A stretch of 64,000 bases of DNA. Source: Dethiobacteria bacterium. GTDB taxonomy: Bacteria > Bacillota > Dethiobacteria > DTU022 > UBA8154. Numbering within the stretch: position 1 is the first letter of the stretch; each line of letters opens with the position of its first letter. The translations under genes and the position numbers were made by a program. Of the stretch, positions 1-64,000 are shown piece by piece. The notes beneath the pieces are model-generated. The model saw only the letters and a list, made by a program, of their open reading frames with translations. It did no database searches and was not told where the DNA came from. Location: assembly GCA_050948785.1 (NCBI GenBank), contig JBMNEM010000006.1, positions 164,722-228,721 on the forward strand, read 5' to 3'.

Positions 1-214
1 GCAACTGCGATAAAAACGCCGCCGCATTTATAAAAAAAGTTGTTAAGACGGTGCCTTCTCAGCTCAAACACCCCACTTTTTCCGGTTTGATGTATTATAT
101 GTAAACAGTGGAAAAAGGTTAAAAACTATTTACTTATTTTCAATCTACGGATATGGTATAATATAGGTCGTGATCGGTCCACGCTTCCTAAAACACCATG
201 AAAGGGTGAAAAAG

Positions 215-505
215 TTGAAAATTTCCCCGGAAGAGCTCAAAAATGCTGCCTGGGACGCCAGGATTGAGTTAACAGCAATAGAGGAAAAAGAGCTGCAGGA
301 AGAGGTTCAAGATTTTTTCAACCAGGCCAAACAACTGCAGGAAATTAATTTAGAGGAGACCGCGGCGACATATTACGGCCTGGAAGGGCAAAATATCCTG
401 CGTGAAGATATTATCCGTCCCTCCCTGCCACTGGAAGCATCCATGGCAAACGCCCCGGATACAGATGAATCTTGTTTCCTGGTCCCCAGAATCATTGAAG
501 AATAG
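215..505 (+). CDS. gatC: Asp/Glu-tRNA amidotransferase subunit C
   Basis: C-terminal LRED...ANAP...FLVPRI pattern; first gene before gatA/gatB; TTG start at 215 after GGGTG chosen over ORF-track start 170. Confidence 0.85.
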   Translation: MKISPEELKNAAWDARIELTAIEEKELQEEVQDFFNQAKQLQEINLEETAATYYGLEGQNILREDIIRPSLPLEASMANAPDTDESCFLVPRIIEE

Positions 506-534
506 AAAACTCCTTAAAGAGAGGAGGTTGTTTT

Positions 535-1989
535 ATGAATCTTACCAACCTTTCTGTACAGCAGATCGCCGCCAAAATAAACGAAAAGGAATTTTCCCCG
601 GCCGAACTGGGTGCAGCGCTCTCCCGCCGCGGCACGCATGCCCAAAAAGAGCTGACCCTTTTCATCTCTTTTGATCCACAAAGTATTGCCAGGGAAATAA
701 AGAGAATCGAGCAAAATGTTCAGGTTAAAGATAATCGCCTGCTAGGCGTACCTGTAGCCCTGGCCGATAATATTTCGACAGGTGACCAAAAAACAACCTG
801 TGCCTCCCGGCTACTGGCCTCTTACCAACCGCCTTTTGAAGCCCGCGTTGTCTCCTTGTTGAAAGAAAGCGGTGCTCTTTTAACCGGTAAAACAAATCTG
901 GAGGAATTTGGCCTGGGTTGTTCCGGAGAAAGTTCTTTTTTAAACCAGGTAAAAAACCCCTGGGATAAAAAGTACACCGCGGGCAGCGGTGCCGCGGCAG
1001 CCGTAGCAAGCGGCCTTACAACCCTGGCTCTTGCTTCTGATGCGCGCGGGGAGTTAAGACAAGCAGCCTCTTATTGCGGAATCATGGCCCTAAAACCCAC
1101 TTATGGCAGAATATCCCGCAAAGGACTGATCGACTGCGCTTCCTCCCTGGAGCAGCTTGGCATTTTGGCCCGGAGGGCCTCAGATCTGGCTCTAACTTTA
1201 CAGGTTCTTGCCGGTCCGGAGGCCGATAATCCTACCACACTGCCAACAGAGGCGCCCCCTTATGCAGATTTATTGGAAAAAATTTCAGAAAAACCACGGA
1301 TCGCCGTTCCTGCATGCTGGGATGAAGCACCATACCTGGAGGATGAAGTAAAAAAGAACTTCCAGGAACAGCTTGCCAAATTGGGTAAACTCGGTTTGGA
1401 GATAAACTTCGTTACCCTTCCTCATTTTCAATATGCTTATCTCGTTGCCACTATTATTTGCGCTGTAGAAGCTTTCTCCAATTTATCCAACTTGGATGGG
1501 GTGCGTTTTGGATACAGGAAGGAAGGAAAACACCTGCAGGAAATGTATATAAAAACTCGCAGCCAGGGCTTCAGCAGTAAACTGAAAAAATTTCTCACCT
1601 TTGGAGGGCTGCTCTCCACAGCAAAATACTATCATAATTACTTCCTGCAAGGACAAAAAATGCGCAGTATAATCAAAAAAGAACTGGAAGACTGCCTACA
1701 GGAAAACGAACTGCTCCTCACGCCCACAACACCATTTAAAGCAATACCGGCCGGCAGCCCCCTGAGCGGAAAGGAACTTCCTGATCCCGCCAGCTACTAT
1801 ACAGCGGCAGCCAACCTTACCGGTTTTCCTTCTTTAAGTTTTCCGATCAATACTGGCGGGTTGCCCTATGGCCTGCAGTTTATGGCCAAAAGGGAAAATG
1901 AGGTTATTTTATTGCAAGTGGCTTCTTTACTAGAAAAAGAAGATTCCATTAAATGGCCAAAATTTGCTCTTGAATTGCAGGAGGTGTAA
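535..1989 (+). CDS. gatA: Amidotransferase subunit A, amidase signature degenerate (predicted glutaminase-dead)
   Basis: GKTN, NPWD, KPTYGRISR, DGVRFG motifs and gatC-gatA-gatB synteny; catalytic Lys and Ser positions substituted (see findings). Confidence 0.9.
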   Translation: MNLTNLSVQQIAAKINEKEFSPAELGAALSRRGTHAQKELTLFISFDPQSIAREIKRIEQNVQVKDNRLLGVPVALADNISTGDQKTTCASRLLASYQPPFEARVVSLLKESGALLTGKTNLEEFGLGCSGESSFLNQVKNPWDKKYTAGSGAAAAVASGLTTLALASDARGELRQAASYCGIMALKPTYGRISRKGLIDCASSLEQLGILARRASDLALTLQVLAGPEADNPTTLPTEAPPYADLLEKISEKPRIAVPACWDEAPYLEDEVKKNFQEQLAKLGKLGLEINFVTLPHFQYAYLVATIICAVEAFSNLSNLDGVRFGYRKEGKHLQEMYIKTRSQGFSSKLKKFLTFGGLLSTAKYYHNYFLQGQKMRSIIKKELEDCLQENELLLTPTTPFKAIPAGSPLSGKELPDPASYYTAAANLTGFPSLSFPINTGGLPYGLQFMAKRENEVILLQVASLLEKEDSIKWPKFALELQEV

Positions 1990-1992
1990 CTA

Positions 1993-3435
1993 ATGTCTGC
2001 ATTTGAAGCAGTCATCGGCCTGGAAGTACACGTTGAACTTTTAACTCAAACCAAATTGTTCTGCAGCTGCAGCACAGCTTTTGGCGCCGTCCCCAACACG
2101 CAGGTTTGTCCTGTATGCTTGGGTTTGCCGGGAGGCACCACACCGGTTTTAAACAAAAAAGCAGTGGAATACGCCATAAAAACAGCTATGACTTTAAATT
2201 GTCAGGTTGTGGAAGAGATAACCTTTGACCGTAAAAACTACTTTTACGCTGATTTGCCCAACGGTTACCAAATAACGCAACACTTCCACCCTATGGGTAG
2301 TGGCGGCTATCTGTCCATAAATTTAAAAGAAGAAACAAAAAAAATTGGCATACATCAGATTCACCTGGAAGAAGATGCCGGCAAGATGGTCCATATGGGC
2401 GATATCCTTTCCACTCCTTTCAGCCGGGTGGACTTTAACCGTGCCAGTGTACCCCTGGTGGAAATTGTCACGGAGCCCGACATACACACACCGGAAGAGG
2501 CGAGGCTTTTCCTGCAAAAACTGCGCAATACACTGCTCTATATCGGTATTTCAGATTGCAAGATGGAAGAAGGCTCCATGCGCTGCGATGCCAACATCAG
2601 CCTGCGGCCTCTGGGAAGCAAAGAACTGGGTATCAAAACAGAGCTTAAAAATATGAATTCCTTCCGCGCTGTTTATCGGGGAATTGAATATGAGATTGAA
2701 AGACAATCCAACATTCTGCAAGAGGGTGGCGAAATTATTCCGCAAACCAGACATTGGGATGAAGAAAAAGGCGCCACCAAGTCCATGCGGGATAAGCTTT
2801 CGGAAAGTTATCGTTATTTCCCTGATCCTGTCCTGCCTCCTCTTAAAATCAGTCAAAAATGGCAGGAGGAGATCCGCCGTTCCATCCCGGAACTTCCCGA
2901 CTCCCGCTACGCCAGATTTACCCGGAATTATGCCTTACCGTCCTACGATGCCGAGGTTCTGACCTCCTCCCGGGACTTGGCTGATTATTATGAGCGCGCC
3001 CTCAGCACTTATCCAGAACACAAGAATTTAAGTAATTGGATAATGAGTGAACTGCTGGGATTACTAAACGCCAACAATATGGAGATCACGGCATGCAAAG
3101 TAAAACCCCAAGAACTGGGGAACCTTTTAAAACTGATTGACAAAGGTGTGATCAGCGGAAAAATCGCCAAAGCGGTTTTCGAGGAGATGTTTGTCACAGG
3201 AGAAAAACCGGGGACAATCATCGAGAAAAAAGGGCTTACACAGATCTCCGATGAGGAAACTCTCTTCAAAATCGTGGAAGCGGTGCTCGCCGCCAATCCC
3301 GGATCAGTGGAGGATTATCATAAAGGTAAAAATAAAGCACTGGGGTTTCTTGTAGGTCAAGTGATGAAAGAAACAAAAGGTAAAGCTAACCCACAGATGG
3401 TGAATAAGCTGTTGCGGGAAAAACTGGATAATTAA
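1993..3435 (+). CDS. gatB: Asp/Glu-tRNA amidotransferase subunit B
   Basis: IGLEVHVEL, FCSC/CPVC Zn ligands, RKNYFY, HLEEDAGK, EIVTEP, RCDANIS, YRYFP, C-terminal YqeY-like domain. Confidence 0.97.
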   Translation: MSAFEAVIGLEVHVELLTQTKLFCSCSTAFGAVPNTQVCPVCLGLPGGTTPVLNKKAVEYAIKTAMTLNCQVVEEITFDRKNYFYADLPNGYQITQHFHPMGSGGYLSINLKEETKKIGIHQIHLEEDAGKMVHMGDILSTPFSRVDFNRASVPLVEIVTEPDIHTPEEARLFLQKLRNTLLYIGISDCKMEEGSMRCDANISLRPLGSKELGIKTELKNMNSFRAVYRGIEYEIERQSNILQEGGEIIPQTRHWDEEKGATKSMRDKLSESYRYFPDPVLPPLKISQKWQEEIRRSIPELPDSRYARFTRNYALPSYDAEVLTSSRDLADYYERALSTYPEHKNLSNWIMSELLGLLNANNMEITACKVKPQELGNLLKLIDKGVISGKIAKAVFEEMFVTGEKPGTIIEKKGLTQISDEETLFKIVEAVLAANPGSVEDYHKGKNKALGFLVGQVMKETKGKANPQMVNKLLREKLDN

Positions 3436-3531
3436 AACTTCCCGGTAAGCGGATTCAGCATTCAACCCGGAAATATGGCGAATTAGTGCAAACTCGCGGT
3501 GGCGAAATTTCGAGTTCGCTACAATCGGGGC

Positions 3532-3569
3532 GGACTTTCACCCCATGCTACCGCCCATGCCGGGCACAC
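3532..3569 (-). mobile_element. 5' remnant of a group IIC-like intron
   Basis: Minus strand reads GTGTGCCCGGCATGGGCGGTAGCATGGGGTGAAAGTCC, resembling the group IIC 5' end, just downstream of a hairpin (3588-3619); no RT ORF or domain V seen. Confidence 0.6.
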
Positions 3570-3731
3570 CACGTACACACGTACAGAGCCTCTGCTATCC
3601 CCGCCGGGGAAGCAGAGGCCAAAAGCCCTTACTTCACACTGTAAACAGCGAATTTGCCGTATTAACAGCTTCTACCGGCAGCACATCGCCCTGGAACCCG
3701 GGCAGCAATGACCTGAAAAAGCCTTTTTTAT

Positions 3732-3760
3732 TTGACGAAATTAAAAGCTTCAGCTATAAT
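3732..3760 (+). promoter_or_regulatory. sigma-A promoter of tRNA-Leu
   Basis: TTGACG-N17-TATAAT. Confidence 0.75.
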
Positions 3761-3816
3761 AAAAATTAAGCTTAATATATAATGCATCTTTTTTATACTT
3801 GCTTTGTTTTTTTCGT

Positions 3817-3902
3817 GCCCGAGTGTCGGAACAGGCAGACGAGACGGTCTCAAAAACCGTTGTCCTTTGGACGTGTGAGTTCGAGTCTCACCTCGGGCAC
3901 CA
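3817..3902 (+). tRNA. tRNA-Leu(CAA)
   Basis: Acceptor GCCCGAG/CTCGGGC, anticodon arm ACGGT-CTCAAAA-ACCGT, long variable arm, GTTCGAGTC T-loop, encoded CCA. Confidence 0.97.
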
Positions 3903-3916
3903 GCCATTTTAATTGG

Positions 3917-3957
3917 GGCTCACAAGGCTGGCCACCAGCTTATGGAGCCTTTTTTTA
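3917..3957 (+). terminator. Intrinsic terminator of tRNA-Leu
   Basis: GGCTC...GAGCC stem followed by T-run. Confidence 0.7.
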
Positions 3958-3962
3958 TTTAA

Positions 3963-4010
3963 ATCAACTAAAACCAACTCTCTTTTTAATTCTTCAATTC
4001 TTTTCAGCAT
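3963..4010 (-). pseudogene. Truncated copy of the 69-aa ORF at 7755-7964
   Basis: MLKRIEELKRELVLVD identical to the 7755-7964 N-terminus; homology stops at the tRNA-Leu terminator. Confidence 0.75.
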
Positions 4011-4171
4011 TTTTACCTTTGCCTTCCGGATATAAGATTGTGCATAGATTCTATATTAACAATATTTTTAAAACTCCGGGCCTTATTTCCCCCCGATAAA
4101 TCCGGGATCTTACAGCCCCCGCACACAGCCTCCACCACCCTGGCTCCGGTAAAACGCAAGCTTCATCAGCG

Positions 4172-4978
4172 TCAGCGTTGCATTTCAAGCCAATTCTTAT
4201 CCTCTTTTTCCAATTGACCCAATAAATACGGATTTAAAACCCTTAAATAGGTTCCTTTCATTCCCAAAGAATGTGTTTCTATAACCCCTGCACTTTTGAG
4301 CTTACGCAAAGCATTGACAATTACCGATCTGGTAATGTTAAGTTTATCAGCAATTTTGCTGGTCACAATCAGCCCTTCATCTGCATCCAATTCATTAAAT
4401 ACCCGTACCGCCGCTTCCAGCTCGGAATATGAAAGTGCTCCTATCGCCTGCTGCACAGTCATTTTATCCCTGATTTCTTTTTCATTTTTTTCAAACTTTA
4501 AATTTAAAATTTCTATCCCTGCAACTGTTGCCACTGTTTCCGCCAGAATTAAATCTCCGGTATCAAAACGCTTGATCGGACGGGTTAAAATTAATGTCCC
4601 CAATCTTTTATTCTGGCCTAAAATTGGAACTAAAATTGTAAATATATTTGTAAAAACACAGCTTTCTGATTGCATAAAAACACACTCATTATTTTTCTGT
4701 GTCAGGTTTATCTTGCTCCTATTTTCAATTCCATGCAACAAAGAATCTTTATAATTTTCCGGTAATTCCCCTTTTTTCAGGAAACCATCCATTAGTTCAC
4801 AGTCAAATTCATCCGTAAGCGCATACCTTAAAATTTTACCTTCGATATCAGTAATGTATACATTGGCATGGATAACATTTTTTAAAACCTCAATCGCCTC
4901 AAAAAGTTTAACCCCTTGTTCCGTTTGCAGTTTTTTACGAATAAAACGGGTTTTTTCCAGCAAAGAAGAAACAACCAA
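4172..4978 (-). CDS. codY: CodY-family transcriptional regulator, paralog 1
   Basis: LLEKTR N-terminus, GAF-like region, LSYSELEA, SKIAD..ITRSVIVNALRKL.SAGVIE..SLGMKGTY winged HTH. Confidence 0.92.
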   Translation of the reverse strand: MVVSSLLEKTRFIRKKLQTEQGVKLFEAIEVLKNVIHANVYITDIEGKILRYALTDEFDCELMDGFLKKGELPENYKDSLLHGIENRSKINLTQKNNECVFMQSESCVFTNIFTILVPILGQNKRLGTLILTRPIKRFDTGDLILAETVATVAGIEILNLKFEKNEKEIRDKMTVQQAIGALSYSELEAAVRVFNELDADEGLIVTSKIADKLNITRSVIVNALRKLKSAGVIETHSLGMKGTYLRVLNPYLLGQLEKEDKNWLEMQR

Positions 4979-5020
4979 CGCTGATCACCTCACTTATACT
5001 TATATTATGGTCCCCATTTA

Positions 5021-5049
5021 AAGATAAAGGAGCCTCCCCTTTTTGTCAA
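5021..5049 (-). promoter_or_regulatory. sigma-A promoter of codY paralog 1
   Basis: TTGACA-N17-TATCTT, conserved at 8910-8938, lying inside an inverted repeat (~5029-5084). Confidence 0.6.
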
Positions 5050-5127
5050 GGACACTGGAGATGAAAACAAAAAACGGAGGCCCCTATGACAAATTAAAGG
5101 TCTATTTCTTGACAGATGATTGCAAAA

Positions 5128-6711
5128 TTAATCTACCTTCTCTCCTACTTTGCGCAATTTAAACCGCTGTATTTTTCCGGTTGCGCTTTTAGGCAGTTCA
5201 GATACGATTTCCACCCAACGGGGATATTTAAACTTGGCCAGCCGGTCCAGTGCCCACTTCTTGAGCTCATCCACTAATTCTTCCGAACCTTTAAACCCTT
5301 CCTTAAGCACAACAAAAGCCTTGGGTTTAATTAAATTCTTATGGTCAGGATGCCCGATCACTGCACATTCCAGCACCGCGGGATGCTCGATCAAACAGCC
5401 CTCCACTTCGACCGGCGACACCCAAATCCCGCCCACTTTCAGCATATCATCGCCTCTCCCCGCGCAATGGTAATAGCCATCCCCATCCACATAATAGGTA
5501 TCCCCGGTATCAAGCCATTCACCTTTCATTGTCGAGCGGGTTTTTTCCACCTTGCGCCAATAATTCTGGGCAGCACTGCGTCCTTTCACCAGCAAGGTTC
5601 CAATTTCCCCCTTCGGAACCTCCTGCCCTTCGTCATCAACGATTTTCAACTCATACCCGGGAACCGGTTTTCCGGAGGCACCCGGTTTGATATCATCAGG
5701 CCGGTTGGAAATATAGATATGCAGCATCTCTGTAGAACCAATGCCGTCTAAAATATCAATACCAAAGCGTTCCTTCCAGCGGCGGAGGATATCCACAGGC
5801 AAGGCCTCTCCTGCCGAAAAACACAATCTCACAGAAGAAAGCTCGTGAACGTTGGGATCCGACTTTGCACCCTTTTCCTTTTCCTGGCGTTCCTTATATT
5901 CAAGCATCTGCCCGTACAAGGTGGGTACACCAAAAAAGACTGTGGGACGAAAGCGTTCAATGTGGCCAAATACGCTTTCGGGAGTCGGACGTGCACTGTT
6001 TAAAACCACCGAGCCACCCACTGCCATGGGGAAAAACAAACTGTTACCGATACCGTAAGCAAAAAACAACCTTGCTGCTGAGAAGCAGATATCATTTTCA
6101 TTCAGCCCCAATACTCCCTTGGCAAAGTTCTCGGAGGCGACTAACGGGCTTTCCATGCAGTGCACAGCACCCTTCGGGGGGCCTGTCGAACCTGAACTGT
6201 AAATCCAGAACCCCACGTCATCCTTAGTTGTAAATTCAGTCTCTAAAATGGGGGAAGCGTTCTTGACTTTTTGCCTAAAAGGGATCTGTGGTTCATCATC
6301 CGCGACGACAATCATATCCCGGAGATAAAGAAGTTCCCCTTTAATATCATTAATAAGCGGCACCAAGTCTTCAGATATAACCAGTGCCTTGGCCCTGCTG
6401 TCGTTAAGTAAGTATTCATAATCACTGGGCGTAAGCATTGTATTGATCGGAATTGGTATGGCACCGATCTTCATTGCACCAAAGAACATCACAATAAATT
6501 GGGGTTCATCCAGCATCAATAACATAATCCGGTCATCAATGCCCAAGCCCATTTCGCGGAAGGCATTACCGGTTTTATTGGCCATTTCCTGAATCTCATT
6601 GTAAGTATAATTGCGCCTATCGGTATAAATGGCAACTTTATGGCCTCGTCCCTGCCGAATATTTCGATCCAAAAAATAATCCGCCGCATTAAAAAATGGT
6701 TGATCTCTCAT
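5128..6711 (-). CDS. Benzoate-CoA ligase family protein, paralog 1
   Basis: FNAA, YSSGSTG.PKG, SAARLFFAYG.GN, SAGEALP, DGIGSTEMLHI, PKSATGKIQRFKLR; ATG at 6711 after GGGGG. Confidence 0.92.
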   Translation of the reverse strand: MRDQPFFNAADYFLDRNIRQGRGHKVAIYTDRRNYTYNEIQEMANKTGNAFREMGLGIDDRIMLLMLDEPQFIVMFFGAMKIGAIPIPINTMLTPSDYEYLLNDSRAKALVISEDLVPLINDIKGELLYLRDMIVVADDEPQIPFRQKVKNASPILETEFTTKDDVGFWIYSSGSTGPPKGAVHCMESPLVASENFAKGVLGLNENDICFSAARLFFAYGIGNSLFFPMAVGGSVVLNSARPTPESVFGHIERFRPTVFFGVPTLYGQMLEYKERQEKEKGAKSDPNVHELSSVRLCFSAGEALPVDILRRWKERFGIDILDGIGSTEMLHIYISNRPDDIKPGASGKPVPGYELKIVDDEGQEVPKGEIGTLLVKGRSAAQNYWRKVEKTRSTMKGEWLDTGDTYYVDGDGYYHCAGRGDDMLKVGGIWVSPVEVEGCLIEHPAVLECAVIGHPDHKNLIKPKAFVVLKEGFKGSEELVDELKKWALDRLAKFKYPRWVEIVSELPKSATGKIQRFKLRKVGEKVD

Positions 6712-6990
6712 TATATATCCCCCCACTGAATTAATTTTAATACGCTAATTTGCCATGATAAACCATGATAGCTGGCACTTCCAAAACAATTTCCGCGAAT
6801 ATTAACTAATTATCTTATAAAATCTACATTATTCTACCTCCTTTATACTGGGTGGGTTCCTTGCCAAGATGTGCTTCGAGAAATTTCAAAATCATTTTTT
6901 CGTAAAGTTGCTGGAAAAAGGTTTCTTTGTGTAAAAAAATGTACTGCTTAAAAGAATTGAAAGAGTCCCACTTCTTTTATTATTATATCA

Positions 6991-7006
6991 TGCAAGATAA
7001 GTGCCA
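6991..7006 (-). promoter_or_regulatory. sigma54 (-24/-12) promoter of ligase 1
   Basis: TGGCAC-TTATC-TTGCA; conserved in the second copy. Confidence 0.85.
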
Positions 7007-7104
7007 CTAAAGTGCATTTACCCTTCCAAGTGTGATAGGAGCGGAACATAAGGGAACCCTCAAGGTCGTGCTTGACCCTGGAAAATATTTGGAAACCAAG
7101 TCAT

Positions 7105-7135
7105 TTTTGAAACTTATTTTAAGATAATTGCAAAA
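7105..7135. promoter_or_regulatory. Candidate enhancer (UAS) for the sigma54 activator
   Basis: Imperfect palindrome TTTTGAAACTTATTTTAAGATAATTGCAAAA about 100 bp upstream of -24; conserved at 11017-11047. Confidence 0.55.
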
Positions 7136-7279
7136 TTCAAATGTATAATAATGTTATATATTCGTGCTTCCTTGGGTTTTTTGGGGCTTCTTGGTACAAA
7201 AACTTATTTTTTCAGGCAAAGGGGTGTTTGGGTTTCGACAAAACAAGCCAGGCATAGGACGGTGCCGGGCACACAACAT

Positions 7280-7304
7280 AAAAAAGCAGCTCCTGGCGGA
7301 GCTG
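7280..7304 (-). terminator. Intrinsic terminator
   Basis: CAGCTCC-GCCA-GGAGCTG then CTTTTTT on minus strand; second copy at 11252-11276. Confidence 0.75.
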
Positions 7305-7378
7305 TCTTGGTTATCAACAGCCAAAATGGTAACAAGTTTTCCACACTTTTCCCGGAGATTCTGGCATTAAACAAATTG

Positions 7379-7417
7379 CTACTCTCTCAATCTTCTGGAA
7401 ATGCTGGAAAAGCTGAT
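7379..7417 (-). pseudogene. C-terminal remnant of a second sigma54 activator
   Basis: Translates ISFSSISRRLRE*, matching ISFSSLSRKLKG* of 11401-12801; both followed by shared GTTTAATGCCAG. Confidence 0.7.
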
Positions 7418-7754
7418 GGGTTCCGTAAGGCTGGGCACAGTTTCGGGAATCCTTATTTATTTGGGAATTATAGAGAACGAAATGCTGTAAAATTTTGCAG
7501 CGATGGGGCGTTCTGAGGACTGACCAAAAAATCCTAAAAAATCGGGAGGGAACCCTCAAACAATAGCTTTAAAGAGAAGGGGAAACCTGCTAAATTTGTT
7601 CTATTTATCAAATTGTAATCTTTTAAAGAAGTTTTGGGATAAATCAACCATACCTACTCCGGCAAACTTTCCCGCCAGGTTGTACATCTTCCCAAAAACC
7701 AGTTATTCAATATTCATTATAAATTCCATGAATTTTCTGGTTGGGTTTCCTTAA

Positions 7755-7964
7755 CTACTCCCCACTCATTTTCACGATACTGATAAAAGAGTTCCTGGCA
7801 ATTCTTTCTTTCTTACGATGTAGTTTTCCTGTTTCTGCAACCATCTTCTTCTCTATACCGTGATCAAGTGTTTTTTCAATTTCAGAAAACTCCCTTAAAA
7901 TCTTGGAAAGTTTAACATCAACTAAAACCAACTCTCTTTTTAATTCTTCAATTCTTTTCAGCAT
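7755..7964 (-). CDS. Small helical/coiled-coil hypothetical protein
   Basis: 69-aa ORF with AGGT RBS downstream of codY paralog 2; N-terminus also retained in copy 1. Confidence 0.55.
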   Translation of the reverse strand: MLKRIEELKRELVLVDVKLSKILREFSEIEKTLDHGIEKKMVAETGKLHRKKERIARNSFISIVKMSGE

Positions 7965-8064
7965 TTTTTACCTTTAACCTCCCGGATAAAAGATTGCGCA
8001 TAAATTCCTTGTTACCAGCCTCCGCCACCTTCGTTCCGGTAAAACGCAAGCTTCATTATCAGCG

Positions 8065-8871
8065 TCAGCGTTGCATCTCAAGCCAATGCTTATCCTCTTT
8101 TTCCAATTGATCCAATAAATACGGATTTAAAACCCTTAAATAGGTTCCTTTCATTCCCAAAGAATGAGTTTCTATGACCCCCGCACTTTTGAGCTTACGC
8201 AAAGCATTGACAATTACCGATCTGGTAATATTAAGTTTATCAGCAATTTTGCTGGTCACAATCAGCCCTTCGTCTGTATCCAATTCATTAAATACCCGTA
8301 CCGCTGCTTCCAGCTCGGAATATGAAAGTGCTCCTATCGCCTGCTGCACAGTCATTTTATTCCTAATTTTTTTTTCAATCTTTTCAGACTTTGAATTTAA
8401 AATTGCCATTCCTGAAACTGTTGCCACTGTTTCCGCCAGAATTAAATCTCCGGTATCAAAGGGCTTGATCAGACGGGTTAAAATTAATGTCCCCAATCTT
8501 TTATCCTGGCCTAAAATTGGAACTAAAGTTGTAAATATATTTGTAAAAACACAGCTTTCTGATTGCATAAAAACACACTCATTATTTTTCTGGGTCAGAT
8601 TTATCTTGCTCCTATTTTCAATTCCATGCAACAAATAATCTTTACAGTCTTCCGGAAATTCCCCTTTTTTCAGAAAACCATCCATTAGTTCACAGTAAAA
8701 TTCATCTACAAGCGCATATTTTAAAATTTTACCTTCGGTATCAGTAATGTATACATTGGCATGGATAACATTCTTTAAAACCTCAATCACCTCAAAAAGC
8801 TTAACCCCTTGTTCCGTTTGCAGGGTTTTACGAATAAAACGGGTTTTTTCCAGCAAAGAAGAAACAATCAA
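8065..8871 (-). CDS. codY: CodY-family transcriptional regulator, paralog 2
   Basis: Same motifs as 4172-4978, 268 aa, highly similar. Confidence 0.92.
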   Translation of the reverse strand: MIVSSLLEKTRFIRKTLQTEQGVKLFEVIEVLKNVIHANVYITDTEGKILKYALVDEFYCELMDGFLKKGEFPEDCKDYLLHGIENRSKINLTQKNNECVFMQSESCVFTNIFTTLVPILGQDKRLGTLILTRLIKPFDTGDLILAETVATVSGMAILNSKSEKIEKKIRNKMTVQQAIGALSYSELEAAVRVFNELDTDEGLIVTSKIADKLNITRSVIVNALRKLKSAGVIETHSLGMKGTYLRVLNPYLLDQLEKEDKHWLEMQR

Positions 8872-8909
8872 CGCTTATCACCTCACTTATACCTTATGGT
8901 CATATTTAA

Positions 8910-8938
8910 AAGATAAAGGGGCCTCCCTTTTTTGTCAA
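8910..8938 (-). promoter_or_regulatory. sigma-A promoter of codY paralog 2
   Basis: TTGACA-N17-TATCTT. Confidence 0.6.
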
Positions 8939-9019
8939 AGGCACTGGAGAGGAAAACAAAAAAACGGAGGCCCCATGACAAATTTAGAAGAACTTTCGGC
9001 TAGTGCCGCCTAACAAAGT

Positions 9020-10624
9020 CTATTTCTTGGCAGTTGAAGCCGTATCTGCCTTCTCACCTGCTTGACGCAGTTTATACCGCTGTATTTTTCCGGTTGCGCT
9101 TTTAGGCACTTCAGACACAATTTCCACCCAACGAGGATATTTAAACTTGGCCAGCCGGTCCAGTGCCCACTTCTTGAGCTCATCCACTAATTTTTCCGAA
9201 CCTGTAAACCCATCTTTAAGCACAACAAAAGCCTTGGGTTTAATCAAATTCTTCTCATCAGGATGTCCGACCACTGCACATTCCAGTACCGCGGGATGCT
9301 CGATCAAACAGCTCTCCACTTCGACCGGCGATACCCAAATCCCGCCCACTTTCAGCATATCATCGCTTCTTCCCGCGCAATGGTAATAGCCATCCTCATC
9401 CACATAATAGGTATCTCCGGTATTCAGCCATTCCCCTTTCATTGTCGAGCGGGTTTTTTCCACCTTGCGCCAATAATTCTGGGCAGCACTGCGTCCTTTC
9501 GCCAGCAAGGTTCCAATTTCCCCCTTCGGAACCTCCTGCCCTTCGTCATCAACGATTTTCAACTCATACCCGGGAACCGGTTTCCCTGAAGAACCCGGCT
9601 TGATATCATCAGGCCGGTTGGAAATATAGATATGCAGCATCTCTGTAGAACCAATGCCGTCTAAGATATCAATACCAAAACGTTCCTTCCAGCGGCGGAG
9701 GATATCCTCGGGCAAGGCCTCCCCTGCCGATACGCACATTCTCACGGAAGAAAGCTCGTGAACGTTGGGATCCGACTTTGCACCCTTTTCCCTGTCCTGG
9801 CGTTCCTTGTATTCGAGCATCTGCCCGTACAAGGTAGGCACACCAAAAAAGACTGTGGGACGAAAGCGCTCAAGGTGATCGAATACACTTTCAGGAGTCG
9901 GACGTGCACTGTTTAAAACAACTGCACCCCCTACTGCCATGGGGAAAAACATACTGTTACCGATACCATAAGCAAAAAACAACCTCGCTGCTGAAAAGCA
10001 GATATCATCTTCAGTCAGCCCTAATACTCCCATGCCATAGTTCTCTGAAGCTACTAACGGGCTCTCCATGCAGTGTACAGCACCCTTCGGGGGGCCTGTC
10101 GAACCTGAACTGTAAAGCCAGAACCCCACGTCATCCTTGGTTGTAAATTCTGTCTCCAGAGTAGCGGAAGCGTTCTTGACTTTTTGCCTGAAAGGAATCT
10201 GCGGTTCATCATCCGCGACGACAATCATATCCCGGAGATAAAGAAGTTCGCCTTTAATATCGTTAATAAGCGGCACCAAGTCTTCAGATATAACCAGTGC
10301 TTTGGCTCTGCTGTCGTTAAGCAAGTATTCATAATCACTGGGCGTAAGCATTGTATTGATCGGAATTGGTATAGCGCCGATCTTCATTGCACCAAAGAAC
10401 ATTGCAAAAAATTGGGGTTCATCCAACATCAGTATCATGATCCGGTCATCGATGCCCAAGCCCAGTTCGCGGAAGGCATTACCGGTTTTATTAGCCATTT
10501 CCTGAATTTCGCTGTAAGTATAGTTGCGCCTATCGGTATAAATGGCAACTTTATGGCCTCGTCCCTGCCGAATATTTCGATCCAAAAAATAATCCGCCGC
10601 ATTAAAAAAAGGTTGATTTCTCAT
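9020..10624 (-). CDS. Benzoate-CoA ligase family protein, paralog 2
   Basis: Same ANL-family motifs as 5128-6711. Confidence 0.92.
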   Translation of the reverse strand: MRNQPFFNAADYFLDRNIRQGRGHKVAIYTDRRNYTYSEIQEMANKTGNAFRELGLGIDDRIMILMLDEPQFFAMFFGAMKIGAIPIPINTMLTPSDYEYLLNDSRAKALVISEDLVPLINDIKGELLYLRDMIVVADDEPQIPFRQKVKNASATLETEFTTKDDVGFWLYSSGSTGPPKGAVHCMESPLVASENYGMGVLGLTEDDICFSAARLFFAYGIGNSMFFPMAVGGAVVLNSARPTPESVFDHLERFRPTVFFGVPTLYGQMLEYKERQDREKGAKSDPNVHELSSVRMCVSAGEALPEDILRRWKERFGIDILDGIGSTEMLHIYISNRPDDIKPGSSGKPVPGYELKIVDDEGQEVPKGEIGTLLAKGRSAAQNYWRKVEKTRSTMKGEWLNTGDTYYVDEDGYYHCAGRSDDMLKVGGIWVSPVEVESCLIEHPAVLECAVVGHPDEKNLIKPKAFVVLKDGFTGSEKLVDELKKWALDRLAKFKYPRWVEIVSEVPKSATGKIQRYKLRQAGEKADTASTAKK

Positions 10625-10904
10625 TATATATATCACCCCACTGAATTAATTTTAATACGCTAATTTGCCATGATAAACCATGATAGCTGGCACTTCCAAA
10701 ACAATTTCCGCGAATATTAACTAATTATCTTATAAAATCTACATTATTCTACCTCCTTTATACCGGGTGGGTTCCTTACCAAGATGTGCTTCGAGAAATT
10801 TCAAAATCATTTTTTCTCAAAGTTGCCAAAAACATTTCCTTGCGGCAAAAAATTCACTGATTTTAAAACTTTAAAGAGTCCCACTTATTTCAATTATTTT
10901 ATAA

Positions 10905-10920
10905 TGCAAAATAAGTGCCA
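10905..10920 (-). promoter_or_regulatory. sigma54 (-24/-12) promoter of ligase 2
   Basis: TGGCAC-TTATT-TTGCA. Confidence 0.85.
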
Positions 10921-11251
10921 ACAAAGCGCGTTTGCCCATCAAGTGCGATGGCAGCGAAACATAGGGAGCCATCCGAGCCACACTTGGCCCTGGAAATCGC
11001 TTGTAAATCAATTCATTTTTGAAACTTATTTTAAAATAATTGCAAAAGTGAAATGTATAAAAATGCTGTATATTCGTGCTTCTTTGGGCTTCCTGGTATA
11101 AAAACTCACTTCTTCAGGTAAAGACACATTTTTGGATTTTCACATATCAAACCGGGGGCTGGGAAAAACGAGGATTTTAAAAACTAGCAGGCGAGGATTG
11201 AGGCATACTTCCGGCGAAGCAACGGCACCGGAATTTCTCCGAAGAATAAAT

Positions 11252-11276
11252 AAAAAAGCAGCTCCTGGCGGAGCTG
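11252..11276 (-). terminator. Terminator of the sigma54 activator gene
   Basis: GC stem plus T-run on minus strand. Confidence 0.75.
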
Positions 11277-11400
11277 TCCTGGTTTCGGCAACCCAAAAAA
11301 CATGGCGACAATAACAAATTGTTTACTGCAACAGAACCAGCTTGATTTAAATGCGGAAAAACCACACTTTTTCATGTAGCCTGGCATTAAACACCAAACC

Positions 11401-12801
11401 TTACCCTTTCAATTTTCTAGAAAGGCTGGAAAAGCTGATTCCCAGCATTTCTGCCGCCTCCCTTTGGTTTTTACTTTGTTCCATTGCTTTAGTAATCACG
11501 GCCAATTCAAATTCCCTGGTCATTTCTTTCAACGGGGCAATATCATGGACTGTAAATCGATCCATGGGCTGATGCTGAGTATAATTAAGATAAGGAGCGG
11601 GAAGATCTGCAACTCTGATCACATTTTCCTTGGCAACTATTAACAGCCGTTCAACTAAATTGGCCAGCTCCCTGACATTGCCCGGCCAGGGATACCAATA
11701 TAAATGTTTGATCACATCCGTGCTTATTTCTTTATTTCTTATGGCGTACTTCTGTTGAAATTTTTTTTGGAAATAGGAGATTAACATGGGAATTTCCACT
11801 TTACGGTCCCGTAGGGGGGGCACCTCCACAGGAACAACGTGGAGCCGAAAATACAAGTCTTCCCGGAATTTGCCTTCTTCAACCATTTTTTTGAGATCCC
11901 TGTTTGTCGCCCCAATGATGCGTACATCCACAGGCTTCGATTCTGTACTGCCGACCCTGTACACTTGTTTATCCTGCAAAACATTCAGTAATTTGGGTTG
12001 AACTGCCAGTGGCAATTCACCTATCTCGTCAAGAAAAAGAGTTCCTCCAGCCGCAAGTTCAAAGTATCCTTTCTTGCCTTTTCTTAAGGCACCGGTAAAT
12101 GAGCCCGGTTCGTAACCAAAAAGTTCAGTTTCAACCAAATTAATAGGTATAGAGGCACAATTAATTTTGACAAGAGGACCGGCGATATTCCTTGGACTGC
12201 GAACATGAATAAGATGTGCAATCAATTCTTTCCCTACACCTGTTTCACCGTGAAGTAGTACGGTGGAATCAACTTTACTTAAATTAACCGCCAGATCAAT
12301 TATTGATTCCATGATGCCGCTGCCAAAAACCAGTTCATAATCAGAGTGCTCACCTTTGATCTGCACAATCTTGTAAGAATCTTTAAAATCAATATTTCCA
12401 CCTTGCCATAAAAAATAATTATCTTTTTTAGCCTGAAGATAGGAGGAAAAATCCCTGACATTACATACCACCCGGTCTAGCTTTCCCGAAAGATCAAACA
12501 CAGGCGCCGAAGTGGCAATCATTTTGTTCCCGGTGATGCTTTTTACTTCTCCTGTAACTGTGCTCTTTTTTTGAATAGCCTCCAGGGCAGTGGATCTATT
12601 AATTATTTTTTTATCGAGCAAAACATCCAGGCTTTCATATTCAAACATATTTATGCCAACCAAGGGATTGATTGCAGGATTACAATAGAGAAGTTTCCCC
12701 TCAGCATTAGTGATAAAAAAACCATCGCTGGAATTCTCTAGTAATTTTGCTAAATTAACAGTTCCTTTAATCTTCAAAAAATTCACTCCCCATAAAAACA
12801 A
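11401..12801 (-). CDS. PAS-domain sigma54-dependent activator (bEBP) with Fis-type HTH
   Basis: N-terminal PAS, GETGVGKE, GSFTGA (GAFTGA variant), LFLDEIGE, FREDLYFRL, WPGNVREL; probable TTG start at 12777 after GGGGAG. Confidence 0.93.
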   Translation of the reverse strand: MFLWGVNFLKIKGTVNLAKLLENSSDGFFITNAEGKLLYCNPAINPLVGINMFEYESLDVLLDKKIINRSTALEAIQKKSTVTGEVKSITGNKMIATSAPVFDLSGKLDRVVCNVRDFSSYLQAKKDNYFLWQGGNIDFKDSYKIVQIKGEHSDYELVFGSGIMESIIDLAVNLSKVDSTVLLHGETGVGKELIAHLIHVRSPRNIAGPLVKINCASIPINLVETELFGYEPGSFTGALRKGKKGYFELAAGGTLFLDEIGELPLAVQPKLLNVLQDKQVYRVGSTESKPVDVRIIGATNRDLKKMVEEGKFREDLYFRLHVVPVEVPPLRDRKVEIPMLISYFQKKFQQKYAIRNKEISTDVIKHLYWYPWPGNVRELANLVERLLIVAKENVIRVADLPAPYLNYTQHQPMDRFTVHDIAPLKEMTREFELAVITKAMEQSKNQREAAEMLGISFSSLSRKLKG

Positions 12802-13104
12802 CTGCTTTCCGAGGCTGGCCAGTCAAAATAACATAAATACACTTATTAGTTTAAATAATATAAACTAAAAGAAAAAGTGTCTTTGTATAACTATTTCATA
12901 GAATCATCTCAATTATTAATCTTGGTAATTGTATGAATAATTATAGCATAAAAATCTTTGCTCATCAATGCAATGCCCATCAATAGACAAAATTAGACAC
13001 AAATAGGCAAATATGGACACAAATAAACACAAACAGACACAATCCGACCCTGAGCCAGGACCCTGGAACAAAGTCCTTTTACTTTGCCGCCGATATTATT
13101 CATT

Positions 13105-14508
13105 TCATTCCAAATAATTTCCCTTTTTGGTGTGACAATTGTACTGTTGGTAAAAATCAGCCGTCCTGTCCTGAAGGTAAAGATAATCAAAATGCTCCGC
13201 TGTTTCTTTACGCATCCCGGCGTAATGATCCCGGGCTTCCTGCCGGCAGCGGGAACAACCCTGGATAGGGATACTGATACAGTAAACCCTGGAGTGCCCT
13301 CTCCGGCCAACGGCCTCCGAATCTATTAAAAGATAGCCCGGGCAGGCGGCACAAACCTTGAGCGTTTCTACCTGCGTTTCCCGAATCTGGTCAGTATCAT
13401 AGTAAATCTGGCGACGCCTCTGGAGCAATGAGCCGGATTTTTGGCGGACAGCAGCCCCCAAGTCTTGCCGGCGCTGGAATACGCCGGTGAGTTCGTGCAC
13501 AATTTCCTCCAGTCTCTTTAAATGTCCACGCTCCTCTTTAAAAATACCTTCCTTGTAATCAGGTTCATAAAGATTGGAGTAGTCAATACCGGCCATAGCC
13601 ATAATAATACCCATATTGACATAAGGGAGCGCCGTCTCAATCGAATACCCTCCCTCCAGCACGGCAATGTCCGGGGCAAGCTTTTCATTTAAAAGGGCAT
13701 ACCCGCGAGCGGAAAAAGACATGTTCGCCAGCGGATCGCTGTAATGGTTGTCCTGCCCGGCAGAATTCACAATCAATTCCGGCTGAAACTCTTCCAGTAT
13801 GGGGAGCACCAAGTTATCCAGGACAAAAAGAATGCCTTCATCGGTTGTCCCCGGGGGCAAAGGTATGTTGAGAGTGGTTCCCGGTGCCAGCGGCCCGCCA
13901 ATTTCATCGGTAAATCCGCTACCGGGGTAAAGAGTCCGCCCGTCCTGATGAAAAGAAATAAAGAGAACATCCGGGTCATGCCAATAAAGGTCCTGTGTGC
14001 CATCACCATGGTGGACATCGGTATCTATAATCGCAATACGTTGCAGTCCATGCTTTTGGCGCAAGTATTCGACCATCACCGGCTCGTTGTTGATATTGCA
14101 GAAGCCGCGGTTGCCGTGGACCACCCGCATTGCATGGTGACCCGGAGGCCTGACCAGGGCAAAACCGTTTTTAATCTCATCGTTCATCAACGCATCGGCG
14201 ATTACCAGTGCCCCACCGGCGGCAATCAGGTGCGCTTCCGTAGCCTGTGTCTCTATATCAGGCACACAAAAATGTACCCGGGCGATATCTTTGGGTTCGG
14301 CCAGGCGCGGCTGGTACTGGCGGATCTGGGGAAGATCCATAATTCCTTCTTCAAAGAGCTGATCCCTGGTATAAAGAAGCCTTTCTTCCCGTTCAGGGTG
14401 GGTAGGGGAGATGGCCCAATCGAAAGCCGGAAAAAACACCAGGCCGGTCTGGCCGGCAGAATTTTTGACCGGCGAATGAGCATATGTATCTTGGTTTTTC
14501 TTCTTCAT
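13105..14508 (-). CDS. Histone deacetylase-family amidohydrolase with C-terminal extension
   Basis: HPE, RPPGHH, GFC, DTDVHHGDGTQ, SAGQD..DPL, LEGGY; tail with two CxxC. Confidence 0.92.
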   Translation of the reverse strand: MKKKNQDTYAHSPVKNSAGQTGLVFFPAFDWAISPTHPEREERLLYTRDQLFEEGIMDLPQIRQYQPRLAEPKDIARVHFCVPDIETQATEAHLIAAGGALVIADALMNDEIKNGFALVRPPGHHAMRVVHGNRGFCNINNEPVMVEYLRQKHGLQRIAIIDTDVHHGDGTQDLYWHDPDVLFISFHQDGRTLYPGSGFTDEIGGPLAPGTTLNIPLPPGTTDEGILFVLDNLVLPILEEFQPELIVNSAGQDNHYSDPLANMSFSARGYALLNEKLAPDIAVLEGGYSIETALPYVNMGIIMAMAGIDYSNLYEPDYKEGIFKEERGHLKRLEEIVHELTGVFQRRQDLGAAVRQKSGSLLQRRRQIYYDTDQIRETQVETLKVCAACPGYLLIDSEAVGRRGHSRVYCISIPIQGCSRCRQEARDHYAGMRKETAEHFDYLYLQDRTADFYQQYNCHTKKGNYLE

Positions 14509-16181
14509 GGCTGCACCCCTTTAAATTCGTCAATAACTCCGGAAGCGATCTGGACACCGACATCAAAGAGCTTACCTGCTGTTGACCAGCCCCGGATCAT
14601 ATTAAACTGCTCTTCCAGAAAAAATTCATAGCGGTCCGCATACTGGCCGATGCCCCTTTTTTCGGCGATTTTTTGCAGCTGTTTTCGTGCCAGCTCTTTA
14701 GCCTCTGCAAGCTGCCAGCCGGGGTCAAATTCACCGGCGATTCCTTCCAGATTTAAAGAATAGGTCTGCTGCTCTGTATCAGCATGTAAAAATAAAGAGA
14801 GTGTGGGTCGCGCCACAGCAGCGCCCAGAGCGTTTGCTACCGGAGAATAGCGGTGAACCAGGGCTTGGCAGCCAAGCCGGGCAGCCAGAGCAGGGACAAA
14901 GGCCCCGGCCGCGGCGCCAATGCCGACGGCACGGTCCAGTCCAACCCGTCGCTTGTTAATAATCTCCCAGATCTTATAGGCCGGCTCCTGTTCCCAGGAT
15001 TTAAACATATCCTTAATACCGGTCTCCAACTGGCTGTTTACTTGATGAACTACTGTTTGGGCCAATTCCTCCACCGTCAACCCCGCCTGGCGGGAGATCT
15101 TCCTCAGAGCATGGCTGGAAAGAGCCAGGGGACCCAGTTTACCTTCTTCCAGAAAGTTCACGGCATCAGTAGGAGTGGCTGCCGGGCCGCCAAAGCAGGC
15201 TGCCGGGCCCAAACGATCCGGGCCAATAGTAATTTTTTCTCCGCTCCACCTGACAGCACTGTCTCCCCCCAAAGCCATCGAACGTAGAGCAAAGGAGCGT
15301 ACATGGGAATAATAGCCCCCGATAAGTGCTCCCCGTGAAGCATAAAGCGGTTCCCCCTCCAGGATGAGGGCCAAATCGGTAGTAGTACCGCCGATATCCA
15401 CAACTACAGAGGTTTGCTGATCCATAGTCAGGGCAAACGCACCCATCACACTGGCTGCCGGGCCGGAAAAAACAGTTTCACAGGGGTAGTGCAACGACAC
15501 CTCCAAAGGCATCGTCCCCCCATCCGCCTTGAGGATATTGAGGGGAGCGGTAATACCCCGCTCACGTATGGCTTTCTTGATGTCGGCTGCAAACCCGGCC
15601 CATTTTTCCCTGGTCACAGCTGTATAGTAGGTAGTCACCGCCCGGCGAAGAAAATTAAGCTGTCCGGAGACCTCGAAGCCCCTGATCACCTCCAGGTGAG
15701 GGTAATTCACCTTCAAAATCTTTTCCACTTGGCGTTCATGGCTGCTGTTGCGCTGGGAAAACTTCCCGACCACCGCAACCTTTTGCCTGCCTGCAGCCAC
15801 AATAAGCTTGCCGATCTCTTCAATTTGTACTTGATCCAGCGGCTCTATAATCCGTCCGCGAAAATCAGTCGCCCCTCTGACAAGATAGGCCGCGGGGAAA
15901 AAGTTCAGCTGCCGCAAATTCAGGCCCGGGCCGGGAATCAAAACCAGCGCCACCTGCTCCCCTCCACCCGTAGCCAAAAGGTTCGTGACCAGCGTGGTGC
16001 TGAGTACTACTTGTGTGATATCGCCACTTTTTATTCCCTGCAGCAGATCGTCTAAAACAGTAAAAATGGAGCTCTGCAGGTCGCTCTCCTGCGTCGGGTG
16101 CTTGGCCGTCTTTAAAATTTGGCCCGCGGTGCAGAGAACCCCATCGGTAAAAGTACCGCCCACATCAATTCCGATCAACAT
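14505..16181 (-). CDS. Hydantoinase/oxoprolinase A-type (actin-like ATPase) protein
   Basis: IGIDVGGTFTD, STT..TN, SGPAA, VDIGGTTTD, GPA..GG..TPTDA, ANALGAA. Confidence 0.9.
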   Translation of the reverse strand: MLIGIDVGGTFTDGVLCTAGQILKTAKHPTQESDLQSSIFTVLDDLLQGIKSGDITQVVLSTTLVTNLLATGGGEQVALVLIPGPGLNLRQLNFFPAAYLVRGATDFRGRIIEPLDQVQIEEIGKLIVAAGRQKVAVVGKFSQRNSSHERQVEKILKVNYPHLEVIRGFEVSGQLNFLRRAVTTYYTAVTREKWAGFAADIKKAIRERGITAPLNILKADGGTMPLEVSLHYPCETVFSGPAASVMGAFALTMDQQTSVVVDIGGTTTDLALILEGEPLYASRGALIGGYYSHVRSFALRSMALGGDSAVRWSGEKITIGPDRLGPAACFGGPAATPTDAVNFLEEGKLGPLALSSHALRKISRQAGLTVEELAQTVVHQVNSQLETGIKDMFKSWEQEPAYKIWEIINKRRVGLDRAVGIGAAAGAFVPALAARLGCQALVHRYSPVANALGAAVARPTLSLFLHADTEQQTYSLNLEGIAGEFDPGWQLAEAKELARKQLQKIAEKRGIGQYADRYEFFLEEQFNMIRGWSTAGKLFDVGVQIASGVIDEFKGVQP

Positions 16182-16309
16182 TGGATCACCTTCTATCTCC
16201 CTTTACAAAGAAATGTGAAGCCGGCCGGTTTATACCCTTGAGCTGGAAGCTTAAAGCCTGTTCAAAAAAATGGCTGCTTCCCCGGTTTGAACAAATTTCA
16301 TCTCCCTTT

Positions 16310-16993
16310 TTAAACCCCCAGCCCTATTCTTTCCCCCTGGCGATAAACAAAAAAAGTGTTTTCCCGGCAGTCATAAAGAACAGCATGAAAGGAATTTTTC
16401 TCTTTTTCGATCAAAGCCCGCAGGTACTCCCGCGTCTCCGCACTGTTATCCGCTAGGCACCATAGCGCAAAAGGCGCTTCAAAAATAGCCCATTCCTCGT
16501 CCAGGTTCAGTGCAATAAAGTTGTTGTGACTATAATAAAGAAGATTATAAGCCTGGTAAAAAAGATTTTCCGTCAGGAGACCCGGCTCAATCGGTTCCTG
16601 GCAGGGCGCTGCCGCCGTGCCAAAAACCCGGCAAATCAAGGGCCGTGCTTCGTAAATACGGCAATGTCTAACCGCCGCATCCTCCTGTAAAAAGGGGCAG
16701 AGAAAAGAGCCATTGTCCTGCAGCCGGCCAACATTATGCCGGAAAAACGCTCTGCGCTCCTGGGCAGACCATCGTTCCTGAATATGGAGCATAATAAAAT
16801 TAAATTCCGTGTAGGACATGATAATCGCACCATAACAACATTGCTTACAGTGAGGGAGACAATGATAAACTTCGTATTTTTTTAATAAATTACAAACTTT
16901 GGCCATTCTTTCCCAGGCAAAAGCATTTAAAGGTTCCGGCCTTTGATAAATATTTTTTAAGGAAGAAAAATCGTAAGCGATTCTCTTTTCCAT
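16310..16993 (-). CDS. YkgJ-like cysteine-cluster (CxxCxxCC) protein
   Basis: C..HCKQCC, CPFL, CRIYEARPLICR. Confidence 0.8.
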   Translation of the reverse strand: MEKRIAYDFSSLKNIYQRPEPLNAFAWERMAKVCNLLKKYEVYHCLPHCKQCCYGAIIMSYTEFNFIMLHIQERWSAQERRAFFRHNVGRLQDNGSFLCPFLQEDAAVRHCRIYEARPLICRVFGTAAAPCQEPIEPGLLTENLFYQAYNLLYYSHNNFIALNLDEEWAIFEAPFALWCLADNSAETREYLRALIEKEKNSFHAVLYDCRENTFFVYRQGERIGLGV

Positions 16994-17137
16994 CCTCTCA
17001 CCTCAAAACTGCACCCGTTACCGGCACTGCTCCTACCCCTGGCTATATTTGGGTACAGGTTGCAAAGTCCGGAATGAGGGGGCCTATTTCTGATCTACCG
17101 GTATCATTTTTGCTCAACACAACTCCACCAGCCGGGC

Positions 17138-18004
17138 TTACGGATTGCCCGGCAAACCCTTGCTTTTAGAAGCAGGAGCGGTTGGCTCCAGCGGCTTCTG
17201 AAAAATAAGGATAAATTCGTGTACTTTGTTTACACGAAAAACATAAGGATAGCCTAAAGGGCGCAGATTATTATATTCCTGGCGCCGATCCCAGATAATC
17301 AGATCATCAAAGATAAACCCCAGGGAGATCATACGCCGGCTGAGATCCATATGCAATGGGTAGAAAATATTTTTCTTTCTGATATCCATCACCACGACGA
17401 GACAGTAACTGCCATTTTTTAAAGCAGTATAAACTTGGGCAAAGATCTCCTCCAATTCATCCAAAAAAAGCTCATAGCTTCCGATGTTTCCCAGATCATT
17501 ACTTGCGTCACCGTAATTTCGTAAGGGCTTCCGATCTGCACTGCGCTTCTCTTGGAGAATGTTCCAGTAAGGGGGCGAGGTTAAACAAAGATCCACGGTT
17601 AAAGGTGCAGCATATTTCAAGAGGTTGCGGGCATCGTCATTGATAGCCTGCACTAAGACAGGTCCCGGGGAAGACTCCGTCTTTTCTGCAGCAATCTTTT
17701 CCTCCTGCAAGCGCCTTTGAAAAAGCTGCAGATACTCCGCGGATATTTCCAATCCCAGGCCCCGCATGCCCAGCCGTTGTGCGCCAACTAAAGTGCTGCC
17801 GCTACCCAGGAAAGGATCCAAAATCATAGCGCCTTTGGGGGCAAAAATTTGCAACAACCTTTCCACCAGGGTGACGGGGAAAAGAGCCGGGTGCTTTAAT
17901 CGCCTCTCCGGCGCATTTTTGTAAATATCGTTCCAGACGCTGATACTAAATCTTGTCCAAGTGCGGCCATCCAAGTCATTCAAACGCTTTTTCCTTTTCT
18001 GCAT
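17138..18004 (-). CDS. Orphan N4/N6 DNA-methyltransferase-like protein
   Basis: HPALFP, DPFLGSGST (motif I), TSPPY (motif IV), HEFILIF. Confidence 0.85.
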   Translation of the reverse strand: MQKRKKRLNDLDGRTWTRFSISVWNDIYKNAPERRLKHPALFPVTLVERLLQIFAPKGAMILDPFLGSGSTLVGAQRLGMRGLGLEISAEYLQLFQRRLQEEKIAAEKTESSPGPVLVQAINDDARNLLKYAAPLTVDLCLTSPPYWNILQEKRSADRKPLRNYGDASNDLGNIGSYELFLDELEEIFAQVYTALKNGSYCLVVVMDIRKKNIFYPLHMDLSRRMISLGFIFDDLIIWDRRQEYNNLRPLGYPYVFRVNKVHEFILIFQKPLEPTAPASKSKGLPGNP

Positions 18005-18228
18005 CCGGCTCTCCCTTCTTTTGTGGCCTTGGCCTGCCAGTAGCCGGGGCTTTGTAAAGGATCTCTTTGTTTTTATTTCTGACCACTATGACTGTTTCCC
18101 TTCTTTTTGGAGAAACTCTGCCAATATAAGCACCGGTCCGTTTCTTTTTACTTGTTTTTTCCCGGCAGTTATAATAAAATTTAAGCGACGCCAGAGTAAG
18201 GTTGTAAAAACAACACGGAGGTTTTAAA

Positions 18229-19524
18229 ATGACAACTGTCCTGCCAATAAAAGGTCTGCGTTTTTCTGCCGCTGCAGGCAGCCCTTCCGAGGTCATCACA
18301 CCGCCCTACGATGTTATTGACGACGAGCTTCAGCAAAGGCTCTACGAGAAAAGCCCTTATAATATCATCCGTCTGGAGTATGCCCAATCCAGGCCTGAGG
18401 ATAATCACCTTGTAAATAAGTATACACGGGCAGCAAAGACCTTTCATGCTTGGCTGCAGGAAGGGATCTTGATCCGGGAAGAAAAACCGGCTATTTATTT
18501 ATATGAACAACATTTTACTTATAACCAAAAGAAATTTAAGCGCCAGGGAATTTACTGTGGAGTGGGATTGTCTCCTTTTGGAAAAGGCAAAGTTATCCCC
18601 CATGAAGAAACCCTGCATCAACCAAAGAAGGACCGCCTGGAGCTTCTACGACATTGCAAAGCCAACTTCAGCCCCATTTTCGGACTCTTCAAAGATCCGG
18701 AGAAATTCGTGGATCACTACGCGGCGCGTTATAAAAAAGAACAGAAACCGGTCATTAATTTTCAGGACCACGATGGACAGTTACATATGCTTTGGGCTGT
18801 TACCGATGAAAAGTTTATTGCCACAATACAAACTTTTTTTCAAAGTCAAAAAATTTATATTGCCGACGGCCACCACCGCTATGAAACAGCCTTGCAATAT
18901 TACCAGGAAAATAAAGAACAGGATCAAAGCAAGGAAAAATACGGGCATGCGCTGATGGTTCTGGTCAACGTTTATGACGAAGGCCTGCTGGCTTTTCCTA
19001 CACACCGCATGATCAGGCAAAGTGGCATTGACAGCCGGAACCTGCTAGCCAAGCTGCAAAAACATTTTCATATTCAGGAGTTTCCCGTAGCGGAGACACA
19101 GGAGGAGCTACTGACGCTGCTGGAAAAATCGTTGACCGCCTCTACAGAAGCAAAGTTATGCTTTGGACTTTATACGCCGGAAAAAAAGTTCTTTCTTCTT
19201 ACCCTTAAAGATTTAAAAGAAGAAGAAAAACCCTTCCCCTGGCTCGATACAGTCATTCTCCAGGAGCTGGTCCTGCAAGATGTTTTTGGAATGGATGAAG
19301 ATGAAATAAAAAAAGGATCTCTTTTGGGTTATATCAGAGATGAATGGGAAGCGAAACAGCAAGTGGACCGGGGCAATGTTTCCTATGTTTTTTTCCTGAA
19401 CGAATCTCCCCTGGAAAAAATAATCAACCTGGCTGAACGGGGCATACGCATGCCGCAAAAATCAACTTATTTCTTTCCCAAGCTGGTGAGCGGCCTGGTT
19501 ATCTTGCAATTAGGCACCCCCTGA
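18229..19524 (+). CDS. DUF1015 family protein
   Basis: PPYDVI, PHEET, IADGHHRYETA, PTHR, MPQKSTYFFPK. Confidence 0.9.
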   Translation: MTTVLPIKGLRFSAAAGSPSEVITPPYDVIDDELQQRLYEKSPYNIIRLEYAQSRPEDNHLVNKYTRAAKTFHAWLQEGILIREEKPAIYLYEQHFTYNQKKFKRQGIYCGVGLSPFGKGKVIPHEETLHQPKKDRLELLRHCKANFSPIFGLFKDPEKFVDHYAARYKKEQKPVINFQDHDGQLHMLWAVTDEKFIATIQTFFQSQKIYIADGHHRYETALQYYQENKEQDQSKEKYGHALMVLVNVYDEGLLAFPTHRMIRQSGIDSRNLLAKLQKHFHIQEFPVAETQEELLTLLEKSLTASTEAKLCFGLYTPEKKFFLLTLKDLKEEEKPFPWLDTVILQELVLQDVFGMDEDEIKKGSLLGYIRDEWEAKQQVDRGNVSYVFFLNESPLEKIINLAERGIRMPQKSTYFFPKLVSGLVILQLGTP

Positions 19525-19526
19525 TT

Positions 19527-19958
19527 CTATATTTCTTTCTCCTCCTTAATTTTATCTTTAATCAGCTTATAGAAGAAAGGGTTTTGTTTGCGCAGGGCAA
19601 TGGGTTTCCCGTTTTTATTTACAAATGCATGCGTTGTTTGGCCTACCGCCAGCAACGTTTCCTTTTCAACGTGCATGATTTCATATTGAAAACCAAGCTT
19701 AACCTCTTGCAGGAGGTTAAGCTTGGTGGTGATCTTGAGCAGATCATCATAACGTGCCGGGTATTTATACTGGCAATACGCTTCAATCACCGGTAAAAAT
19801 ATTTCGTTTTGCTCCAGATATTTATAATTCATCCCCATTGCCCGGAAAAATTCGCTGCGTCCCACCTCAAACCAGATAAAGTAATTGGCATAATAAACTA
19901 CCCCCATCTGGTCTGTATCCTTATAACGTACTCGTAAGGTTGTCTCATTATATTTCAT
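19527..19958 (-). CDS. YbgC/FadM family acyl-CoA thioesterase
   Basis: VRYKDTDQMGVVYYANY.WFE.GR. Confidence 0.9.
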   Translation of the reverse strand: MKYNETTLRVRYKDTDQMGVVYYANYFIWFEVGRSEFFRAMGMNYKYLEQNEIFLPVIEAYCQYKYPARYDDLLKITTKLNLLQEVKLGFQYEIMHVEKETLLAVGQTTHAFVNKNGKPIALRKQNPFFYKLIKDKIKEEKEI

Positions 19959-20002
19959 CTGGTTTCAATCTCCTCCGGATTTGGCTATTCGCTCTCCTTT
20001 TT

Positions 20003-21751
20003 TTAGATGACCGTAGCGCGTCCCCGGTAAATCAAACCTCTGGCAGCATCCACAGTGATGAGCTGCCCGGGGGAGAGCTCCCTGGTAGCATCCGCGGCAC
20101 CGACAATCACAGGTTTGCCCAGATTTAAACCTACGATGGCGGCATGAGAGGTCAGACCTCCTGCTTCAGTAATAATTGCACCAGCCTTTTCCATAGCCGG
20201 TAAATATTCTTTATCGGTATCACTGCAGACCAGAATTTGGTTTTCCTTTATTTTCAGTGCTTCGTCTGCATTTTGGGCCAGATGAACAACGCCGGTTATA
20301 GCTGCTTTCCCTACACCCTGGCCCTGGATAATAATTTCTCCGACAGTATCAATGCGGAGAAAGTTTGTTGTCCCGGGCACTCCAACCGGAACCCCCGCTG
20401 TAAGAATAATTAAATCCCCGTTATGAATCAGTCCCGCTTCCAAAGCCACCTTGACAGCGGTATCAAAAATTTCATCAGTACTGGCTGTAGGCGGGCATAA
20501 CAAGGGATAAACTCCCCAAGTAAGGGTAAGTGCAGTGGCCACCTTTTCCGAAGGTGTTACAGCGATAATCGGTGCCCGGGGCTTGTATTTGGAAACCATA
20601 CGCGCCGTATAACCTGATTGCGTTGCGGAAATAATCGCCGCAGCCTCCAAATCCTGTGCTGCCCGGCAGGTTGCATGGCCAATAGCATCTGTGACCGTGT
20701 GATGTATTACACGGTCGAAATTCCCCAGCAGCTCCCTGTATTCAAGGGCCTCCTCCGTCCGCTGAGTGATACGGGCCATTGTTTCGGCCGCCTCACGGGG
20801 AAAAGCCCCGATAGCCGTCTCCCCGGAAAGCATGACGGCATCGGTACCGTCAAAAATAGCGTTGGCTACATCACTTGCCTCCGCCCTGGTGGGCCGGGGA
20901 TAACGGACCATCGAATCAAGCATCTGCGTGGCCGTAATAACCGGTTTTCCAGCAAGATTACAAGCCGCAATGAGATTTTTTTGCACCAAGGGAACATCCT
21001 CCGCCGGAATCTCAACTCCCAGATCTCCCCGGGCGATCATGATCCCGTCGGCTACCTGCAAAATTTCCGTAAAGTTCTCTACACCTTCAAAATTTTCTAT
21101 CTTGGCAATGATCTGCGCCTCTGCCTTATTTTTTTCCACAAGATATCTGATGTCCAAAACATCTGCAGCGCGACGAATAAAGGAAGCGGCAATAAAATCA
21201 ACGTTTTGCTGCAGGGCAAACTCGATATCCCTTTCATCTTCCGGTGAGAACACGGGAAGATTAATGTTAATACCGGGCAGGTTCAGGCCTTTACGTGAAG
21301 AAAGACTTCCCCCGTGGATTACTACCGTTTCAACCTCTACAGGAGTTATTTTCACCACTCGAAGTTCAATCAAACCATCATCCAGTAAAATGCGGTCGCC
21401 CTCTTTTAAATCCGCGGGCAAACCCCGGTAGGTAACGCTGACTCTACGATGATCTCCGGCGCAATCCGCAGTTGTCAGGGTAAAGCGTTCCCCCTCAACA
21501 AGCTCTACCTCTCCCTGCCGGAAATCCCTGACTCGTATTTCCGGCCCACGGGTATCAACCAGGATGGCCACCTTTTTACCTGCCTGTCGGCTCGCCTGGC
21601 GGATCTTTTTAATACTGTCGGCATGAATCTCCAGGTTACCGTGGGAAAAATTTATGCGAGCAACATCCATACCCTTCTCAATCAGGGTTTTAATTGTTTG
21701 CAGATCCTCTGAAGCCGGCCCAATGGTACAGACTATTTTCGTCCGCCGCAC
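20003..21751 (-). CDS. pyk: Pyruvate kinase with C-terminal PEP-utiliser domain
   Basis: TKIVCTIGPAS, IAKIE, ARGDLGVE, TATQMLDSM, GGLTSHAAIV. Confidence 0.97.
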   Translation of the reverse strand: MRRTKIVCTIGPASEDLQTIKTLIEKGMDVARINFSHGNLEIHADSIKKIRQASRQAGKKVAILVDTRGPEIRVRDFRQGEVELVEGERFTLTTADCAGDHRRVSVTYRGLPADLKEGDRILLDDGLIELRVVKITPVEVETVVIHGGSLSSRKGLNLPGININLPVFSPEDERDIEFALQQNVDFIAASFIRRAADVLDIRYLVEKNKAEAQIIAKIENFEGVENFTEILQVADGIMIARGDLGVEIPAEDVPLVQKNLIAACNLAGKPVITATQMLDSMVRYPRPTRAEASDVANAIFDGTDAVMLSGETAIGAFPREAAETMARITQRTEEALEYRELLGNFDRVIHHTVTDAIGHATCRAAQDLEAAAIISATQSGYTARMVSKYKPRAPIIAVTPSEKVATALTLTWGVYPLLCPPTASTDEIFDTAVKVALEAGLIHNGDLIILTAGVPVGVPGTTNFLRIDTVGEIIIQGQGVGKAAITGVVHLAQNADEALKIKENQILVCSDTDKEYLPAMEKAGAIITEAGGLTSHAAIVGLNLGKPVIVGAADATRELSPGQLITVDAARGLIYRGRATVI

Positions 21752-21765
21752 CTAGATCTCTCCCC

Positions 21766-22725
21766 TTAAATGGCCAGAATACCGGCCAAATCATAATCAC
21801 TCCATAAAAAATCTTTCTTACTGTTAAAAATTTCCTCATAGGGCACCCCCCTGATTTCACCTTTCCAATAACCAAGGGCCTGGTTTCTTTTGTTTTCCAG
21901 CAGCAGATCTACCGCCTTACCCCCCATACGGCTGGCCAGGACGCGATCAAAGGCTGTCGGGGTGCCGCCTCTTTGCAGGTGACCCAAAATTATGACCCGC
22001 ACTTCCATCTGGAGAAGCCTCTTAATTCCCTCTCCCACGCTTACAGCGTTGGCCGCACCTTCGGCCACCAGAATAATACTATGACGCTTGCCTCTTTTCA
22101 CACCCCGCAGCAGGCGGCTGCATACCTCCTCGATGCTAAAAGGGACCTCGGGGACAATAATGGATTCTGCTCCTCCCGCCAATCCGGCCACCAAGGCTAT
22201 ATGCCCCGTATCGCGCCCCATAACCTCGATGACATAGATCCTCTCATGAGAAGTAGCCGTATCCCGGACTCTGTTGATCGCATCGATTACCGTATTGATT
22301 GCCGTATCAAAACCAATACAAAAATCAGTACAGGGAATATCATTGTCAATGGTCGCTGGAATGCCCACCGTGGGGAAACCCATATCTTCCAAAATCTTGG
22401 CCCCTTTAAAGGAACCATCCCCGCCAATCACTACAATCCCTTCAATTCCTCGTTCTTGCAAGTAAGCGCGTGCTTTTTCCTGCCCCTTTTTGGTCTGGAA
22501 ATTCGGACTTCTGGCTGTACGGAGGATCGTGCCGCCCCGGTGTATAATATCAGCCACAGAGCCTAGCTCCAAGGGTATAATTTCTCTGTTGATCAACCCC
22601 GAAAAACCACGCTGCACACCATAGATCTCCAGCTGATGATAGATACTTTTGCGTACCACCGCCCGGATGGCCGCATTCATGCCTGGAGCATCACCCCCGC
22701 TGGTTAGAACAGCGATTTTTTTCAA
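21766..22725 (-). CDS. pfkA: 6-phosphofructokinase
   Basis: TSGGDAPGMNAA, GGDGS, TIDND, EVMGR, LGHLQRGG. Confidence 0.97.
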   Translation of the reverse strand: MKKIAVLTSGGDAPGMNAAIRAVVRKSIYHQLEIYGVQRGFSGLINREIIPLELGSVADIIHRGGTILRTARSPNFQTKKGQEKARAYLQERGIEGIVVIGGDGSFKGAKILEDMGFPTVGIPATIDNDIPCTDFCIGFDTAINTVIDAINRVRDTATSHERIYVIEVMGRDTGHIALVAGLAGGAESIIVPEVPFSIEEVCSRLLRGVKRGKRHSIILVAEGAANAVSVGEGIKRLLQMEVRVIILGHLQRGGTPTAFDRVLASRMGGKAVDLLLENKRNQALGYWKGEIRGVPYEEIFNSKKDFLWSDYDLAGILAI

Positions 22726-22811
22726 TTTATTTTCCTCCTCTGGACAATTTCAAATCTAATAACCCCTGCCTTTATATTTCAGTATTTGCGTGTGCAGGAA
22801 ATTTAATCCCC

Positions 22812-25800
22812 CTAAACATCCCCGGTAGCTGCTAATTGCTGGATTTTCAGACAGCCCGGCCCTAAAAGTTCTTCTACACGCCTATAGAGCTGCTCTTCAT
22901 CTCCTTTAACCCAACATTCCTGCCCCGTTAAAAGCAACCTTGCATATTTTTCAAAATAAAGATAAACCGGGTTTCCCCCATGATATGAGGTAAGAATATC
23001 TTTCAAGGCGACCATCTCCGCCAGAGGCCTTTCCGCATCGATCCGGATAAAAAGCTGCCGGGGTTCTGCAGGAAAAAAAGTGGCCTCCCGACAGATAATT
23101 TTAACCTCTCCTTCCTCTTTATAATCGGTTTGCCCTTGAAGGAGGACAACCCTGTCTTCCTGCAGGTCCTCCTGGTATTTCTCGAATAAATCACTAAAAA
23201 CAACCACTTCAACCTCGCCGGTGAGATCCTCCACTTGCAGAAAAGACATCGGACGCCCTTTTTTTGTATAGATGACACGCTGCGAGGAGATCATGCCCAC
23301 GATGGAAACATTACGGCGGTCACCAACTTCCGTCAATGCACCGATAGGGACAATCCCGCGCAGGTTTTCCAGGATAGAGCGATATTGATCCAAAGGATGG
23401 CCGGAGATATAAAGGCCGACCATTTCTTTTTCCAAAGCCAGTTTTTCACGCGGGGAAAACTCCGCCAGGTCCGGAAGATCATCCTGGGGAGCCTGCGAGG
23501 ATTGATCTGCACTCAAGTAAGCAAACATGGAGATCTGCCCGTTTAAGCGATCTTTTTGAGCTTGCTGCCCGTAAGCCAGAGCCTTCTCCAGGATATTCAG
23601 GTACTGGGCGCGCTTTCCACCCAGGGAGTCAAAAGCCCCGCTTTTAATCAGGCTCTCCAATACTTTGCGGTTGCAGGTGCGCAAATCCACCTTACAACAA
23701 AAATCGTAAAGGCCGTCAAATTTCCCCTCTTTCTGCCGCGTTTCCATAATTGTTTCAATCGCACCCTTACCGACATTTTTAACGGCAGCGAGTCCGAAGC
23801 GAATCCGGTTATGCCCCACAGCAGTAAAATTAACATCACTTTCATTTACATCCGGGGGCAAAATTTCGATTCCCTGGCGGCGACAGTCGGCGATATAAAG
23901 AGCTATTTTTTCACTGCTGGACATCACCCCTGTGAGCAGCGCCGCCATAAATTCCAAAGGATGGTTGGCTTTCAAGTAAGCTGTCTGGTAGGCAATCAGA
24001 GCATAAGCCGCGGCATGCGATTTGTTAAAACCGTAGGAAGCAAATTTTACAATCAGATCGTAAAGCTCTTCTCCCAGTTTTTTTGTGTAGTCCTTTTTCT
24101 CCAGTCCTTGGATGAAAATAACCCTTTGCTCATCGAGAATCTCCCGCTTCTTTTTACCGATAGCCCGGCGCAGAAGATCGGCTTGTCCCAGCGTAAAGCC
24201 GGCCATTTTGGCCGCTATTTCCATAATCTGTTCCTGATAAACAATCACGCCGTAGGTTTCCTTGAGAATGGGCTCCAAATCGGGATGCAGATACTTGATA
24301 GGCCTTAAACCATGCTTACTCTCCACAAAAACAGGGATTTGTTCCATGGGTCCAGGACGGTAAAGCGCCACGACAGCGATAATATCCTCAAATTTACTGG
24401 GTTTCAAATCCCGAAGAGCGGAACGCATACCGCTGCTCTCCAGCTGAAAAACACCGGCTGTCTCCCCCTGGGACAAAAGCTTATAAGTAAGGGCATCATC
24501 CAGGGGAATGGTCTCCAGTGTGATTTTTTCCCCTTCATTCCGCCGCGCATTGATTTGCCGGATGGTTTCCCCCATGATTGTCAAAGTGCGCAAACCTAAA
24601 AAATCCATCTTCAGCAACCCGAGTTCTTCCAGGGTATTCATGGGAAATTGCGTTACAACAACGTTATCGGCGACTTTCTGTAAAGGAACATGCTCCACTA
24701 GCGGCCTTCCGGCGATGACCACACCGGCGGCATGCGTGGAGGCATGCCGGGGAAGCCCTTCCAGCGCCCGTGAAGTATCAAGTAAAAGACGATAGCGCGG
24801 CTCACTCCGGTAAAGCTCCAGGAGATCTTTATTCATCTCCAGCGCCTTATCAATGGTCATACCTGCTTCAAAGGGGATCATTTTCGCCAGGCGGTCCGTT
24901 TCGCCATAAGAAATATTTAAAGCCCTGCCCACATCCCGTACTGCCAACCTGGCCGCCATCGTGCCAAAAGTGGCGATCTGGGCCACGCGGTCCTCACCAT
25001 ATTTTTCCACGACATAGCGGATCACCTCATCACGGCGCTCATAACAAAAATCAATATCGATATCCGGCATAGAAACTCTTTCCGGATTTAAAAACCTTTC
25101 AAAAAGCAAACCATAACGCAAAGGATTGATATTGGTGATGGAAAGAGTATAAGCCACCAGGCTTCCGGCAGCAGAACCGCGGCCCGGCCCGACCAAAATG
25201 CCATGTTCATGGGCAAAACGTACGAAATCCCAAACAATCAGGAAATAACCGGCATAGCCCATCTGGTTGATGATCCTCAATTCATAGTCCAGACGTTCCT
25301 CGATCTCCGGTGTCACACAGGGAAATTTTTCCTTCAGCCCTTGTTCACAAAGGGCCTTTAAATATTCCCCGGCATTTTCATAGGAAGAGGGTATCGCATA
25401 AGGAGGCAGGTGCATCTGGCCAAAGGAAAACTCAAGCTCAATCCGGTCAGCTATTTTAACGGTATTTTCAAACACTTCTGCCGGAAAATCGCTAAAAACT
25501 GCCCGCATCTCCTCTTCATCTTTAAAATAAAACTCGTTTCCCTCAAATTTTAAACGATTTTCATCTTCTACACTCTTACCTGTCTGGATACAGAGTAAAA
25601 CATCATGAGCACGGGCATCCTCCTGCTCCAAATAATGGACATCATTGCTGACCACCAAGGGAATACCCGTTTCCCCCCCCAGTTCCAATAGTTTCCTATT
25701 GAGCCCTTTTTGTTCCGGGAGCCCGTGTTCCTGCAATTCAAGGTAAAAATTATCCGGGCCGAAAGTATCCCGGTACCAGCAGGCTGTTTGCCAGGCTTTT

Positions 25801-26252
25801 TCCTCTTCCCCGGCCAGCAACAGCCTGGGAATCTCACCGGCCTGACAGGCACTTAAAGCAATGAGCCCCTCTTTGTACTTTTCAAGGATTTCCCGATCCA
25901 CACGGGGTTTATAATAAAAACCTTCCAGATAACCGGCTGTCACCAGCTGCATCAGGTTCAGGTATCCCTGCATATTTTTCGCCAGCAGAACGAGGTGAAA
26001 GCGGGTATCGTCCCGCCCCGGCTCCTTTTGCCAGCGGCCTCTGGGAGCCACATAAACCTCACACCCGATAATCGGTTTGATCCCCTTCTGCCGCGCCGCC
26101 TTATAAAAATCAATAACCCCATAAAGGTTACCATGATCAGTAATCGCCACTGCCGGCATGCCAAGTTTGTGCGCTTTCTCCACCACTTTGTCAATACGTG
26201 CAGCTCCGTCCAGGAGGCTGTATTCAGTATGCACATGTAAATGAACAAACAA
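22812..26252 (-). CDS. dnaE: DNA polymerase III alpha subunit
   Basis: PHP HLHVHTEYSLLDG, GRGSAAGS, MPDIDID, KMDFLGL, YGFNKSH, OB fold. Confidence 0.98.
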   Translation of the reverse strand: MFVHLHVHTEYSLLDGAARIDKVVEKAHKLGMPAVAITDHGNLYGVIDFYKAARQKGIKPIIGCEVYVAPRGRWQKEPGRDDTRFHLVLLAKNMQGYLNLMQLVTAGYLEGFYYKPRVDREILEKYKEGLIALSACQAGEIPRLLLAGEEEKAWQTACWYRDTFGPDNFYLELQEHGLPEQKGLNRKLLELGGETGIPLVVSNDVHYLEQEDARAHDVLLCIQTGKSVEDENRLKFEGNEFYFKDEEEMRAVFSDFPAEVFENTVKIADRIELEFSFGQMHLPPYAIPSSYENAGEYLKALCEQGLKEKFPCVTPEIEERLDYELRIINQMGYAGYFLIVWDFVRFAHEHGILVGPGRGSAAGSLVAYTLSITNINPLRYGLLFERFLNPERVSMPDIDIDFCYERRDEVIRYVVEKYGEDRVAQIATFGTMAARLAVRDVGRALNISYGETDRLAKMIPFEAGMTIDKALEMNKDLLELYRSEPRYRLLLDTSRALEGLPRHASTHAAGVVIAGRPLVEHVPLQKVADNVVVTQFPMNTLEELGLLKMDFLGLRTLTIMGETIRQINARRNEGEKITLETIPLDDALTYKLLSQGETAGVFQLESSGMRSALRDLKPSKFEDIIAVVALYRPGPMEQIPVFVESKHGLRPIKYLHPDLEPILKETYGVIVYQEQIMEIAAKMAGFTLGQADLLRRAIGKKKREILDEQRVIFIQGLEKKDYTKKLGEELYDLIVKFASYGFNKSHAAAYALIAYQTAYLKANHPLEFMAALLTGVMSSSEKIALYIADCRRQGIEILPPDVNESDVNFTAVGHNRIRFGLAAVKNVGKGAIETIMETRQKEGKFDGLYDFCCKVDLRTCNRKVLESLIKSGAFDSLGGKRAQYLNILEKALAYGQQAQKDRLNGQISMFAYLSADQSSQAPQDDLPDLAEFSPREKLALEKEMVGLYISGHPLDQYRSILENLRGIVPIGALTEVGDRRNVSIVGMISSQRVIYTKKGRPMSFLQVEDLTGEVEVVVFSDLFEKYQEDLQEDRVVLLQGQTDYKEEGEVKIICREATFFPAEPRQLFIRIDAERPLAEMVALKDILTSYHGGNPVYLYFEKYARLLLTGQECWVKGDEEQLYRRVEELLGPGCLKIQQLAATGDV

Positions 26253-26430
26253 AAAAATTCCCCCGACCGTTTTATTATGTTCTAGTATTTCGACCCTTAG
26301 TAAAAAAACCCTTTAAAAGTAAAAGGGGCAATCAAAAATCATCATTCCGATTCAACAGGGCAATTCATCACCGGAGCAAGCCTAATGGATTTTCCCTGTG
26401 GCCGTATAACTGTATAACTAAACAAGAATC

Positions 26431-26604
26431 CTAACGGCGGAGCGAAAAGTTCTTCAGGAAAGCTACCGCCACCAGCACGCAAAGAGCTGTCCAGGCCGTG
26501 GCAAAAAGACCTTCCAGAGTGGAAAACCCTATCCGGGGAAGGGTGAGCATGCCTACCGTTAATAAAAGACAGGATAAAAGGGAACCCAGTTCGTCTATTT
26601 TCAT
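26431..26604 (-). CDS. Small two-helix membrane protein (57 aa, not in ORF track)
   Basis: MKIDELGSLLSCLLLTVGMLTLPRIGFSTLEGLFATAWTALCVLVAVAFLKNFSLRR; GAGGT RBS. Confidence 0.55.
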   Translation of the reverse strand: MKIDELGSLLSCLLLTVGMLTLPRIGFSTLEGLFATAWTALCVLVAVAFLKNFSLRR

Positions 26605-26708
26605 AGCTTGTAAACCTCATTCCCGCACAAATCATTTGTTTCTAATTTATTATATGCTCACCACCGCATATTTTTACTGCCGATAGGCACTTTTGTTGAA
26701 ATGCCAGG

Positions 26709-27170
26709 CTACTTCATACCGGGGTATCCCTGCTGGCGCAGGGCTTCATAGAGAACTACAGCCACAGCATTGGCCAGATTCAAAGAGCGGGGAATATCTG
26801 CCGTCATCGGTATTCTGAAACAGTGCTCCGGCCATCTTTCCAGCAACTCCGGCGCCAAACCGGCTGTTTCTTTCCCAAAAACTAAAAAATCTTCCGCTGT
26901 ATAAGAAATTTCCGTATAAGATTTTTTCGCCCTGGTCGTAAAAAAATAAAAATTTAAGCCTGGATAGATATTGTAAAGACTCTCGAAATCCCTGTAAGAG
27001 TAGCATAAAAGATGGGGCCAGTAATCCAAGCCGGCACGACGCAAATAACGGTCCGCCAGAGAAAACCCCAAATCACCGACAAGATGAAGACTGGTATTTG
27101 TCAGCACACATGTCCGGGCAATATTACCTGTATTCGGCGGTATCTCCGGCTCAATCAGCACTACGTGCAT
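26709..27170 (-). CDS. trmL: tRNA (C34/U34) 2'-O-methyltransferase, SPOUT
   Basis: EPEIPPNTGNIAR, RRAGLDYW, FGKETAGL, RSLNLAN. Confidence 0.95.
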   Translation of the reverse strand: MHVVLIEPEIPPNTGNIARTCVLTNTSLHLVGDLGFSLADRYLRRAGLDYWPHLLCYSYRDFESLYNIYPGLNFYFFTTRAKKSYTEISYTAEDFLVFGKETAGLAPELLERWPEHCFRIPMTADIPRSLNLANAVAVVLYEALRQQGYPGMK

Positions 27171-27173
27171 GCT

Positions 27174-27938
27174 TTAAACCTCCCGCTGCACAACATAAAA
27201 TATATTCCGATCTTCCGGCGCGGGTTCCACCATGGTAAAAGCCCTGTAACATGATTTTAGCTGCCAGCCGGTTTCCAGCAGGACCGGTTCCAATTCCTCA
27301 CGGGAATAAGAGCGTTCCCTGTGCTCTTCCTGTATCTTCTCATAAAGCCCCTCATCCCCACGGATAAAAGCTGTGAGTTTAATTCTCCAGATTTTTTCCC
27401 CGGGTTCCAGGCAGCTCTCCCAGATTAAAGTAATCTCTTCATCTTCAAGCCAGGAAACCTCCGGTGTAGTGCCGGCAGGAAGCTTTTCCACCAGGTTTAA
27501 ATTAAAGATAAAGTACCCCCCCGGGCGCAAAACAGCCCGTATACTCTGCAAAGCCTTTTTTAAATCCTCGACAGTCAAAAGATAATTCAAGCCATCCTGA
27601 TAGAGCACAATCACGTCAGCTTGAAAGGGCAGCTGCAAACTGCGCATATCCTGCCGGTAAAATTTAACCTCCAGGCCGGAATCCCGAGCCTTCTGCCCGG
27701 CTACCGCCAGCATTTCCGAGGAAATATCCGCTCCATAAACACAGTAACCCCTCTCCGCCCAGGGAAATGTCGAATTGCCCGTTCCACAGGCCAAATCCAA
27801 AACAACCCGACAAGGCTGTATCTGAAAATGTTCAAAAATTTCCTCCAGGTAATCAGCCCATTCCTGGTAGTTTACCCCGCTCAAAAGATAATCATAAATG
27901 CGAGCCAAACCCCCATAAGTCTGTGCCATCCCTTTCAC
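27174..27938 (-). CDS. Class I SAM-dependent methyltransferase
   Basis: VLDLACGTG, D.S..ML, QDMR, LRPGG. Confidence 0.9.
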   Translation of the reverse strand: MKGMAQTYGGLARIYDYLLSGVNYQEWADYLEEIFEHFQIQPCRVVLDLACGTGNSTFPWAERGYCVYGADISSEMLAVAGQKARDSGLEVKFYRQDMRSLQLPFQADVIVLYQDGLNYLLTVEDLKKALQSIRAVLRPGGYFIFNLNLVEKLPAGTTPEVSWLEDEEITLIWESCLEPGEKIWRIKLTAFIRGDEGLYEKIQEEHRERSYSREELEPVLLETGWQLKSCYRAFTMVEPAPEDRNIFYVVQREV

Positions 27939-27999
27939 CCCCTACAATCAGCATTAGAAAAACAGGTTGAACAGCATTACCCTGCCGCAGGGCCAACCA

Positions 28000-28264
28000 C
28001 GGGGACGGGCCTTGTGGCTGGCAAGGGCAACTACAGCTAACACGGCTAATGCCCCAGCTGCTATAGCGGCCATGCAAGCAATCACAAGAACCGTCCCTCC
28101 GATTTCTTGGCTGGTGCCTGCTGCCGGTTACCAACCACCAGAACCGTCCCCGCGTCACCTCCCGGGGACGGGCCTTGTGGCTGGCAAGGGCAACTACAGC
28201 TAACACGGCTAATGCCCCAGCTGCTATAGCGGCTACGCAAGCAATCACAAGAACCGTCCCTCCG
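28000..28264. repeat. Two 102-bp direct repeats with imperfect terminal inverted repeats (REP/MITE-like)
   Basis: 28000-28101 and 28163-28264 differ at 2 positions; ends GGGACGG../..GAACCGTCCC; extra AGAACCGTCCCC at ~28140. Confidence 0.85.
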
Positions 28265-28294
28265 GTTTCCCCGCGGCTGAGCGCTGGGTCCGGC

Positions 28295-30766
28295 TCAATA
28301 ATGTAAGGATTCGGGTGGGGCGTCAGCATCCTGATGCTCAATGGTTTTTTCCTGTTCGCCTGCTTTTTCCGGTTCCCGGGCCTTTCTGCTCAGCAGCTTA
28401 TGGTATTCTTTTAAATTTTTCTCGACCAGAGCATTTATGGTTCCCTCGGGATATTTACCGTTCTCGTCCCGTTCCCCTGCCGGCAAACCGGTGAGGATCT
28501 CCAGGCCCTCGTCGATAGTATTTACGGCATAGAGATGAAATTTATTCTCCCGGACCGCTTCCACGACCTCTGCATCCAGCATCAGATTGGCAATATTCTG
28601 CTGGGGAATGAGCACCCCCTGCTCCCCTGTAAGGCCCTGCAATTTGCAGGCGGCAAAAAACCCTTCAATTTTTCTGGTAATGCCTCCCACAGGCTGAATT
28701 TCACCCTTCTGATTCACGGAACCCGTTACAGCAATACTCTGCTTTAAGGGAACATCGATGATACTGGAAAGCAGAGCATAAAGTTCAGCACTGGAGGCGC
28801 TGTCCCCGTCAACCCCTTCATAAGACTGTTCAAAACAAATACTGGCCGAGAGAGTCAGCGGTATATGCCGGGCATATTTTTGGCCAAGATAGCCGCTGAT
28901 AATCAGAACCCCCTTGTCGTGGATCCGGCCGCTCATTTTACTTTCCCTTTCGATGTTGACAATACCCCGCCGCCCCAAGTAGGTCGCTGCGGTAATCCGG
29001 GAAGGCTTCCCAAAAGTATAATCTCCCAGGTTAATAACCGCCAGCCCATTAATCTGGCCCACCTTTTCCCCGGAGAAATCCAGTAAAATCTGCCCTTCGT
29101 CCACCATCTCCAGGAGCCTTTTTTCGTATTTGTCCGAACGGAAGATCTTTTCCTTGATCGCTTTATCCACATGCTGAGCGCTGACATAATCATGACCTTG
29201 CAAACCCGCCCAGGCATCTGCCTCATAAAGAATTTCCACAATCTCGTTAAAACGTGTGGAGAGTTTCTCCTGATGTTCGGCCAAACGGGAACTGTATTCC
29301 ACGACCCGGCCCACCCCCGAACGATCAAAATGCCTTAAGCCTTCCCTCTGACAATGCGAAGAGATAAAATTAGCCATTTTAGCTACATTTTGGGACGAAC
29401 GTTCCATCACCACGTCGAAATCCGCTTTAATCTTAAAAAGTTTACGGAAATCTTCGTCATAGCGGTACAACAGATGGTAGAGCATGGGATTGCCGATCAG
29501 GATCACTTTTATATCCAAAGGGATCGGCTCCGGCTTGAGCGTCGTCATCGTCAGAAGCGCGTACTGTTCCCCGATAGTTTCAATGCGTACTTCCTTTGTT
29601 TTTAAAACGCGCTTTAGAACCTCCCAGGACTGAAAATTCAGCAGAAGATCATTGGCCTGCAAAATCAGGTAACCCCCATTGGCCCGGTGAAAGGCCCCTC
29701 CTTTAATCATGGTAAAATCTGTAGTAACCATGCCCAACCTGTTTTCATGTTCGATCCTTCCGATCAAATTATAATAGGTCGGATTAGACTCCACGACAAC
29801 AGGGGCACCTTTGGTTTCCCGATTATCAATAACCAGGTTTACAGTATATTTTGTAGCTGCTGCCTCGCGGCCGTAGTGCCGGAGCCAGGGGAAAGAGAAT
29901 TGTTTATCGTCCTCATCTTCTTTAAAATCGCTTATATTGTCCAGGACATCATCACGCAGGGCTTCCAGGTAATGGATCACTTTGGGAAATTTATTATACT
30001 CTTCCTTGAGTTCTTCAATCAGATGCCCGGTAGCGTGGAGAACTGTTTTATAATCGAGTTCTTTGATTTCATCCCTTAAGTTTTTTTCTTCATTTTGGAT
30101 GCGCCTGGAAATCTCCATCGCCTTAAATTGCACTTCAGTTGACTTTTTCTCCAATTCTTCTCTTTCCTGTTTTTCCAGTTGGTCAAATTCCTCTTCGCTC
30201 AGTTCTTTACCATCTTTTAGGGGAATGCTCAGAAATCCCGTACTCGTCCGCTTAAGCATAAAACTATTTTCCTGGGCCACATTGTTGAGGTTGTCCATGA
30301 GGGCATTCCTGACCTCTTGAAATTTTTTGACAATAACCCCCTTCTGGCGCTCGTATTCTTCGGTATTCAAGGCCTTGGGGATTGCTTCTTTCAATTCTTC
30401 CAGAAGGTTATGGATATCCCGCGCAAAAACACTACCCATCCCTGCTGGCAGATTTAAAGCTAACGGTTCATCCGGGTTTTTAAAATTATAAAGATAACAC
30501 CAATCATCGGGAACAGGATCACAACAAGCTATCTCCTCCGCAACGGCCCGGGCATAGCTGGTTTTCCCCGTACCGGTAATCCCCATCATAAAAATGTTAT
30601 AGCCATGCCCCTTGATTTTTAATCCAAAATCTATCGCCTGAACCGCTCTTTTCTGTCCGACGATACCTTCCAGCGGAATAAGTTCCTCTGTTGTGCTAAA
30701 AGTAAACATGTCCGGGGCACATTTTTTAAAAATTTTTTCTGCGCTCAGCCTCCTACCATAAACCAT
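28295..30766 (-). CDS. Lon-like protease (AAA domain plus Lon C-terminal domain)
   Basis: GITGTGKT, HRANGGYL, FEQSY.GVDGDSAS (catalytic Ser), GG...KIEGF (Lys). Confidence 0.9.
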   Translation of the reverse strand: MVYGRRLSAEKIFKKCAPDMFTFSTTEELIPLEGIVGQKRAVQAIDFGLKIKGHGYNIFMMGITGTGKTSYARAVAEEIACCDPVPDDWCYLYNFKNPDEPLALNLPAGMGSVFARDIHNLLEELKEAIPKALNTEEYERQKGVIVKKFQEVRNALMDNLNNVAQENSFMLKRTSTGFLSIPLKDGKELSEEEFDQLEKQEREELEKKSTEVQFKAMEISRRIQNEEKNLRDEIKELDYKTVLHATGHLIEELKEEYNKFPKVIHYLEALRDDVLDNISDFKEDEDDKQFSFPWLRHYGREAAATKYTVNLVIDNRETKGAPVVVESNPTYYNLIGRIEHENRLGMVTTDFTMIKGGAFHRANGGYLILQANDLLLNFQSWEVLKRVLKTKEVRIETIGEQYALLTMTTLKPEPIPLDIKVILIGNPMLYHLLYRYDEDFRKLFKIKADFDVVMERSSQNVAKMANFISSHCQREGLRHFDRSGVGRVVEYSSRLAEHQEKLSTRFNEIVEILYEADAWAGLQGHDYVSAQHVDKAIKEKIFRSDKYEKRLLEMVDEGQILLDFSGEKVGQINGLAVINLGDYTFGKPSRITAATYLGRRGIVNIERESKMSGRIHDKGVLIISGYLGQKYARHIPLTLSASICFEQSYEGVDGDSASSAELYALLSSIIDVPLKQSIAVTGSVNQKGEIQPVGGITRKIEGFFAACKLQGLTGEQGVLIPQQNIANLMLDAEVVEAVRENKFHLYAVNTIDEGLEILTGLPAGERDENGKYPEGTINALVEKNLKEYHKLLSRKAREPEKAGEQEKTIEHQDADAPPESLHY

Positions 30767-31007
30767 TATTTTCCTCCTATTTAAAAAGATTCTTTCAAAA
30801 TCAGATATAATCTCTTTTACTTTTAAAAAAGATACTTCGTTCCCTGAACAGCCTTTTCCTTTCTGGTGATAAAAATTTTATACGATCCCGCTTTTAGGCA
30901 TCTGCAGGATCAGCTCTTTCAATATGCAAATGTATTTTTCGGGAATAAAGGGTATACTTTGAAGGAAAAATAAAATACCTGAGCATAAGCAGCAAGGAGT
31001 AGAAAAC

Positions 31008-33287
31008 TTGCTTACAAAGGAACAACCATTAACCAAATTTTTTGTGCCCAAGGGTGTAGCTGTAATCGGGGCTTCCAAAAACCCTGCCAAAGTAGGAAAT
31101 GCCATTGTAAAAAATCTTTTGGCCAGCCGTTACACCGGCCAGATTTATCCGATTAATCCCAAGGAAGAAGAAATTTTAGGGCTAAGATGCTATCAAAACG
31201 TGCGGGATATACCCCCCGGAACGGAAAACGGAAACAGAGAAAATGTAGAGCTGGCGGTAATTGCCATCCCCGCTTCCAGGGTCCTGGAAGCTGTTAGGGA
31301 CTGTGCCCAAAGGGGTATTCGTTTTGCCATCGTCATCACCGCCGGTTTTAAAGAAACAGGCCCGGACGGAATGGAACTGGAAAAAAAACTGGCAGCTTTT
31401 TGCCGTGAACAAAAGATCCGCCTTTTAGGGCCGAATTGCGTCGGGCTAATCCACACCCATACACCGATCAACGCCTCTTTTGGCCGGGGGATCCCCCGGC
31501 AGGGTAATATCGCCTTTATTTCCCAAAGTGGAGCCATTCTGATTTCTATTCTGGATTGGAGTCAAATTGCCGGCATCGGTTTTTCACATTTTGTCAGCTT
31601 AGGCAATAAAGCCGACCTGCAGGAAACAGATTTCCTGGAATATGCCGCCTGGGACCCGACCACAAAAGTAATCTTATGCTACCTGGAAGACATCACTGCT
31701 GGGCAGAAATTTTTAGAAGTCGCCACACGCATCTCTGCCCGCAAGCCGATCATTATTTTAAAATCCGGAGCCAGCCCGGCAGGAGCAAGGGCCGCTTCAT
31801 CCCATACAGGTGCCCTGGCCGGAGCGGATCGTGCTTATGATGCCGCTTTCCGGAAAAGTGCCGTGCTCCGGGCCGGAAACATGGAAGAACTCTTTGACAT
31901 GGCGGCGGCCTTTGCCCACCAGCCTTTACCCGCAGGAGATAAAATTGCCATCGTCACGAATGCGGGTGGGCCGGGAATTCTGACCACAGACCGGGTAGAA
32001 AAAACAGGGCTGCACATGGCCCGCTTTACAACAGAAACGACAAAACAGCTGCGCATGTACCTGCCGCCGGAAGCAAGCATTTACAACCCCGTGGATGTCC
32101 TGGGTGATGCCGGGGCTGATCGCTACTTTTTTGCCCTGGAAAAAGTCCTCAGTGATCCACAGGTGGAAGGGGTCATCGCTTTACTTTGCCCCTCCGCCAT
32201 GGTCGATCCTGCGGAGATTGCCCAAGCTATTGTTAAAGCGCGGCAAAAAATTTCCCAAAAACCCTTATTGGCTGTTTTTATGGGAGGCAAAGAAATCCAG
32301 ACCGGGGAAAAAATTTTGCTGGAGGCCGGCATACCCTGCTATACTTTTCCCGAAAGGGCTGTCACCGCCCTGGAAGGTATGGTCCGCTATGCCAAAAATA
32401 AGGTTCGCCTGCACCAAAGGCAGGATATCCGGACAGAGACGGTTAAAAAAGTAGCAGAAGGGGAAAAAACAGCCCCGGTCCCCGATAAAATATCTTATAA
32501 TACAGCACAGGTCAAAGCCACTTTTTATGACGCCCTGAAAGAAAGAAGGATCGTGCTGTTGGAGCATGAAGGAGTGAAAGTCCTGCGTGCTTTTAATATT
32601 CCTGCCGCAACAGCGTTTTTAGCCAGGGACCCCCGGGAAGCGGCACAAAAAGCGGAACAAGTCGGTTTCCCCGTGGTGCTCAAAATTGCTTCGCCCAAAA
32701 TCCCGCATAAAAGCGATATCGGCGGGGTAATGCCAAACCTGGAAAGCGTTGCAGAAGTAGAGAAAAATTTTCGCGAGATGATGCAAAGGGTCCAGCATTT
32801 TTATCCCGATGCCCCCCTTTATGGCATTACAGTACAAAAAATGATGCCCCCGGGTATGGAAATTATTATCGGGTCCTCCGTGGATATCCAGTTTGGGCCC
32901 TTGCTGGTTTTTGGCCTCGGAGGTATTTATGTCAATCTTTTTGAAGATGTTTCCATGCGGCTGGCCAAAAACCTTCATGAGCAGGATATCGAGGAAATGA
33001 TCAAAGAAACAAAAGCATACCATCTTTTAAAAGGATTCAGGGGAAGCAAACCCCTGGACCTGCAATCCCTGAAAGATGTTATTTTACATACAGCACAGCT
33101 TGTTACAGAATTTCCGGAGATCAAAGAAATGGATATTAATCCCCTGCTGGTTTACGAAAAAGGTGTCTGTGCCGTTGATGCGAAAATCACTCTTTCCCAC
33201 CGTATTCTGGACAACACTTATCCTCCTCTGGAACAAACGGCACACCCAAAGTATTTAGCCGCACAGCTGACAGAAAGGAGAGTCTAG
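31008..33287 (+). CDS. ADP-forming acetate/acyl-CoA synthetase (fused alpha-beta)
   Basis: CoA-binding VIGAS, GPNC, SQSG, SHTGALAG (phospho-His), NP.D, ATP-grasp HKSDIGG, EMDINP; no GNAT domain. Confidence 0.9.
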   Translation: MLTKEQPLTKFFVPKGVAVIGASKNPAKVGNAIVKNLLASRYTGQIYPINPKEEEILGLRCYQNVRDIPPGTENGNRENVELAVIAIPASRVLEAVRDCAQRGIRFAIVITAGFKETGPDGMELEKKLAAFCREQKIRLLGPNCVGLIHTHTPINASFGRGIPRQGNIAFISQSGAILISILDWSQIAGIGFSHFVSLGNKADLQETDFLEYAAWDPTTKVILCYLEDITAGQKFLEVATRISARKPIIILKSGASPAGARAASSHTGALAGADRAYDAAFRKSAVLRAGNMEELFDMAAAFAHQPLPAGDKIAIVTNAGGPGILTTDRVEKTGLHMARFTTETTKQLRMYLPPEASIYNPVDVLGDAGADRYFFALEKVLSDPQVEGVIALLCPSAMVDPAEIAQAIVKARQKISQKPLLAVFMGGKEIQTGEKILLEAGIPCYTFPERAVTALEGMVRYAKNKVRLHQRQDIRTETVKKVAEGEKTAPVPDKISYNTAQVKATFYDALKERRIVLLEHEGVKVLRAFNIPAATAFLARDPREAAQKAEQVGFPVVLKIASPKIPHKSDIGGVMPNLESVAEVEKNFREMMQRVQHFYPDAPLYGITVQKMMPPGMEIIIGSSVDIQFGPLLVFGLGGIYVNLFEDVSMRLAKNLHEQDIEEMIKETKAYHLLKGFRGSKPLDLQSLKDVILHTAQLVTEFPEIKEMDINPLLVYEKGVCAVDAKITLSHRILDNTYPPLEQTAHPKYLAAQLTERRV

Positions 33288-33288
33288 C

Positions 33289-34392
33289 TTGTTAAAAAAG
33301 TTGTATCTGATGGGTGAATCGGGTGCCGGTAAAACGGCTATTGCCCTGAGCTTCGCCCTGCACCTCCAGGAAAAAGGGTTGCAAGTTGCTTATTTTAAGC
33401 CCAAAACGGCCGCCCGGCACCTGCCCCCCAACCAGGATGCCGATGCTTATCTCCTGAAAAAGGTGCTGGGACTCCCCTGGGAAACGGAGCAAATCGCGCC
33501 TCTAAATTTTGAATCCATTTACATTTTTGGCCCCTCCGAACATATCCGGTTTTCAGCAAAAAGAATGGCCGATAAACTGGAAAACAACCTGGAGGAAATA
33601 TCAAGTAACACCCAAATACTGCTGATCGAGGGAGGAAAATATCCCGGCGATTGTTTTTCTCTTTCACTTGACGATCTCAGTCTGGCCGTAAAATGGCAGG
33701 CCCCGGTAATCTTGGTCTCCGATTTGAATAAAGACACCGATCTGGACCGGCTCCTCTTTTATAATAACCTTATGCAAGCCCGGGGGGTTTTCCTGCTGGG
33801 AAATATATTTAACAATATTCCGCAGGCAATTCTGAGTAAAGCCCGGGAAGTATACCGTCCTCTGCTGGAGGAAAAGGGCTACCGGCTCCTGGGGATTATC
33901 CCCTCTCAACCAATGCTTACCTTTCCGACGGTAGCCGAATTTCGTGAAGCCCTGCAGGGAGAAATCTTAACAGGCGAAGAAAATCTGGGCCTGCCGGTAG
34001 AGGAAATCGTTGTCGGGACCATGACTATCGAAGGCGCTTTACGCTATCTCCGCAGAGCGATAAACAAGGCCGTGATTACGGGAGGGGACCGTAGTGATAT
34101 GGCTCTTACCGCTCTGGAAACAAGCATCTCCGTCCTGATTCTCACCGGAGGGCTCTACCCCGATATCCGGGTGATCACACGGGCCCGGGAAAAAAACGTG
34201 CCTGTACTCCTTGTGCATTGTGATACATACACGACCATTGGACTGCTCCAGGGTGTCGTCAGGCAAATCCGTCCTGATGATACCAAAACCATTACCCTGC
34301 TTAAAGAAGAAGTCATCCACCACTGTCCCTGGGAAAAAATCGCTGCAGAGATGGACTCCAGCAGGAATTTTTCCCAGGCAGAGAAACAATAA
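33289..34392 (+). CDS. BioD-like/DRTGG protein (Pta N-terminal-like)
   Basis: SGAGKT, YFKP, IEG, ITGGDRSD, LILTGG. Confidence 0.85.
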   Translation: MLKKLYLMGESGAGKTAIALSFALHLQEKGLQVAYFKPKTAARHLPPNQDADAYLLKKVLGLPWETEQIAPLNFESIYIFGPSEHIRFSAKRMADKLENNLEEISSNTQILLIEGGKYPGDCFSLSLDDLSLAVKWQAPVILVSDLNKDTDLDRLLFYNNLMQARGVFLLGNIFNNIPQAILSKAREVYRPLLEEKGYRLLGIIPSQPMLTFPTVAEFREALQGEILTGEENLGLPVEEIVVGTMTIEGALRYLRRAINKAVITGGDRSDMALTALETSISVLILTGGLYPDIRVITRAREKNVPVLLVHCDTYTTIGLLQGVVRQIRPDDTKTITLLKEEVIHHCPWEKIAAEMDSSRNFSQAEKQ

Positions 34393-34710
34393 CACACCGG
34401 AAGCCGGCAATGCTCAATTCTGACTTTCCTGACACTGACAGCCCCGCCCCAACCACCAAGCCGGTCAACTTTTGCACTTCCCTGTCAGAGAACCTCTTTT
34501 ATAAAAGTAACTGCAGGAGCCCAGGCGGCTCCGTTTTTCTTAATAAGATCATGAATTATACAATATTTTTGGTGCTAAAAATAGAAAATCAGATGAAATA
34601 TATGATATAAATAACTAAGGTAATCAGAATTTATAGCTTGATGAAGCTAATAAGCTTAGGATTACCACTTCAAAAATGCAGCATCAATAAATTTTGTTGG
34701 AGGGATACCT

Positions 34711-35982
34711 TTGTCAAACCAGGCCAAAGAAAAAGTTAATACTTACGAGGTTGCCAAAAGGCGCCTGAAAAAAGCTACAGAAGAACTGGCTCTCCCGGCA
34801 AGCGTTTATGAGCGTTTAAAAGATTGTGATCGTGTCCTGGAAGCAGCCATCCCGGTGGAAATGGATGATGGTACACTACGTGTCTTCAAAGGCTACCGTG
34901 CCCAGCACAATAACGTTTTGGGACCGTACAAAGGAGGCGTTCGCTTCCACCCGGAGGTGGATCTGGATGAAGCAAAAGCCCTCTCCATCTGGATGACAAT
35001 CAAGTGTGCCGTAGCCCGGGTCCCCTTTGGCGGGGGTAAAGGAGCCGTCGCCTGTGATCCCCTGCAGATGTCTCCACAGGAAATCGAACGCCTCAGCCGT
35101 CAGTATATACGGTCCATGGCCCCCATTTTAGGCCCCAAAATAGATATTCCGGCACCGGATGTGAACACCAATCCCCAGGTCATGGCCTGGATGACTGACG
35201 AGTACTGCAACATTCGGGGGTACGATGATTTGGGCGTGATTACAGGCAAACCCCTGGATATGGGCGGCAGTGCCGGGAGGGAAACCGCTACCGGACGGGG
35301 CGTCATGTTCACTGTGCGTGAAGCGGCCAAAGTCAAAGGTCTTACACTGAAAAATGCAACTCTTGCCGTGCAGGGTTATGGCAATGTTGGTTCTGCCGCA
35401 GCCCGCTTTTTGGCCCAGGAAGGTTGCAAGCTGATTGCCGTGGCGGATATTTTCGGCGGTATCTACGATGAAAACGGCCTTGATGCAGAAGCGCTCTATC
35501 AATACTGCCGGGAAACAGGCACTGTCAAAGACTTTCCGGAAAGTAAAGGCAGCATCACAACAGAAGAACTTTTTGCTTTGGATTGTGAGATCATCGTTCC
35601 TGCTGCCATGGAGAACCAGATTACCCCGGAGGTAGCCCAAAACATCAAAGCCAAGATCATCGGTGAAGGGGCCAACGGGCCAACCACTCCCGAAGCGGAT
35701 GAGGTTTTGAAAGAAAAAGACATTTTTGTTGTTCCGGATATTCTGGCTAACAGCGGAGGTGTAGCCACCTCCTATTTTGAGTGGGTCCAGAATAACTATT
35801 CCTACTACTGGACAGAAGAAGAGGTCGGCAAACGCCTGGAACTGAAAATGGTCGAAGCCTTTAACCATGTTTATGATTACCAGCGCAATTTTAATAAAAA
35901 AATTACCATGCGGGAAGCGGCCTTCATGTATGCGCTGCAGCGCCTTGCAGATGCCATGAAAATAAGGGGTTGGATCAGATAA
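34711..35982 (+). CDS. gdhA: Glutamate dehydrogenase
   Basis: GP.KGG.RFHP, PFGGGKG, DIPAPD, QGYGNVG, EGANGP, PDILAN.GGV..SYFEW. Confidence 0.96.
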   Translation: MSNQAKEKVNTYEVAKRRLKKATEELALPASVYERLKDCDRVLEAAIPVEMDDGTLRVFKGYRAQHNNVLGPYKGGVRFHPEVDLDEAKALSIWMTIKCAVARVPFGGGKGAVACDPLQMSPQEIERLSRQYIRSMAPILGPKIDIPAPDVNTNPQVMAWMTDEYCNIRGYDDLGVITGKPLDMGGSAGRETATGRGVMFTVREAAKVKGLTLKNATLAVQGYGNVGSAAARFLAQEGCKLIAVADIFGGIYDENGLDAEALYQYCRETGTVKDFPESKGSITTEELFALDCEIIVPAAMENQITPEVAQNIKAKIIGEGANGPTTPEADEVLKEKDIFVVPDILANSGGVATSYFEWVQNNYSYYWTEEEVGKRLELKMVEAFNHVYDYQRNFNKKITMREAAFMYALQRLADAMKIRGWIR

Positions 35983-36080
35983 AGCTAAGAAAAAGAACTG
36001 CCTTACGGTGCAGCGCGGTTTGACATGCGCTGAAATGAAGAAGGCCGTTCCTGCTATATGCCTTTTGAAAAAACTAAAGA

Positions 36081-36120
36081 AAAACCCCGGGGGTAGCCAT
36101 TAAATATCCCGGGGTTTTTT
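36081..36120. terminator. Bidirectional terminator
   Basis: AAAAACCCCGGG...CCCGGGGTTTTT between convergent genes. Confidence 0.75.
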
Positions 36121-36150
36121 AATATCTCGGCGCATTTTTGCCTATATTTT

Positions 36151-37446
36151 TCATTGCACTGCCGGCAAATATAGTTTAAGTTCACCACCATTATTAAAAG
36201 TCTCCCTGCCCAGGAAACAATAGGACGGCAGCCGCAGCGTTTTTTGCTGGGCGTTATCCTCAACTGGGAAATCATGGTAAGTTAAATATACTTCCTGGAA
36301 AGAAAAATCAAGCCTGGGGGAGGAAGCATACCATTCTATCCCCTGCACCTGTTCAAAAGCTTGGGCCGGTGACAGGAGAGAGTAAAAACCAGGCGGCAAC
36401 ACTTTGCCATCCTCTTGATAATAATAAGCAAGAATGCCCTTTCCTTCTCCATAATGCAGGATCAGCGGTAGTTCCGGCACACCGCTTTTTTGGGGACTGT
36501 AAGATACCTCCACAAAAGTACCTTCGGACGTTTCCTGAAGCCTGCTTTCCAGGGAATCCCCTTCCCTGACGGGAAACCCTTCATTGGAGAGAATTTCTTT
36601 GGCCCACTCCGGCGTAGCGATGGACCGGGCCTCACTTTGCATCATGGAAGGCATCATGGAAGCAACTGTTTTCCGCGGTTTCCAGGAATGATTGACTTTT
36701 TCTACCGGCGAGGCCGCCTCCGTTTGCGTGGTCTTGTAAAAAACCGGCGGCAGATTAATTTTACCCGCCACTTTAAAGCTCTGCAGGTTTCCTCCCACCT
36801 TAAACTCCGTCTCCGGCTCAGTTGTTTCACCTTGTGATTCAAGGGGAACAGATTTACCGGGGTCTTCCTCTGGCCCCGATTCCGGTTCCTTTGCCGGTTG
36901 CCCCTGGGAAGGAGGAGCATCCTTACCCGGGGGTGTTACGGAAGTCCCTCCGGTCCCTGTCTCCTGGAAATCTGCTTCTTGCCCCTGTTCGGAAAGTTTA
37001 TCCGGAGATTCTTTCTCAACCACAGAAGGGGGGGGGTTCTCCCCTGCGGCCTGTGCATCCGGTTCATTTTGCTCAATCATTGCCGTGTAAGGATCCTGGA
37101 GTATACCATTCCCCGGCCCTGGTTTAACCGGACCCTGGTTATAAAATACTGTCAGGGCTATGGCCATAATGACAGTAGCTGCTGTTAACAGAGGATAGGA
37201 AAGGTACTTTTGGGGATATTTAAAAACCTCGGTGAACAAACCGGCTGCTTTACTTTTCTTTTCAACGCCCCTGCCCGCACTTTGGCTTTTTTCCATTAAA
37301 GATTCCCTTAGTTCATCCTGAAAGGAAGAAGAGGACTGCACTTTAGGCATACCGTAAAGCAAGGAAGCCACTTCTTTCAGTTCCTGAACCTCTTCCGGCG
37401 AGGAACAAAGTTCTTCTACGGTCTCATCCCATTCAAATTGCCGCGT
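36151..37446 (-). CDS. Putative membrane anti-sigma factor
   Basis: Overlaps the ECF sigma stop; single TM (LLTAATVIMAIALTVFY), Pro/Glu-rich linker; SD-aligned codon is ACG at 37446 (ORF-track GTG at 37371). Confidence 0.7.
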   Translation of the reverse strand, partial: TRQFEWDETVEELCSSPEEVQELKEVASLLYGMPKVQSSSSFQDELRESLMEKSQSAGRGVEKKSKAAGLFTEVFKYPQKYLSYPLLTAATVIMAIALTVFYNQGPVKPGPGNGILQDPYTAMIEQNEPDAQAAGENPPPSVVEKESPDKLSEQGQEADFQETGTGGTSVTPPGKDAPPSQGQPAKEPESGPEEDPGKSVPLESQGETTEPETEFKVGGNLQSFKVAGKINLPPVFYKTTQTEAASPVEKVNHSWKPRKTVASMMPSMMQSEARSIATPEWAKEILSNEGFPVREGDSLESRLQETSEGTFVEVSYSPQKSGVPELPLILHYGEGKGILAYYYQEDGKVLPPGFYSLLSPAQAFEQVQGIEWYASSPRLDFSFQEVYLTYHDFPVEDNAQQKTLRLPSYCFLGRETFNNGGELKLYLPAVQ

Positions 37447-37999
37447 TGTAATCCCCTCCTTCCAGTTTTTTACGCAAGCTTTTCAGACCTCGGAACAGCA
37501 GTGCCTTGATCGCCCCTTCTTTTTTATCGAGAACCGAAGCAATCTCTTTTATTTTCAGGCCTTCCTGAAAGCGGAGCAGCAAAGCATCCTGCTGATTCGG
37601 ACTGAGTGTTTGGATAGCCCTGAGTAATTCCTCTCTGGTTACATCCCGCAGAACTTTATCCTCGGGATTACCGGACCCCGGGGTAATAAATTCCCAACTG
37701 CCCTCGTCCAGCAGCAGCGGCTCTCGCCGGCGAAACTGATCAATAACCTGATTGCGGGCAATGGTATAAAGCCAGCTGGCAAAAGAGTACCCCTGTCCTT
37801 GCCACTTAAATTTATGGATATTGGACAGAGCTTTATAGAAAGTTTCCGCCACCAAATCTTCTGCCAACTGCGAATTTTGAACCCGGTGATATATGTAGTT
37901 ATAGATTTTAGGAAAATAATGATCATAAAGTGGAGCAAAAGAACGGGGATTTTGTTGTGCCTGGCAGATAATTTCCCGCTCTCTTTCTTCTAGCAACAA
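37433..37999 (-). CDS. ECF RNA polymerase sigma factor
   Basis: AEDLVAETF, FASWLYTIARN..ID, region 4 L.F.EGL..KEIA. Confidence 0.93.
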   Translation of the reverse strand: MLLEEREREIICQAQQNPRSFAPLYDHYFPKIYNYIYHRVQNSQLAEDLVAETFYKALSNIHKFKWQGQGYSFASWLYTIARNQVIDQFRRREPLLLDEGSWEFITPGSGNPEDKVLRDVTREELLRAIQTLSPNQQDALLLRFQEGLKIKEIASVLDKKEGAIKALLFRGLKSLRKKLEGGDYNAAI

Positions 38000-38304
38000 C
38001 TGGACCTCTCCTTAGAAGGATTAAAATACTTTATCTTACTAGAATAAAGTACACCTCCTTTACCCCGGAGCTCATCATCTCCAGCAGGAAAACTCTGGCG
38101 AGAGCCGGTTACAACCCGCAAAAAAGATAAGCTCACAAGGGACCTGGGGTGTACCAATTCGTGTTTTATTTATTTCTACTCCCGCGATACTATCTCCTGC
38201 TTGCCAGGCAAATACCACATTTTCACTTTAATGCTTAAATCCTGTAAATAAAGAAGATCCAGAAATTACCTCTTTGGCAGGCTAGATAACTTCTCCTATT
38301 ATTT

Positions 38305-38333
38305 ATAACGAAACTTTGACGCAAAAGGTTACT
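38305..38333 (-). promoter_or_regulatory. Candidate ECF-type (autoregulatory) promoter
   Basis: AGTAAC-N17-CGTTAT, AAC/CGT pattern of SigX/SigW-type promoters. Confidence 0.5.
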
Positions 38334-38429
38334 ATAAAAAAAATTATTTTGGGACATTCCAAAATAATTTGGTTATCAGCTCAATATTGAGTACAGTATT
38401 ACCTTTTGCACCGGCTTTTTCTACCGGTT

Positions 38430-39395
38430 TTAAACCTGGAGCAAAAATTGCTCTAAAAGAGCGAGCATGCCCCTTATCCCGGCCTCTTCCCCCAAAACCG
38501 CCGGAACCACCTCCACCATTTCCCCCGCCGGTTGGATCGACGCTTCTTTTAAATGATGGCGCACCGGGCTAAAAATAATTTCCCCCGCACGGGCCATCCC
38601 GCCGCCTATCGTGATCACCTCCGGATTTAACAGATTGACCACAGCAGCAAGTGCACGCCCCAGATAACAAGCAGCGTTTTCAACAATCCTGGCCGCCTCC
38701 GCATCGCCGTCTTTAGCCGCCTCAAAAACATGATAGGCCGTAAGCTCTTCATCTTCCTCCATTATTTTCTGCAGGGTTGTCCGGTGCCCCCTGGCGATGA
38801 GGGCACGGCCTTCGCGGGCAATGGCGCTCCCCGAAGCAAGGCTTTCCAGGCACCCGCGCCGCCCGCAGCCGCAGGGCGGCCCCCCGAACAAGACCGGAAG
38901 ATGACCTATCTCCCCGGCAAAACCGCCGCTTCCCCGGTAGATTTCACCCTCAATAATTATGCCCCCGCCGATACCCGTTCCCAGGGTAATGTTCACCATG
39001 TTCCGTTTCCCTTTTCCGGCACCAAAAACAAATTCGCCATAAGCCGCAGCATTGGCATCGTTTTCAACCAGAACCGGTAAATTTAATTTTTCTTTTAATT
39101 TTTCCTCCAGAGGAAAACCTTCCCAACCGGGAAGATTTGGCGAGCTGATCATCGTTCTGGAATAAAAATCGAAAAACCCCGCCGCACAAACCCCGATCCC
39201 GGCCAGTTTATCCCGGGAAATCATTCCCTGACCGAGAACCTCCTCCAGGCCGGCGAGCAGGTTACGCCAAACATTGTCCCGGCCTTCCGCCGCTCTCGTA
39301 GGAAATTTCTGCAGTTTGAAGATTTTTCCTCCTTTTTCGGCCAGGGCAACCTGTATATTGGTTCCTCCCAAGTCCACACTCAGCAGGTATTTCAT
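38430..39395 (-). CDS. ROK-family sugar kinase (glucokinase-like)
   Basis: DLGGT, ENDANAAA.GE, GTGIGGG, GEIGH, CGCG..GCLE. Confidence 0.92.
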   Translation of the reverse strand: MKYLLSVDLGGTNIQVALAEKGGKIFKLQKFPTRAAEGRDNVWRNLLAGLEEVLGQGMISRDKLAGIGVCAAGFFDFYSRTMISSPNLPGWEGFPLEEKLKEKLNLPVLVENDANAAAYGEFVFGAGKGKRNMVNITLGTGIGGGIIIEGEIYRGSGGFAGEIGHLPVLFGGPPCGCGRRGCLESLASGSAIAREGRALIARGHRTTLQKIMEEDEELTAYHVFEAAKDGDAEAARIVENAACYLGRALAAVVNLLNPEVITIGGGMARAGEIIFSPVRHHLKEASIQPAGEMVEVVPAVLGEEAGIRGMLALLEQFLLQV

Positions 39396-39404
39396 TTCAC
39401 CATT

Positions 39405-40160
39405 TTACCCCTCATCACATATTTCTTTCCAGATAGGAGACATCATTTTTTTTACTTCCTTAAAAAAATCTTCGATATCCGGGACAACCAGTCTTTTACC
39501 TCTTTGAATAATTTCCTGGCATTTGGGCAGGTCGATGGAGGCAATATTATAACTATAAAAAACTTGCCTTTGGTAACGTAAAGCCATGAGCCGGACATCT
39601 AACGGTTCCTCTGCAGCGAACTGCCTAAAAGTAGCGAAAGCTTTTTGCAAAGAAAGATCACTTTTATTCAAAATCGGAGAAAGTTTACTGATCAGCTGCC
39701 GGACAAGCTCAGTATTGGCATGGGCCTTCCGGAGTAAATCAAGTAGTTCCGGCTGTTTTTCATAAACATAAAGCTCAATACCCATCTCTACAAAGTTATG
39801 TGCTTTCCACCAGCCATCATCGGCAGGAAGATAACAGGCATCCACAACACTGTTGACCAGCGGCCTTGCTTTTTCAAAACAATATCCTCTTTCAAAATCC
39901 TTGTATTTTTTATCACTATAATAATCCAAACCTTTTGGTTCTATACCGTGACTGATCACACCCAGTGAAAAATTTAGTAAATCCTTGTTTTCCCCCTGAA
40001 AGTACTGCCAGAATTCCCGTCCCCTGGTGTGGCTCCGGTTCCAGTCCAGGCCGGTAATAACAATTATATCAGGGAAAACACTGCCCAAAACCGTAGCGTC
40101 ATCCAGAAAACCCAGGACTTTACGGGCAAAATAAAGATGTGTTAAGGGATACATCTGCAC
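39405..40160 (-). CDS. Hypothetical protein, possibly Zn-dependent phospholipase C-like fold
   Basis: N-terminal TH, LGSVFPD, G..SH...D, H..VE...E pattern; fold call is tentative. Confidence 0.65.
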   Translation of the reverse strand: MQMYPLTHLYFARKVLGFLDDATVLGSVFPDIIVITGLDWNRSHTRGREFWQYFQGENKDLLNFSLGVISHGIEPKGLDYYSDKKYKDFERGYCFEKARPLVNSVVDACYLPADDGWWKAHNFVEMGIELYVYEKQPELLDLLRKAHANTELVRQLISKLSPILNKSDLSLQKAFATFRQFAAEEPLDVRLMALRYQRQVFYSYNIASIDLPKCQEIIQRGKRLVVPDIEDFFKEVKKMMSPIWKEICDEG

Positions 40161-40206
40161 ACCTGCTTATTTTCGTAAAAAATTAACACGTTTTTACAGT
40201 AATAAT

Positions 40207-40236
40207 TTGACACCAAACTAAGGGTTCATGTATAAT
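40207..40236 (+). promoter_or_regulatory. sigma-A promoter with no downstream + strand CDS
   Basis: TTGACA-N18-TATAAT. Confidence 0.7.
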
Positions 40237-40242
40237 CTACAC

Positions 40243-40357
40243 TTAAACAGCCCATATTATTAAGGCAGCCGAGAACCGTAAATCTCCTGCGCAAAGTAGG
40301 GTATAGCCTTCTTTGAAGGTTAGAATTTACACATTTTCTCGGCTGCGTATTTTTTTA
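40243..40357 (+). ncRNA. Candidate structured small RNA
   Basis: Consensus promoter, 11-bp stem 40265-40275/40336-40346 enclosing a branched fold, T-run. Confidence 0.5.
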
Positions 40358-40405
40358 TTTGGTTTCCTTGTAAGATAATGATTAATAAAATCATTATTTC
40401 TTCGT

Positions 40406-41878
40406 TTATTCCTTAGGCCTCATGGTGGGAAAAAGAATGACATCCCTGATCGAGGGAGAATCGGTGAGGATCATAATCACTCTATCTATGCCGATGCCCA
40501 GTCCTCCCGTCGGAGGCATACCGTATTCCAACGCCGTAAGAAAATCTTCATCCATCATGTGCGCTTCTTCATTCCCGGCAGCCCTCTTTTTCACCTGCTG
40601 TTCAAAACGTTCCCGTTGATCCAGGGGATCATTTAACTCCGTAAAAGAGTTCGCAATTTCTTTCCCGGCAACAAACGTTTCAAAGCGATCGGTAAAATTG
40701 GGATTATGCAAACTGCGCTTGGCCAGCGGTGAAACCTCTACCGGGTAATCCTTGACAAAAAGAGGGCCCCAGAGCTTTTTCTCACAAAACTCTTCAAAAA
40801 AAACAAAAAGAATTTCTCCCTTTTTTTCATCCCCTTCAATCTCCAGGCCGTGCTCCAAGGCAATTTTCCTAGCCGCAGCATCATCAGGCACCCTGGCAAA
40901 ATCTACACCGGTAATTTCATCCACCAACTGCAATAGAGATTTACGGGGCCAGGGGGGAGTTAAATCCATCTCCCGGTCCTGGTAACTTATTTTCCGGGTG
41001 CCCAGAACCTTTTCCGCCGCTGCCGCGATGAGCTCTTCGGTAAGAACCATCATATCTTCATAGTCGGCATTGGTCTGGTAGATCTCCACAGAAGTGAACT
41101 CGGGATTATGATTGGTAGAAATCCCCTCATTTCTAAAAATACGCCCGATCTCAAAAACCTTCTCCATCCCCCCGACAACCAGCCTTTTGAGGTGCAGCTC
41201 CGTCGCAATACGAAGATAAAGATCAAGATCAAGTGTATTATGAAAAGTAACAAAGGGACGGGCATTTGCCCCTCCGGCCACAGTATGCATGACCGGAGTT
41301 TCAACTTCCAAAAAACCTCTTGACGTGAGAAAATCCCGCATGGCCTGTATGATTTTACTGCGGGCTATAAAAGTACGCAGAACTTCCGGATTGACAATGA
41401 GATCGAGATACCGCTGGCGATAACGCAAATCAACATCCTTTAAACCGTGCCATTTTTCCGGCAAAGGCCGGAGCGCTTTGGCTAAAATTTTAAAGGAGGA
41501 GATATTGATCGTTACTTCCCCGGTTCGGGTTTTAAAAACTTCCCCCGTTACACCAAGGATATCCCCAATATCCAAATCCTGATACAGGAGATAATTTTCC
41601 TTACCGACCCTGTCCTCCCGGACATATACCTGCACTCTTCCTGCCCCGTCCTGGATGTGGGCAAAACCGGCCTTGCCATGTCCCCTTCTGGTCATGATCC
41701 TTCCGGAGATACTGACCGTCTCACCCTCCAAGTCGTCAAACCCCTCTACAATCTCTGCAGAACTATGCGTAACAGCATATTTTTCCCCATAGGGTTCTAT
41801 ACCCTGCTCCCTTAAACTCTCCAATTTCTTGTACCGAAATAAAACCTGATCGCTTTGACGATCTCCAGACCCAGACAT
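40406..41878 (-). CDS. lysS: Lysyl-tRNA synthetase class II
   Basis: [33 protein letters not shown]...[19 protein letters not shown]. Confidence 0.98.
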
Positions 41879-41901
41879 AGAGTATATAAACCCCCGTGCA
41901 A

Positions 41902-42375
41902 TTATTTTATTTCCAGTATCTTATATTTGATCATCCCCGCCGGGGTCTTAACCTCCACTGTCGCCCCGACAGGCTTGCCGAAAATGGATTGCCCCACCGG
42001 CGATTCATTGGAAATCTTATTATTGAACGGATCGGACTCGGCTGAACCTACAATTGTAAACTCCAGTTCTTCATCATTTTCAAAGTCTTTCAAAAGAACC
42101 CTGGAACCGAAGCCGACCTCTTCTTTACTAATTTCATCACTACCAATAAGACGGGCATTGCGAAGCATTTTTTCCAGTGTAATAATCCTTCCTTCCAAAA
42201 AAGCTTGTTCATTCTTGGCATCTTCATATTCTGAATTATCACTGAGGTCCCCGAAGGAGATCGCTGTTTTAATACGGTGGGCGACCTCCCGCCTTTTTAC
42301 TGACTTAAGATAAGCAAGCTCTTCCTCCAGCTTTTTTAATCCATCCTGGGTAAGGACCACCTCTTTGGGTGACAT
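41902..42375 (-). CDS. greA: Transcription elongation factor GreA
   Basis: [19 protein letters not shown]. Confidence 0.96.
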
Positions 42376-42666
42376 TGTTCTCTCTCCTTTAATTTTTAAT
42401 GAGGAACGGATCGCGGATCATAGAGGAAATTATATGTCTTTTTTTAAATAAATATTCCTTTAAAAGCTGGTCTTGTTTTCCAATTAAGTAAGAATAAGTG
42501 CCAAGTCCTGCTTGACACTTACCGAAAAAATACATTTAGCCCTAAAAAACCAAATAAATTCTAATTTTAATTTATTATAGGCTTATATTATTAATTTGTC
42601 AATAAAAATGGACTCTCCTTTTTAGCTCAAATAAAACCCGTTTCATCCTTCAGCATTATTCCTTCT

Positions 42667-43773
42667 TTATAAACTTTTTAAGCGTGCTTTTTCCCTGATA
42701 TTTTGAATCGTTTCCATTTCGACGGGGCGTTCAAAACTACGGAAACCGGCCAGTTTAAAACCATGTTTGGCAGCCAGGGCACTGATCTCATCAATCCGGG
42801 AAACATGCAATTCACGGCCCAGGGAAAAATTTTCAAAACGCTTCTCCAAAGCTAGAATCATTGTTTCTGCCATACAGGCATAAGCCGTTTTAGGCGGAAA
42901 ACCAAAGTTAAAGTTAAAATTTACATCTCCCGGAACTTCGACGATACCCCCCTCAATAACCAAAACATCATCCCTTTTTTGCGCCACTCTGGCAGAAACA
43001 TCCCGGGGCCGGGCCACATCACAGACAACAGCCCCCGGTTTGAGATCCTCCGGATCAATGATACTGTCAGCGGCGCTGGATACAGCAATGACGATATCCG
43101 CTTTTCTTACCGCCTCTTTTACATTGGCGGTAACCTTCACCGCCAGGCCGGTATCCTTCAAGATACCCTCTGCCAAATTTTCCAAGCGCGGTATATTGCG
43201 GGCAATCAAGGTCAAATAATTGGCTTTCCTGGCTAAAATACGGGCACAGGCACTGCCGATTGATCCACTGGCCCCCAGAACAGCAACTTCAGCCCGCTCA
43301 ATATCTATACCCATCAGTTCTGCCGCTTTTTGGGTTCCCTCCAAAGCAGTGGCAACAGTATAGCTATTCCCGGTAGTGACGGCAATATTCAAGTTTTGGG
43401 CCACAGTTATACCGGCATCTCCGATCACGGCAGTCATCGCCCCGAGCCCGATAATTTTTGCCCCCGCCTGCGCCGCCTTTTTACCGGCAGCAATAATTTT
43501 GCGCAAAGACACCTCCTGCGGCAGCCGGAGCATTTGTTCCGAGGTAAGAGTAACACCGATAAAGCACCCTTCGATGCTGTTATAGGGTGAGGAAATACCC
43601 GAAACATAGGAAGCTACTACCGGAGGGAAAAACGAAGCAGCGGCCCTGGTCAAAGATTGTGGCAGGCTCCGCATAAATTTAAACTTTTTAAAAAAATCAT
43701 CCATGGTCAAAGGATGCACGATAAAGGCAAATTCAATCTGTTTCATCAATTTTGCTGTATATAATACCAGCAA
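42667..43773 (-). CDS. Acyl-ACP-reductase-like NAD(P)-binding oxidoreductase
   Basis: FAFIVHP, GLGA, TTGNSYT, VAVLGASGSIG, DVARP, YACMAETM. Confidence 0.75.
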   Translation of the reverse strand: MLVLYTAKLMKQIEFAFIVHPLTMDDFFKKFKFMRSLPQSLTRAAASFFPPVVASYVSGISSPYNSIEGCFIGVTLTSEQMLRLPQEVSLRKIIAAGKKAAQAGAKIIGLGAMTAVIGDAGITVAQNLNIAVTTGNSYTVATALEGTQKAAELMGIDIERAEVAVLGASGSIGSACARILARKANYLTLIARNIPRLENLAEGILKDTGLAVKVTANVKEAVRKADIVIAVSSAADSIIDPEDLKPGAVVCDVARPRDVSARVAQKRDDVLVIEGGIVEVPGDVNFNFNFGFPPKTAYACMAETMILALEKRFENFSLGRELHVSRIDEISALAAKHGFKLAGFRSFERPVEMETIQNIREKARLKSL

Positions 43774-43805
43774 CCTCCTTTGAAGCTAAAATTTACTTAC
43801 TCCAG

Positions 43806-44702
43806 TTATAGCGACACCAGCCGCGGTTTAAAATCAAGTTCCCGCAGTAAAAACTCGTATTCTGCAGGCTTTAATTCTGCCTTACTACCGGTATATGCGA
43901 CCAGGAGGGCTTCCATTACATTGGTCCCGAAAGAACGGCCTTCTATTTCCGGAGTAGTGGTAATCAGCATTTTTACCCCTTTCTCACGCAGCATCTCGAG
44001 ATCGTCAAGGGTTACCGTATTCGTAATAATAATCTTTGCGGGCAATTCAGCAGGCATATAACGCCGGATAAAATGAAAATCACCGGCGATAATATCCGCT
44101 TCCTGGAAAAAACGTGTATGGCGCGGCCTGGTGTTCTCCTGCTTGTTCCCCGTGGGATAAATCATTGTAAAGGGCAACAAACGAATAATGGGGACAGCCA
44201 GGCGGGCGATCAAAGCCAGGGAATGCAGCGATTTCAGTGGAACAGGCAGGTTGAGAACAAAAACAAGATCTCCGTAGCGCATTTCACATCCGGCTTCTTC
44301 CAGTGCCTGGGATAAACCAAAACGATCCATCGCACTGACAACAAGGACTTTTTTCTTCTCCGTAAAAATACCCGTTTCTTTTTTTAAATACTCCACAACA
44401 CGTCTTTCCAAAGTGTTTTTCAGCCCCGAACCATCAACCAGCGGGGTACGCTGGGCCGCCCTGGCGACCTTCAGGGCATCGCGGATCGTATAGCGACGAT
44501 CCACAGCCTGGATATAAAGATCCATGCCCCCCAACCCGAATGCATCAACTTTCCCATCATTTTCGCGGATAAATTGAATCATTTTTCCCAGATCCCCGTC
44601 AGTACCGATCCGCTTAACCTGGAAGGATCGCCCCATCAGCTTTACTTCAGCAGAATGATTTCTTGTTGATGAGCCCAAACTGATACTGACAACTTGTTTC
44701 AA
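43806..44702 (-). CDS. Conserved uncharacterised protein (often labelled quinate 5-dehydrogenase)
   Basis: VVSISLGSS.R, RIGTDG, DGSGLKNTLER, DRFG, GRSFGTNVMEA; label recalled, function unverified. Confidence 0.7.
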   Translation of the reverse strand: MKQVVSISLGSSTRNHSAEVKLMGRSFQVKRIGTDGDLGKMIQFIRENDGKVDAFGLGGMDLYIQAVDRRYTIRDALKVARAAQRTPLVDGSGLKNTLERRVVEYLKKETGIFTEKKKVLVVSAMDRFGLSQALEEAGCEMRYGDLVFVLNLPVPLKSLHSLALIARLAVPIIRLLPFTMIYPTGNKQENTRPRHTRFFQEADIIAGDFHFIRRYMPAELPAKIIITNTVTLDDLEMLREKGVKMLITTTPEIEGRSFGTNVMEALLVAYTGSKAELKPAEYEFLLRELDFKPRLVSL

Positions 44703-44725
44703 TGTCCCTCACCCTTCCCTGACGG

Positions 44726-45268
44726 CTAGTTTTCCTGGCCGAGAGTGACTTTACTTATAATTTCCCGGAACATGTCCGGATTTAATAAACAATCTTCTTT
44801 AATCGGAGACGGACCCAGTTCAATAAAAACAATCTCATTGCTGAAAAAAGCCTCCGCAATCTTTAACCAGCGGCGTGAACTGATCAGAACAACAAGGTCG
44901 TAAGCCTGTAATTTGGCGATAAGCTCCATGGCCTCATTAAAAAAATCCAGTGCACTCTTATCTTGGACCAGATTCCACCTCTCCTCCTCATTCACCACAT
45001 AAATAAAATCTACCCCCAGCGCTGCAGAAATCTTTTTAATTTCATCCTTGTTTTTTATGGGAAAACCAAAAACAGCGATTTTCTTCCCTTTACGGATTTC
45101 ACCGATACTTTCGAGGCGGGAAATAAAAGTCCGGTCAAGGCCTAATAAATTGGCAACCTCTTGCTGCGACAAGCCCGTGGAGCGCAGCTGAAGAATCTTG
45201 CGGACACTCTCCTCAATTTTAGGCATACTGATGATTTTTTCACCAATGCGCATGAGCTCATCCGGCAA
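44726..45268 (-). CDS. HTH transcriptional regulator
   Basis: GLSQQEVA..LG.DRTFISRLE..GE. Confidence 0.8.
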   Translation of the reverse strand: MPDELMRIGEKIISMPKIEESVRKILQLRSTGLSQQEVANLLGLDRTFISRLESIGEIRKGKKIAVFGFPIKNKDEIKKISAALGVDFIYVVNEEERWNLVQDKSALDFFNEAMELIAKLQAYDLVVLISSRRWLKIAEAFFSNEIVFIELGPSPIKEDCLLNPDMFREIISKVTLGQEN

Positions 45269-45591
45269 AACAGCTCATCCTCTCTTTTGGGGTTGTGCAC
45301 AGCCTTGTGAACATTGTTATTCTAACAAAGAAATTCAAAAAAAACAAGACAAATTTTCACCAATTGGAAAATAGTACCCCCAAAAGATGTTGTAATGATT
45401 CCAAAAAAGAAAACCGGCCGCAGCAACCATGCTGTTAGCCGGTAATCACCTAAATTTAGCAGAAAATTTTAATTAACCGTGGAAAATGTAATACCCCTCG
45501 GGAACAGTAGACTCTTTGGAAATTTATGATCGAAATCCTGAGCAAGGTAAAGAGTTAATCCGCTGACTCCAGGAACAAAAGGAAGGTACTA

Positions 45592-45828
45592 CTATAGCAA
45601 AGAATGCTTTTTGAGGCTTTCGGAAACCCCAAAAAACTCTTCTCTGGGAACATTCAATGCAGCAGCCATTTTTTCCAGCAGTTCTGGATTCGGCTCTTTT
45701 ACGCCTCGCTCAATATTACTAAGCTGACTGGCAGAAAGATTAATTTGTTGGGCTAATTGCTGCTGAGTTACCCTTTTTAGCCTGCGCAAAGCGCGAATAC
45801 GTCTACCCAGCGCATTTTTAACCGTCAT
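45592..45828 (-). CDS. XRE-family HTH regulator
   Basis: IR.LR....TQ.QLA......S.LS.IERG...P. Confidence 0.85.
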   Translation of the reverse strand: MTVKNALGRRIRALRRLKRVTQQQLAQQINLSASQLSNIERGVKEPNPELLEKMAAALNVPREEFFGVSESLKKHSLL

Positions 45829-46158
45829 CCCAAATCACCCCATTTATGAGCCTAACCAGAATATTCGACATAAAAAGGGAGATTCCTGCACAAATCGCTT
45901 TAAATCTCTATTTTCAGGTGTAAATTCGGGTAACAATAAGGAGAAACGATAAAGTTCATTTGTTCATGCCATATGATAAGCATAAGCGTTCGAGCATAAG
46001 CATTCGCCGATTCGTGCTTGTATTAGCCATAGAGCGGCGCTCGGTTAACAGAGCTCCTGTCTTTATTAGATGGTTTTTTAATGGCGTTAAGAAATAAAAA
46101 GCTGTCCCAAGTTGTATTCCCTTTTAAGTTATGGTATAATTTTAAATGTACAATATAT

Positions 46159-46235
46159 CGGGGCGTAGCGCAGTTTGGCAGCGCGCTTGGTTCGGGACCA
46201 AGAGGCCGCGGGTTCAAATCCCGCCGCTCCGACCA
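46159..46235 (+). tRNA. tRNA-Pro(CGG)
   Basis: Anticodon arm CTTGG-TTCGGGA-CCAAG, GTTCAAATC T-loop, encoded CCA; upstream TG-N-TATAAT. Confidence 0.97.
46191..46235 (+). repeat. attL core (3' part of tRNA-Pro)
   Basis: TTCGGGACCAAGAGGCCGCGGGTTCAAATCCCGCCGCTCCGACCA, identical at 55347-55391. Confidence 0.95.
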
Positions 46236-46295
46236 CGATTATACCGGGGTTCGTGAGAATTCCAGTTGACATAATAAACCGCCAAAATAGCCTTA

Positions 46296-46316
46296 GTACA
46301 CACTTCGTACACACTA
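46296..46316 (+). repeat. Candidate integrase arm-type sites
   Basis: GTACACACTTCGTACACACTA, identical at 55210-55230. Confidence 0.7.
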
Positions 46317-46372
46317 AATAAAAAACCTGGGGAAGCTACACACTTTCCCAGGTTTTATAACCCTCAAAAGGG

Positions 46373-47551
46373 TTATTGCCCCATAAGGGAAGCAAGCAGG
46401 TCGCCAACCTTGTCAGCTGCTTCCCTTTTCATTTTAGCCGTAACGCTGCTGTAAACGTCCATCGTAAAGGCAGAAGAATGATGTCCTAAAGTCTCCTGAA
46501 TAGTTTTCACGTTAACGCCTTGCTCCAGGGCAATGGTAGCGAATGTGTGTCTAAGGCCGTGAAACGTAACGTCAAGGCCAACCTTCTTAATCAGCCGTTC
46601 AAATACCCTGGTAAAGGCTCTCGGGCAAATAGGCTCCCCCAACTCATTAGCAAAAACAAGGTCCAGATCGCTATTATATGCACCACCGGCCATAAGCCTG
46701 TTCTCATTCTGCTGCTTTTTGTGTTCCTTCAACACTTGCACCGCCGCCGGGGGAAGGCTAATCACCCTGTTTGACAGCTTCGTCTTTGGCTCCTGAAATA
46801 CCAGTCCTTTACCGCTTATCCTTACCAGTCCTTGGTTAACGGTTAACTGCTTAACAATAAAGTCAATGTCCTTCCATCGCAAACCTAAAAGCTCCCCACG
46901 CCTCATGCCGGTATTCAGGGCCAGGTAGAAGGCCGCAAAATGTTTCGATTCTTTAGCTGTGGCTAGGAATGTCGCCACTTCTGTCGTATCTAAATATTTA
47001 ATCTCCTTCTGCTCCAGCTTGGGAAGCCTGACAGCGTCCGAAGGGTTTATCATTATCATTCCTTCCTTCTTGGCTTGCTCTAAGGCCGAATGAATAACGG
47101 TATGGATGTATCTAACACTTTTAGGAGACAAGCCGCCTTCCTTACCGTCCAGCCGTCCACTATTCAGCTTGTCATTATAAAGCCTCTGAATATGCGCTGT
47201 TTGCAACTGGGCCAGCTTTAAATGCCCCAGGGCCGGTATGATATGGCCTTCTACCTGATAGCGGTAACTTTCCCATGTAGTAGGCCGCAGGGATAATTTC
47301 ATGTAGTCGTTAAGCCAGGTCGTAAACCATTCAGCAACGGTCAGCTTGGAAGGCTCCCGGTATGTTCCGGTCTGTACTTCAACGGTCGCCCCGTTTACCT
47401 TCTCCTGCACCTCCTTCCGCGTCCTGCCATAAAAGTATTTTCGCTTTGGCTTACCGGTCTCAAGGTCGTAACCAACCAAAACGCTGCCCTGCCAACGGCC
47501 ATCCTTGCGCTTTGTTATACTCCCTTCGCCGCTGCCCCGCCGCTTGGCCAT
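46373..47551 (-). CDS. Tyrosine integrase
   Basis: MAKRRGSGEGSI N-terminal arm domain, TGMRRGELLGL, PKT, FHGLRHTFAT, LGH...T...Y. Confidence 0.96.
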   Translation of the reverse strand: MAKRRGSGEGSITKRKDGRWQGSVLVGYDLETGKPKRKYFYGRTRKEVQEKVNGATVEVQTGTYREPSKLTVAEWFTTWLNDYMKLSLRPTTWESYRYQVEGHIIPALGHLKLAQLQTAHIQRLYNDKLNSGRLDGKEGGLSPKSVRYIHTVIHSALEQAKKEGMIMINPSDAVRLPKLEQKEIKYLDTTEVATFLATAKESKHFAAFYLALNTGMRRGELLGLRWKDIDFIVKQLTVNQGLVRISGKGLVFQEPKTKLSNRVISLPPAAVQVLKEHKKQQNENRLMAGGAYNSDLDLVFANELGEPICPRAFTRVFERLIKKVGLDVTFHGLRHTFATIALEQGVNVKTIQETLGHHSSAFTMDVYSSVTAKMKREAADKVGDLLASLMGQ

Positions 47552-47576
47552 TCGCTTAATCTCCCTTCGTGTTTTT

Positions 47577-47750
47577 TTACAGGATAAAGCCGCCAATTTT
47601 ATCCCCCATAGTGCAAACACGGGCCAATAGCTTGGCCGCCACTTCTTCCCTTGTTAGCCTGTCCTCCAGTAAGTCCAGCGCTATGTCGTTTAAAAACAAC
47701 TGATCCTCTGTAATACGCATCATTTCCAACGCCTTGCCTTTGAGTTTCAT
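47577..47750 (-). CDS. Hypothetical protein (57 aa, not in ORF track)
   Basis: MKLKGKALEMMRITEDQLFLNDIALDLLEDRL...; GGGAGG RBS; directly upstream of integrase. Confidence 0.6.
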   Translation of the reverse strand: MKLKGKALEMMRITEDQLFLNDIALDLLEDRLTREEVAAKLLARVCTMGDKIGGFIL

Positions 47751-47890
47751 TTTTTTACAACCTCCCTTTTGTGTTGCCCTTAATACTCCCTAACTATCCT
47801 TAGTTTATCATAGGTAGGCTATAAAGTCAACAATAATCCTTGTAATTTATTATAAACTATGGTAGAATAACAGAAAAGGGGGAGTGCATC

Positions 47891-48052
47891 ATGGAAAAAC
47901 ATTATACGCCCGAAGAAATAGCGAATAACTTACAAGTACATTTAAAAACGGTTTATAATTGGATTAAAAACGGTAACCTTAAAGCCGTTAAGATCGGCCA
48001 CTTTTGGCGAATCTCCGAAACAGAATTAAACCGCCTTCTAAAAGGTAGGTAA
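47891..48052 (+). CDS. Excisionase/MerR-like HTH protein (53 aa, not in ORF track)
   Basis: YTPEEIA..LQV..KTVYNWIK.G.L.A.KIG..WRI; GGGGGAG RBS; upstream TG-N-TAGAAT. Confidence 0.8.
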   Translation: MEKHYTPEEIANNLQVHLKTVYNWIKNGNLKAVKIGHFWRISETELNRLLKGR

Positions 48053-48064
48053 TGCTTTACCTTT

Positions 48065-48313
48065 TTAACGCAGGTACCAGGGGGTAGGCTTTGGCCGCTT
48101 TTTAGCGTATTTTTTGCGCCCCCCGCCGCTGCTGCCGGGTTTCGTCAAACTCTTTTTATACGCCTGTTCATCCTTCCAGATGTCGAAGTCCTGATCCCCC
48201 GGCCAAACCTCGCCGCAGTCGTTAATGCAAATATAGTGCCTGTCAATTCCCACGCCCTCCAGGATCATCATTTCACCGCAAAAGGGGCATTTAATCAGTA
48301 AGTCTTTTGTCAT
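48065..48313 (-). CDS. Zinc-ribbon protein with basic tail
   Basis: CPFCG...CINDCGEVWP; paralogous to the N-terminus of 54082-54453. Confidence 0.7.
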   Translation of the reverse strand: MTKDLLIKCPFCGEMMILEGVGIDRHYICINDCGEVWPGDQDFDIWKDEQAYKKSLTKPGSSGGGRKKYAKKRPKPTPWYLR

Positions 48314-48430
48314 GCGCTTCCCGCCTTCCTTATGTTATAATAAAGAAGGCAGGGGAAGGGGAATGCCTCACCCCTCCCCCGGTCGCCCACGGTCTCAACC
48401 CTTCGGCACTTTTGAAAAGTGTCTTTTTCT

Positions 48431-48610
48431 TTATTTGCAGAAACATTCACCGCAGTAAGGGCATACTATCCCGCCGCACCGCTTACAAACCTTGTCGTCA
48501 TAGCTGTTCAATTCTTCGCCACATTCCCGGCAATGAGTTTCCCAGTAACGATTCCCCCGTAGCACCCACTGCTTGACTGCCTCGCCCCTTGACATCGCCG
48601 CAATACGCAT
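48431..48610 (-). CDS. Cys-rich small protein (59 aa, not in ORF track)
   Basis: ...THCRECGEELNSYDDKVCKRCGGIVCPYCGECFCK; GGAGGTG RBS. Confidence 0.7.
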   Translation of the reverse strand: MRIAAMSRGEAVKQWVLRGNRYWETHCRECGEELNSYDDKVCKRCGGIVCPYCGECFCK

Positions 48611-48751
48611 TGTTTTTCACCTCCAATTCTCATTCCTTCCATTTATCCGACGCTTAAATTCGCCCTTTTTAGCGGCTTTAAGCAGGAGGCGAAGGGCTTG
48701 CCTATTCGTTCCTGCCTAAAACCGCCGTAGGCCGTCCTAGTGGCCTTAGAA

Positions 48752-49465
48752 TCAAAGTAACCCTTTCATCCCGCCTGTAAACTGGTCAAAGGTTAAATCC
48801 TGCCTAATTTGTTCAACCGCCCGGGTGATCCGCATTTCGGCCATCATGTTTCTAGCCTGTAACTTTTCAACAACCGCCATTTCCTGCTGCCGCCTCTTTT
48901 CTTCCGGGCTTGTAGTCGCCGCTGCCGCCTCGCCATGCAACCTATCTAACTGTGAAAAGATAAACGCCCTCTTGCTTGCGTCAAGGTCAACTTGGCCTGC
49001 CGCATCCGGTTCCTTTCCGGCAAAATAGTCGTAGTCCTCTTTGCTCGCCGGGCCGGGGTAATGCCTTTCAGCTATGCTTTTAACCTGCGTATATGCCACT
49101 GTAAATAAAGCCGGTTGCCGCTTCGCAACTTCTTCAGCTATGCTTAACAACTTATCCTTGCCGCCCGCTGTCAGCCGCCCCATCAGTAGTTCAACCTCCC
49201 GGCGCTCCTGCAGCAACTCTTGCTCCGTCATTGTCGGTATCGCCGGGGCCTGTGTATCCAGTGCAGCCAGGGCCTTCACGTATTTTTTGGCATCATTTTC
49301 AGCAGTTTCCAATGCCTCTTTAAATATGGCCAGGTATTTCTTCCCCAGTTCCTTCAATGCCGCCGCTTTGCCCTCAAGTGTTAAGTGGTCATTCGTCCTG
49401 ATCTCCGCTCGCTTGGTTACGTATTCCTGCCTTAGCCGTTCAAAATCTTCCACTTTAAAAAACAA
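48752..49465 (-). CDS. Helical hypothetical protein
   Basis: 237 aa, AAGGAG RBS, follows terminase genes; no motif recognised. Confidence 0.7.
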   Translation of the reverse strand: MFFKVEDFERLRQEYVTKRAEIRTNDHLTLEGKAAALKELGKKYLAIFKEALETAENDAKKYVKALAALDTQAPAIPTMTEQELLQERREVELLMGRLTAGGKDKLLSIAEEVAKRQPALFTVAYTQVKSIAERHYPGPASKEDYDYFAGKEPDAAGQVDLDASKRAFIFSQLDRLHGEAAAATTSPEEKRRQQEMAVVEKLQARNMMAEMRITRAVEQIRQDLTFDQFTGGMKGLL

Positions 49466-49484
49466 CTCCTTTTTATTTTAATGT

Positions 49485-50085
49485 TTACCAACCTCTAGGC
49501 TTTGCGTAGAAAAACCTTGCGCCCTTCTGCCGCTTACCGTACCACGCCGCCAACGCCACCGCTAAAACTAAATCATCATGCACCCCCTCCCGCCAGGCTT
49601 CGTAACTATCATGCGCCGTCTTAACATTGATTTTAACCTTGAAAGTTCAGCAGCTCCTGAACCAGCACCTGGGCCAGGGGCAGCCTGCTTGCAACTTTCA
49701 GATCACCTGATTGAAATAACACCTGCAACGTCGTGATCAAGTCTCGTTTGGGAACGTTAAACCCGCCGCTTACAGAAGTAACCTCATTCCCGCCGGTTAT
49801 GGTAATAGCCACGGGCCGCAGCTTGGCTTTTCTGAATAAGTCCACCACGGGCCGCCCAACGCCTGTCGCATCCACTACCAGGGCCGCCTGTCCCCGCAGT
49901 TCCGGGGAACGCATCAGCGCTTGCACCCGGTCAACAATTGCCGGGTACGAAGTCCCCAGTTCGGGCCGCTCTAGATGTCTTACATGATAACCGGGCCGGG
50001 GGAGGGCCTGTGTCTTCTCAATAACCGTTATGGCCGTGTAATCTTGCGCCTGTCCCAGGTCAAGGCCGACGTAGTAATTAAACAT
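49485..50085 (-). CDS. Terminase large-subunit nuclease (RNase H-like) domain, frameshifted near 49640
   Basis: YVGLDLG...DYTA, VDATGVG, K.DL; HDDLVLAVALA lies in the +1 frame after ...NF. Confidence 0.8.
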
Positions 50086-50842
50086 TAACACCACCTCCAA
50101 ACAAGGGTTCCACTTTGTCCGTTATTGCCGCCTGCACCGTGTCGTAGGTGAATACTTGATCCACTGTTTCAACGAATTTGCATTGGTACTCTTGCTTGTA
50201 CCACCAGTCGCCCAGCGCCGCCCGTTCCTCCTCAAGAAACTCCGGGGTTATCCGGGGGCAGTCCTGGGCCGGTATTAATATCCGCTCCCAGGTATCGCCG
50301 CCGTTCTCCCATGTTTCGAAGAAGTGTCCACGCTTGCCGAACGGCGTACTCATCAGGATTAACCGGCCACCGCTCACCGCCAGCATGGGTCTAACCGCAA
50401 AATACAGTTCATCAGGCACCCGGGCCGCCTCATCCTCCACAATGAGATCGGCACCGCTGTAACCTCTGACAGTTGCCTCTGTGCCGGGGAGGGAAACTAT
50501 CCTGCTCCTGTTCCTTATGGTTAAAGACAGCCGGTTATCCTCCGTCAACTGGGGCCGTTCATCCAGCCGGTTAAGGGCATCCTGCACCTTCCGGAAAAGC
50601 TCCCCTGATTGCCGCAGGGAAGGACTGACCAGCAGAATCAAGCTCCCGGGATAGAATAGGGCCTTGTGCAGGGCCAGAATTGCTGCTGTGGTACTCTTAC
50701 CGCTCTGCCGTGAACAGTTCAGCAGCAGCCGCTTACCGCTCCAGCGCAGGGCCTGGGCCTGCCAGGGGTCAGGGGTAAAACCTAACATGCCATAGGCAAA
50801 CTCCACCGGGTCAAGGGCCTGGGCTAAATCTTTACCCAACAT
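50078..50842 (-). CDS. Terminase large-subunit ATPase domain
   Basis: PWQ, SRQSGKST Walker A, IVEDEAA Walker B, STP motif III, QEYQC. Confidence 0.9.
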   Translation of the reverse strand: MLGKDLAQALDPVEFAYGMLGFTPDPWQAQALRWSGKRLLLNCSRQSGKSTTAAILALHKALFYPGSLILLVSPSLRQSGELFRKVQDALNRLDERPQLTEDNRLSLTIRNRSRIVSLPGTEATVRGYSGADLIVEDEAARVPDELYFAVRPMLAVSGGRLILMSTPFGKRGHFFETWENGGDTWERILIPAQDCPRITPEFLEEERAALGDWWYKQEYQCKFVETVDQVFTYDTVQAAITDKVEPLFGGGVNV

Positions 50843-51371
50843 CCTGCTCTACCTCCTTTACCGCTGCAGCCAGGGCAAGCCGGGCATCCGGCCAGGGTTG
50901 CAGGGCATTGAGAATCACCGTCCGCAACTGCACCCACGCCGGGGCCAGGGTTATATTGACGGTTCCCTCCTGCTGCAACTCTCCTTGCAGCTTTGCCAGT
51001 AGCTCCAAGCAGGAACGGGCCTCTCTTACCCCTTGCAGGGCCGTCCTAAGCTCCCCTGCGGCCTCTGCTTGCCTAAGAATAGACAACGCCTTTGCTTGTA
51101 ACTCCTGCACCTGGGCAAGCAGGTTATCAGCCTGGGCCACCTCTTTAGCTTCCCGTGCTTGGGTCAAGGCCGCCGGTATGTGGTTGCTTTTATGCCTATG
51201 TAGGGCCGCTGTAGATACACCGTAACGTTTCGCTATGTTACGAAACGAATCACCGGCAAGCAGGGCTTTATTTATTTCATTTACCTTTGCATGTTCGCAA
51301 ATCGTGCATTTACGGCCTGTTCGCTGCTTAGTCATTTGCACTATTCTCCTTGGTTTATTTTTGCCTTGCAT
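50832..51371 (-). CDS. Putative small terminase-like HTH protein
   Basis: CTICEH, SFRNIAKRYGVS..ALHRH HTH, helical oligomerisation-like region; overlaps the TerL ATPase start; probable start at MTKQ. Confidence 0.65.
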   Translation of the reverse strand: MQGKNKPRRIVQMTKQRTGRKCTICEHAKVNEINKALLAGDSFRNIAKRYGVSTAALHRHKSNHIPAALTQAREAKEVAQADNLLAQVQELQAKALSILRQAEAAGELRTALQGVREARSCLELLAKLQGELQQEGTVNITLAPAWVQLRTVILNALQPWPDARLALAAAVKEVEQDVG

Positions 51372-51470
51372 TCTGCCCTCTCACACCAATTCAAAGCACC
51401 TCGCCCGCTACAAGCAACTTAGCACCGCATCCTTTTGGTATATCTCAATATACCTCCTCAATTCGCATAC

Positions 51471-51578
51471 CCCTACACTTCACCTACACTTGTAATCCAA
51501 TTTCCATAACTTTCCCTTATATTCCTTCGCGTAAAAAGTTTATGGAAACAGCCTCCGAAGTGTAGGTGAAGTGTAGGG
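51471..51578. other. Candidate replication origin of the element
   Basis: Perfect 21-bp inverted repeat (51471-51491/51558-51578) built of CCTACACTT iterons, inner IR and AT-rich core, 3' of primase-helicase. Confidence 0.7.
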
Positions 51579-51580
51579 AA

Positions 51581-53728
51581 TTAATTTTTCACGTTATCGT
51601 AGACCAGCCCAATACCTATCCAAATACGCTTGCCAGCGTCCGGGTACTGATCGAATCCACTAGCAATTAACGTTTGCGTAAACCGCTTCCGGCCTAATGG
51701 GTATCTTTCGCCGTTTTCTTCGCACCAGGTTTTATAAGCCTTCCAAATTTCAGGATTAGACACCCGGGCCTGCGGCACCATAACGCACTTATCGGCAATA
51801 AAATCTGCTAGCGGATCCATCTCCTGCCTGTATTCTTCAGTAGTTTGCTTAACCGCATCCGGGGGGTTCAGCCCCTCCTGCTGCCAGGCAAGGCAGCCTT
51901 CTACTAGCCATGCAAGGATTGCCGGGCCGGTTATTTCAGTATCGCACAGAATATTTTTAAGTTCCGGGTTGCGTTCGTTCGCCGGTATTACCTCGCGAAA
52001 AGGAATTTGCAATATTCGCCGCCAAATTGCCCCGTCGGGGCCGGTAACTTTTGGCCGGTTATTCGCAGCTAACCACAGCTTGAATTGTGGGACAAATTCA
52101 AAACTTTCCTGATACAGAAAACGGGCTGTTATAACATCACCACCGGTCAGCTGATTAACTAGTCCTTCCGCTAGCTTGCGCCCGTCCTCAACCTCCACGC
52201 TGACAACAAACCGCTTACCGGCCAGCCTTGCTATATCGTTCCGGGGGCCGCCACGGTTTTTGTTTGATAGGAATGCCTCAAAATCCGCTGTGCAGGCATA
52301 ATCGCCAGCCGCAGCCATAACCGCCCTCAGGAAAGTGCTCTTGCCGGTCGCCGGGGGGCCGTATGAAAAGGCAAACTTTTCTTCGCTGACGTCGCCGGTA
52401 ATACTATAACCTGCAAACCGCTGAACAAAGGCCCTAACCTGGGGATCAGGAATTACACGATCCAGAAAAGTTTCCCAAACCTTACTTCTGATTTTTGGGT
52501 TATATTCGATTGGAGATATTTTCGTCAGGTAATCGCCCCGTTTATGCTCCTGTAATTCCCCAGTCCGCAGGTTGATTGTCCCGTTTTGGCAATTCAGCAG
52601 GAAGGGATCAGCATCGAATTGGTTCAATAAAATAGGTATGCCGGTCTCACTTTGTGCTAGAGAAACCATAGCTTTTAGCCTGTTTTCGCTCTCGCTCTTT
52701 AGCGCATGTTTTATAAACGCCTCCCGGTCGCGGTCGTCCTGAATTTTTGCAGCTTCAGCGTACATCTGCCGAACAGTTTTCTTGGCCAGGCGCTTAATTT
52801 TACCGGTTCGATCTTCTTGCCAATATTTACCGTTCCAGCAGTACCATTTTTTTGATTCATATGAGTACCGAATATCTGCGCCATGCAGTTCAACCAATCG
52901 CATAGCGTTCCCTAAATCGGTAAAATGCCGGGGTTCCGCCGCCGCCGGTTCCGCTTCCGGGCCGGGTTCCCACTCCGGGGCCGCCCCTGCCAGCCGCAAA
53001 AGTTCCGCTTTTGTACCGCCGTCGTTCAGCCAGTCCGTGATGTCTCCCTTGTCGGGCAGGCCGGGCAGTTCTAAAACTTTTACGCTCGCCGCCACGCCGT
53101 GCAGGTTCTTTGCAACGTCCTGGGCATGTTTGTACCCTGGTTCATCGTTATCGGGCAGCACAACCACGTTAGCGCCCGCCAGGGCCTCATTATAGCTGCT
53201 TCGCCACTTTCCCGCCCCCATCGGGCTTGTCGTCGCCGCCAGGTCCAGCCGGGCAAGGTTATTAACATCCTTCTCCCCTTCCGGGGTAAAGACTGTTCCC
53301 CCGGCCTCAACCGCCGCAACCACTTCCGGCAGCCGGTAAAGCACCGGCTTTACACCCTTTAAACCATTGATCCAACCCCCCCGGCCATTAGGCCGACGCT
53401 GAAAAAAGCGCTTGTCCGCCGTCCGGCAAACTTGGAAAAGCAGTTTACCATCCATGTTTTTGTAATCATACGTCGCAATAATTTCTGTTTTGCCGCCGGT
53501 ATGCCTTTCCGGTTTTTCGGGGAAAAGGTCGCTAACCCTGATCCCCAACGCCGCGCATATTTGCGAAACTTCGCAGCCCGCAAAACAATTCACCAAAATT
53601 CTGCCGTCGTCGCCTTCTGATACGTGCAAACTTTGCCTCTTATCTTCATGGGCAGGACACAGGGCCTGCCAACCAGCACCGCTTTGTTTTACGCCCTTGA
53701 GGAGGGCTAAAAATTCACCGATCTTCAT
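51581..53728 (-). CDS. Primase-helicase (Zn finger, TOPRIM, D5/P4-type SF3 helicase)
   Basis: CPAHED..CFAGC, EGEKD, DND..G, GPPATGKST, LTGGD.I.AR, WRR. Confidence 0.93.
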   Translation of the reverse strand: MKIGEFLALLKGVKQSGAGWQALCPAHEDKRQSLHVSEGDDGRILVNCFAGCEVSQICAALGIRVSDLFPEKPERHTGGKTEIIATYDYKNMDGKLLFQVCRTADKRFFQRRPNGRGGWINGLKGVKPVLYRLPEVVAAVEAGGTVFTPEGEKDVNNLARLDLAATTSPMGAGKWRSSYNEALAGANVVVLPDNDEPGYKHAQDVAKNLHGVAASVKVLELPGLPDKGDITDWLNDGGTKAELLRLAGAAPEWEPGPEAEPAAAEPRHFTDLGNAMRLVELHGADIRYSYESKKWYCWNGKYWQEDRTGKIKRLAKKTVRQMYAEAAKIQDDRDREAFIKHALKSESENRLKAMVSLAQSETGIPILLNQFDADPFLLNCQNGTINLRTGELQEHKRGDYLTKISPIEYNPKIRSKVWETFLDRVIPDPQVRAFVQRFAGYSITGDVSEEKFAFSYGPPATGKSTFLRAVMAAAGDYACTADFEAFLSNKNRGGPRNDIARLAGKRFVVSVEVEDGRKLAEGLVNQLTGGDVITARFLYQESFEFVPQFKLWLAANNRPKVTGPDGAIWRRILQIPFREVIPANERNPELKNILCDTEITGPAILAWLVEGCLAWQQEGLNPPDAVKQTTEEYRQEMDPLADFIADKCVMVPQARVSNPEIWKAYKTWCEENGERYPLGRKRFTQTLIASGFDQYPDAGKRIWIGIGLVYDNVKN

Positions 53729-53928
53729 TCAAGCATGCCCTCCTTGACCCACTGCCGCCCCTGCTCGACGCCCTTCCAAAAGTGAACCATACATATTTTT
53801 CGCTCACGCTCAGTTTCAAGGTCTTTCCACTCCACGGGCCGCCCGCCGTCCATGTCGGCCACGGCCATAACGCCCTCAAGCTTACTTAGCATGTACCTCA
53901 TTGCAGGTTTCGTGGTAATAGTCATCAT
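53725..53928 (-). CDS. Hypothetical protein
   Basis: 67 aa; stop overlaps primase start (ATGA). Confidence 0.55.
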   Translation of the reverse strand: MMTITTKPAMRYMLSKLEGVMAVADMDGGRPVEWKDLETERERKICMVHFWKGVEQGRQWVKEGMLE

Positions 53929-54081
53929 TCATCAATTTTTTAAGCCGTTTTTCTTTCAGCTTATCTTGTGGTATAATCGCCTGTAGACACTAAATGCACC
54001 GCCTCCAGCCCCACTGGGGCCATTTTTTTTGTCTCCTTTTTTTCTCCCTTCGTTTGTGAATCTCTCTGTAGAATTTCGCAG

Positions 54082-54453
54082 CTAAATAGCCTCCCCCGCC
54101 CGTTCGTCCAACCATTGTAAAAACTTATCCTTAGGGATTACAATCCGCTTATCCCCCACGCGCACCGCCGGAAAGTCCTTTTTCTTCGTTAATCCATAAG
54201 CAACATTAGCCGAAACGCCCAACATTTTTTGGATGTCCTTAACGGTTAAGATAAATTTACCAGTTGTCATTTTCGCCGTCCCCCCACCGGGTTTTGAGAT
54301 ACCTTTCTTGTGTTTTTGCTCCAACCTCCACTCGTCGAACCCTTCATCGTCCGGCCAAACTTCGCACTTGCACCCAGGGCAAACAAAAAAATCACTGTTT
54401 TTGTCGGGTTCCATTAGCTCACTGCAAAACGGGCAATTAATTTGTTCGGGCAT
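54082..54453 (-). CDS. Zinc-ribbon fused to excisionase/AlpA-like HTH
   Basis: CPFC...CPGC.CEVWP then LTVKDIQKMLGVS...Y......FPAVRVG..IVIPK. Confidence 0.75.
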   Translation of the reverse strand: MPEQINCPFCSELMEPDKNSDFFVCPGCKCEVWPDDEGFDEWRLEQKHKKGISKPGGGTAKMTTGKFILTVKDIQKMLGVSANVAYGLTKKKDFPAVRVGDKRIVIPKDKFLQWLDERAGEAI

Positions 54454-55346
54454 GTTTTTACCTCCTTCCTATGTTTTTAAAATAAAAGCACCGGCCCTTT
54501 GCCAGTGCTAAACCCTTGCTTTATCCTGTTAACACACTTTTTATTTAAACTTAATTCCCTCAACTCCATCAACTTGCCGGTGCATTGTTCCGCAATTACT
54601 TTAGTTTGATGTTGATTTTTCCGGCATTGTGGGGGGTCAGGTCCACAGTTCCAAAAAGATTTTTCCTTTCGACATTCCCCCAAAATTCCCGCTCTGCCGC
54701 TCTCTTTTCCCGCTTCTCTTTTTCCCGCTCACGCTGTCGCTGCCTCCTTGGTAAAACCATATAATTCACCTCCTATTTACCCAGCCGGCGCAGCCACGCA
54801 CTGGATTTTTTTATGCTGCGCTAATATTTTTTTAACAAAAAATGCCGCCCGAAACCTATAAGGGTTTCAAGCGGCATTGCACCTTTGTCCACCGCGGCTG
54901 TCCTTCATCACCTTGGAACGATAGGGGGTTACGCGGTTTGTGTTTCTTGCTTGATATTTCCTTCTATCCTTAACATACCTTAAACATTATGCAATGTCAA
55001 GCATTAATGTGTAAAATAAAGCATGTAAAATATATTTACCACCTGTCAACAAATACAGCCCTAAACGCCTCTTTTTGAGCAAGATATACAGCTTTTAATA
55101 GTCCGTCAAGTTCGATATAACCTTTGTTTGAATAGCACTGGTTATTTGTAAACTGCCTTTACTGATGATATTTACTTTCGATGTTCTAAGATAAAAAGCC
55201 GGTTGTTCCGTACACACTTCGTACACACTACAGGGGATAATTAGATAATATTAGGGGGTACAACCTTTTTGAAGGAAGGCTATAAATGCCGTGTTTGTGG
55301 GGATTAATGCTACCAGAAGATATTAGAAGGAATGTCTTTCTCGTTC

Positions 55347-55391
55347 TTCGGGACCAAGAGGCCGCGGGTTCAAATCCCGCCGCTCCGACCA
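55347..55391 (+). repeat. attR core (tRNA-Pro 3' fragment)
   Basis: 45-bp identity to 46191-46235. Confidence 0.95.
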
Positions 55392-55415
55392 AATAATTAA
55401 CCCCTTTTAAAAGGA

Positions 55416-55450
55416 ACCGTGAGGCTCTCAAGTCTCACGGTTGTTTTTTT
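55416..55450 (+). terminator. Terminator after attR (probably the original tRNA-Pro terminator)
   Basis: AACCGTGAG...CTCACGGTT plus T-run. Confidence 0.7.
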
Positions 55451-55534
55451 AAGGAATGCATTTGTAAGCAATAATCATTCATTCACAAGCAATAAAGATC
55501 CTTAAAATGAAAGTCCTTTAAGGCGAAAAAGGGG

Positions 55535-56830
55535 TTATAAAGGAAATTTTTTGGCCATGGGCTTATGTTTGAATGTTTTTGACCTGTCAGCGTATGCGGC
55601 AACAATATGGCCGTTTCCGATCAGGCTGTATTTGTAAATAACCAGTCCATCAAGGCCTACCGGCCCGCGGGAATGTATTTTGCCGGTGCTGATCCCCACT
55701 TCCGCGCCAAAACCATAGCGAAATCCATCACTAAAGCGCGTCGAACAATTCCAAAACACATTGCCCGAATCAACCAGCGCCATAAAACGGGCGGCTTTAT
55801 CCTTGCTGGCGGTAATGATGCTGTCCGTGTGGCCGGAGCCATAATGGTTAATATGCTGAATCGCGGCATCAAGATCGCTCACTACTTTAATGGACAGCTT
55901 ATGGTCCAGATATTCTGTTTTCCAGTCTTCTTCAGTAGCTGCAGCTACAGGTATGAATTCCTGTGTCCGGGAGCAGCCGCAGATGCTTACCTTTTTTTTA
56001 CCCAGGGCTTCCTTTAATCGCGGTAAAAACTGAGCGGCCACTTTTTCATGCACCAGCAAAGTTTCCGCAGCATTGCAGACAGCCACATACTGAGTTTTGG
56101 AATCCACCACAATTTGAACGGCCATCTCCAGCTCGGCATCCTCATCGACATAACAGTGACAGATGCCATCCGCGTGCCCCATCACGGGAATCCTGGAATT
56201 GTCCATAATATAGCGGACAAAATCGTTTGAGCCACGGGGGATAATCAAATCAATGGATTCATCCAGCTTCAACATTTCAGTGACTTCCGCCCTGGTCTCC
56301 AGAAGTTTGATCCAATTCGCAGGAACCCCCGCTTCTTCTGTCGCCTGGACAATGATCTCCGCCAGTATGCGGTTGGTCTCTTTTGCTTCGGAGCCGCCTT
56401 TGAGCAGGACACCATTGCCGCTTTTCAAACCAAGAGTGGAGATCTGCACCAGAGCATCGGGCCGTGATTCAAAAATTACCCCTATTACCCCAATGGGGCA
56501 GGTAATCTTGTAGAGTTCCAAATCCCCGTCCAGTTCCGTCGCCAGCAGTGTCTTGCCAACCGGATCTTCCAGCTTGATTAGGCTGTTGATCCCGTCAACC
56601 ACATCCGCTACGCCTGTTTCATCAAACTTCAGCCTTTTCAAAAGAGGTGCCGGCAGATTTTCTTTTGCACTCCGCGTCAAATCCTCCTGGTTGGCCCGCA
56701 CAATTTCGCTCTGGCGGTCAAGCAAAGACCGGGCAATTTGGGCCAGAGCCTTGTTTTTCAAATCCGTGCCGGTCGCCGCCAATCGGATTGAAGCTTCCTT
56801 TACCTGACGAGCAATTGCTTTCATCTCCAT
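55535..56830 (-). CDS. proA: Gamma-glutamyl phosphate reductase
   Basis: PIGVIGVIFESRP, LKGGSEA, IPRG, CNAAETLL, GSGHTD.I, STRFSDG..YGFGAEVGIST.K.HSRGP. Confidence 0.96.
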   Translation of the reverse strand: MEMKAIARQVKEASIRLAATGTDLKNKALAQIARSLLDRQSEIVRANQEDLTRSAKENLPAPLLKRLKFDETGVADVVDGINSLIKLEDPVGKTLLATELDGDLELYKITCPIGVIGVIFESRPDALVQISTLGLKSGNGVLLKGGSEAKETNRILAEIIVQATEEAGVPANWIKLLETRAEVTEMLKLDESIDLIIPRGSNDFVRYIMDNSRIPVMGHADGICHCYVDEDAELEMAVQIVVDSKTQYVAVCNAAETLLVHEKVAAQFLPRLKEALGKKKVSICGCSRTQEFIPVAAATEEDWKTEYLDHKLSIKVVSDLDAAIQHINHYGSGHTDSIITASKDKAARFMALVDSGNVFWNCSTRFSDGFRYGFGAEVGISTGKIHSRGPVGLDGLVIYKYSLIGNGHIVAAYADRSKTFKHKPMAKKFPL

Positions 56831-57011
56831 CCAGACATCTCCTTTAATCTTTATTACACATTCTAAACCTGATTTTCCAAAAGCCTTGCATAAATATCAT
56901 ATACTTTGCCTTGAAGTAAGACAAGCCCGGCCACAAACAGCTTTACGATCACTTTCTAGTTACACACCAGAGCATAATGCTCCTTCTCTTCATTCGAAAG
57001 ACTATAAAAGA

Positions 57012-58322
57012 CTATCTACCCAACATCATTCTGGGAAGAAAAAGGGCTGTTTCAGGAAATGCCGCTACAATTACAACCACAATCAGTATGGGAATGACAA
57101 AAGGCAAGGCACCCAGGTAAATCTCTTCCATCGAAACATCCTTTGCCGTTCCGGCAATGGTGAACAGATTTAAACCCATCGGTGGTGTAATTAAGCCGGC
57201 ATCCATCATCAGCACGCAGACCACCCCGAAGGCAATGGGATCAAACCCTAATTGCAATATCAGGGGGAAAACCACCGGCAGCGTCAAAACCATCATGGAT
57301 ACCGCATCTATAAAGCAACCTAAAAAGAGATAAACAAGAAGTATGGCAGCCAGGACAAAATACCGGGATATTGCCATCCCGGCAACCCACCCTACCAGTT
57401 GCATCGGTATGGTGGAAAGGCCCAGAAAATAGGTGTAAACTGTAGCCCCGGCAATCAGAAAAAGAACCATCGCCGAAACCCGGACAGCCTCCTGTAAAGC
57501 CGTGAAAAGGTTCCTGAAAGTCAGCTTTTTTTTCAACAAAGCAAAAAAGAAAAGCAGGGCCGCGCCCGCTGCTCCAGCCTCGGAAGGAGTAAACCAGCCT
57601 AAATATATTCCTCCCATGACTACCAGGAAAACCAGGACAATTTCCCACACGTTTTTCAGCACCAGGAATTTCTCTCTCCAGCTAACCGGTTCAGGATTGG
57701 CCGGAGCCAGGCTGGGGTCTCGTTTCACCTGGAGCACTACAAGGGCAATAAAGGTCGCCGCCAGAATAATTCCGGGCAGGATGCCGGCAATCAACAATTT
57801 TCCAACAGATTGCTCCGTAAGCATCCCGAAAACCACAAAACCAATACTCGGCGGGATCAGGAAGCCCAGGGTTCCGCCTCCCGCAATCGTTCCTGTCGCC
57901 AATCTCGGGGAATAATTGTATTTCCTCATTTCCGGGTAGGCAATACCGGACATCGCGGCTGCTGTAGCCACTGAAGATCCGGAAACAGCGGAAAAACCGG
58001 CACAGGCTGCAATGGTTGCTGCCGCCAATCCCCCGGGAAGCCTCCGGAGCCATTTATCAAATACATTGTAAAGATCTTCAATCAAGCCACTTACACTGGC
58101 AAAACTGCCCATGATTAAAAAAAGTGGAATAACTATATACGAATAGGTACTGGAAACCTCATAGACTGTTCTGGCGACTACAGGTAAGGCCGCTTGAAAA
58201 GAAGCTAAATACCAGATCCCCAAGAAACCTATCAGCATTAAAGCCAGGGCTATGGGCATCCCTAAAATTAAAAGAAAAAACACCCCGAGAGTACCAATAA
58301 TTCCTGTAGTAATGGGGTCCAA
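57012..58322 (-). CDS. dctM: TRAP transporter large permease
   Basis: IPLF, SGSS.A, GG.LG.LIPPS, AGI.PG, ITPPMG.NLF. Confidence 0.93.
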   Translation of the reverse strand: MDPITTGIIGTLGVFFLLILGMPIALALMLIGFLGIWYLASFQAALPVVARTVYEVSSTYSYIVIPLFLIMGSFASVSGLIEDLYNVFDKWLRRLPGGLAAATIAACAGFSAVSGSSVATAAAMSGIAYPEMRKYNYSPRLATGTIAGGGTLGFLIPPSIGFVVFGMLTEQSVGKLLIAGILPGIILAATFIALVVLQVKRDPSLAPANPEPVSWREKFLVLKNVWEIVLVFLVVMGGIYLGWFTPSEAGAAGAALLFFFALLKKKLTFRNLFTALQEAVRVSAMVLFLIAGATVYTYFLGLSTIPMQLVGWVAGMAISRYFVLAAILLVYLFLGCFIDAVSMMVLTLPVVFPLILQLGFDPIAFGVVCVLMMDAGLITPPMGLNLFTIAGTAKDVSMEEIYLGALPFVIPILIVVVIVAAFPETALFLPRMMLGR

Positions 58323-58387
58323 GGTTTTCCCCTCCTTACTTTCTTGGAAACCTGAACATATTTTTCTTCATTCCGGGCAAAGAGCAC

Positions 58388-58903
58388 TTACCTTTTTAAC
58401 AGCTTTTCTACAGAAATAAGAAGGTCAAACAGGAATTCCAGAAAAAGAAGCGCCCCTCCTACAGGGACAAGCAGCCTGAATGGAAGCTGGGAAATTCTCA
58501 GCACATCTGAAACAATTCTGCCTATATCCCCCGTTGCCACTACCCAACCCTGCCATACTATGATGCTCACAATATATAAACAAAGTAAATTAACGATAAT
58601 TTCCACAACGAGGGAAACACGAAGGGGGAGCCGGGAAACAAAAATGGTTACCCTTGGGTGTCCCTTTACCTGCTGCGTATAAGCCAGCCCTAAAAGTATT
58701 ACAATGACCAGCATAAAGGAAGATGTTTCCACTACACCAGGAATAGGCTTATTGAAGACCGTCCGGGTAATTACATCGGACGTCGTAAGCAGCATCATAG
58801 GAATGAGTACAAACATGCTCACTGCCGATACACAGTAAGTTAAACGCTGAACCCTCTTTTGAATGTTAGCCAACCACTCCATCTGCTTTTCTCCTTTCAC
58901 CAC
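58388..58903 (-). CDS. dctQ: TRAP transporter small permease
   Basis: 4 TM, DV..R, LAY......H. Confidence 0.88.
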   Translation of the reverse strand: MVKGEKQMEWLANIQKRVQRLTYCVSAVSMFVLIPMMLLTTSDVITRTVFNKPIPGVVETSSFMLVIVILLGLAYTQQVKGHPRVTIFVSRLPLRVSLVVEIIVNLLCLYIVSIIVWQGWVVATGDIGRIVSDVLRISQLPFRLLVPVGGALLFLEFLFDLLISVEKLLKR

Positions 58904-58996
58904 AACCAGCGTAGGGGCAATTCGTCACACAGGCGGTTTATGAATCGCCCCTACGCCCGGGGCCGGGGCATCAATCAGCAGCAGCCTCTACAAATT

Positions 58997-60121
58997 TTAT
59001 CTGTACTGTTCCACTTCCGCTTCCCACTCGGGCGGAAATGACGGAAACTCGACACCATGCTTATCCAGTACCGCCTTGTAGTTTAATAATGCCTCCTTGC
59101 CCGGAAGACCCTTTTTCTCCATATTATTGACCCATTCCTGGACAACCTTTTCACTAAAACGGGCATACCAGCGCTCCGCTTCCTCCGCAGGCAGCTCATA
59201 AAATTCCACTCCATCTGCGCTAAGATCCTCATTGCAGGCCTGGATAACCTCTTCAGTCAACCCGCCGGTAAGCTGGAAGGGGTTACGGGTCACTTCTTCC
59301 ACAACAGCCTGCAGATCGGCAGGCATTTTATTCCAAGTGTTCTTATTGATAATCACGCCTTCAGTAACACAACCAAAAGTGGCCACAACCGCATGCTTAC
59401 CCAGCTCATGAAGTTTGTAGGCCTTGTAAAGCATCGGGCAGGTTACAATTCCATCAATATTACCCGTCTCCATGGATAAATATACATCACCCAGCGGCAT
59501 GAAGGCCGGCTCTGCTCCCAAAGCCTCAATCATGTAAGTTTGCAAGCCGCCCGGGGTTCTGATCCTTAGACCTTTTAAATCCTCCAAAGTGCGTACCGGT
59601 TGCCTGGTCCAGATAAAAGACGATACACAGCCATTTAACGAGAGGACCTTCACATCATCGGAGAATTCCTCGTGCAGCATGCGCTCATACATCTCATTAC
59701 CAATCTCCACAGCAACATCCTTACCTAACACCTGGGCCGGCATGGAAAGCACATCGCTAAGCGGAAAACGGTCGGGTGTCCAGGTGGCGGTAAAATAGCC
59801 CATATCGGAGAGCCCGTCCCGCACTATGTCGTAATGTTCCGCTGCACCGCCCAGGGCCGCACCATAGTAGGGCGTGTATGTTATGCGGCCGTCACTTCTT
59901 TTTTTCAGCTCCTCCAGCATAGGCGTCCAAACATTTTGGCACTCCTGCCCGGCAGGGGGATGCCAGGTGCTAAATTTTAGCATATATGTTTCCTGCCCCG
60001 CGGATGTCTCCCCGGGCTGTGTTTCATTCGATGATGAAGGTGCACAGGCTCCCATTGTCAATACTAACATCAAAATCAAACCACTGCTGACAATTGTTTT
60101 TAGCAATCTTCTATTTTTCAC
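58997..60121 (-). CDS. dctP: TRAP substrate-binding lipoprotein
   Basis: Signal peptide with MGAC lipobox, SDGRI, DLKGLRIR, ALGA.P, DVY. Confidence 0.9.
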   Translation of the reverse strand: MKNRRLLKTIVSSGLILMLVLTMGACAPSSSNETQPGETSAGQETYMLKFSTWHPPAGQECQNVWTPMLEELKKRSDGRITYTPYYGAALGGAAEHYDIVRDGLSDMGYFTATWTPDRFPLSDVLSMPAQVLGKDVAVEIGNEMYERMLHEEFSDDVKVLSLNGCVSSFIWTRQPVRTLEDLKGLRIRTPGGLQTYMIEALGAEPAFMPLGDVYLSMETGNIDGIVTCPMLYKAYKLHELGKHAVVATFGCVTEGVIINKNTWNKMPADLQAVVEEVTRNPFQLTGGLTEEVIQACNEDLSADGVEFYELPAEEAERWYARFSEKVVQEWVNNMEKKGLPGKEALLNYKAVLDKHGVEFPSFPPEWEAEVEQYR

Positions 60122-60401
60122 AAAAACCCTCCTCTTAAAAAATAATTTCTATAATCCTTGGGAATCCTTGGATATTCTTAGGAACCGCCAACAAAATATG
60201 AGCGCTTTATTACCCCCTTCCCCTTACTACTTAATTATTTGTTTTTGATTCCACCGAGAGCTTTGATTTGTTCATCACAAAGTAAAGTGGGGATGAAATT
60301 TTGATTATAATACAAAAACATCGTTCTAATGTCAAGAATAGCTACTTTTCCTACTTTTCCTACTTTTCCTAGGAAATAAAGTTTTTACAGTGGGATCATT
60401 T

Positions 60402-61712
60402 TTAAGCCTGTTTTTTAAATAAAATAATGCGGTTGGTGTTGGTCCCGGAGCTGTTATTGTTAATCCCCCAGATATTGGAGGTCTTTGTAAACTCCTGCTG
60501 GTTGATCAGCACACCTTCGCAAGTAAACCCGGTCCCCAGGCCGAGTGGAACAACATACTCTTCCAGGTTTATCTTACCCCGGCGAATTTCACCGACTTCA
60601 AAGGCAACCCAGCCTTTCTTTTTCGTGATCCGGAATAATTCCCTGAAAACCTTGTCCATGACAGCCGTCCATTCTTCGATCTTACGGGACATCGTTATTT
60701 TTGCTTCGATTTGTTCGAGATCAAGGGCATTAAACCAGCAGCGCAGCCAGTTATCGCGGGAATACTGCACAATATCCAAAAACGGCGGAGAGGTTACCGT
60801 CAATTGCACAGAACCGGGCTGTATCTCCGGTGTAGAGCGCGCCTCTTTCTCTAAAAAGAGAGCCGTGCCTGCCGCTTTTTGCAGGCTTTGCGCCTGTTCA
60901 AAGGTTAAATTGCGCATCAAACTGCGGGATTTCTTTAAGATAATTTGTTTTGTATCACGGTAGGGAGGCTTTTGTTTTCTTTGCCTGTTTATTTTCATCT
61001 GGCGCTCCGGGGTAACCGCCTGATTGGGTGGAAGGGTATAAACGGAAAAAAAACCCGGAGAATGGCCGGTTAATCTGTTGGTCGCCACCATGCGGATCCA
61101 CCGGTCCAAATCATCTTCTTCCCCACTTTTATATCGCTGTTGAAGGTAGCTTTTGAGGGAAACAATCTCAGCTTCAGTCCGCTGATGATAAAACATGGAT
61201 AAGTCCCGTTCAGCACGAAGGCTGTAATCAACGGGAAGTTCTGCCAACCGTTTTTTTAGTGCCAAAAGAGAAGGAACAGAAAAACGCGGCTCGGCCAGAA
61301 TCCTACTCAAGGGATTTATATCATTGGAGATAACCCTCCGCCCCATCATGCCCGCTTCAAGTACCGTGGTCCCCCTGCCGCTAAAGGGATCATAGACAAG
61401 ATCATTTTTTTTGCTCAAAAGATTGATAAAAAAGCGCGGCAGTTGGGGTTTAAAGCAAGCACGGTAAGAAATCTCCTGCAGAGAGGAGGCCTGGCGCTGC
61501 TTTGCAGTCCAAAATTCATTAACGTATTTGGGAATACAATGTCCACCGGCAGTAAAATACTCAATTTGAGTTATTCTGCCCGGCACAAAATCCAGGGTTA
61601 ATTTTTCTTTCTCATTTTCCCGAAAAGAAAACCCTTTTAAATAATTGGCAACATCAAGATCCACACATACTGCCTCCCAAAATGATTTTTGCCAACAAAG
61701 CCTGGTCTCCAT
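60402..61712 (-). CDS. Orphan N4/N6 DNA-methyltransferase-like protein
   Basis: YRACFKPQLP, YDPFSGRGTT (motif I), TSPPF (motif IV). Confidence 0.82.
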   Translation of the reverse strand: METRLCWQKSFWEAVCVDLDVANYLKGFSFRENEKEKLTLDFVPGRITQIEYFTAGGHCIPKYVNEFWTAKQRQASSLQEISYRACFKPQLPRFFINLLSKKNDLVYDPFSGRGTTVLEAGMMGRRVISNDINPLSRILAEPRFSVPSLLALKKRLAELPVDYSLRAERDLSMFYHQRTEAEIVSLKSYLQQRYKSGEEDDLDRWIRMVATNRLTGHSPGFFSVYTLPPNQAVTPERQMKINRQRKQKPPYRDTKQIILKKSRSLMRNLTFEQAQSLQKAAGTALFLEKEARSTPEIQPGSVQLTVTSPPFLDIVQYSRDNWLRCWFNALDLEQIEAKITMSRKIEEWTAVMDKVFRELFRITKKKGWVAFEVGEIRRGKINLEEYVVPLGLGTGFTCEGVLINQQEFTKTSNIWGINNNSSGTNTNRIILFKKQA

Positions 61713-62128
61713 CTCTTGATCCTGTGTAAAATTTCTTGAGACTTATCCTTGGGACTTATCTAACATTATAACAAATAAATATCGATAAGCTGATCATAAT
61801 CATAAATTTACTACCCGAAAAAATATTTAATATTTTCATCTTCTGATGGTGAAGCAAAGCTCCATGGGGCTGATAGGGAATTTATCTGAAAAAACATCAA
61901 AAAAAATCAGGGGATTGTTTTCCCCTGGAAGATATATTTTGTAGGAGGTTAGGTTTTAACTGTGTTACTATTTAAATAATTCGCCATTGTTTAAAAAAGT
62001 CCTGCTAAAATTTTAAATAAAATAAAAATTTCTTCCTTTACAAATATAAAAAACATTCCAGGTATTATTTTAAAAAGTATTTTTTTGGCATAAATAAAAT
62101 TCGCTAAATGGGGTTAAAATAGACTTGT

Positions 62129-62562
62129 AAAAAGGGTCTGCAATGGCCGGGCAAAGATTGCTGTATGGTCTAAAAAAGGCCTTACAGCAGTCGACCAAAG
62201 GTTGGTATCGGGTCAAAACCGGCTCGATACCAGCCGGCGGGAAGATCATGTTATGTTCTGCCCTGGCTCCAGGATGGTCAGGGAAGATCATTCTGGGGTC
62301 AACAAGAATATAACATGGTCGAGCGCAGATCGGTATAAGTTCTCTGCAACTTCAAATTTTTACACCTGTGTTGAATACACAACTTGAGAATATAGAGGTC
62401 GGTAACGGTCGGAAGATCGTTACCGGCTTCCCAGAGGATTTATACCGGTCGAGCCAAGGTTGTGGCAGGTTCCGTAAACGATCTGTTACAGTCAAAGGAC
62501 TGTAACAGGTTGTCCAGGGATCTGCTACAGCCGGAAGCCAAGGTCATTGCAGGCTTTTTTTT
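62129..62562 (+). ncRNA. Candidate large multi-helix structured RNA of unknown class
   Basis: Nine 14-20 bp helices around a six-way junction, 2-4 G.U pairs each, no A.C pairs, ends in T-run. Confidence 0.8.
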
Positions 62563-62639
62563 AACACCGGGATCGAAAAGCTTCAGGCACGAACCGGCCC
62601 ATGAGGTTTGGGGCCTTGCTCCGTTTTCCCGTATTTGCC

Positions 62640-62849
62640 TTAATTATCCGCTTTTTTATTTCTTCTGAGCTTTTTGGCCATATGGCCGCCAATTTTACCC
62701 GTTTCCCGCGAAGTAAGATTGGCCCAGCCGCGGCGCGCGATATCATTTTCCAATCCTAACTCCCGGGCAATTTCCTCTTTTAAACCGTTTAAGCCGTTCA
62801 CTGCCGCCGGCTTCTTCTTTTGCTTCTTTTTCTTAGTCATTTTCTCCAT
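62640..62849 (-). CDS. Small acid-soluble spore protein, alpha/beta type
   Basis: LKEEIARELGL...GWANLTSRETGKIGG.M. Confidence 0.9.
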   Translation of the reverse strand: MEKMTKKKKQKKKPAAVNGLNGLKEEIARELGLENDIARRGWANLTSRETGKIGGHMAKKLRRNKKADN

Positions 62850-62917
62850 CCCTGGTCTAGAATTTATTTCTTCCTTTTTAGCTTGACCATAAACCGGGTT
62901 TGTTATGTAAGCGCCTA

Positions 62918-63964
62918 CTACCGGAGAACAATACGCCCTTTCCCGGGAATGATTTCACCGATTATGCTGGCATGGATAAGTTCTTTTTCTTTTAACAACT
63001 GCAGAGCTTCTCCCGCTTTTTCTTTTTTCACCGCCATTAAAAGACCGCCGGAGGTCTGTGGATCACAGAGAATATCCAGCATAATATCCCCCGTTTCCCC
63101 CTCATGAATAATCTTGTCGTGCAAAAAGTCCCTGTTCACTTTGGCTCCTCCGGGCACCAGTCCTTCTGACGCCAGCTCCAGGACCCCTTCAACCTTTGGT
63201 ATTGCCTCCAGGGATATGGCCGCATCAATTTCGCTATTTTCTCCAATCATCTCATAAAGATGACCTAAAAGCCCAAATCCTGTAATATCGGTACAGGTTT
63301 TCACTCCGACCTGACGGGCCACTTCCGCCGCACCGCTGTTCAGGGTTGTCATCCAATGAATTATTTCCTCCAGGGGGCGGGAAGGAGCAAGATCTCCCTT
63401 CAGGGCAGTTGTAAGGATCCCGCTGCCCAGGGGCTTGGTTAAGATAAGCAGCTCTCCCGGCTCAGCACCTCTATTGGTCCAAATCTCCTGCGGTGCAGCC
63501 ACGCCGGTAACGGCAAGGCCGTATTTGGGCTCATCATCATTTATAGTATGCCCTCCTACAAGGAAAGCGCCTGCTTCAGAAACCTTGGCCGCCCCTCCTT
63601 GCAAAATCTCCACCAGGATCTCCGTCCCCAGCTTATGGCAGGGGAAACAAACAATATTCATCGCGGTCAGCGGTTTCCCCCCCATAGCATAAACATCGCT
63701 TAAGGCATTAACCGCGGCGATCTGCCCATAAAGAAAAGGATCGTCCACTACCGGCGGGAAAAAATCCACCGTCTGGATCAGCACCAGATCTTTGTTCAAA
63801 CGGTAAACTGCCGCATCATCCGGAAATTCGGTGCCCACAAGTAAATTATCATCTTTTTGTACAGGTAAGTACGGCACAATTTTGGCCAGTTCCTCTGGCC
63901 CAATTTTTGCTGCTCACCCCGCCGAAGCAGAAAAGCTGGTCAGTTTAATTTTTTTGGCAGTCAT
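62918..63964 (-). CDS. selD: Selenide, water dikinase (selenoprotein, Sec17)
   Basis: MTAKKIKLTSFSASAG-U-AAKIG with in-frame TGA at 63914-63916; DDAAVY, QTVDFF, NALSDVYAMGG, TDITGFGL.GH, DPQTSGGLL. Confidence 0.96.
63884..63900 (-). promoter_or_regulatory. Candidate bacterial SECIS hairpin
   Basis: GGCCAG-AGGAA-CTGGCC starting 13 nt after the UGA. Confidence 0.65.
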
Positions 63965-64000
63965 AAAATCACTCCTCCAGCAGGATAGTTTCGCAATTCC

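Follow-up and report, generated by a model that had tools for sequence, protein, structure and literature searches.

The gatC2-gatA2-gatB2 operon of the window, the whole 64,000-nucleotide stretch of a Dethiobacteria bacterium genome that was analyzed, probably encodes an ammonia-dependent GatCAB amidotransferase (AdT), in which GatA2, a GatA paralogue that has lost its Ser-cisSer-Lys triad, would act as a scaffold and possibly as the entry site for ammonium. The features concerned are listed here by their positions in the window.

215..505, + strand: gatC2, small GatC subunit (PF02686 GatC, E 1e-11; TIGR00135, 51.6 bits vs a cut-off of 47.1)
535..1989, + strand: gatA2, GatA paralogue with the amidase-signature fold, without the Ser-cisSer-Lys triad
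763..765, + strand: codon of A77, at the position of the triad Lys
976..993, + strand: shortened Gly/Ser loop T148-A153 (TAGSGA), 3 residues shorter than the PGGSSGGS that it replaces and that holds the cis-Ser
1051..1053, + strand: codon of E173, at the position of the nucleophile Ser, within the conserved motif GELRQ(A/S)A
1993..3435, + strand: gatB2, kinase/transamidase subunit with a YqeY-like tail, apparently fully canonical by its sequence

The order gatC-gatA-gatB is intact in the window (215-505, 535-1989 and 1993-3435). The gatC2 ORF was listed from a GTG at 170; the TTG at 215 (MKISPEEL...) is the probable start, and alignment with the GatC2 of 21 relatives also places it near 215. 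Downstream of the operon there is only a tRNA-Leu, and an Rfam scan of the operon plus about 0.9 kb upstream gave nothing at E <= 0.1, neither a T-box nor another known leader. The evidence from RNA is a set of contigs of RNA libraries, and such libraries can include DNA; those spanning 177-504 and 475-3542 had 0 differences to the window, and the stretches 1-140 and 3921-4200 had no RNA contig cover and were left out of the evidence. An RNA contig of run X1 begins at 177, and three studies have RNA contigs with ends at 3540-3543; a simple terminator scan found no site near these ends at about 3540. Four metatranscriptome runs yielded contigs identical to the window across gatA2. Runs with the window stretch carry the labels biogas fermenter, bioreactor or anaerobic digester, in agreement with the ammonium-rich anaerobic habitat that an earlier note on this DNA had supposed.

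GatA2 belongs to the amidase-signature family by domain and by fold: PF01425 (Amidase) covers it end to end (E 8.5e-92, positions 5-445 of 445), and its AF2 model (pLDDT 91.6) reached in Foldseek a TM of 0.92 to the GatA chains 3h0l_A, 4wj3_A and 2df4_A; the Ser-cisSer-Lys triad of the family is missing. Its best NCBIfam match is TIGR00132 (gatA), yet the score of 383.3 bits is below the curated cut-off of 481.1, whereas the canonical GatA paralogues of relatives obtain 512-646 bits; thus the position between gatC and gatB, but not the score, is that of this equivalog. NCBI names the GatA2 proteins only 'amidase family protein'.

Residue-by-residue alignment to the solved GatA chains 3h0l_A and 3al0_A bore out the earlier note, which had read from the sequence that the triad was lost, that the RYDG and RRI segments were changed and that the frame was intact. 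GatA2 has 'ALADNI' for canonical 'a(v/i)kdni', with A77 replacing the triad Lys; 'TAG-S--GAA' for 'pggssggsaa', 3 residues shorter; and 'SDARGELRQA' for 'sdtggs(i/v)rqp', with E173 replacing the nucleophile Ser. Further changes are SNLSNLDGVRF for canonical SNLARYDGVRY (hence NLDG) and LKKFLTF for KRRIML (hence KKF), and the ORF is one unbroken frame of 484 aa. The glutamine-contact residues are not present either: one canonical Arg is replaced by F353 (in 88% of the D1 clade of GatA2, see below) and another by N319, and the canonical Asp at 420 is unconserved. We take Arg358 and Asp425 (S. aureus GatA numbering) to be glutamine contacts, and the canonical columns at GatA2 positions R353, D420 and Y305 are presumably substrate contacts.

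In a Dethiobacteria-like order, GatA2 forms a conserved clade of paralogues that has a GatB2 and a GatC2 of its own. The D1 clade of GatA2 has an SH-aLRT of 100, the co-inherited GatB2 is monophyletic (31 rows, SH-aLRT 98), and the gene order gatC2-gatA2-gatB2 is kept at all loci uncut by contig ends. A locus search with the D1 alignment relied on patterns common to canonical GatA, and most of its 80 loci are ordinary GatA. Among 40 related genomes (all genomes compared are draft bins, and related genomes are not independent samples), 18 carry both operons, 9 the canonical only and 12 the dead one only (hereafter dead-only), with G001 left untyped. The account of the earlier note did not extend to the dead operon being a paralogue of long standing that coexists with canonical gatCAB in many relatives. 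Estimates of dN/dS were 0.24, 0.17 and 0.19 for gatA2 (three unsaturated pairs), compared with 0.10-0.16 for gatA1 and 0.055-0.089 for gatB2 (three unsaturated pairs); the survey of relatives and the selection analysis that the note had proposed thus describe the dead variant as a conserved clade under purifying selection. A decaying pseudogene was rejected on account of the intact frame, the dN/dS of about 0.2 and the conservation of the clade, and so was sequencing error or chance, the same three changes being present in 68 of the 120 nearest database clusters and in 21/40 related genomes.

Among the 21 relatives of D1 type, position 77 is unconserved (A 11, G 6, S 2, E 1, D 1), the 3-residue loop deletion is common to all 30 GatA2 of relatives (D1 plus the sister group D2), and position 173 is Glu in 21/21 D1-type relatives and in 89% of the 76 D1 sequences, some D1 members having G, A or N instead. 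The motif 'GELRQ' is near-invariant in the GatA2 clade. Restoration of the triad at shifted positions was rejected: S151, the sole Ser remaining in the shortened loop, has a conservation of 72%, with N, H, K or C in its place in relatives, and position 77 is variable. D2 keeps the Lys in 8/9 and the Ser in 3/9 of its members; judging from such residues, the GatA2 clade with D2 included is not dead throughout, and weak hydrolysis might persist in some of its members. We also compared the 140 columns that are at least 90% conserved in 77 canonical GatA with the 76 D1-type sequences, in which 73 are kept, 16 now hold a different conserved residue (S->E173, R->N319, R->F353, Y->A305, S->A153 and P->A149 among them) and 51 are unconserved (including K77, T170, G171, R352 and D420); 7 columns are newly conserved in GatA2. 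The 73 kept columns and the inheritance of GatA2 together with GatB2 and GatC2 would indirectly favour a complex in which GatA2 binds GatB2 via GatC2.

GatB2 obtains 679.7 bits on NF004012 (cut-off 338) and 601.7 on TIGR00133 (cut-off 314.8), carries PF02934 (E 2.2e-115) and PF02637 (E 8.4e-57), and matches 3h0l_B with E 2.6e-167. In the alignment to this chain the motifs HVEL, CxC...CPVC, RKNYFY, LEEDAGK and EIVTEPD are kept, in accordance with the canonical motifs claimed by the earlier note, and 110/147 columns conserved in GatB1 are kept in GatB2. Both partners of a GatCAB system are present, a GatB with catalytic domain and YqeY-like tail and a GatC.

The genome of the window (G000) is a draft bin of 10 contigs, 93.94% complete, in which absence means 'not found' and is not proved. 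It has 1 amidase-family match and 1 GatB match, and tblastn with the canonical GatA1 and GatB1 of G009 matched only the window operon; GlnRS and AsnRS gave nothing above cut-off, and genes for tRNA-Gln and tRNA-Asn are present, the combination that defines a need for GatCAB. The search for a second gatA, glnS and asnS that the earlier note had called for thus found none in the assembly, nor a second gatB. The genus of G000 shows the same picture: a single gatB of the B2 type in 4/4 genomes (87-96% complete), only the dead gatA in 3/3 genomes with a gatA, canonical gatA in none, and GlnRS and AsnRS in 0/4. A canonical gatCAB elsewhere next to a neutrally evolving dead copy, which the note had named as evidence against its reading, was seen in no genome of the genus, and dN/dS is about 0.2. 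Likewise, genus g4 (3/3 genomes) and G008, G012, G026, G030 and G032 have a single B2-type gatB and no canonical gatA. Neither GlnRS nor AsnRS was found in 10/12 dead-only genomes, G000 among them, and in these ten the dead-GatA complex must therefore make Gln-tRNA and Asn-tRNA. By elimination from gene content, the dead-GatA GatCAB is apparently essential in the genus of G000.

In G000 glutamine synthetase (GS) was not found by a search that was positive in 14/14 control genomes, tblastn with the GS of two family mates returned nothing, and GOGAT, glutaminase and asparaginase were not found either. GS was likewise not found in 9/12 dead-only genomes, the three that have it being G024, G026 and G032, and GOGAT was found in 0/18 GS-less genomes; no GlsA or asparaginase was detected in 5/5 dead-only genomes searched, and GDH was found in 5/5. 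Five GS-less genomes (G021, G025, G028, G036 and G038) hold only canonical GatA1, thus the loss of GS alone does not require a dead GatA.

Beyond GatA, other amidotransferases have also lost glutaminase sites, and GS itself is lost; the earlier note had considered neither. The CarA of G000 has Ser for Cys, the same change as in the E. coli CarA C269S mutant (1C30), whose chain 1c30_B is its best PDB match; the nucleophile Cys of GuaA is Gly, Cys1 of GlmS is Ser, and NadE occurs only in the short NH3-type form (264-aa frame). PurF, the large PurL and PyrG keep their nucleophile Cys, so glutamine may still be available, e.g. through uptake, and G000 is not glutamine-free throughout. A broken GuaA triad was seen in 7/26 genomes examined (6 dead-only and G001) and in 0/18 of those with canonical gatA1, and 10 further genomes, all GS-less, have no GuaA GATase domain. 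The CarA Cys is lost in 11/13 GS-less genomes vs 1/17 GS-holding ones. Exceptions are the dead-only G022, with an intact GuaA triad, and G012, in which the CarA Cys is kept.

In the mechanism that we favour, GatB2 would phosphorylate Glu-tRNAGln and Asp-tRNAAsn and then amidate both as usual, the amide nitrogen coming from free ammonia and not from glutamine hydrolysed by GatA, and GatA2 and GatC2 would be retained as structural partners needed by GatB. The findings support the scaffold role and the direct use of ammonia put forward in the earlier note, and we infer the dependence on ammonia by elimination. Possibly the old glutaminase pocket, wider and with the carboxylate of E173, admits NH4+/NH3 into the GatA-to-GatB tunnel. 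Where relatives have both operons, the dead operon would serve at high ammonia as an alternative that needs no glutamine and so spares ATP; in the genus of G000 no other is left. Of note, a pure scaffold role leaves the conservation of E173 and 'GELRQ' unexplained. A wider scenario is conceivable, although on balance doubtful: several lineages of the order may have given up glutamine as a nitrogen carrier, with no GS or GOGAT, with GDH-assimilated ammonia feeding the amidotransferases directly, with Gln and Asn made only on tRNA and with the pocket around Glu173 rebuilt as an ammonium capture site at the tunnel mouth; the dead operon would have arisen as an ATP-sparing high-ammonia alternative, enabling the later loss of GS.

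Canonical GatCAB (Aquifex aeolicus 3H0L, Staphylococcus aureus 2DF4/2F2A, Thermotoga maritima 3AL0) shares with the window complex its three genes, their order and the role expected in organisms without GlnRS or AsnRS; GatA2 shares its fold and GatB2 is near-canonical. GatA2 differs from it in having no Lys, cis-Ser or nucleophile Ser, in pocket columns that are replaced or unconserved, in its score under the gatA equivalog cut-off and in forming a clade apart, which has a GatB and a GatC of its own. The literature on GatCAB describes it as glutamine-dependent, with glutaminase and transamidase coupled via a gated tunnel (PMC2330236). A literature search, with subscription journals and supplements outside its scope, found no description of a dead-GatA or ammonia-dependent GatCAB, and the terms glutamine, ammoni- and amidotransferase are absent from the genome papers on 'Ca. 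Contubernalis alkaliaceticus' and Dethiobacter alkaliphilus.

Harpel et al. reportedly obtained, in 2002, ammonia-driven transamidation in vitro with serine mutants of Streptococcus pyogenes GatA. In a study on heterotrimeric AdTs, yeast GatFAB transamidates with 20 mM NH4Cl when the glutaminase is bypassed, and a weakened GatA site raised the NH4Cl-dependent activity (PMC4027206); since this known ammonia-driven activity was measured at 20 mM NH4Cl, it need not reflect the efficiency in the cell. Those cases concern laboratory conditions or engineered mutants, whereas the loss in the window is natural, old, conserved and situated in the organism's only AdT. We take carbamoyl-phosphate synthetase I to carry a Ser at its nucleophile Cys site. 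This enzyme (5DOT, 6UEL) uses free ammonia and retains a degenerate, inactive glutaminase module for its structure, as we propose for GatA2, although its module is a class-I GATase and GatA2 has the amidase signature. NAD synthetase has glutamine-using and ammonia-using forms distributed by lineage, and the NH3-dependent form has no glutaminase domain, whereas GatA2 is retained in dead form (PMC3376133). Tse8 (bioRxiv 10.1101/733030; PDB 6TE4) is a GatA-like amidase-signature protein which the preprint discusses together with the GatCAB complex that it targets; it is, however, a secreted Pseudomonas toxin and not an operon-encoded subunit, and its similarity to GatA2 is very weak (E 2e-4).

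Ammonia could also reach a dead scaffold GatA2 through the docking of an unlinked glutaminase or amidase, like GatD or separate GATase subunits. The tunnel architecture of AdTs would permit another ammonia source (PMC2330236), and the glutaminase sites of PurF, PurL and PyrG look working, which means that glutamine hydrolysis is not gone from the cell; but the 31 loci have no conserved neighbour beyond gatC2, gatA2 and gatB2, the amidase-family matches of G000 number 1, all 3 of its class-I GATase matches are parts of CarA, PyrG and GuaA, GlsA, asparaginase and GatD were found in 0/5 dead-only genomes, and no GS was found that would feed such a partner. With no GlsA, asparaginase, other amidase or conserved neighbour found, the suggestion of another NH3 donor in the earlier note was not sustained, and we regard a docking donor as unlikely. 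Just as unlikely, in our view, is a GatA2 that still hydrolyses, either by non-canonical chemistry (e.g. with Glu173 as base or nucleophile) or with a different amide donor: position 77 is free to vary between A, G, S, E and D, the loop that would hold the cis-Ser has been deleted, the residues of the canonical columns R353, D420 and Y305 have been replaced or are unconserved, and E173 gives way to G, A or N in some D1 members, even though the strong conservation of E173 and GELRQ suggests a function at the old active site and the D2 relatives keep the Lys and some of them also the Ser. We know of no amidase-signature enzyme that works without the triad.

The complex may have another job, either in a different amidation that depends on tRNA or ATP or as a sensor whose GatA2 binds a metabolite and so regulates GatB2, and the dead-only organisms would then make Gln-tRNA and Asn-tRNA some other way. 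Paralogues often diverge functionally, GatA2 has its 7 newly conserved columns, and there must be a reason why 18 genomes have both operons; this explanation is nevertheless very improbable, as GatB2 keeps 110/147 GatB1 columns and the motifs aligned to 3h0l_B, is far above the GatB equivalog cut-off, and the dead-only genomes show no alternative route. Least probable of all we consider a redundant or regulatory dead operon, with the real route (canonical gatCAB, or GlnRS plus AsnRS) in an unassembled part of the genome. The completeness of 93.94% and the occurrence of both operons in 18/40 relatives leave some room for it, but exactly one gatB (B2) and no canonical gatA occur in 4/4 genomes of the genus at 87-96% completeness, the single-B2 pattern recurs in g4 (3/3), G008, G012, G026, G030 and G032, GlnRS and AsnRS were found in none of the four genomes of the genus, and tblastn with the GatA1 and GatB1 of G009 reaches the window operon only.

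An ammonia-dependent GatCAB with a scaffold GatA2 thus remains our preferred reading. GS, GOGAT and the glutaminase nucleophiles of CarA, GuaA and GlmS have been lost in parallel, which points to a nitrogen economy suited to abundant free ammonia, as in digesters and soda lakes, an economy that saves one ATP per amide; the dead GatA2 is also relevant to metabolic models and to annotation. If the reading is true, ammonia alone can sustain the tRNA-dependent formation of Gln and Asn in vivo, the operon would provide a natural system for the study of how ammonia enters and passes through the tunnel, and the link between glutamine pool and translation that is often invoked for the persistence of the indirect pathway would be removed.

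The first genes of the window are three co-directional genes spanning positions 170-3435, all assigned by both Pfam and NCBIfam, with a tRNA gene downstream of gatB:

170 (ORF start; probable TTG start at 215): GatC gene, scoring 51.6, just above the cut-off of 47.1
535-1989: amidase-family protein P0001 (GatA2), 484 aa, Amidase/gatA
1993-3435: GatB gene, equivalog score 679.7 against a cut-off of 338
3817-3902, plus strand: tRNA-Leu(CAA) gene

A strong promoter-like site (11/12 matches) lies at 3732-3760, ahead of the tRNA gene. In the ~0.9 kb upstream of gatC2 (G000:C6:163966-164935 of the source genome, reaching window 1-214) there was neither an ORF of at least 100 aa nor an Rfam match at E <= 0.1.

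The top NCBIfam family for P0001 was gatA, yet its score of 383.3 falls below the cut-off of 481.1. We read the glutaminase triad from HMMER alignments of P0001 with two GatA chains of solved structure, 3h0l_A and 3al0_A, in which A77 occupies the position of the triad Lys, the Gly/Ser loop carrying the cis-Ser is three residues shorter (PGGSSGGS becoming TAGSGA) and E173 stands at the nucleophile Ser (SDTGGSIRQP becoming SDARGELRQA). The triad, a defining feature of GatA, is thus absent from P0001, the system itself being GatCAB; this bears out the earlier note, which had called these three changes from the sequence alone. The NLDG for RYDG and KKF for RRI that it reported are likewise present in the alignment of nearest clusters, and the GatB motifs it described as kept are in place in the alignment to 3h0l_B (E 2.6e-167). 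An AlphaFold model of GatA2 built from 38 clade members (pLDDT 91.6, pTM 0.93) superposes on GatA chains at TM 0.92, indicating that GatA2 keeps the fold without the catalytic residues.

The change is shared by a conserved clade. Among the 120 nearest clusters from a 5.8-billion-protein collection, 68 rows including the query, down to ~41% identity, combine the shortened loop with loss of the Lys and the Ser, and most of them read G-E-L-R-Q at the former nucleophile site; their source names are 'amidase family protein' or GatA, from Bacillota, Dethiobacteria and 'Candidatus Contubernalis alkaliaceticus'. When a clade profile was searched against 1.84 billion representatives, 8 clusters (50% identity) were recovered before the score dropped from 741 to 485 bits, the canonical plateau lying near 460, a gap that marks the GatA2 family as small. 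We then scored 76 clade members at the 140 columns that reach 90% conservation or more among 77 canonical GatA sequences: 73/140 were kept, 16/140 had switched to another conserved residue (among them S to E173, R to N319, R to F353 and Y to A305) and 51/140 were unconserved (including K77, T170, G171, R352 and D420). The lost columns fall in the triad motifs and in other conserved motifs of canonical GatA, R353 and D420 being what we take to be its glutamine contacts. The dN/dS check proposed in the earlier note gave 0.24, 0.17 and 0.19 for gatA2 in the three pairs with unsaturated dS, compared with 0.10-0.16 for canonical gatA1 and 0.055-0.089 for gatB2. GatA2 is therefore under purifying selection, somewhat relaxed, and GatB2 is constrained like any GatB; conservation across the clade and purifying selection together rule out a decaying gene.

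A second gatA, glnS and asnS were also looked for in the source genome G000 (93.94% complete, 10 contigs). It holds one amidase-family match and one GatB match, and tblastn queries taken from the canonical operon of the related genome G009 (GatA1 and GatB1) matched the window operon alone. Neither GlnRS nor AsnRS reached the cut-off in G000, with GluRS, AspRS and LysRS-like matches only, while genes for tRNA-Gln(UUG) and tRNA-Asn(GUU) are present. A canonical operon missed through incomplete assembly is unlikely, since gatB occurs just once, as the B2 type, in 4/4 genomes of the genus of G000 and 3/3 of genus g4. From this gene content, the dead complex (that is, one whose GatA lacks a complete triad) must function in G000. 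Across 40 related genomes, GlnRS exceeded its cut-off in just four (G007, G014, G024 and G034), G032 having a fragment of it, and AsnRS did so in G034 alone, so that 10/12 of the genomes carrying only the dead type lack both enzymes.

These 40 genomes, G000 among them, are all draft bins and not independent of one another. Canonical gatA1-gatB1 and dead-type gatA2-gatB2 operons occur together in 18/40, each gatA adjoined by its own gatB; 9/40 have the canonical operon only and 12/40 the dead type only (G000, G002, G003, G006, G008, G012, G017, G022, G024, G026, G030 and G032). G001 was left untyped, as its contig ends beside gatB2. The dead type takes two forms. D1 (21 genomes, families f1, f2 and f4) has A, G, S, E or D for the triad Lys and Glu at the nucleophile site in 21/21, and D2 (9 genomes, families f3 and f5) has the same 3-residue loop deletion as D1, keeps the Lys in 8/9 and has S (3), G (3), A (2) or E (1) at the nucleophile site. 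SH-aLRT support in the GatA tree was 100 both for D1 (30 rows) and for D2 (9 rows); constraining them together cost 1.89 log-likelihood units and was not rejected (AU p 0.448), and the GatB tree united all 31 GatB2 (SH-aLRT 98). Both results argue that the dead-type operon probably had a single origin, with the loop deletion first. No conserved neighbours were found besides gatC2, gatA2 and gatB2.

About 15 more GatA-like clusters outside D1 either do not have the Lys or the Ser or carry an incomplete loop (among them P0131, P0138, P0140, P0148, P0154, P0171, P0181, P0251, P0257, P0261 and P0085); one, from a Firmicutes bacterium, is named GatA and another, from a Christensenellales bacterium, 'amidase family protein', and P0085 has K to A and S to A with the loop deletion absent. 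Triad loss in GatA as such may have several separate origins.

Glutamine synthetase (GS, PF00120) was not found in G000, against 14/14 positive control genomes, and a tblastn search with GS queries from two genomes of the same family was also negative. GS was not found in 18/40 genomes, including 9/12 dead-only ones, and GOGAT (PF01645) in 0/18 of the GS-less genomes. In the five dead-only genomes searched there was no GlsA glutaminase and no asparaginase/GatD, while 5/5 had glutamate dehydrogenase, represented in the window by:

35263-35970 (G000:C6:199984-200691), plus strand: glutamate dehydrogenase domain PF00208, E 1.3e-80, 440-aa frame

This enzyme is likely the ammonia assimilation route of G000, which is without GS or GOGAT. 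The complex lacks a glutaminase, and neither another enzyme that could serve as donor nor a route of glutamine synthesis was found; by elimination, the remaining amide donor would be free ammonia. Such a use is biochemically plausible: yeast GatFAB transamidates with 20 mM NH4Cl and a disturbed GatA site gives higher NH4Cl activity (PMC4027206), and PMC2330236 describes the AdT tunnel as thought to carry ammonium through protonation and deprotonation. Several results speak against a fully glutamine-free picture. In G000, PurF (…MEEA, then CGIFG), the large PurL (GICNGFQ) and PyrG (GFCLGMH) retain their Cys. Five GS-less genomes have canonical GatA1 alone (G021, G025, G028, G036 and G038), and GS is present in G024, G026 and G032 despite their dead-only status.

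Three further amidotransferases of G000, all encoded outside the window, have lost their nucleophile Cys as well:

G000:C1:101520-102101, minus strand (locus L037/L196): CarA, Ser at the nucleophile Cys (GLSLGH)
G000:C8:7496-9034, plus strand (locus L039/L166): GuaA, Gly at the nucleophile Cys (GIGGGMQ), GATase domain
G000:C3:24525-26348, plus strand (locus L046/L228): GlmS, N-terminal nucleophile Cys to Ser (MSGIVGY for MCGIVGY)

The top PDB match of this CarA is 1c30_B, an E. coli C269S chain. The CarA Cys is lost in 12/30 genomes examined (Gly in 11 relatives), and its loss tracks GS absence: 11/13 GS-less against 1/17 GS-holding genomes, the Cys being kept in G012 and G019. Among 26 genomes examined, the GuaA triad is broken in 7 (G000, G001, G006, G017, G024, G026 and G032), the substitutions being of five kinds (C to G, C to D, H to C, H to R and H to N); six of the seven are dead-only, the seventh being G001, compared with 0/18 genomes with canonical gatA1. 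Dead-only G022 has an intact GuaA triad, and ten further genomes, each of them GS-less, have GuaA frames of 315-394 aa in which no GATase domain was matched. GlmS Cys1 is Ser in 5/27 genomes (G000, G001, G012, G021 and G026) through two Ser codons, G012 having the differing one; no GlmS was above cut-off in G006. The NadE of G000 is the short form only (264-aa frame).

A second GuaA paralogue occurs in family f5 (L192 in G035, L193 in G037, L194 in G039 and L195 in G031), with a GATase domain in which both the HPE motif and the Cys are missing (GIGYG, ALGYG or AMGYG at the Cys site); a canonical GuaA accompanies it in G031, G037 and G039, a two-paralogue pattern like that of GatA1 and GatA2. 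The sole GlmS-like match of GS-less G036 (G036:C1:12299-13258, plus strand, 373-aa frame, model positions 271-598) is the isomerase half, with the glutaminase domain absent. G000 also has, outside the window, a 630-aa asparagine-synthetase-like frame (G000:C6:80658-81017, plus strand) starting MSGFCGIF, its usual N-terminal Cys lying four residues in from the Met.

Twenty public runs, six recorded as RNA, contain the stretch, with labels of biogas fermenter, bioreactor, sludge and anaerobic digester. Ammonium has a pKa of ~9.25, so that high pH or high total ammonium gives high free NH3. Cultured representatives of the class are alkaliphiles from soda lakes (PMC10376724, PMC5609068), and Dethiobacteraceae are named among digester syntrophic acetate oxidisers in PMC12663870. 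Contigs of four metatranscriptome runs, aligned with the window, cover the operon, those of run X1 (177-504 and 475-3542) with zero differences; contigs end at 3540-3543 in X1, X17 and X18, from three studies, ~105 bases past the gatB stop, where a simple terminator scan gave no site, and no RNA-run contig covered window 1-140. These contigs hint at a gatC-gatA-gatB transcript, although RNA-library contigs can include DNA.

In the main texts of open-access articles we found neither a natural GatA without its triad nor a GatCAB obligately dependent on ammonia described, and the genome papers on two named relatives, 'Candidatus Contubernalis alkaliaceticus' and Dethiobacter alkaliphilus, are silent on glutamine, ammonium and amidotransferases. 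In the mechanism we propose, GatB2 would bind mischarged tRNA, phosphorylate the side-chain carboxylate and then amidate it with NH3, GatA2 and GatC2 being kept since GatB would require both for assembly; GatC aids GatA folding and GatA binding to GatB, as stated in PMC2330236. In the old GatA2 pocket the bulky Lys is gone, the loop is three residues shorter and a conserved carboxylate has been added. We infer, as a doubtful step, that the remodelled pocket might draw NH4+ and hand NH3 or NH4+ to the tunnel, a role in ammonium entry from which the conservation of E173, while position 77 varies, would follow. In two-operon genomes, the dead operon would save glutamine under plentiful ammonia, together with the ATP that GS consumes, and with this operon in place several lineages would then have been free to lose GatA1 and GS.

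Follow-up and report, generated by a model that had tools for sequence, protein, structure and literature searches.

A star-shaped RNA of about 430 nt found in endospore-forming Firmicutes, a candidate RNA of the forespore

Introduction

Large structured bacterial RNAs of unknown function are, to our knowledge, rare, and each of those described so far has opened new biochemistry. OLE, ROOL, GOLLD and raiA are large structured bacterial non-coding RNAs (ncRNAs) whose function is unknown or partly known. OLE is typical of anaerobic Firmicutes, and ROOL, GOLLD and OLE have been reported with a nanostructure type of folding. Sporulation is among the best-studied bacterial developmental programmes, and we know of almost no forespore RNA component that is understood. 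Passages in the papers that cite CsfG describe it as a non-coding RNA conserved among endospore formers and as the one known conserved forespore sRNA, still with no function; in Bacilli it is located between the genes ylbG and ylbH, and it is annotated with 107 nt in B. licheniformis and has C-rich regions like those of RoxS and FsrA (PMC9147052, PMC8216469, PMC3871023). The passage on 6S RNA in one of these papers ties that RNA to stationary phase and to the timing of sporulation in Bacillus (PMC9147052).

Here we describe an independently transcribed, trans-acting and highly structured ncRNA of ~430 nt whose conservation extends over a broad range of endospore-forming Firmicutes. It lies on the + strand of a 64,000-nt stretch of DNA (the window), and all coordinates below are positions in that window. 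Its occurrence in genomes of spore formers only and its promoter, which is like that of spore-protein genes, suggest a large and so far undescribed RNA of the developing spore.

Results

Fold and features of the element

The first-pass annotation had paired the element by hand into nine helices around a six-way junction. All nine pair where it had placed them and comprise 146 pairs, of which 118 are Watson-Crick, 27 are G.U and one is U.U; each helix contains two to four G.U pairs, and no A.C pair occurs among the 146. RNAfold on its own arrives at the same architecture. The U.U mismatch (62166/62182), the only one in the fold, is a covarying standard pair in relatives (GC 55, AU 33, UG 12, GU 7, UA 7 and UU 2 in 118 homologs). 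The features of the element are as follows.

62129..62562, + strand: whole RNA gene, ~434 nt, supported by fold z-score, covariation, homologs and metatranscriptome contigs
62129..62148, + strand: 5' strand of the closing helix P1 (20 bp), pairing with 62542-62561; 13 of 18 pairs changed on both sides in the 20-sequence alignment
62149..62155, + strand: linker J1/2; family consensus GaGCcaA, 70-90% or more conserved in 118 sequences
62156..62192, + strand: P2 hairpin, 15 bp with a variable A-rich loop; 9 of 15 pairs compensatory
62193..62199, + strand: linker J2/3; consensus CGGCCAAAG including helix ends, at least 90% conserved in 118 sequences
62200..62235, + strand: P3 hairpin, 15 bp; 9 of 15 pairs compensatory
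62236..62243, + strand: linker J3/4; consensus CGG.GGG.AGA, at least 90% conserved
62244..62320, + strand: P4 arm, P4a (62244-62259/62305-62320, 16 bp) bearing hairpin P4b (62265-62279/62286-62300, 15 bp); 12 of 16 and 11 of 15 pairs, respectively, compensatory in 20 relatives
62321..62327, + strand: linker J4/5; consensus GGUCGAGCuAAGAu including helix ends, at least 90% conserved
62328..62450, + strand: P5 arm, P5a (62328-62346/62432-62450, 19 bp), an insert (62347-62394) and hairpin P5b (62395-62410/62415-62430, 16 bp)
62451..62457, + strand: linker J5/6; consensus GUCGAgC.Aag
62458..62532, + strand: P6 arm, P6a (62458-62473/62517-62532, 16 bp) bearing hairpin P6b (62480-62493/62498-62511, 14 bp)
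62533..62541, + strand: linker J6/1, between the P6 arm and the 3' strand of P1
62542..62562, + strand: 3' strand of P1 and terminal 8-T run (62555-62562)

The six linkers read, from 5' to 3', GGGCAAA, GACCAAA, GGCGGGAA, GAGCGCA, GAGCCAA and GGAAGCCAA, as earlier written. A G-C, R-Y, U.G step had been claimed for all six junction-proximal helix ends; it is present in P2, P3, P4a, P5a and P6a, and absent from P1, whose outer end is A-U. The helix-end motif is best written as GGUC/GGCU (G.U, G-C, U.G, C-G) or its relative GAUC/GGUC, and it stands at both ends of most helices. The 48-nt insert in the P5 arm is AU-rich, as had been noted (71% A+T); it had been described as mostly unpaired, and RNAfold places part of it in a small hairpin. 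This hairpin is kept only in close relatives, and in the 118-sequence alignment the insert is gapped and variable. The T-run that had been seen to close the element is present in the window, and many distant homologs have an extra hairpin plus a T-run 3' of P1.

The + strand folds with a minimum free energy (MFE) of -249.4 kcal/mol (RNAfold, z = -23.1 against 100 dinucleotide shuffles), compared with -151.7 kcal/mol and z = -6.6 for the - strand. Thus, the fold is strand-specific, as expected from its G.U pairs. Together with the covariation in relatives, this difference bears out the earlier proposal that selection acts on a single-stranded fold of the + strand.

Conservation and covariation

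The element is a conserved gene, and chance is ruled out. In an alignment of 20 relatives, 97 of 152 pairs changed on both sides, compared with 46.2 in shuffles, and 96.8% of cells pair, compared with 86.4%; neither value was reached in any of 500 shuffles. Slid controls on the same alignment gave 25-35 pairs with changes on both sides. The architecture is kept in 118 distinct homologs, where 127 of the 181 MFE pairs occur as at least three standard pair types. Helix interiors keep their pairing and are free to change in sequence, and conservation is highest in the closing helix, P1, and in the linkers of the junction.

Nineteen pairs are kept as wobbles (G.U or U.G) in 80% or more of the 118 sequences, which would point to selection on wobble pairing as such. 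In P1, the G.U pair 62135/62555 is kept in 105 and the U.G pair 62137/62553 in 104 of the 118. The distal G.U/N-N/U.G/C-G motif of P2 is kept in 107, 109 and 97 sequences, and the P3 wobbles 62202/62233, 62211/62224 and 62213/62222 in 112, 106 and 107. Helix pairs account for 97 of the top 170 mutual-information pairs. Two further signals, 62453/62538 and 62457/62533, both lie inside the junction, and the others look like lineage effects. G62453 in J5/6 covaries weakly with C62538 in J6/1 (GC 76, GU 8, UA 3 and AG 24 of 118). Mutual information over the 118 sequences revealed no tertiary or intermolecular covariation.

Comparison with known families

The first-pass annotation had proposed an undescribed ncRNA. 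Searches with Rfam 15 (4227 models) left the element without a match at E <= 1 (positions 58000-64000), and at E <= 10 the 521-nt stretch 62080-62600 had five sub-threshold matches only: one to RsmW, at 29.1 bits where the gathering score is 52, three to models of miRNA hairpins and one to a snoRNA. The RsmW match, the best of these, aligns P3-P4b including a CAGGGA loop. We rejected a Csr/Rsm sponge on this score and on the loop GGA, which is not conserved among the 20 relatives (the P4b loop has no GGA in L009, L012, L013, L019 and L021). As had been judged by eye, the element is also unlike RNase P, tmRNA, SRP and 6S RNA; a divergent form of any of these is ruled out, as the source genome has each elsewhere (RNase P, 311 bits at C6:159131-159498; large SRP, 189; tmRNA, 192.6; 6S, 87.8).

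A type III antitoxin array (ToxI-like) would have tandem near-identical repeats next to an endoribonuclease toxin gene. It was rejected because direct repeats inside the element are only 11-28 nt long, with 61-100% identity, helix interiors differ and no adjacent protein gene is conserved. A protein-coding gene was likewise rejected, as there are only overlapping frames of 35-73 aa, on both strands, and the changes between relatives are compensatory pairs.

We found no description of this RNA in the literature searched, with subscription journals and supplementary tables out of reach; a related C. difficile transcript could be listed in the tables of ncRNAs and sigma factors that belong to PMC7438776 and PMC3789822. 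Two Breaker-laboratory surveys gave no match for relevant terms (PMC11109978, PMC8632094). The RNA looks like a new class, with neither an Rfam family nor a description in the literature searched.

Copy number and distribution

The source genome has one full copy, and its remaining matches are 17-36 nt long at E >= 0.26, which rules out a dispersed repeat of the MITE or REP type. Relatives mostly have one locus per genome, and a few have two. Some genera contain both carriers and non-carriers. With covariance models, which cover the 5' half of the RNA (183 nt), we detected it in 61 of 148 genomes of the source class and in 66 of 151 genomes of a phylum sample. Carriers are labelled Sporomusa, Propionispora, Lucifera, Desulfosporosinus, Pelotomaculum, Desulfofundulus, Thermoanaerobacterium, Dethiobacter, Tepidanaerobacteraceae and Limnochordales.

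Within the 151-genome sample, the RNA was found only in endospore-forming Firmicutes. All 66 RNA-positive genomes encode the germination protease (PF03418, which among 14 control genomes matches B. subtilis only), and none of the 23 genomes lacking PF03418 has the RNA. With model R1 alone, 57 of 57 RNA-positive genomes have the protease. Sixty-two of the 128 PF03418-positive genomes, about half, have no detectable copy, and thus the RNA is dispensable for sporulation in general.

Promoter and expression

Alignments of the region upstream of the element revealed a two-box motif.

62088..62092, + strand: upstream box GCATA, -35-like
62112..62121, + strand: downstream box GGTTAAAATA, -10-like, of the form GGnnAnAMTA, ending 7 nt 5' of P1

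The TAAAAT reported earlier is present at 62115-62120, and no sigma-70-type promoter was predicted on the + strand. When sequences are re-anchored on the -10 box, the motif (G[ACT]ATA, ~14-15 nt, GGnnAnAMTA, end ~7 nt 5' of P1) fits 113 of 124 distinct upstream sequences. The columns of the upstream box are roughly G/T/A-A-A/T-T-A-A, with a core T at 76% and A at 72-73%; those of the downstream box are G at 68% and 58% at two upstream columns, then A-n-A-[A/C]-T-A.

The same two-box shape precedes SASP genes at the related loci L013, L015, L012, L038 and L039. Scored with the RNA-promoter matrix, SASP upstream regions have a median of 4.7, compared with 2.3 for 390 control genes (Mann-Whitney p = 1.3e-4), in a test comprising 26 SASP windows, some of them overlapping; 6 of the 26 exceed the 95th percentile of the controls. 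A genome-wide scan of the source genome gave 916 sites above 11 bits, and the best 45 of these include no clear forespore gene set. From the consensus for these factors and the SASP comparison, we tentatively take the promoter to be of the sigma-F/sigma-G type; its shape and the distribution of the RNA suggest that RNA polymerase with one of these factors would transcribe it in the forespore, as for SASP genes. A passage in PMC3789822 describes the consensus sequences for sigma-F and for sigma-G as alike and told apart by a G that stands upstream of the -10 box.

The RNA sequence is present in six RNA-library metatranscriptome runs from five studies. In three of the four mapped runs the contigs, which give no strand, ends or level, lie inside or just over the element: 62134-62306 and 62303-62550 in run X16, 62240-62390 and 62446-62596 in X17, and 62220-62401 in X19; parts of the window that they leave uncovered are no evidence of silence. 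A contig from the fourth run (X15) extends from 62172 through the SASP gene and selD to past 63400; carried-over DNA or antisense read-through transcription may account for it.

Gene neighbourhood

The element had first been described as lying between an MTase gene and a convergent SASP gene. In the window, the next gene downstream is convergent, and neither gene is a general partner: neighbours vary across 80 named loci, none of which share a consistently adjacent protein gene, and no nuclease or toxin gene turns up beside the RNA with any regularity. SASP adjacency is restricted to the order of the window (it occurs at 11 of the 19 loci of that order, at 0 of 28 loci from the phylum and at 3 of the 80 named loci, with an HMM that was built from one lineage and that distant SASPs may escape). 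The top neighbour "families" in the 80 named loci are false frames inside the RNA, which cluster because the underlying RNA sequence is conserved. A small protein gene is located 3' of the RNA in only four or five Negativicutes-labelled loci; our guess is that it is of the DUF1858 type. Given the single copy, the varied neighbours, the convergent downstream gene and the T-run at its end, the RNA is its own transcription unit and acts in trans.

Discussion

Proposed role

We suggest that forespore RNA polymerase (sigma-F or sigma-G) would make the RNA, as it does SASP transcripts, as part of the sporulation or spore programme. Six near-invariant purine-rich linkers of the GRGCNAAG type would build a specific junction core, and the intact star could serve as a multivalent platform, on which the repeated helix-end motif (GGUC/GGCU or GAUC/GGUC, whose wobble pairs are preserved as such) would offer many equivalent sites to a helix-binding partner. 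The first-pass annotation had likewise proposed many copies of one protein-binding helix. During spore development or dormancy, the star may sequester or organise this putative partner. Helices of less than two turns that are rich in G.U pairs might also make the RNA long-lived. We give this explanation, taken whole, slightly less than an even chance. Speculatively, proteins that read A-form helices or G.U/G-C motifs, such as alpha/beta-type SASPs or ribosomal protein S15, are candidate partners.

The foremost alternative needs no protein. The RNA might fold, and perhaps self-associate, into a defined nanostructure that is itself the functional unit, with the GNRA loops of P5b and P6b docking into wobble-containing helix ends. 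The P5b loop is GGAA in the window and GAGA in most of the distant relatives, and the P6b loop is GAAA in most relatives; loops of P2, P3 and P4b vary. Rigid helices of nearly equal length (14-16 bp in the hairpins) together with these GNRA loops fit an RNA-only architecture as well as they fit a protein platform, and the 19 preserved wobbles and near-invariant linkers are also in line with it. So is an internal pseudo-symmetry: a model of the 5' half matches the 3' half at 67.9 bits, with P2 corresponding to P5b and P4a/b to P6a/b, and model R1 aligns the P6 arm to the P4 arm. However, covariation outside the helices is confined to the two junction-internal pairs, and the P6b loop of the window is AAAG, not GNRA. 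We consider this alternative unlikely.

The multivalent platform supposes an intact star, and the first-pass annotation had also offered a processed precursor. Such a transcript would be cut, like a type III antitoxin array or a polycistronic sRNA precursor, into several small hairpin RNAs, and its arms would act separately. The modules are homologous to each other and share the same short boundary motif, as such a precursor might. However, a guide or antitoxin would keep its sequence and the helix interiors are unconserved. P1 and the linkers are the parts most conserved. In addition, nuclease or toxin genes are not regular neighbours, and contigs of 173, 249 and 182 nt cross several arms. 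Processing into separate arms is therefore disfavoured, and we regard it as improbable.

A further reading has a ring-forming protein as the target. Each of the six linkers carries two NAG-type triplets (GAG-CN-AAG), and together they could wrap around a hexamer like HutP or a ring like TRAP, or the RNA could be a hutP leader. The HutP idea is attractive because a gene for this hexameric RNA-binding protein (PF09021, E 6e-47) lies directly downstream, on the same strand, at many loci of the order of the window; six-fold modularity and purine triplets in every linker would also suit a ring. However, HutP has no match in the source genome, and across the 148 genomes of the class there is no association (43 with both, 18 with the RNA only, 56 with HutP only and 31 with neither). 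The RNA and hutP are on different contigs in the second order of the class, HutP is absent from the recurrent neighbours of the 80 named loci, and none of 10 RNA-negative genomes has a trace of the RNA beside hutP (full model, filters off). A HutP site comprises two clusters, each with three NAG triplets spaced by 4 nt; the triplets here have a 2-nt spacer, and whole hairpins lie between successive linkers, a spacing unlike the rules for HutP or TRAP sites. HutP as a general partner or leader is rejected on its absence from the source genome, the class tally and the 10 hutP regions, and the ring-protein reading is still less probable than processing.

Finally, that the locus is no RNA gene, and that the many inverted repeats packed into this short intergenic stretch are instead a cluster of DNA palindromes, a mobile repeat (MITE or REP) or a set of terminators, has next to no chance: it is refuted because the wobble pairs are strand-specific (z -23 against -6.6; 27 G.U and no A.C), and the single genome copy, collections of 50,697 phage and 72,556 plasmid records, in which nothing matched, and the covariation that keeps pairing across divergent lineages also oppose it.

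Returning to the forespore star, one may tentatively see in it a class of large ncRNA specific to endospore formers, which would act as a multivalent platform in the developing or dormant spore or as a stable RNA-only assembly able to outlast dormancy; in this full form we think the proposal possible, if rather doubtful. If true, either the platform or the RNA-only reading would mean that the core programme of sporulation in anaerobic spore formers includes an RNA. The RNA is widespread (66 of the 151 genomes in the phylum sample), and its sharp architecture and many cultivable carriers make the question directly testable. Structural biologists of RNA and the field of RNA nanotechnology may also take an interest in its rigid, equal-length and wobble-marked helices.

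Relation to described RNAs

Like the CsrB, RsmZ and RsmW sponges, the present RNA has multiple hairpins and shows a short motif many times. In the Csr/Rsm sponges this motif is the loop triplet GGA, whereas here it is a paired wobble motif at helix ends. 6S RNA resembles it as an abundant, stable and largely double-stranded regulatory RNA (6S acts by mimicry), but the present RNA lacks a central bubble and has the form of a branched star instead of a rod.

The likeness to OLE, ROOL, GOLLD and raiA lies in size, covariation-backed structure, an own transcription unit, lineage restriction and the lack of an obvious mechanism. However, none of their Rfam models scores at E <= 10 on the 521-nt stretch, and the present RNA differs from them in its near-perfect equal-length helices, repeated wobble motif and single six-way junction, and in its spore-former-only distribution and SASP-like promoter.

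CsfG and the present RNA are related neither in sequence nor in structure, as far as the citing descriptions of CsfG go: CsfG has ~100-150 nt and is C-rich, whereas the present RNA has ~434 nt and nine long helices, its linkers and loops are purine-rich, and none of its loops is C-rich. As another ncRNA of endospore formers, CsfG is nevertheless the closest biological parallel. A forespore (sigma-F/sigma-G) promoter and restriction to endospore formers, as for CsfG, would be further likenesses, and may be reflected in the SASP-like shape of the promoter and in the germination protease found in all RNA-positive genomes.

The forward strand carries a six-armed fold

Base-by-base checking of 62129-62562 bore out the structure that the first-pass annotation had paired by hand: all nine helices (P1 to P6b) of this star RNA pair as proposed. 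The 146 pairs comprise 118 Watson-Crick pairs, 27 G.U pairs and one U.U, and none is the A.C pair whose absence had been claimed. The six single-stranded linkers between arms, TAAAAT at 62115-62120 and a closing run of eight T (62555-62562) match as well. Six arms with helices of nearly equal length radiate from a single junction, with P1 as the closing helix:

P2 and P3: simple hairpins of 15 bp each, arms of the six-way junction
P4, P5 and P6: base helices of 16-19 bp, each bearing a second hairpin (P4b, P5b, P6b)
P5 arm: additionally contains a variable insert

RNAfold arrived unaided at the same architecture. The plus strand folds at -249.4 kcal/mol (z -23 against 100 dinucleotide shuffles), whereas the reverse strand reaches merely -151.7 kcal/mol (z -6.6). 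Thus, the fold is a property of the plus strand read as RNA. The star RNA is also internally repetitive, as a model of its 5′ half aligned to the 3′ half with 67.9 bits, matching P2 with P5b and P4a/b with P6a/b.

Conservation and covariation

BLAST detected the star RNA in 26 of 40 relatives, and an alignment of 20 relatives (68-84% identical) retained all helices. Using the RNAalifold structure for these 20, 96.8% of cells pair, compared with 86.4% in shuffles, and both sides changed in 97 of 152 pairs, compared with 46.2; none of 500 shuffles reached either value. When the 3′ partners were slid by 1-3 columns as a control, only 25-35 pairs had changes on both sides. When 118 distinct full-length copies were aligned with MAFFT, the entire architecture was kept: helix pairs are standard in about 93-100% of the aligned copies, and 127 of 181 MFE pairs show at least three pair types. 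Helix pairs account for 97 of the top 170 mutual-information signals, and the lone U.U mismatch of the window is a covarying pair in the wider family. Strong selection, both purifying and compensatory, acts on the stable, branched and strand-specific fold of the star RNA. The element described in the first-pass annotation is real and was described accurately.

At nineteen base pairs, 80% or more of the 118 sequences have G.U or U.G, and therefore selection acts on wobble geometry, beyond pairing alone. These wobbles are grouped in a repeated four-pair helix-end motif, GGUC/GGCU (G.U, G-C, U.G, C-G), with the relatives GAUC/GGUC and GUUC/GGAU. The most conserved sequences among the 118 copies are the junction linkers (CGGCCAAAG, GGUCGAGCuAAGAu, CGG.GGG.AGAu and GUCGAgC.Aag).

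Distribution and copy number

We searched with two covariance models, R1, built on the 5′ half of the star RNA, and the broader R2.

Genomes with the star RNA
Window's order, R1: 47 of 114
Window's class, R1: 61 of 148
Phylum sample, R1: 57 of 151
Phylum sample, R2: 66 of 151

An exact-pattern scan of named species genomes returned at least 120 stretches; the matches listed include 80 loci with 82 copies, all confirmed by R1 (E <= 2e-21). By record title, carriers among these listed matches include Sporomusa acidovorans, S. malonica, Propionispora, Lucifera butyrica, several Desulfosporosinus, Pelotomaculum propionicicum, Desulfofundulus thermosubterraneus, Desulfocucumis palustris, Thermoanaerobacterium saccharolyticum, Fervidicola ferrireducens and Thermohalobacter berrensis, in addition to MAGs labelled Dethiobacter, Clostridium, Tepidibacillus, Tepidanaerobacteraceae and Limnochordales. 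The nearest named relatives of the window's copy, again among the matches listed, are MAGs labelled Dethiobacter or just Bacillota. Strong copies also occur in a "Betaproteobacteria bacterium" MAG (L126, 140 bits) and a "Desulfovibrio sp." MAG (L142, 157 bits), whose contigs are probably mislabelled or misbinned. The star RNA was not found in phage and plasmid collections.

One relative has two complete tandem copies with starts 567 nt apart (G106:C26:123739-124686), and several phylum-sample genomes have two copies at separate loci (e.g., G179, G224, G162, G264, G151, G156 and G251).

Promoter and link to sporulation

Only endospore formers carry the star RNA, whose gene has a promoter to itself and closes with a T-run. 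The spore germination protease family PF03418 was found in 128 of the 151 phylum-sample genomes, including all 66 that are RNA-positive by R2, and none of the 23 PF03418-negative genomes has the RNA; these statistics are inflated by the relatedness of the genomes, but the inclusion is nonetheless complete. Among 14 control genomes, only B. subtilis had a PF03418 match. About half of the PF03418-positive genomes lack a detectable copy of the star RNA, which is thus an accessory, non-universal part of sporulation.

We compared the 90 nt upstream of P1 in 124 distinct copies. A two-box motif, G[ACT]ATA, about 14-15 nt, then GGnnAnA[A/C]TA, aligns in 113 of these and ends about 7 nt 5′ of P1. The window's boxes are:

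62088-62092, plus strand: upstream box, GCATA
62112-62121, plus strand: downstream box, GGTTAAAATA

No sigma-70-type promoter was predicted on the strand of the star RNA. The sigma-F consensus is GCATR-15-GGHRARHTX and that of sigma-G is GHATR-18-CATXHTA. We take the two-box shape to fit these. The two consensus sequences resemble each other and are set apart by a G upstream of the -10 box, according to the available portion of PMC3789822.

The same shape precedes genes for SASP spore proteins at several related loci, among them L013 (GAATA-N15-GGTAACAATA), L015 (GCATA-N15-GGTAAAAATA), L038 and L039. A matrix of the RNA promoter scored SASP upstream windows above 390 control genes (median 4.7 vs 2.3, p = 1.3e-4), with 6 of 26 exceeding the control 95th percentile; a genome-wide scan with this matrix was not informative. 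Given the promoter shape and the SASP comparison, the star RNA is likely made in the forespore.

Expression and possible antisense read-through

Of the sampled star RNA words, 30-74% occur in six RNA-library runs, which come from five digester and bioreactor studies. Metatranscriptome contigs of four of these runs cover the following:

62134-62306 and 62303-62550: run X16
62240-62390 and 62446-62596: run X17
62220-62401: run X19
62172 to beyond 63400: run X15, a single contig

A contig demonstrates that the sequence is present but tells nothing of its strand, ends or level, and RNA libraries can contain contaminating DNA. Three of the runs have contigs that stop near the predicted ends, which weakly hints at a discrete transcript.

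Only one terminator-like site was predicted in 61700-62950, at 61908-61927 of the minus strand and downstream of the star RNA gene. None was predicted in the gap from the SASP stop (62640) to the star RNA, and therefore SASP/selD transcripts could run antisense through the entire RNA gene.

Neighboring genes

As the first-pass annotation had placed it, the star RNA is flanked by a DNA methyltransferase gene and a convergent SASP gene:

60402-61712, minus strand: DNA methyltransferase, 436 aa (PF01555 N6_N4_Mtase, only residues 63-134 matched)
Stop at 62640, convergent to the star RNA: alpha/beta-type SASP gene (PF00269)
62918-63970, minus strand, beyond the SASP gene: selD-like gene with AIRS domains

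The ORF list of 59000-64000 holds no restriction partner for the methyltransferase, and its position next to the star RNA is not conserved in relatives. Beyond its apparent GTG start, the selD-like frame extends further 5′ across an in-frame TGA (63914-63916); with TGA as selenocysteine the N-terminus would read ...SASAGUAAKIGPEE, and the gene probably encodes a selenoprotein form of selenophosphate synthetase. In two relatives, a protein with a prokaryotic RING-finger domain (PF14446) is encoded just downstream of the star RNA on the opposite strand (170 aa, L023:822-1346, plus strand; matching frame in L027).

SASP genes adjoin the star RNA at 11 of 19 loci in the window's order, 0 of 28 phylum loci and 3 of the 80 named loci among the matches listed. 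Many loci of the window's order have a HutP-family gene immediately 3′ of the star RNA in the same orientation, some with an intervening DUF2148 gene; two examples follow:

L010:975-1391, minus strand: HutP-family gene (PF09021, E about 1e-46), adjoining the star RNA downstream
L019:1946-2413, plus strand: the same family and E-value, also adjoining downstream

HutP proteins of the class fall into two subtypes, scoring about 160 and about 100 bits, and no hut operon was seen near the genes adjacent to star RNAs. HutP binds RNA as a hexamer, and we tested the association for this reason. HutP as a general partner was rejected: the gene is absent from the window's genome, the two are independent across the 148 genomes of the class (both in 43, RNA only in 18, HutP only in 56, neither in 31), and a model run without filters found the star RNA in 0 of 10 hutP upstream regions of RNA-negative genomes. 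In a second order of the class, the star RNA and HutP genes are on different contigs. No recurrent real neighbor emerged when all frames of the 80 named loci among the matches listed were clustered. Because no neighbor is constant and SASP and HutP adjacency is local, we infer that the star RNA is a free-standing gene and its neighbors reflect local synteny.

Proposed mechanism

We tentatively favor a multivalent platform. The wobble motif, repeated at some 17 helix ends, would offer many equivalent sites to a helix-reading partner, the invariant linkers may form a specific core, and helices of less than two turns with abundant G.U could resist double-strand-specific nucleases. In the main rival, a less likely reading, the RNA would form an assembly without protein, its GNRA loops docking on the wobble motifs. 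The P5b loop is GNRA in most lineages (GAGA or GGAA), as is that of P6b (GAAA); the loops of P2, P3 and P4b vary among homologs, and beyond the helices mutual information yields only two weak signals, both junction-internal (62453/62538 and 62457/62533). Less likely still are a processed precursor, since helix interiors keep pairing but not sequence and contigs span several arms, and a ring-protein target, given the HutP result.

Comparison with known RNAs

In cmscan the star RNA matches no Rfam family, in line with the novelty first proposed. RNase P, SRP, tmRNA and 6S RNA are ruled out, as all four are located elsewhere in the window's genome, and a dispersed repeat (MITE) is ruled out by the single copy there. 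No description was found in the literature searched (subscription journals and supplements were outside its reach) or in the accessible parts of the ncRNA surveys PMC11109978 and PMC8632094. Within the reach of these tools and libraries, the star RNA represents a large structured RNA class that has not been described before and is tied to endospore formation. CsfG is a described forespore sRNA conserved in endospore formers (available portions of PMC9147052, PMC8216469 and PMC3871023). By these partial accounts it differs from the star RNA in being about 107 nt long, C-rich and located between ylbG and ylbH, and on size, C-richness and gene position we reject the identity of the two.
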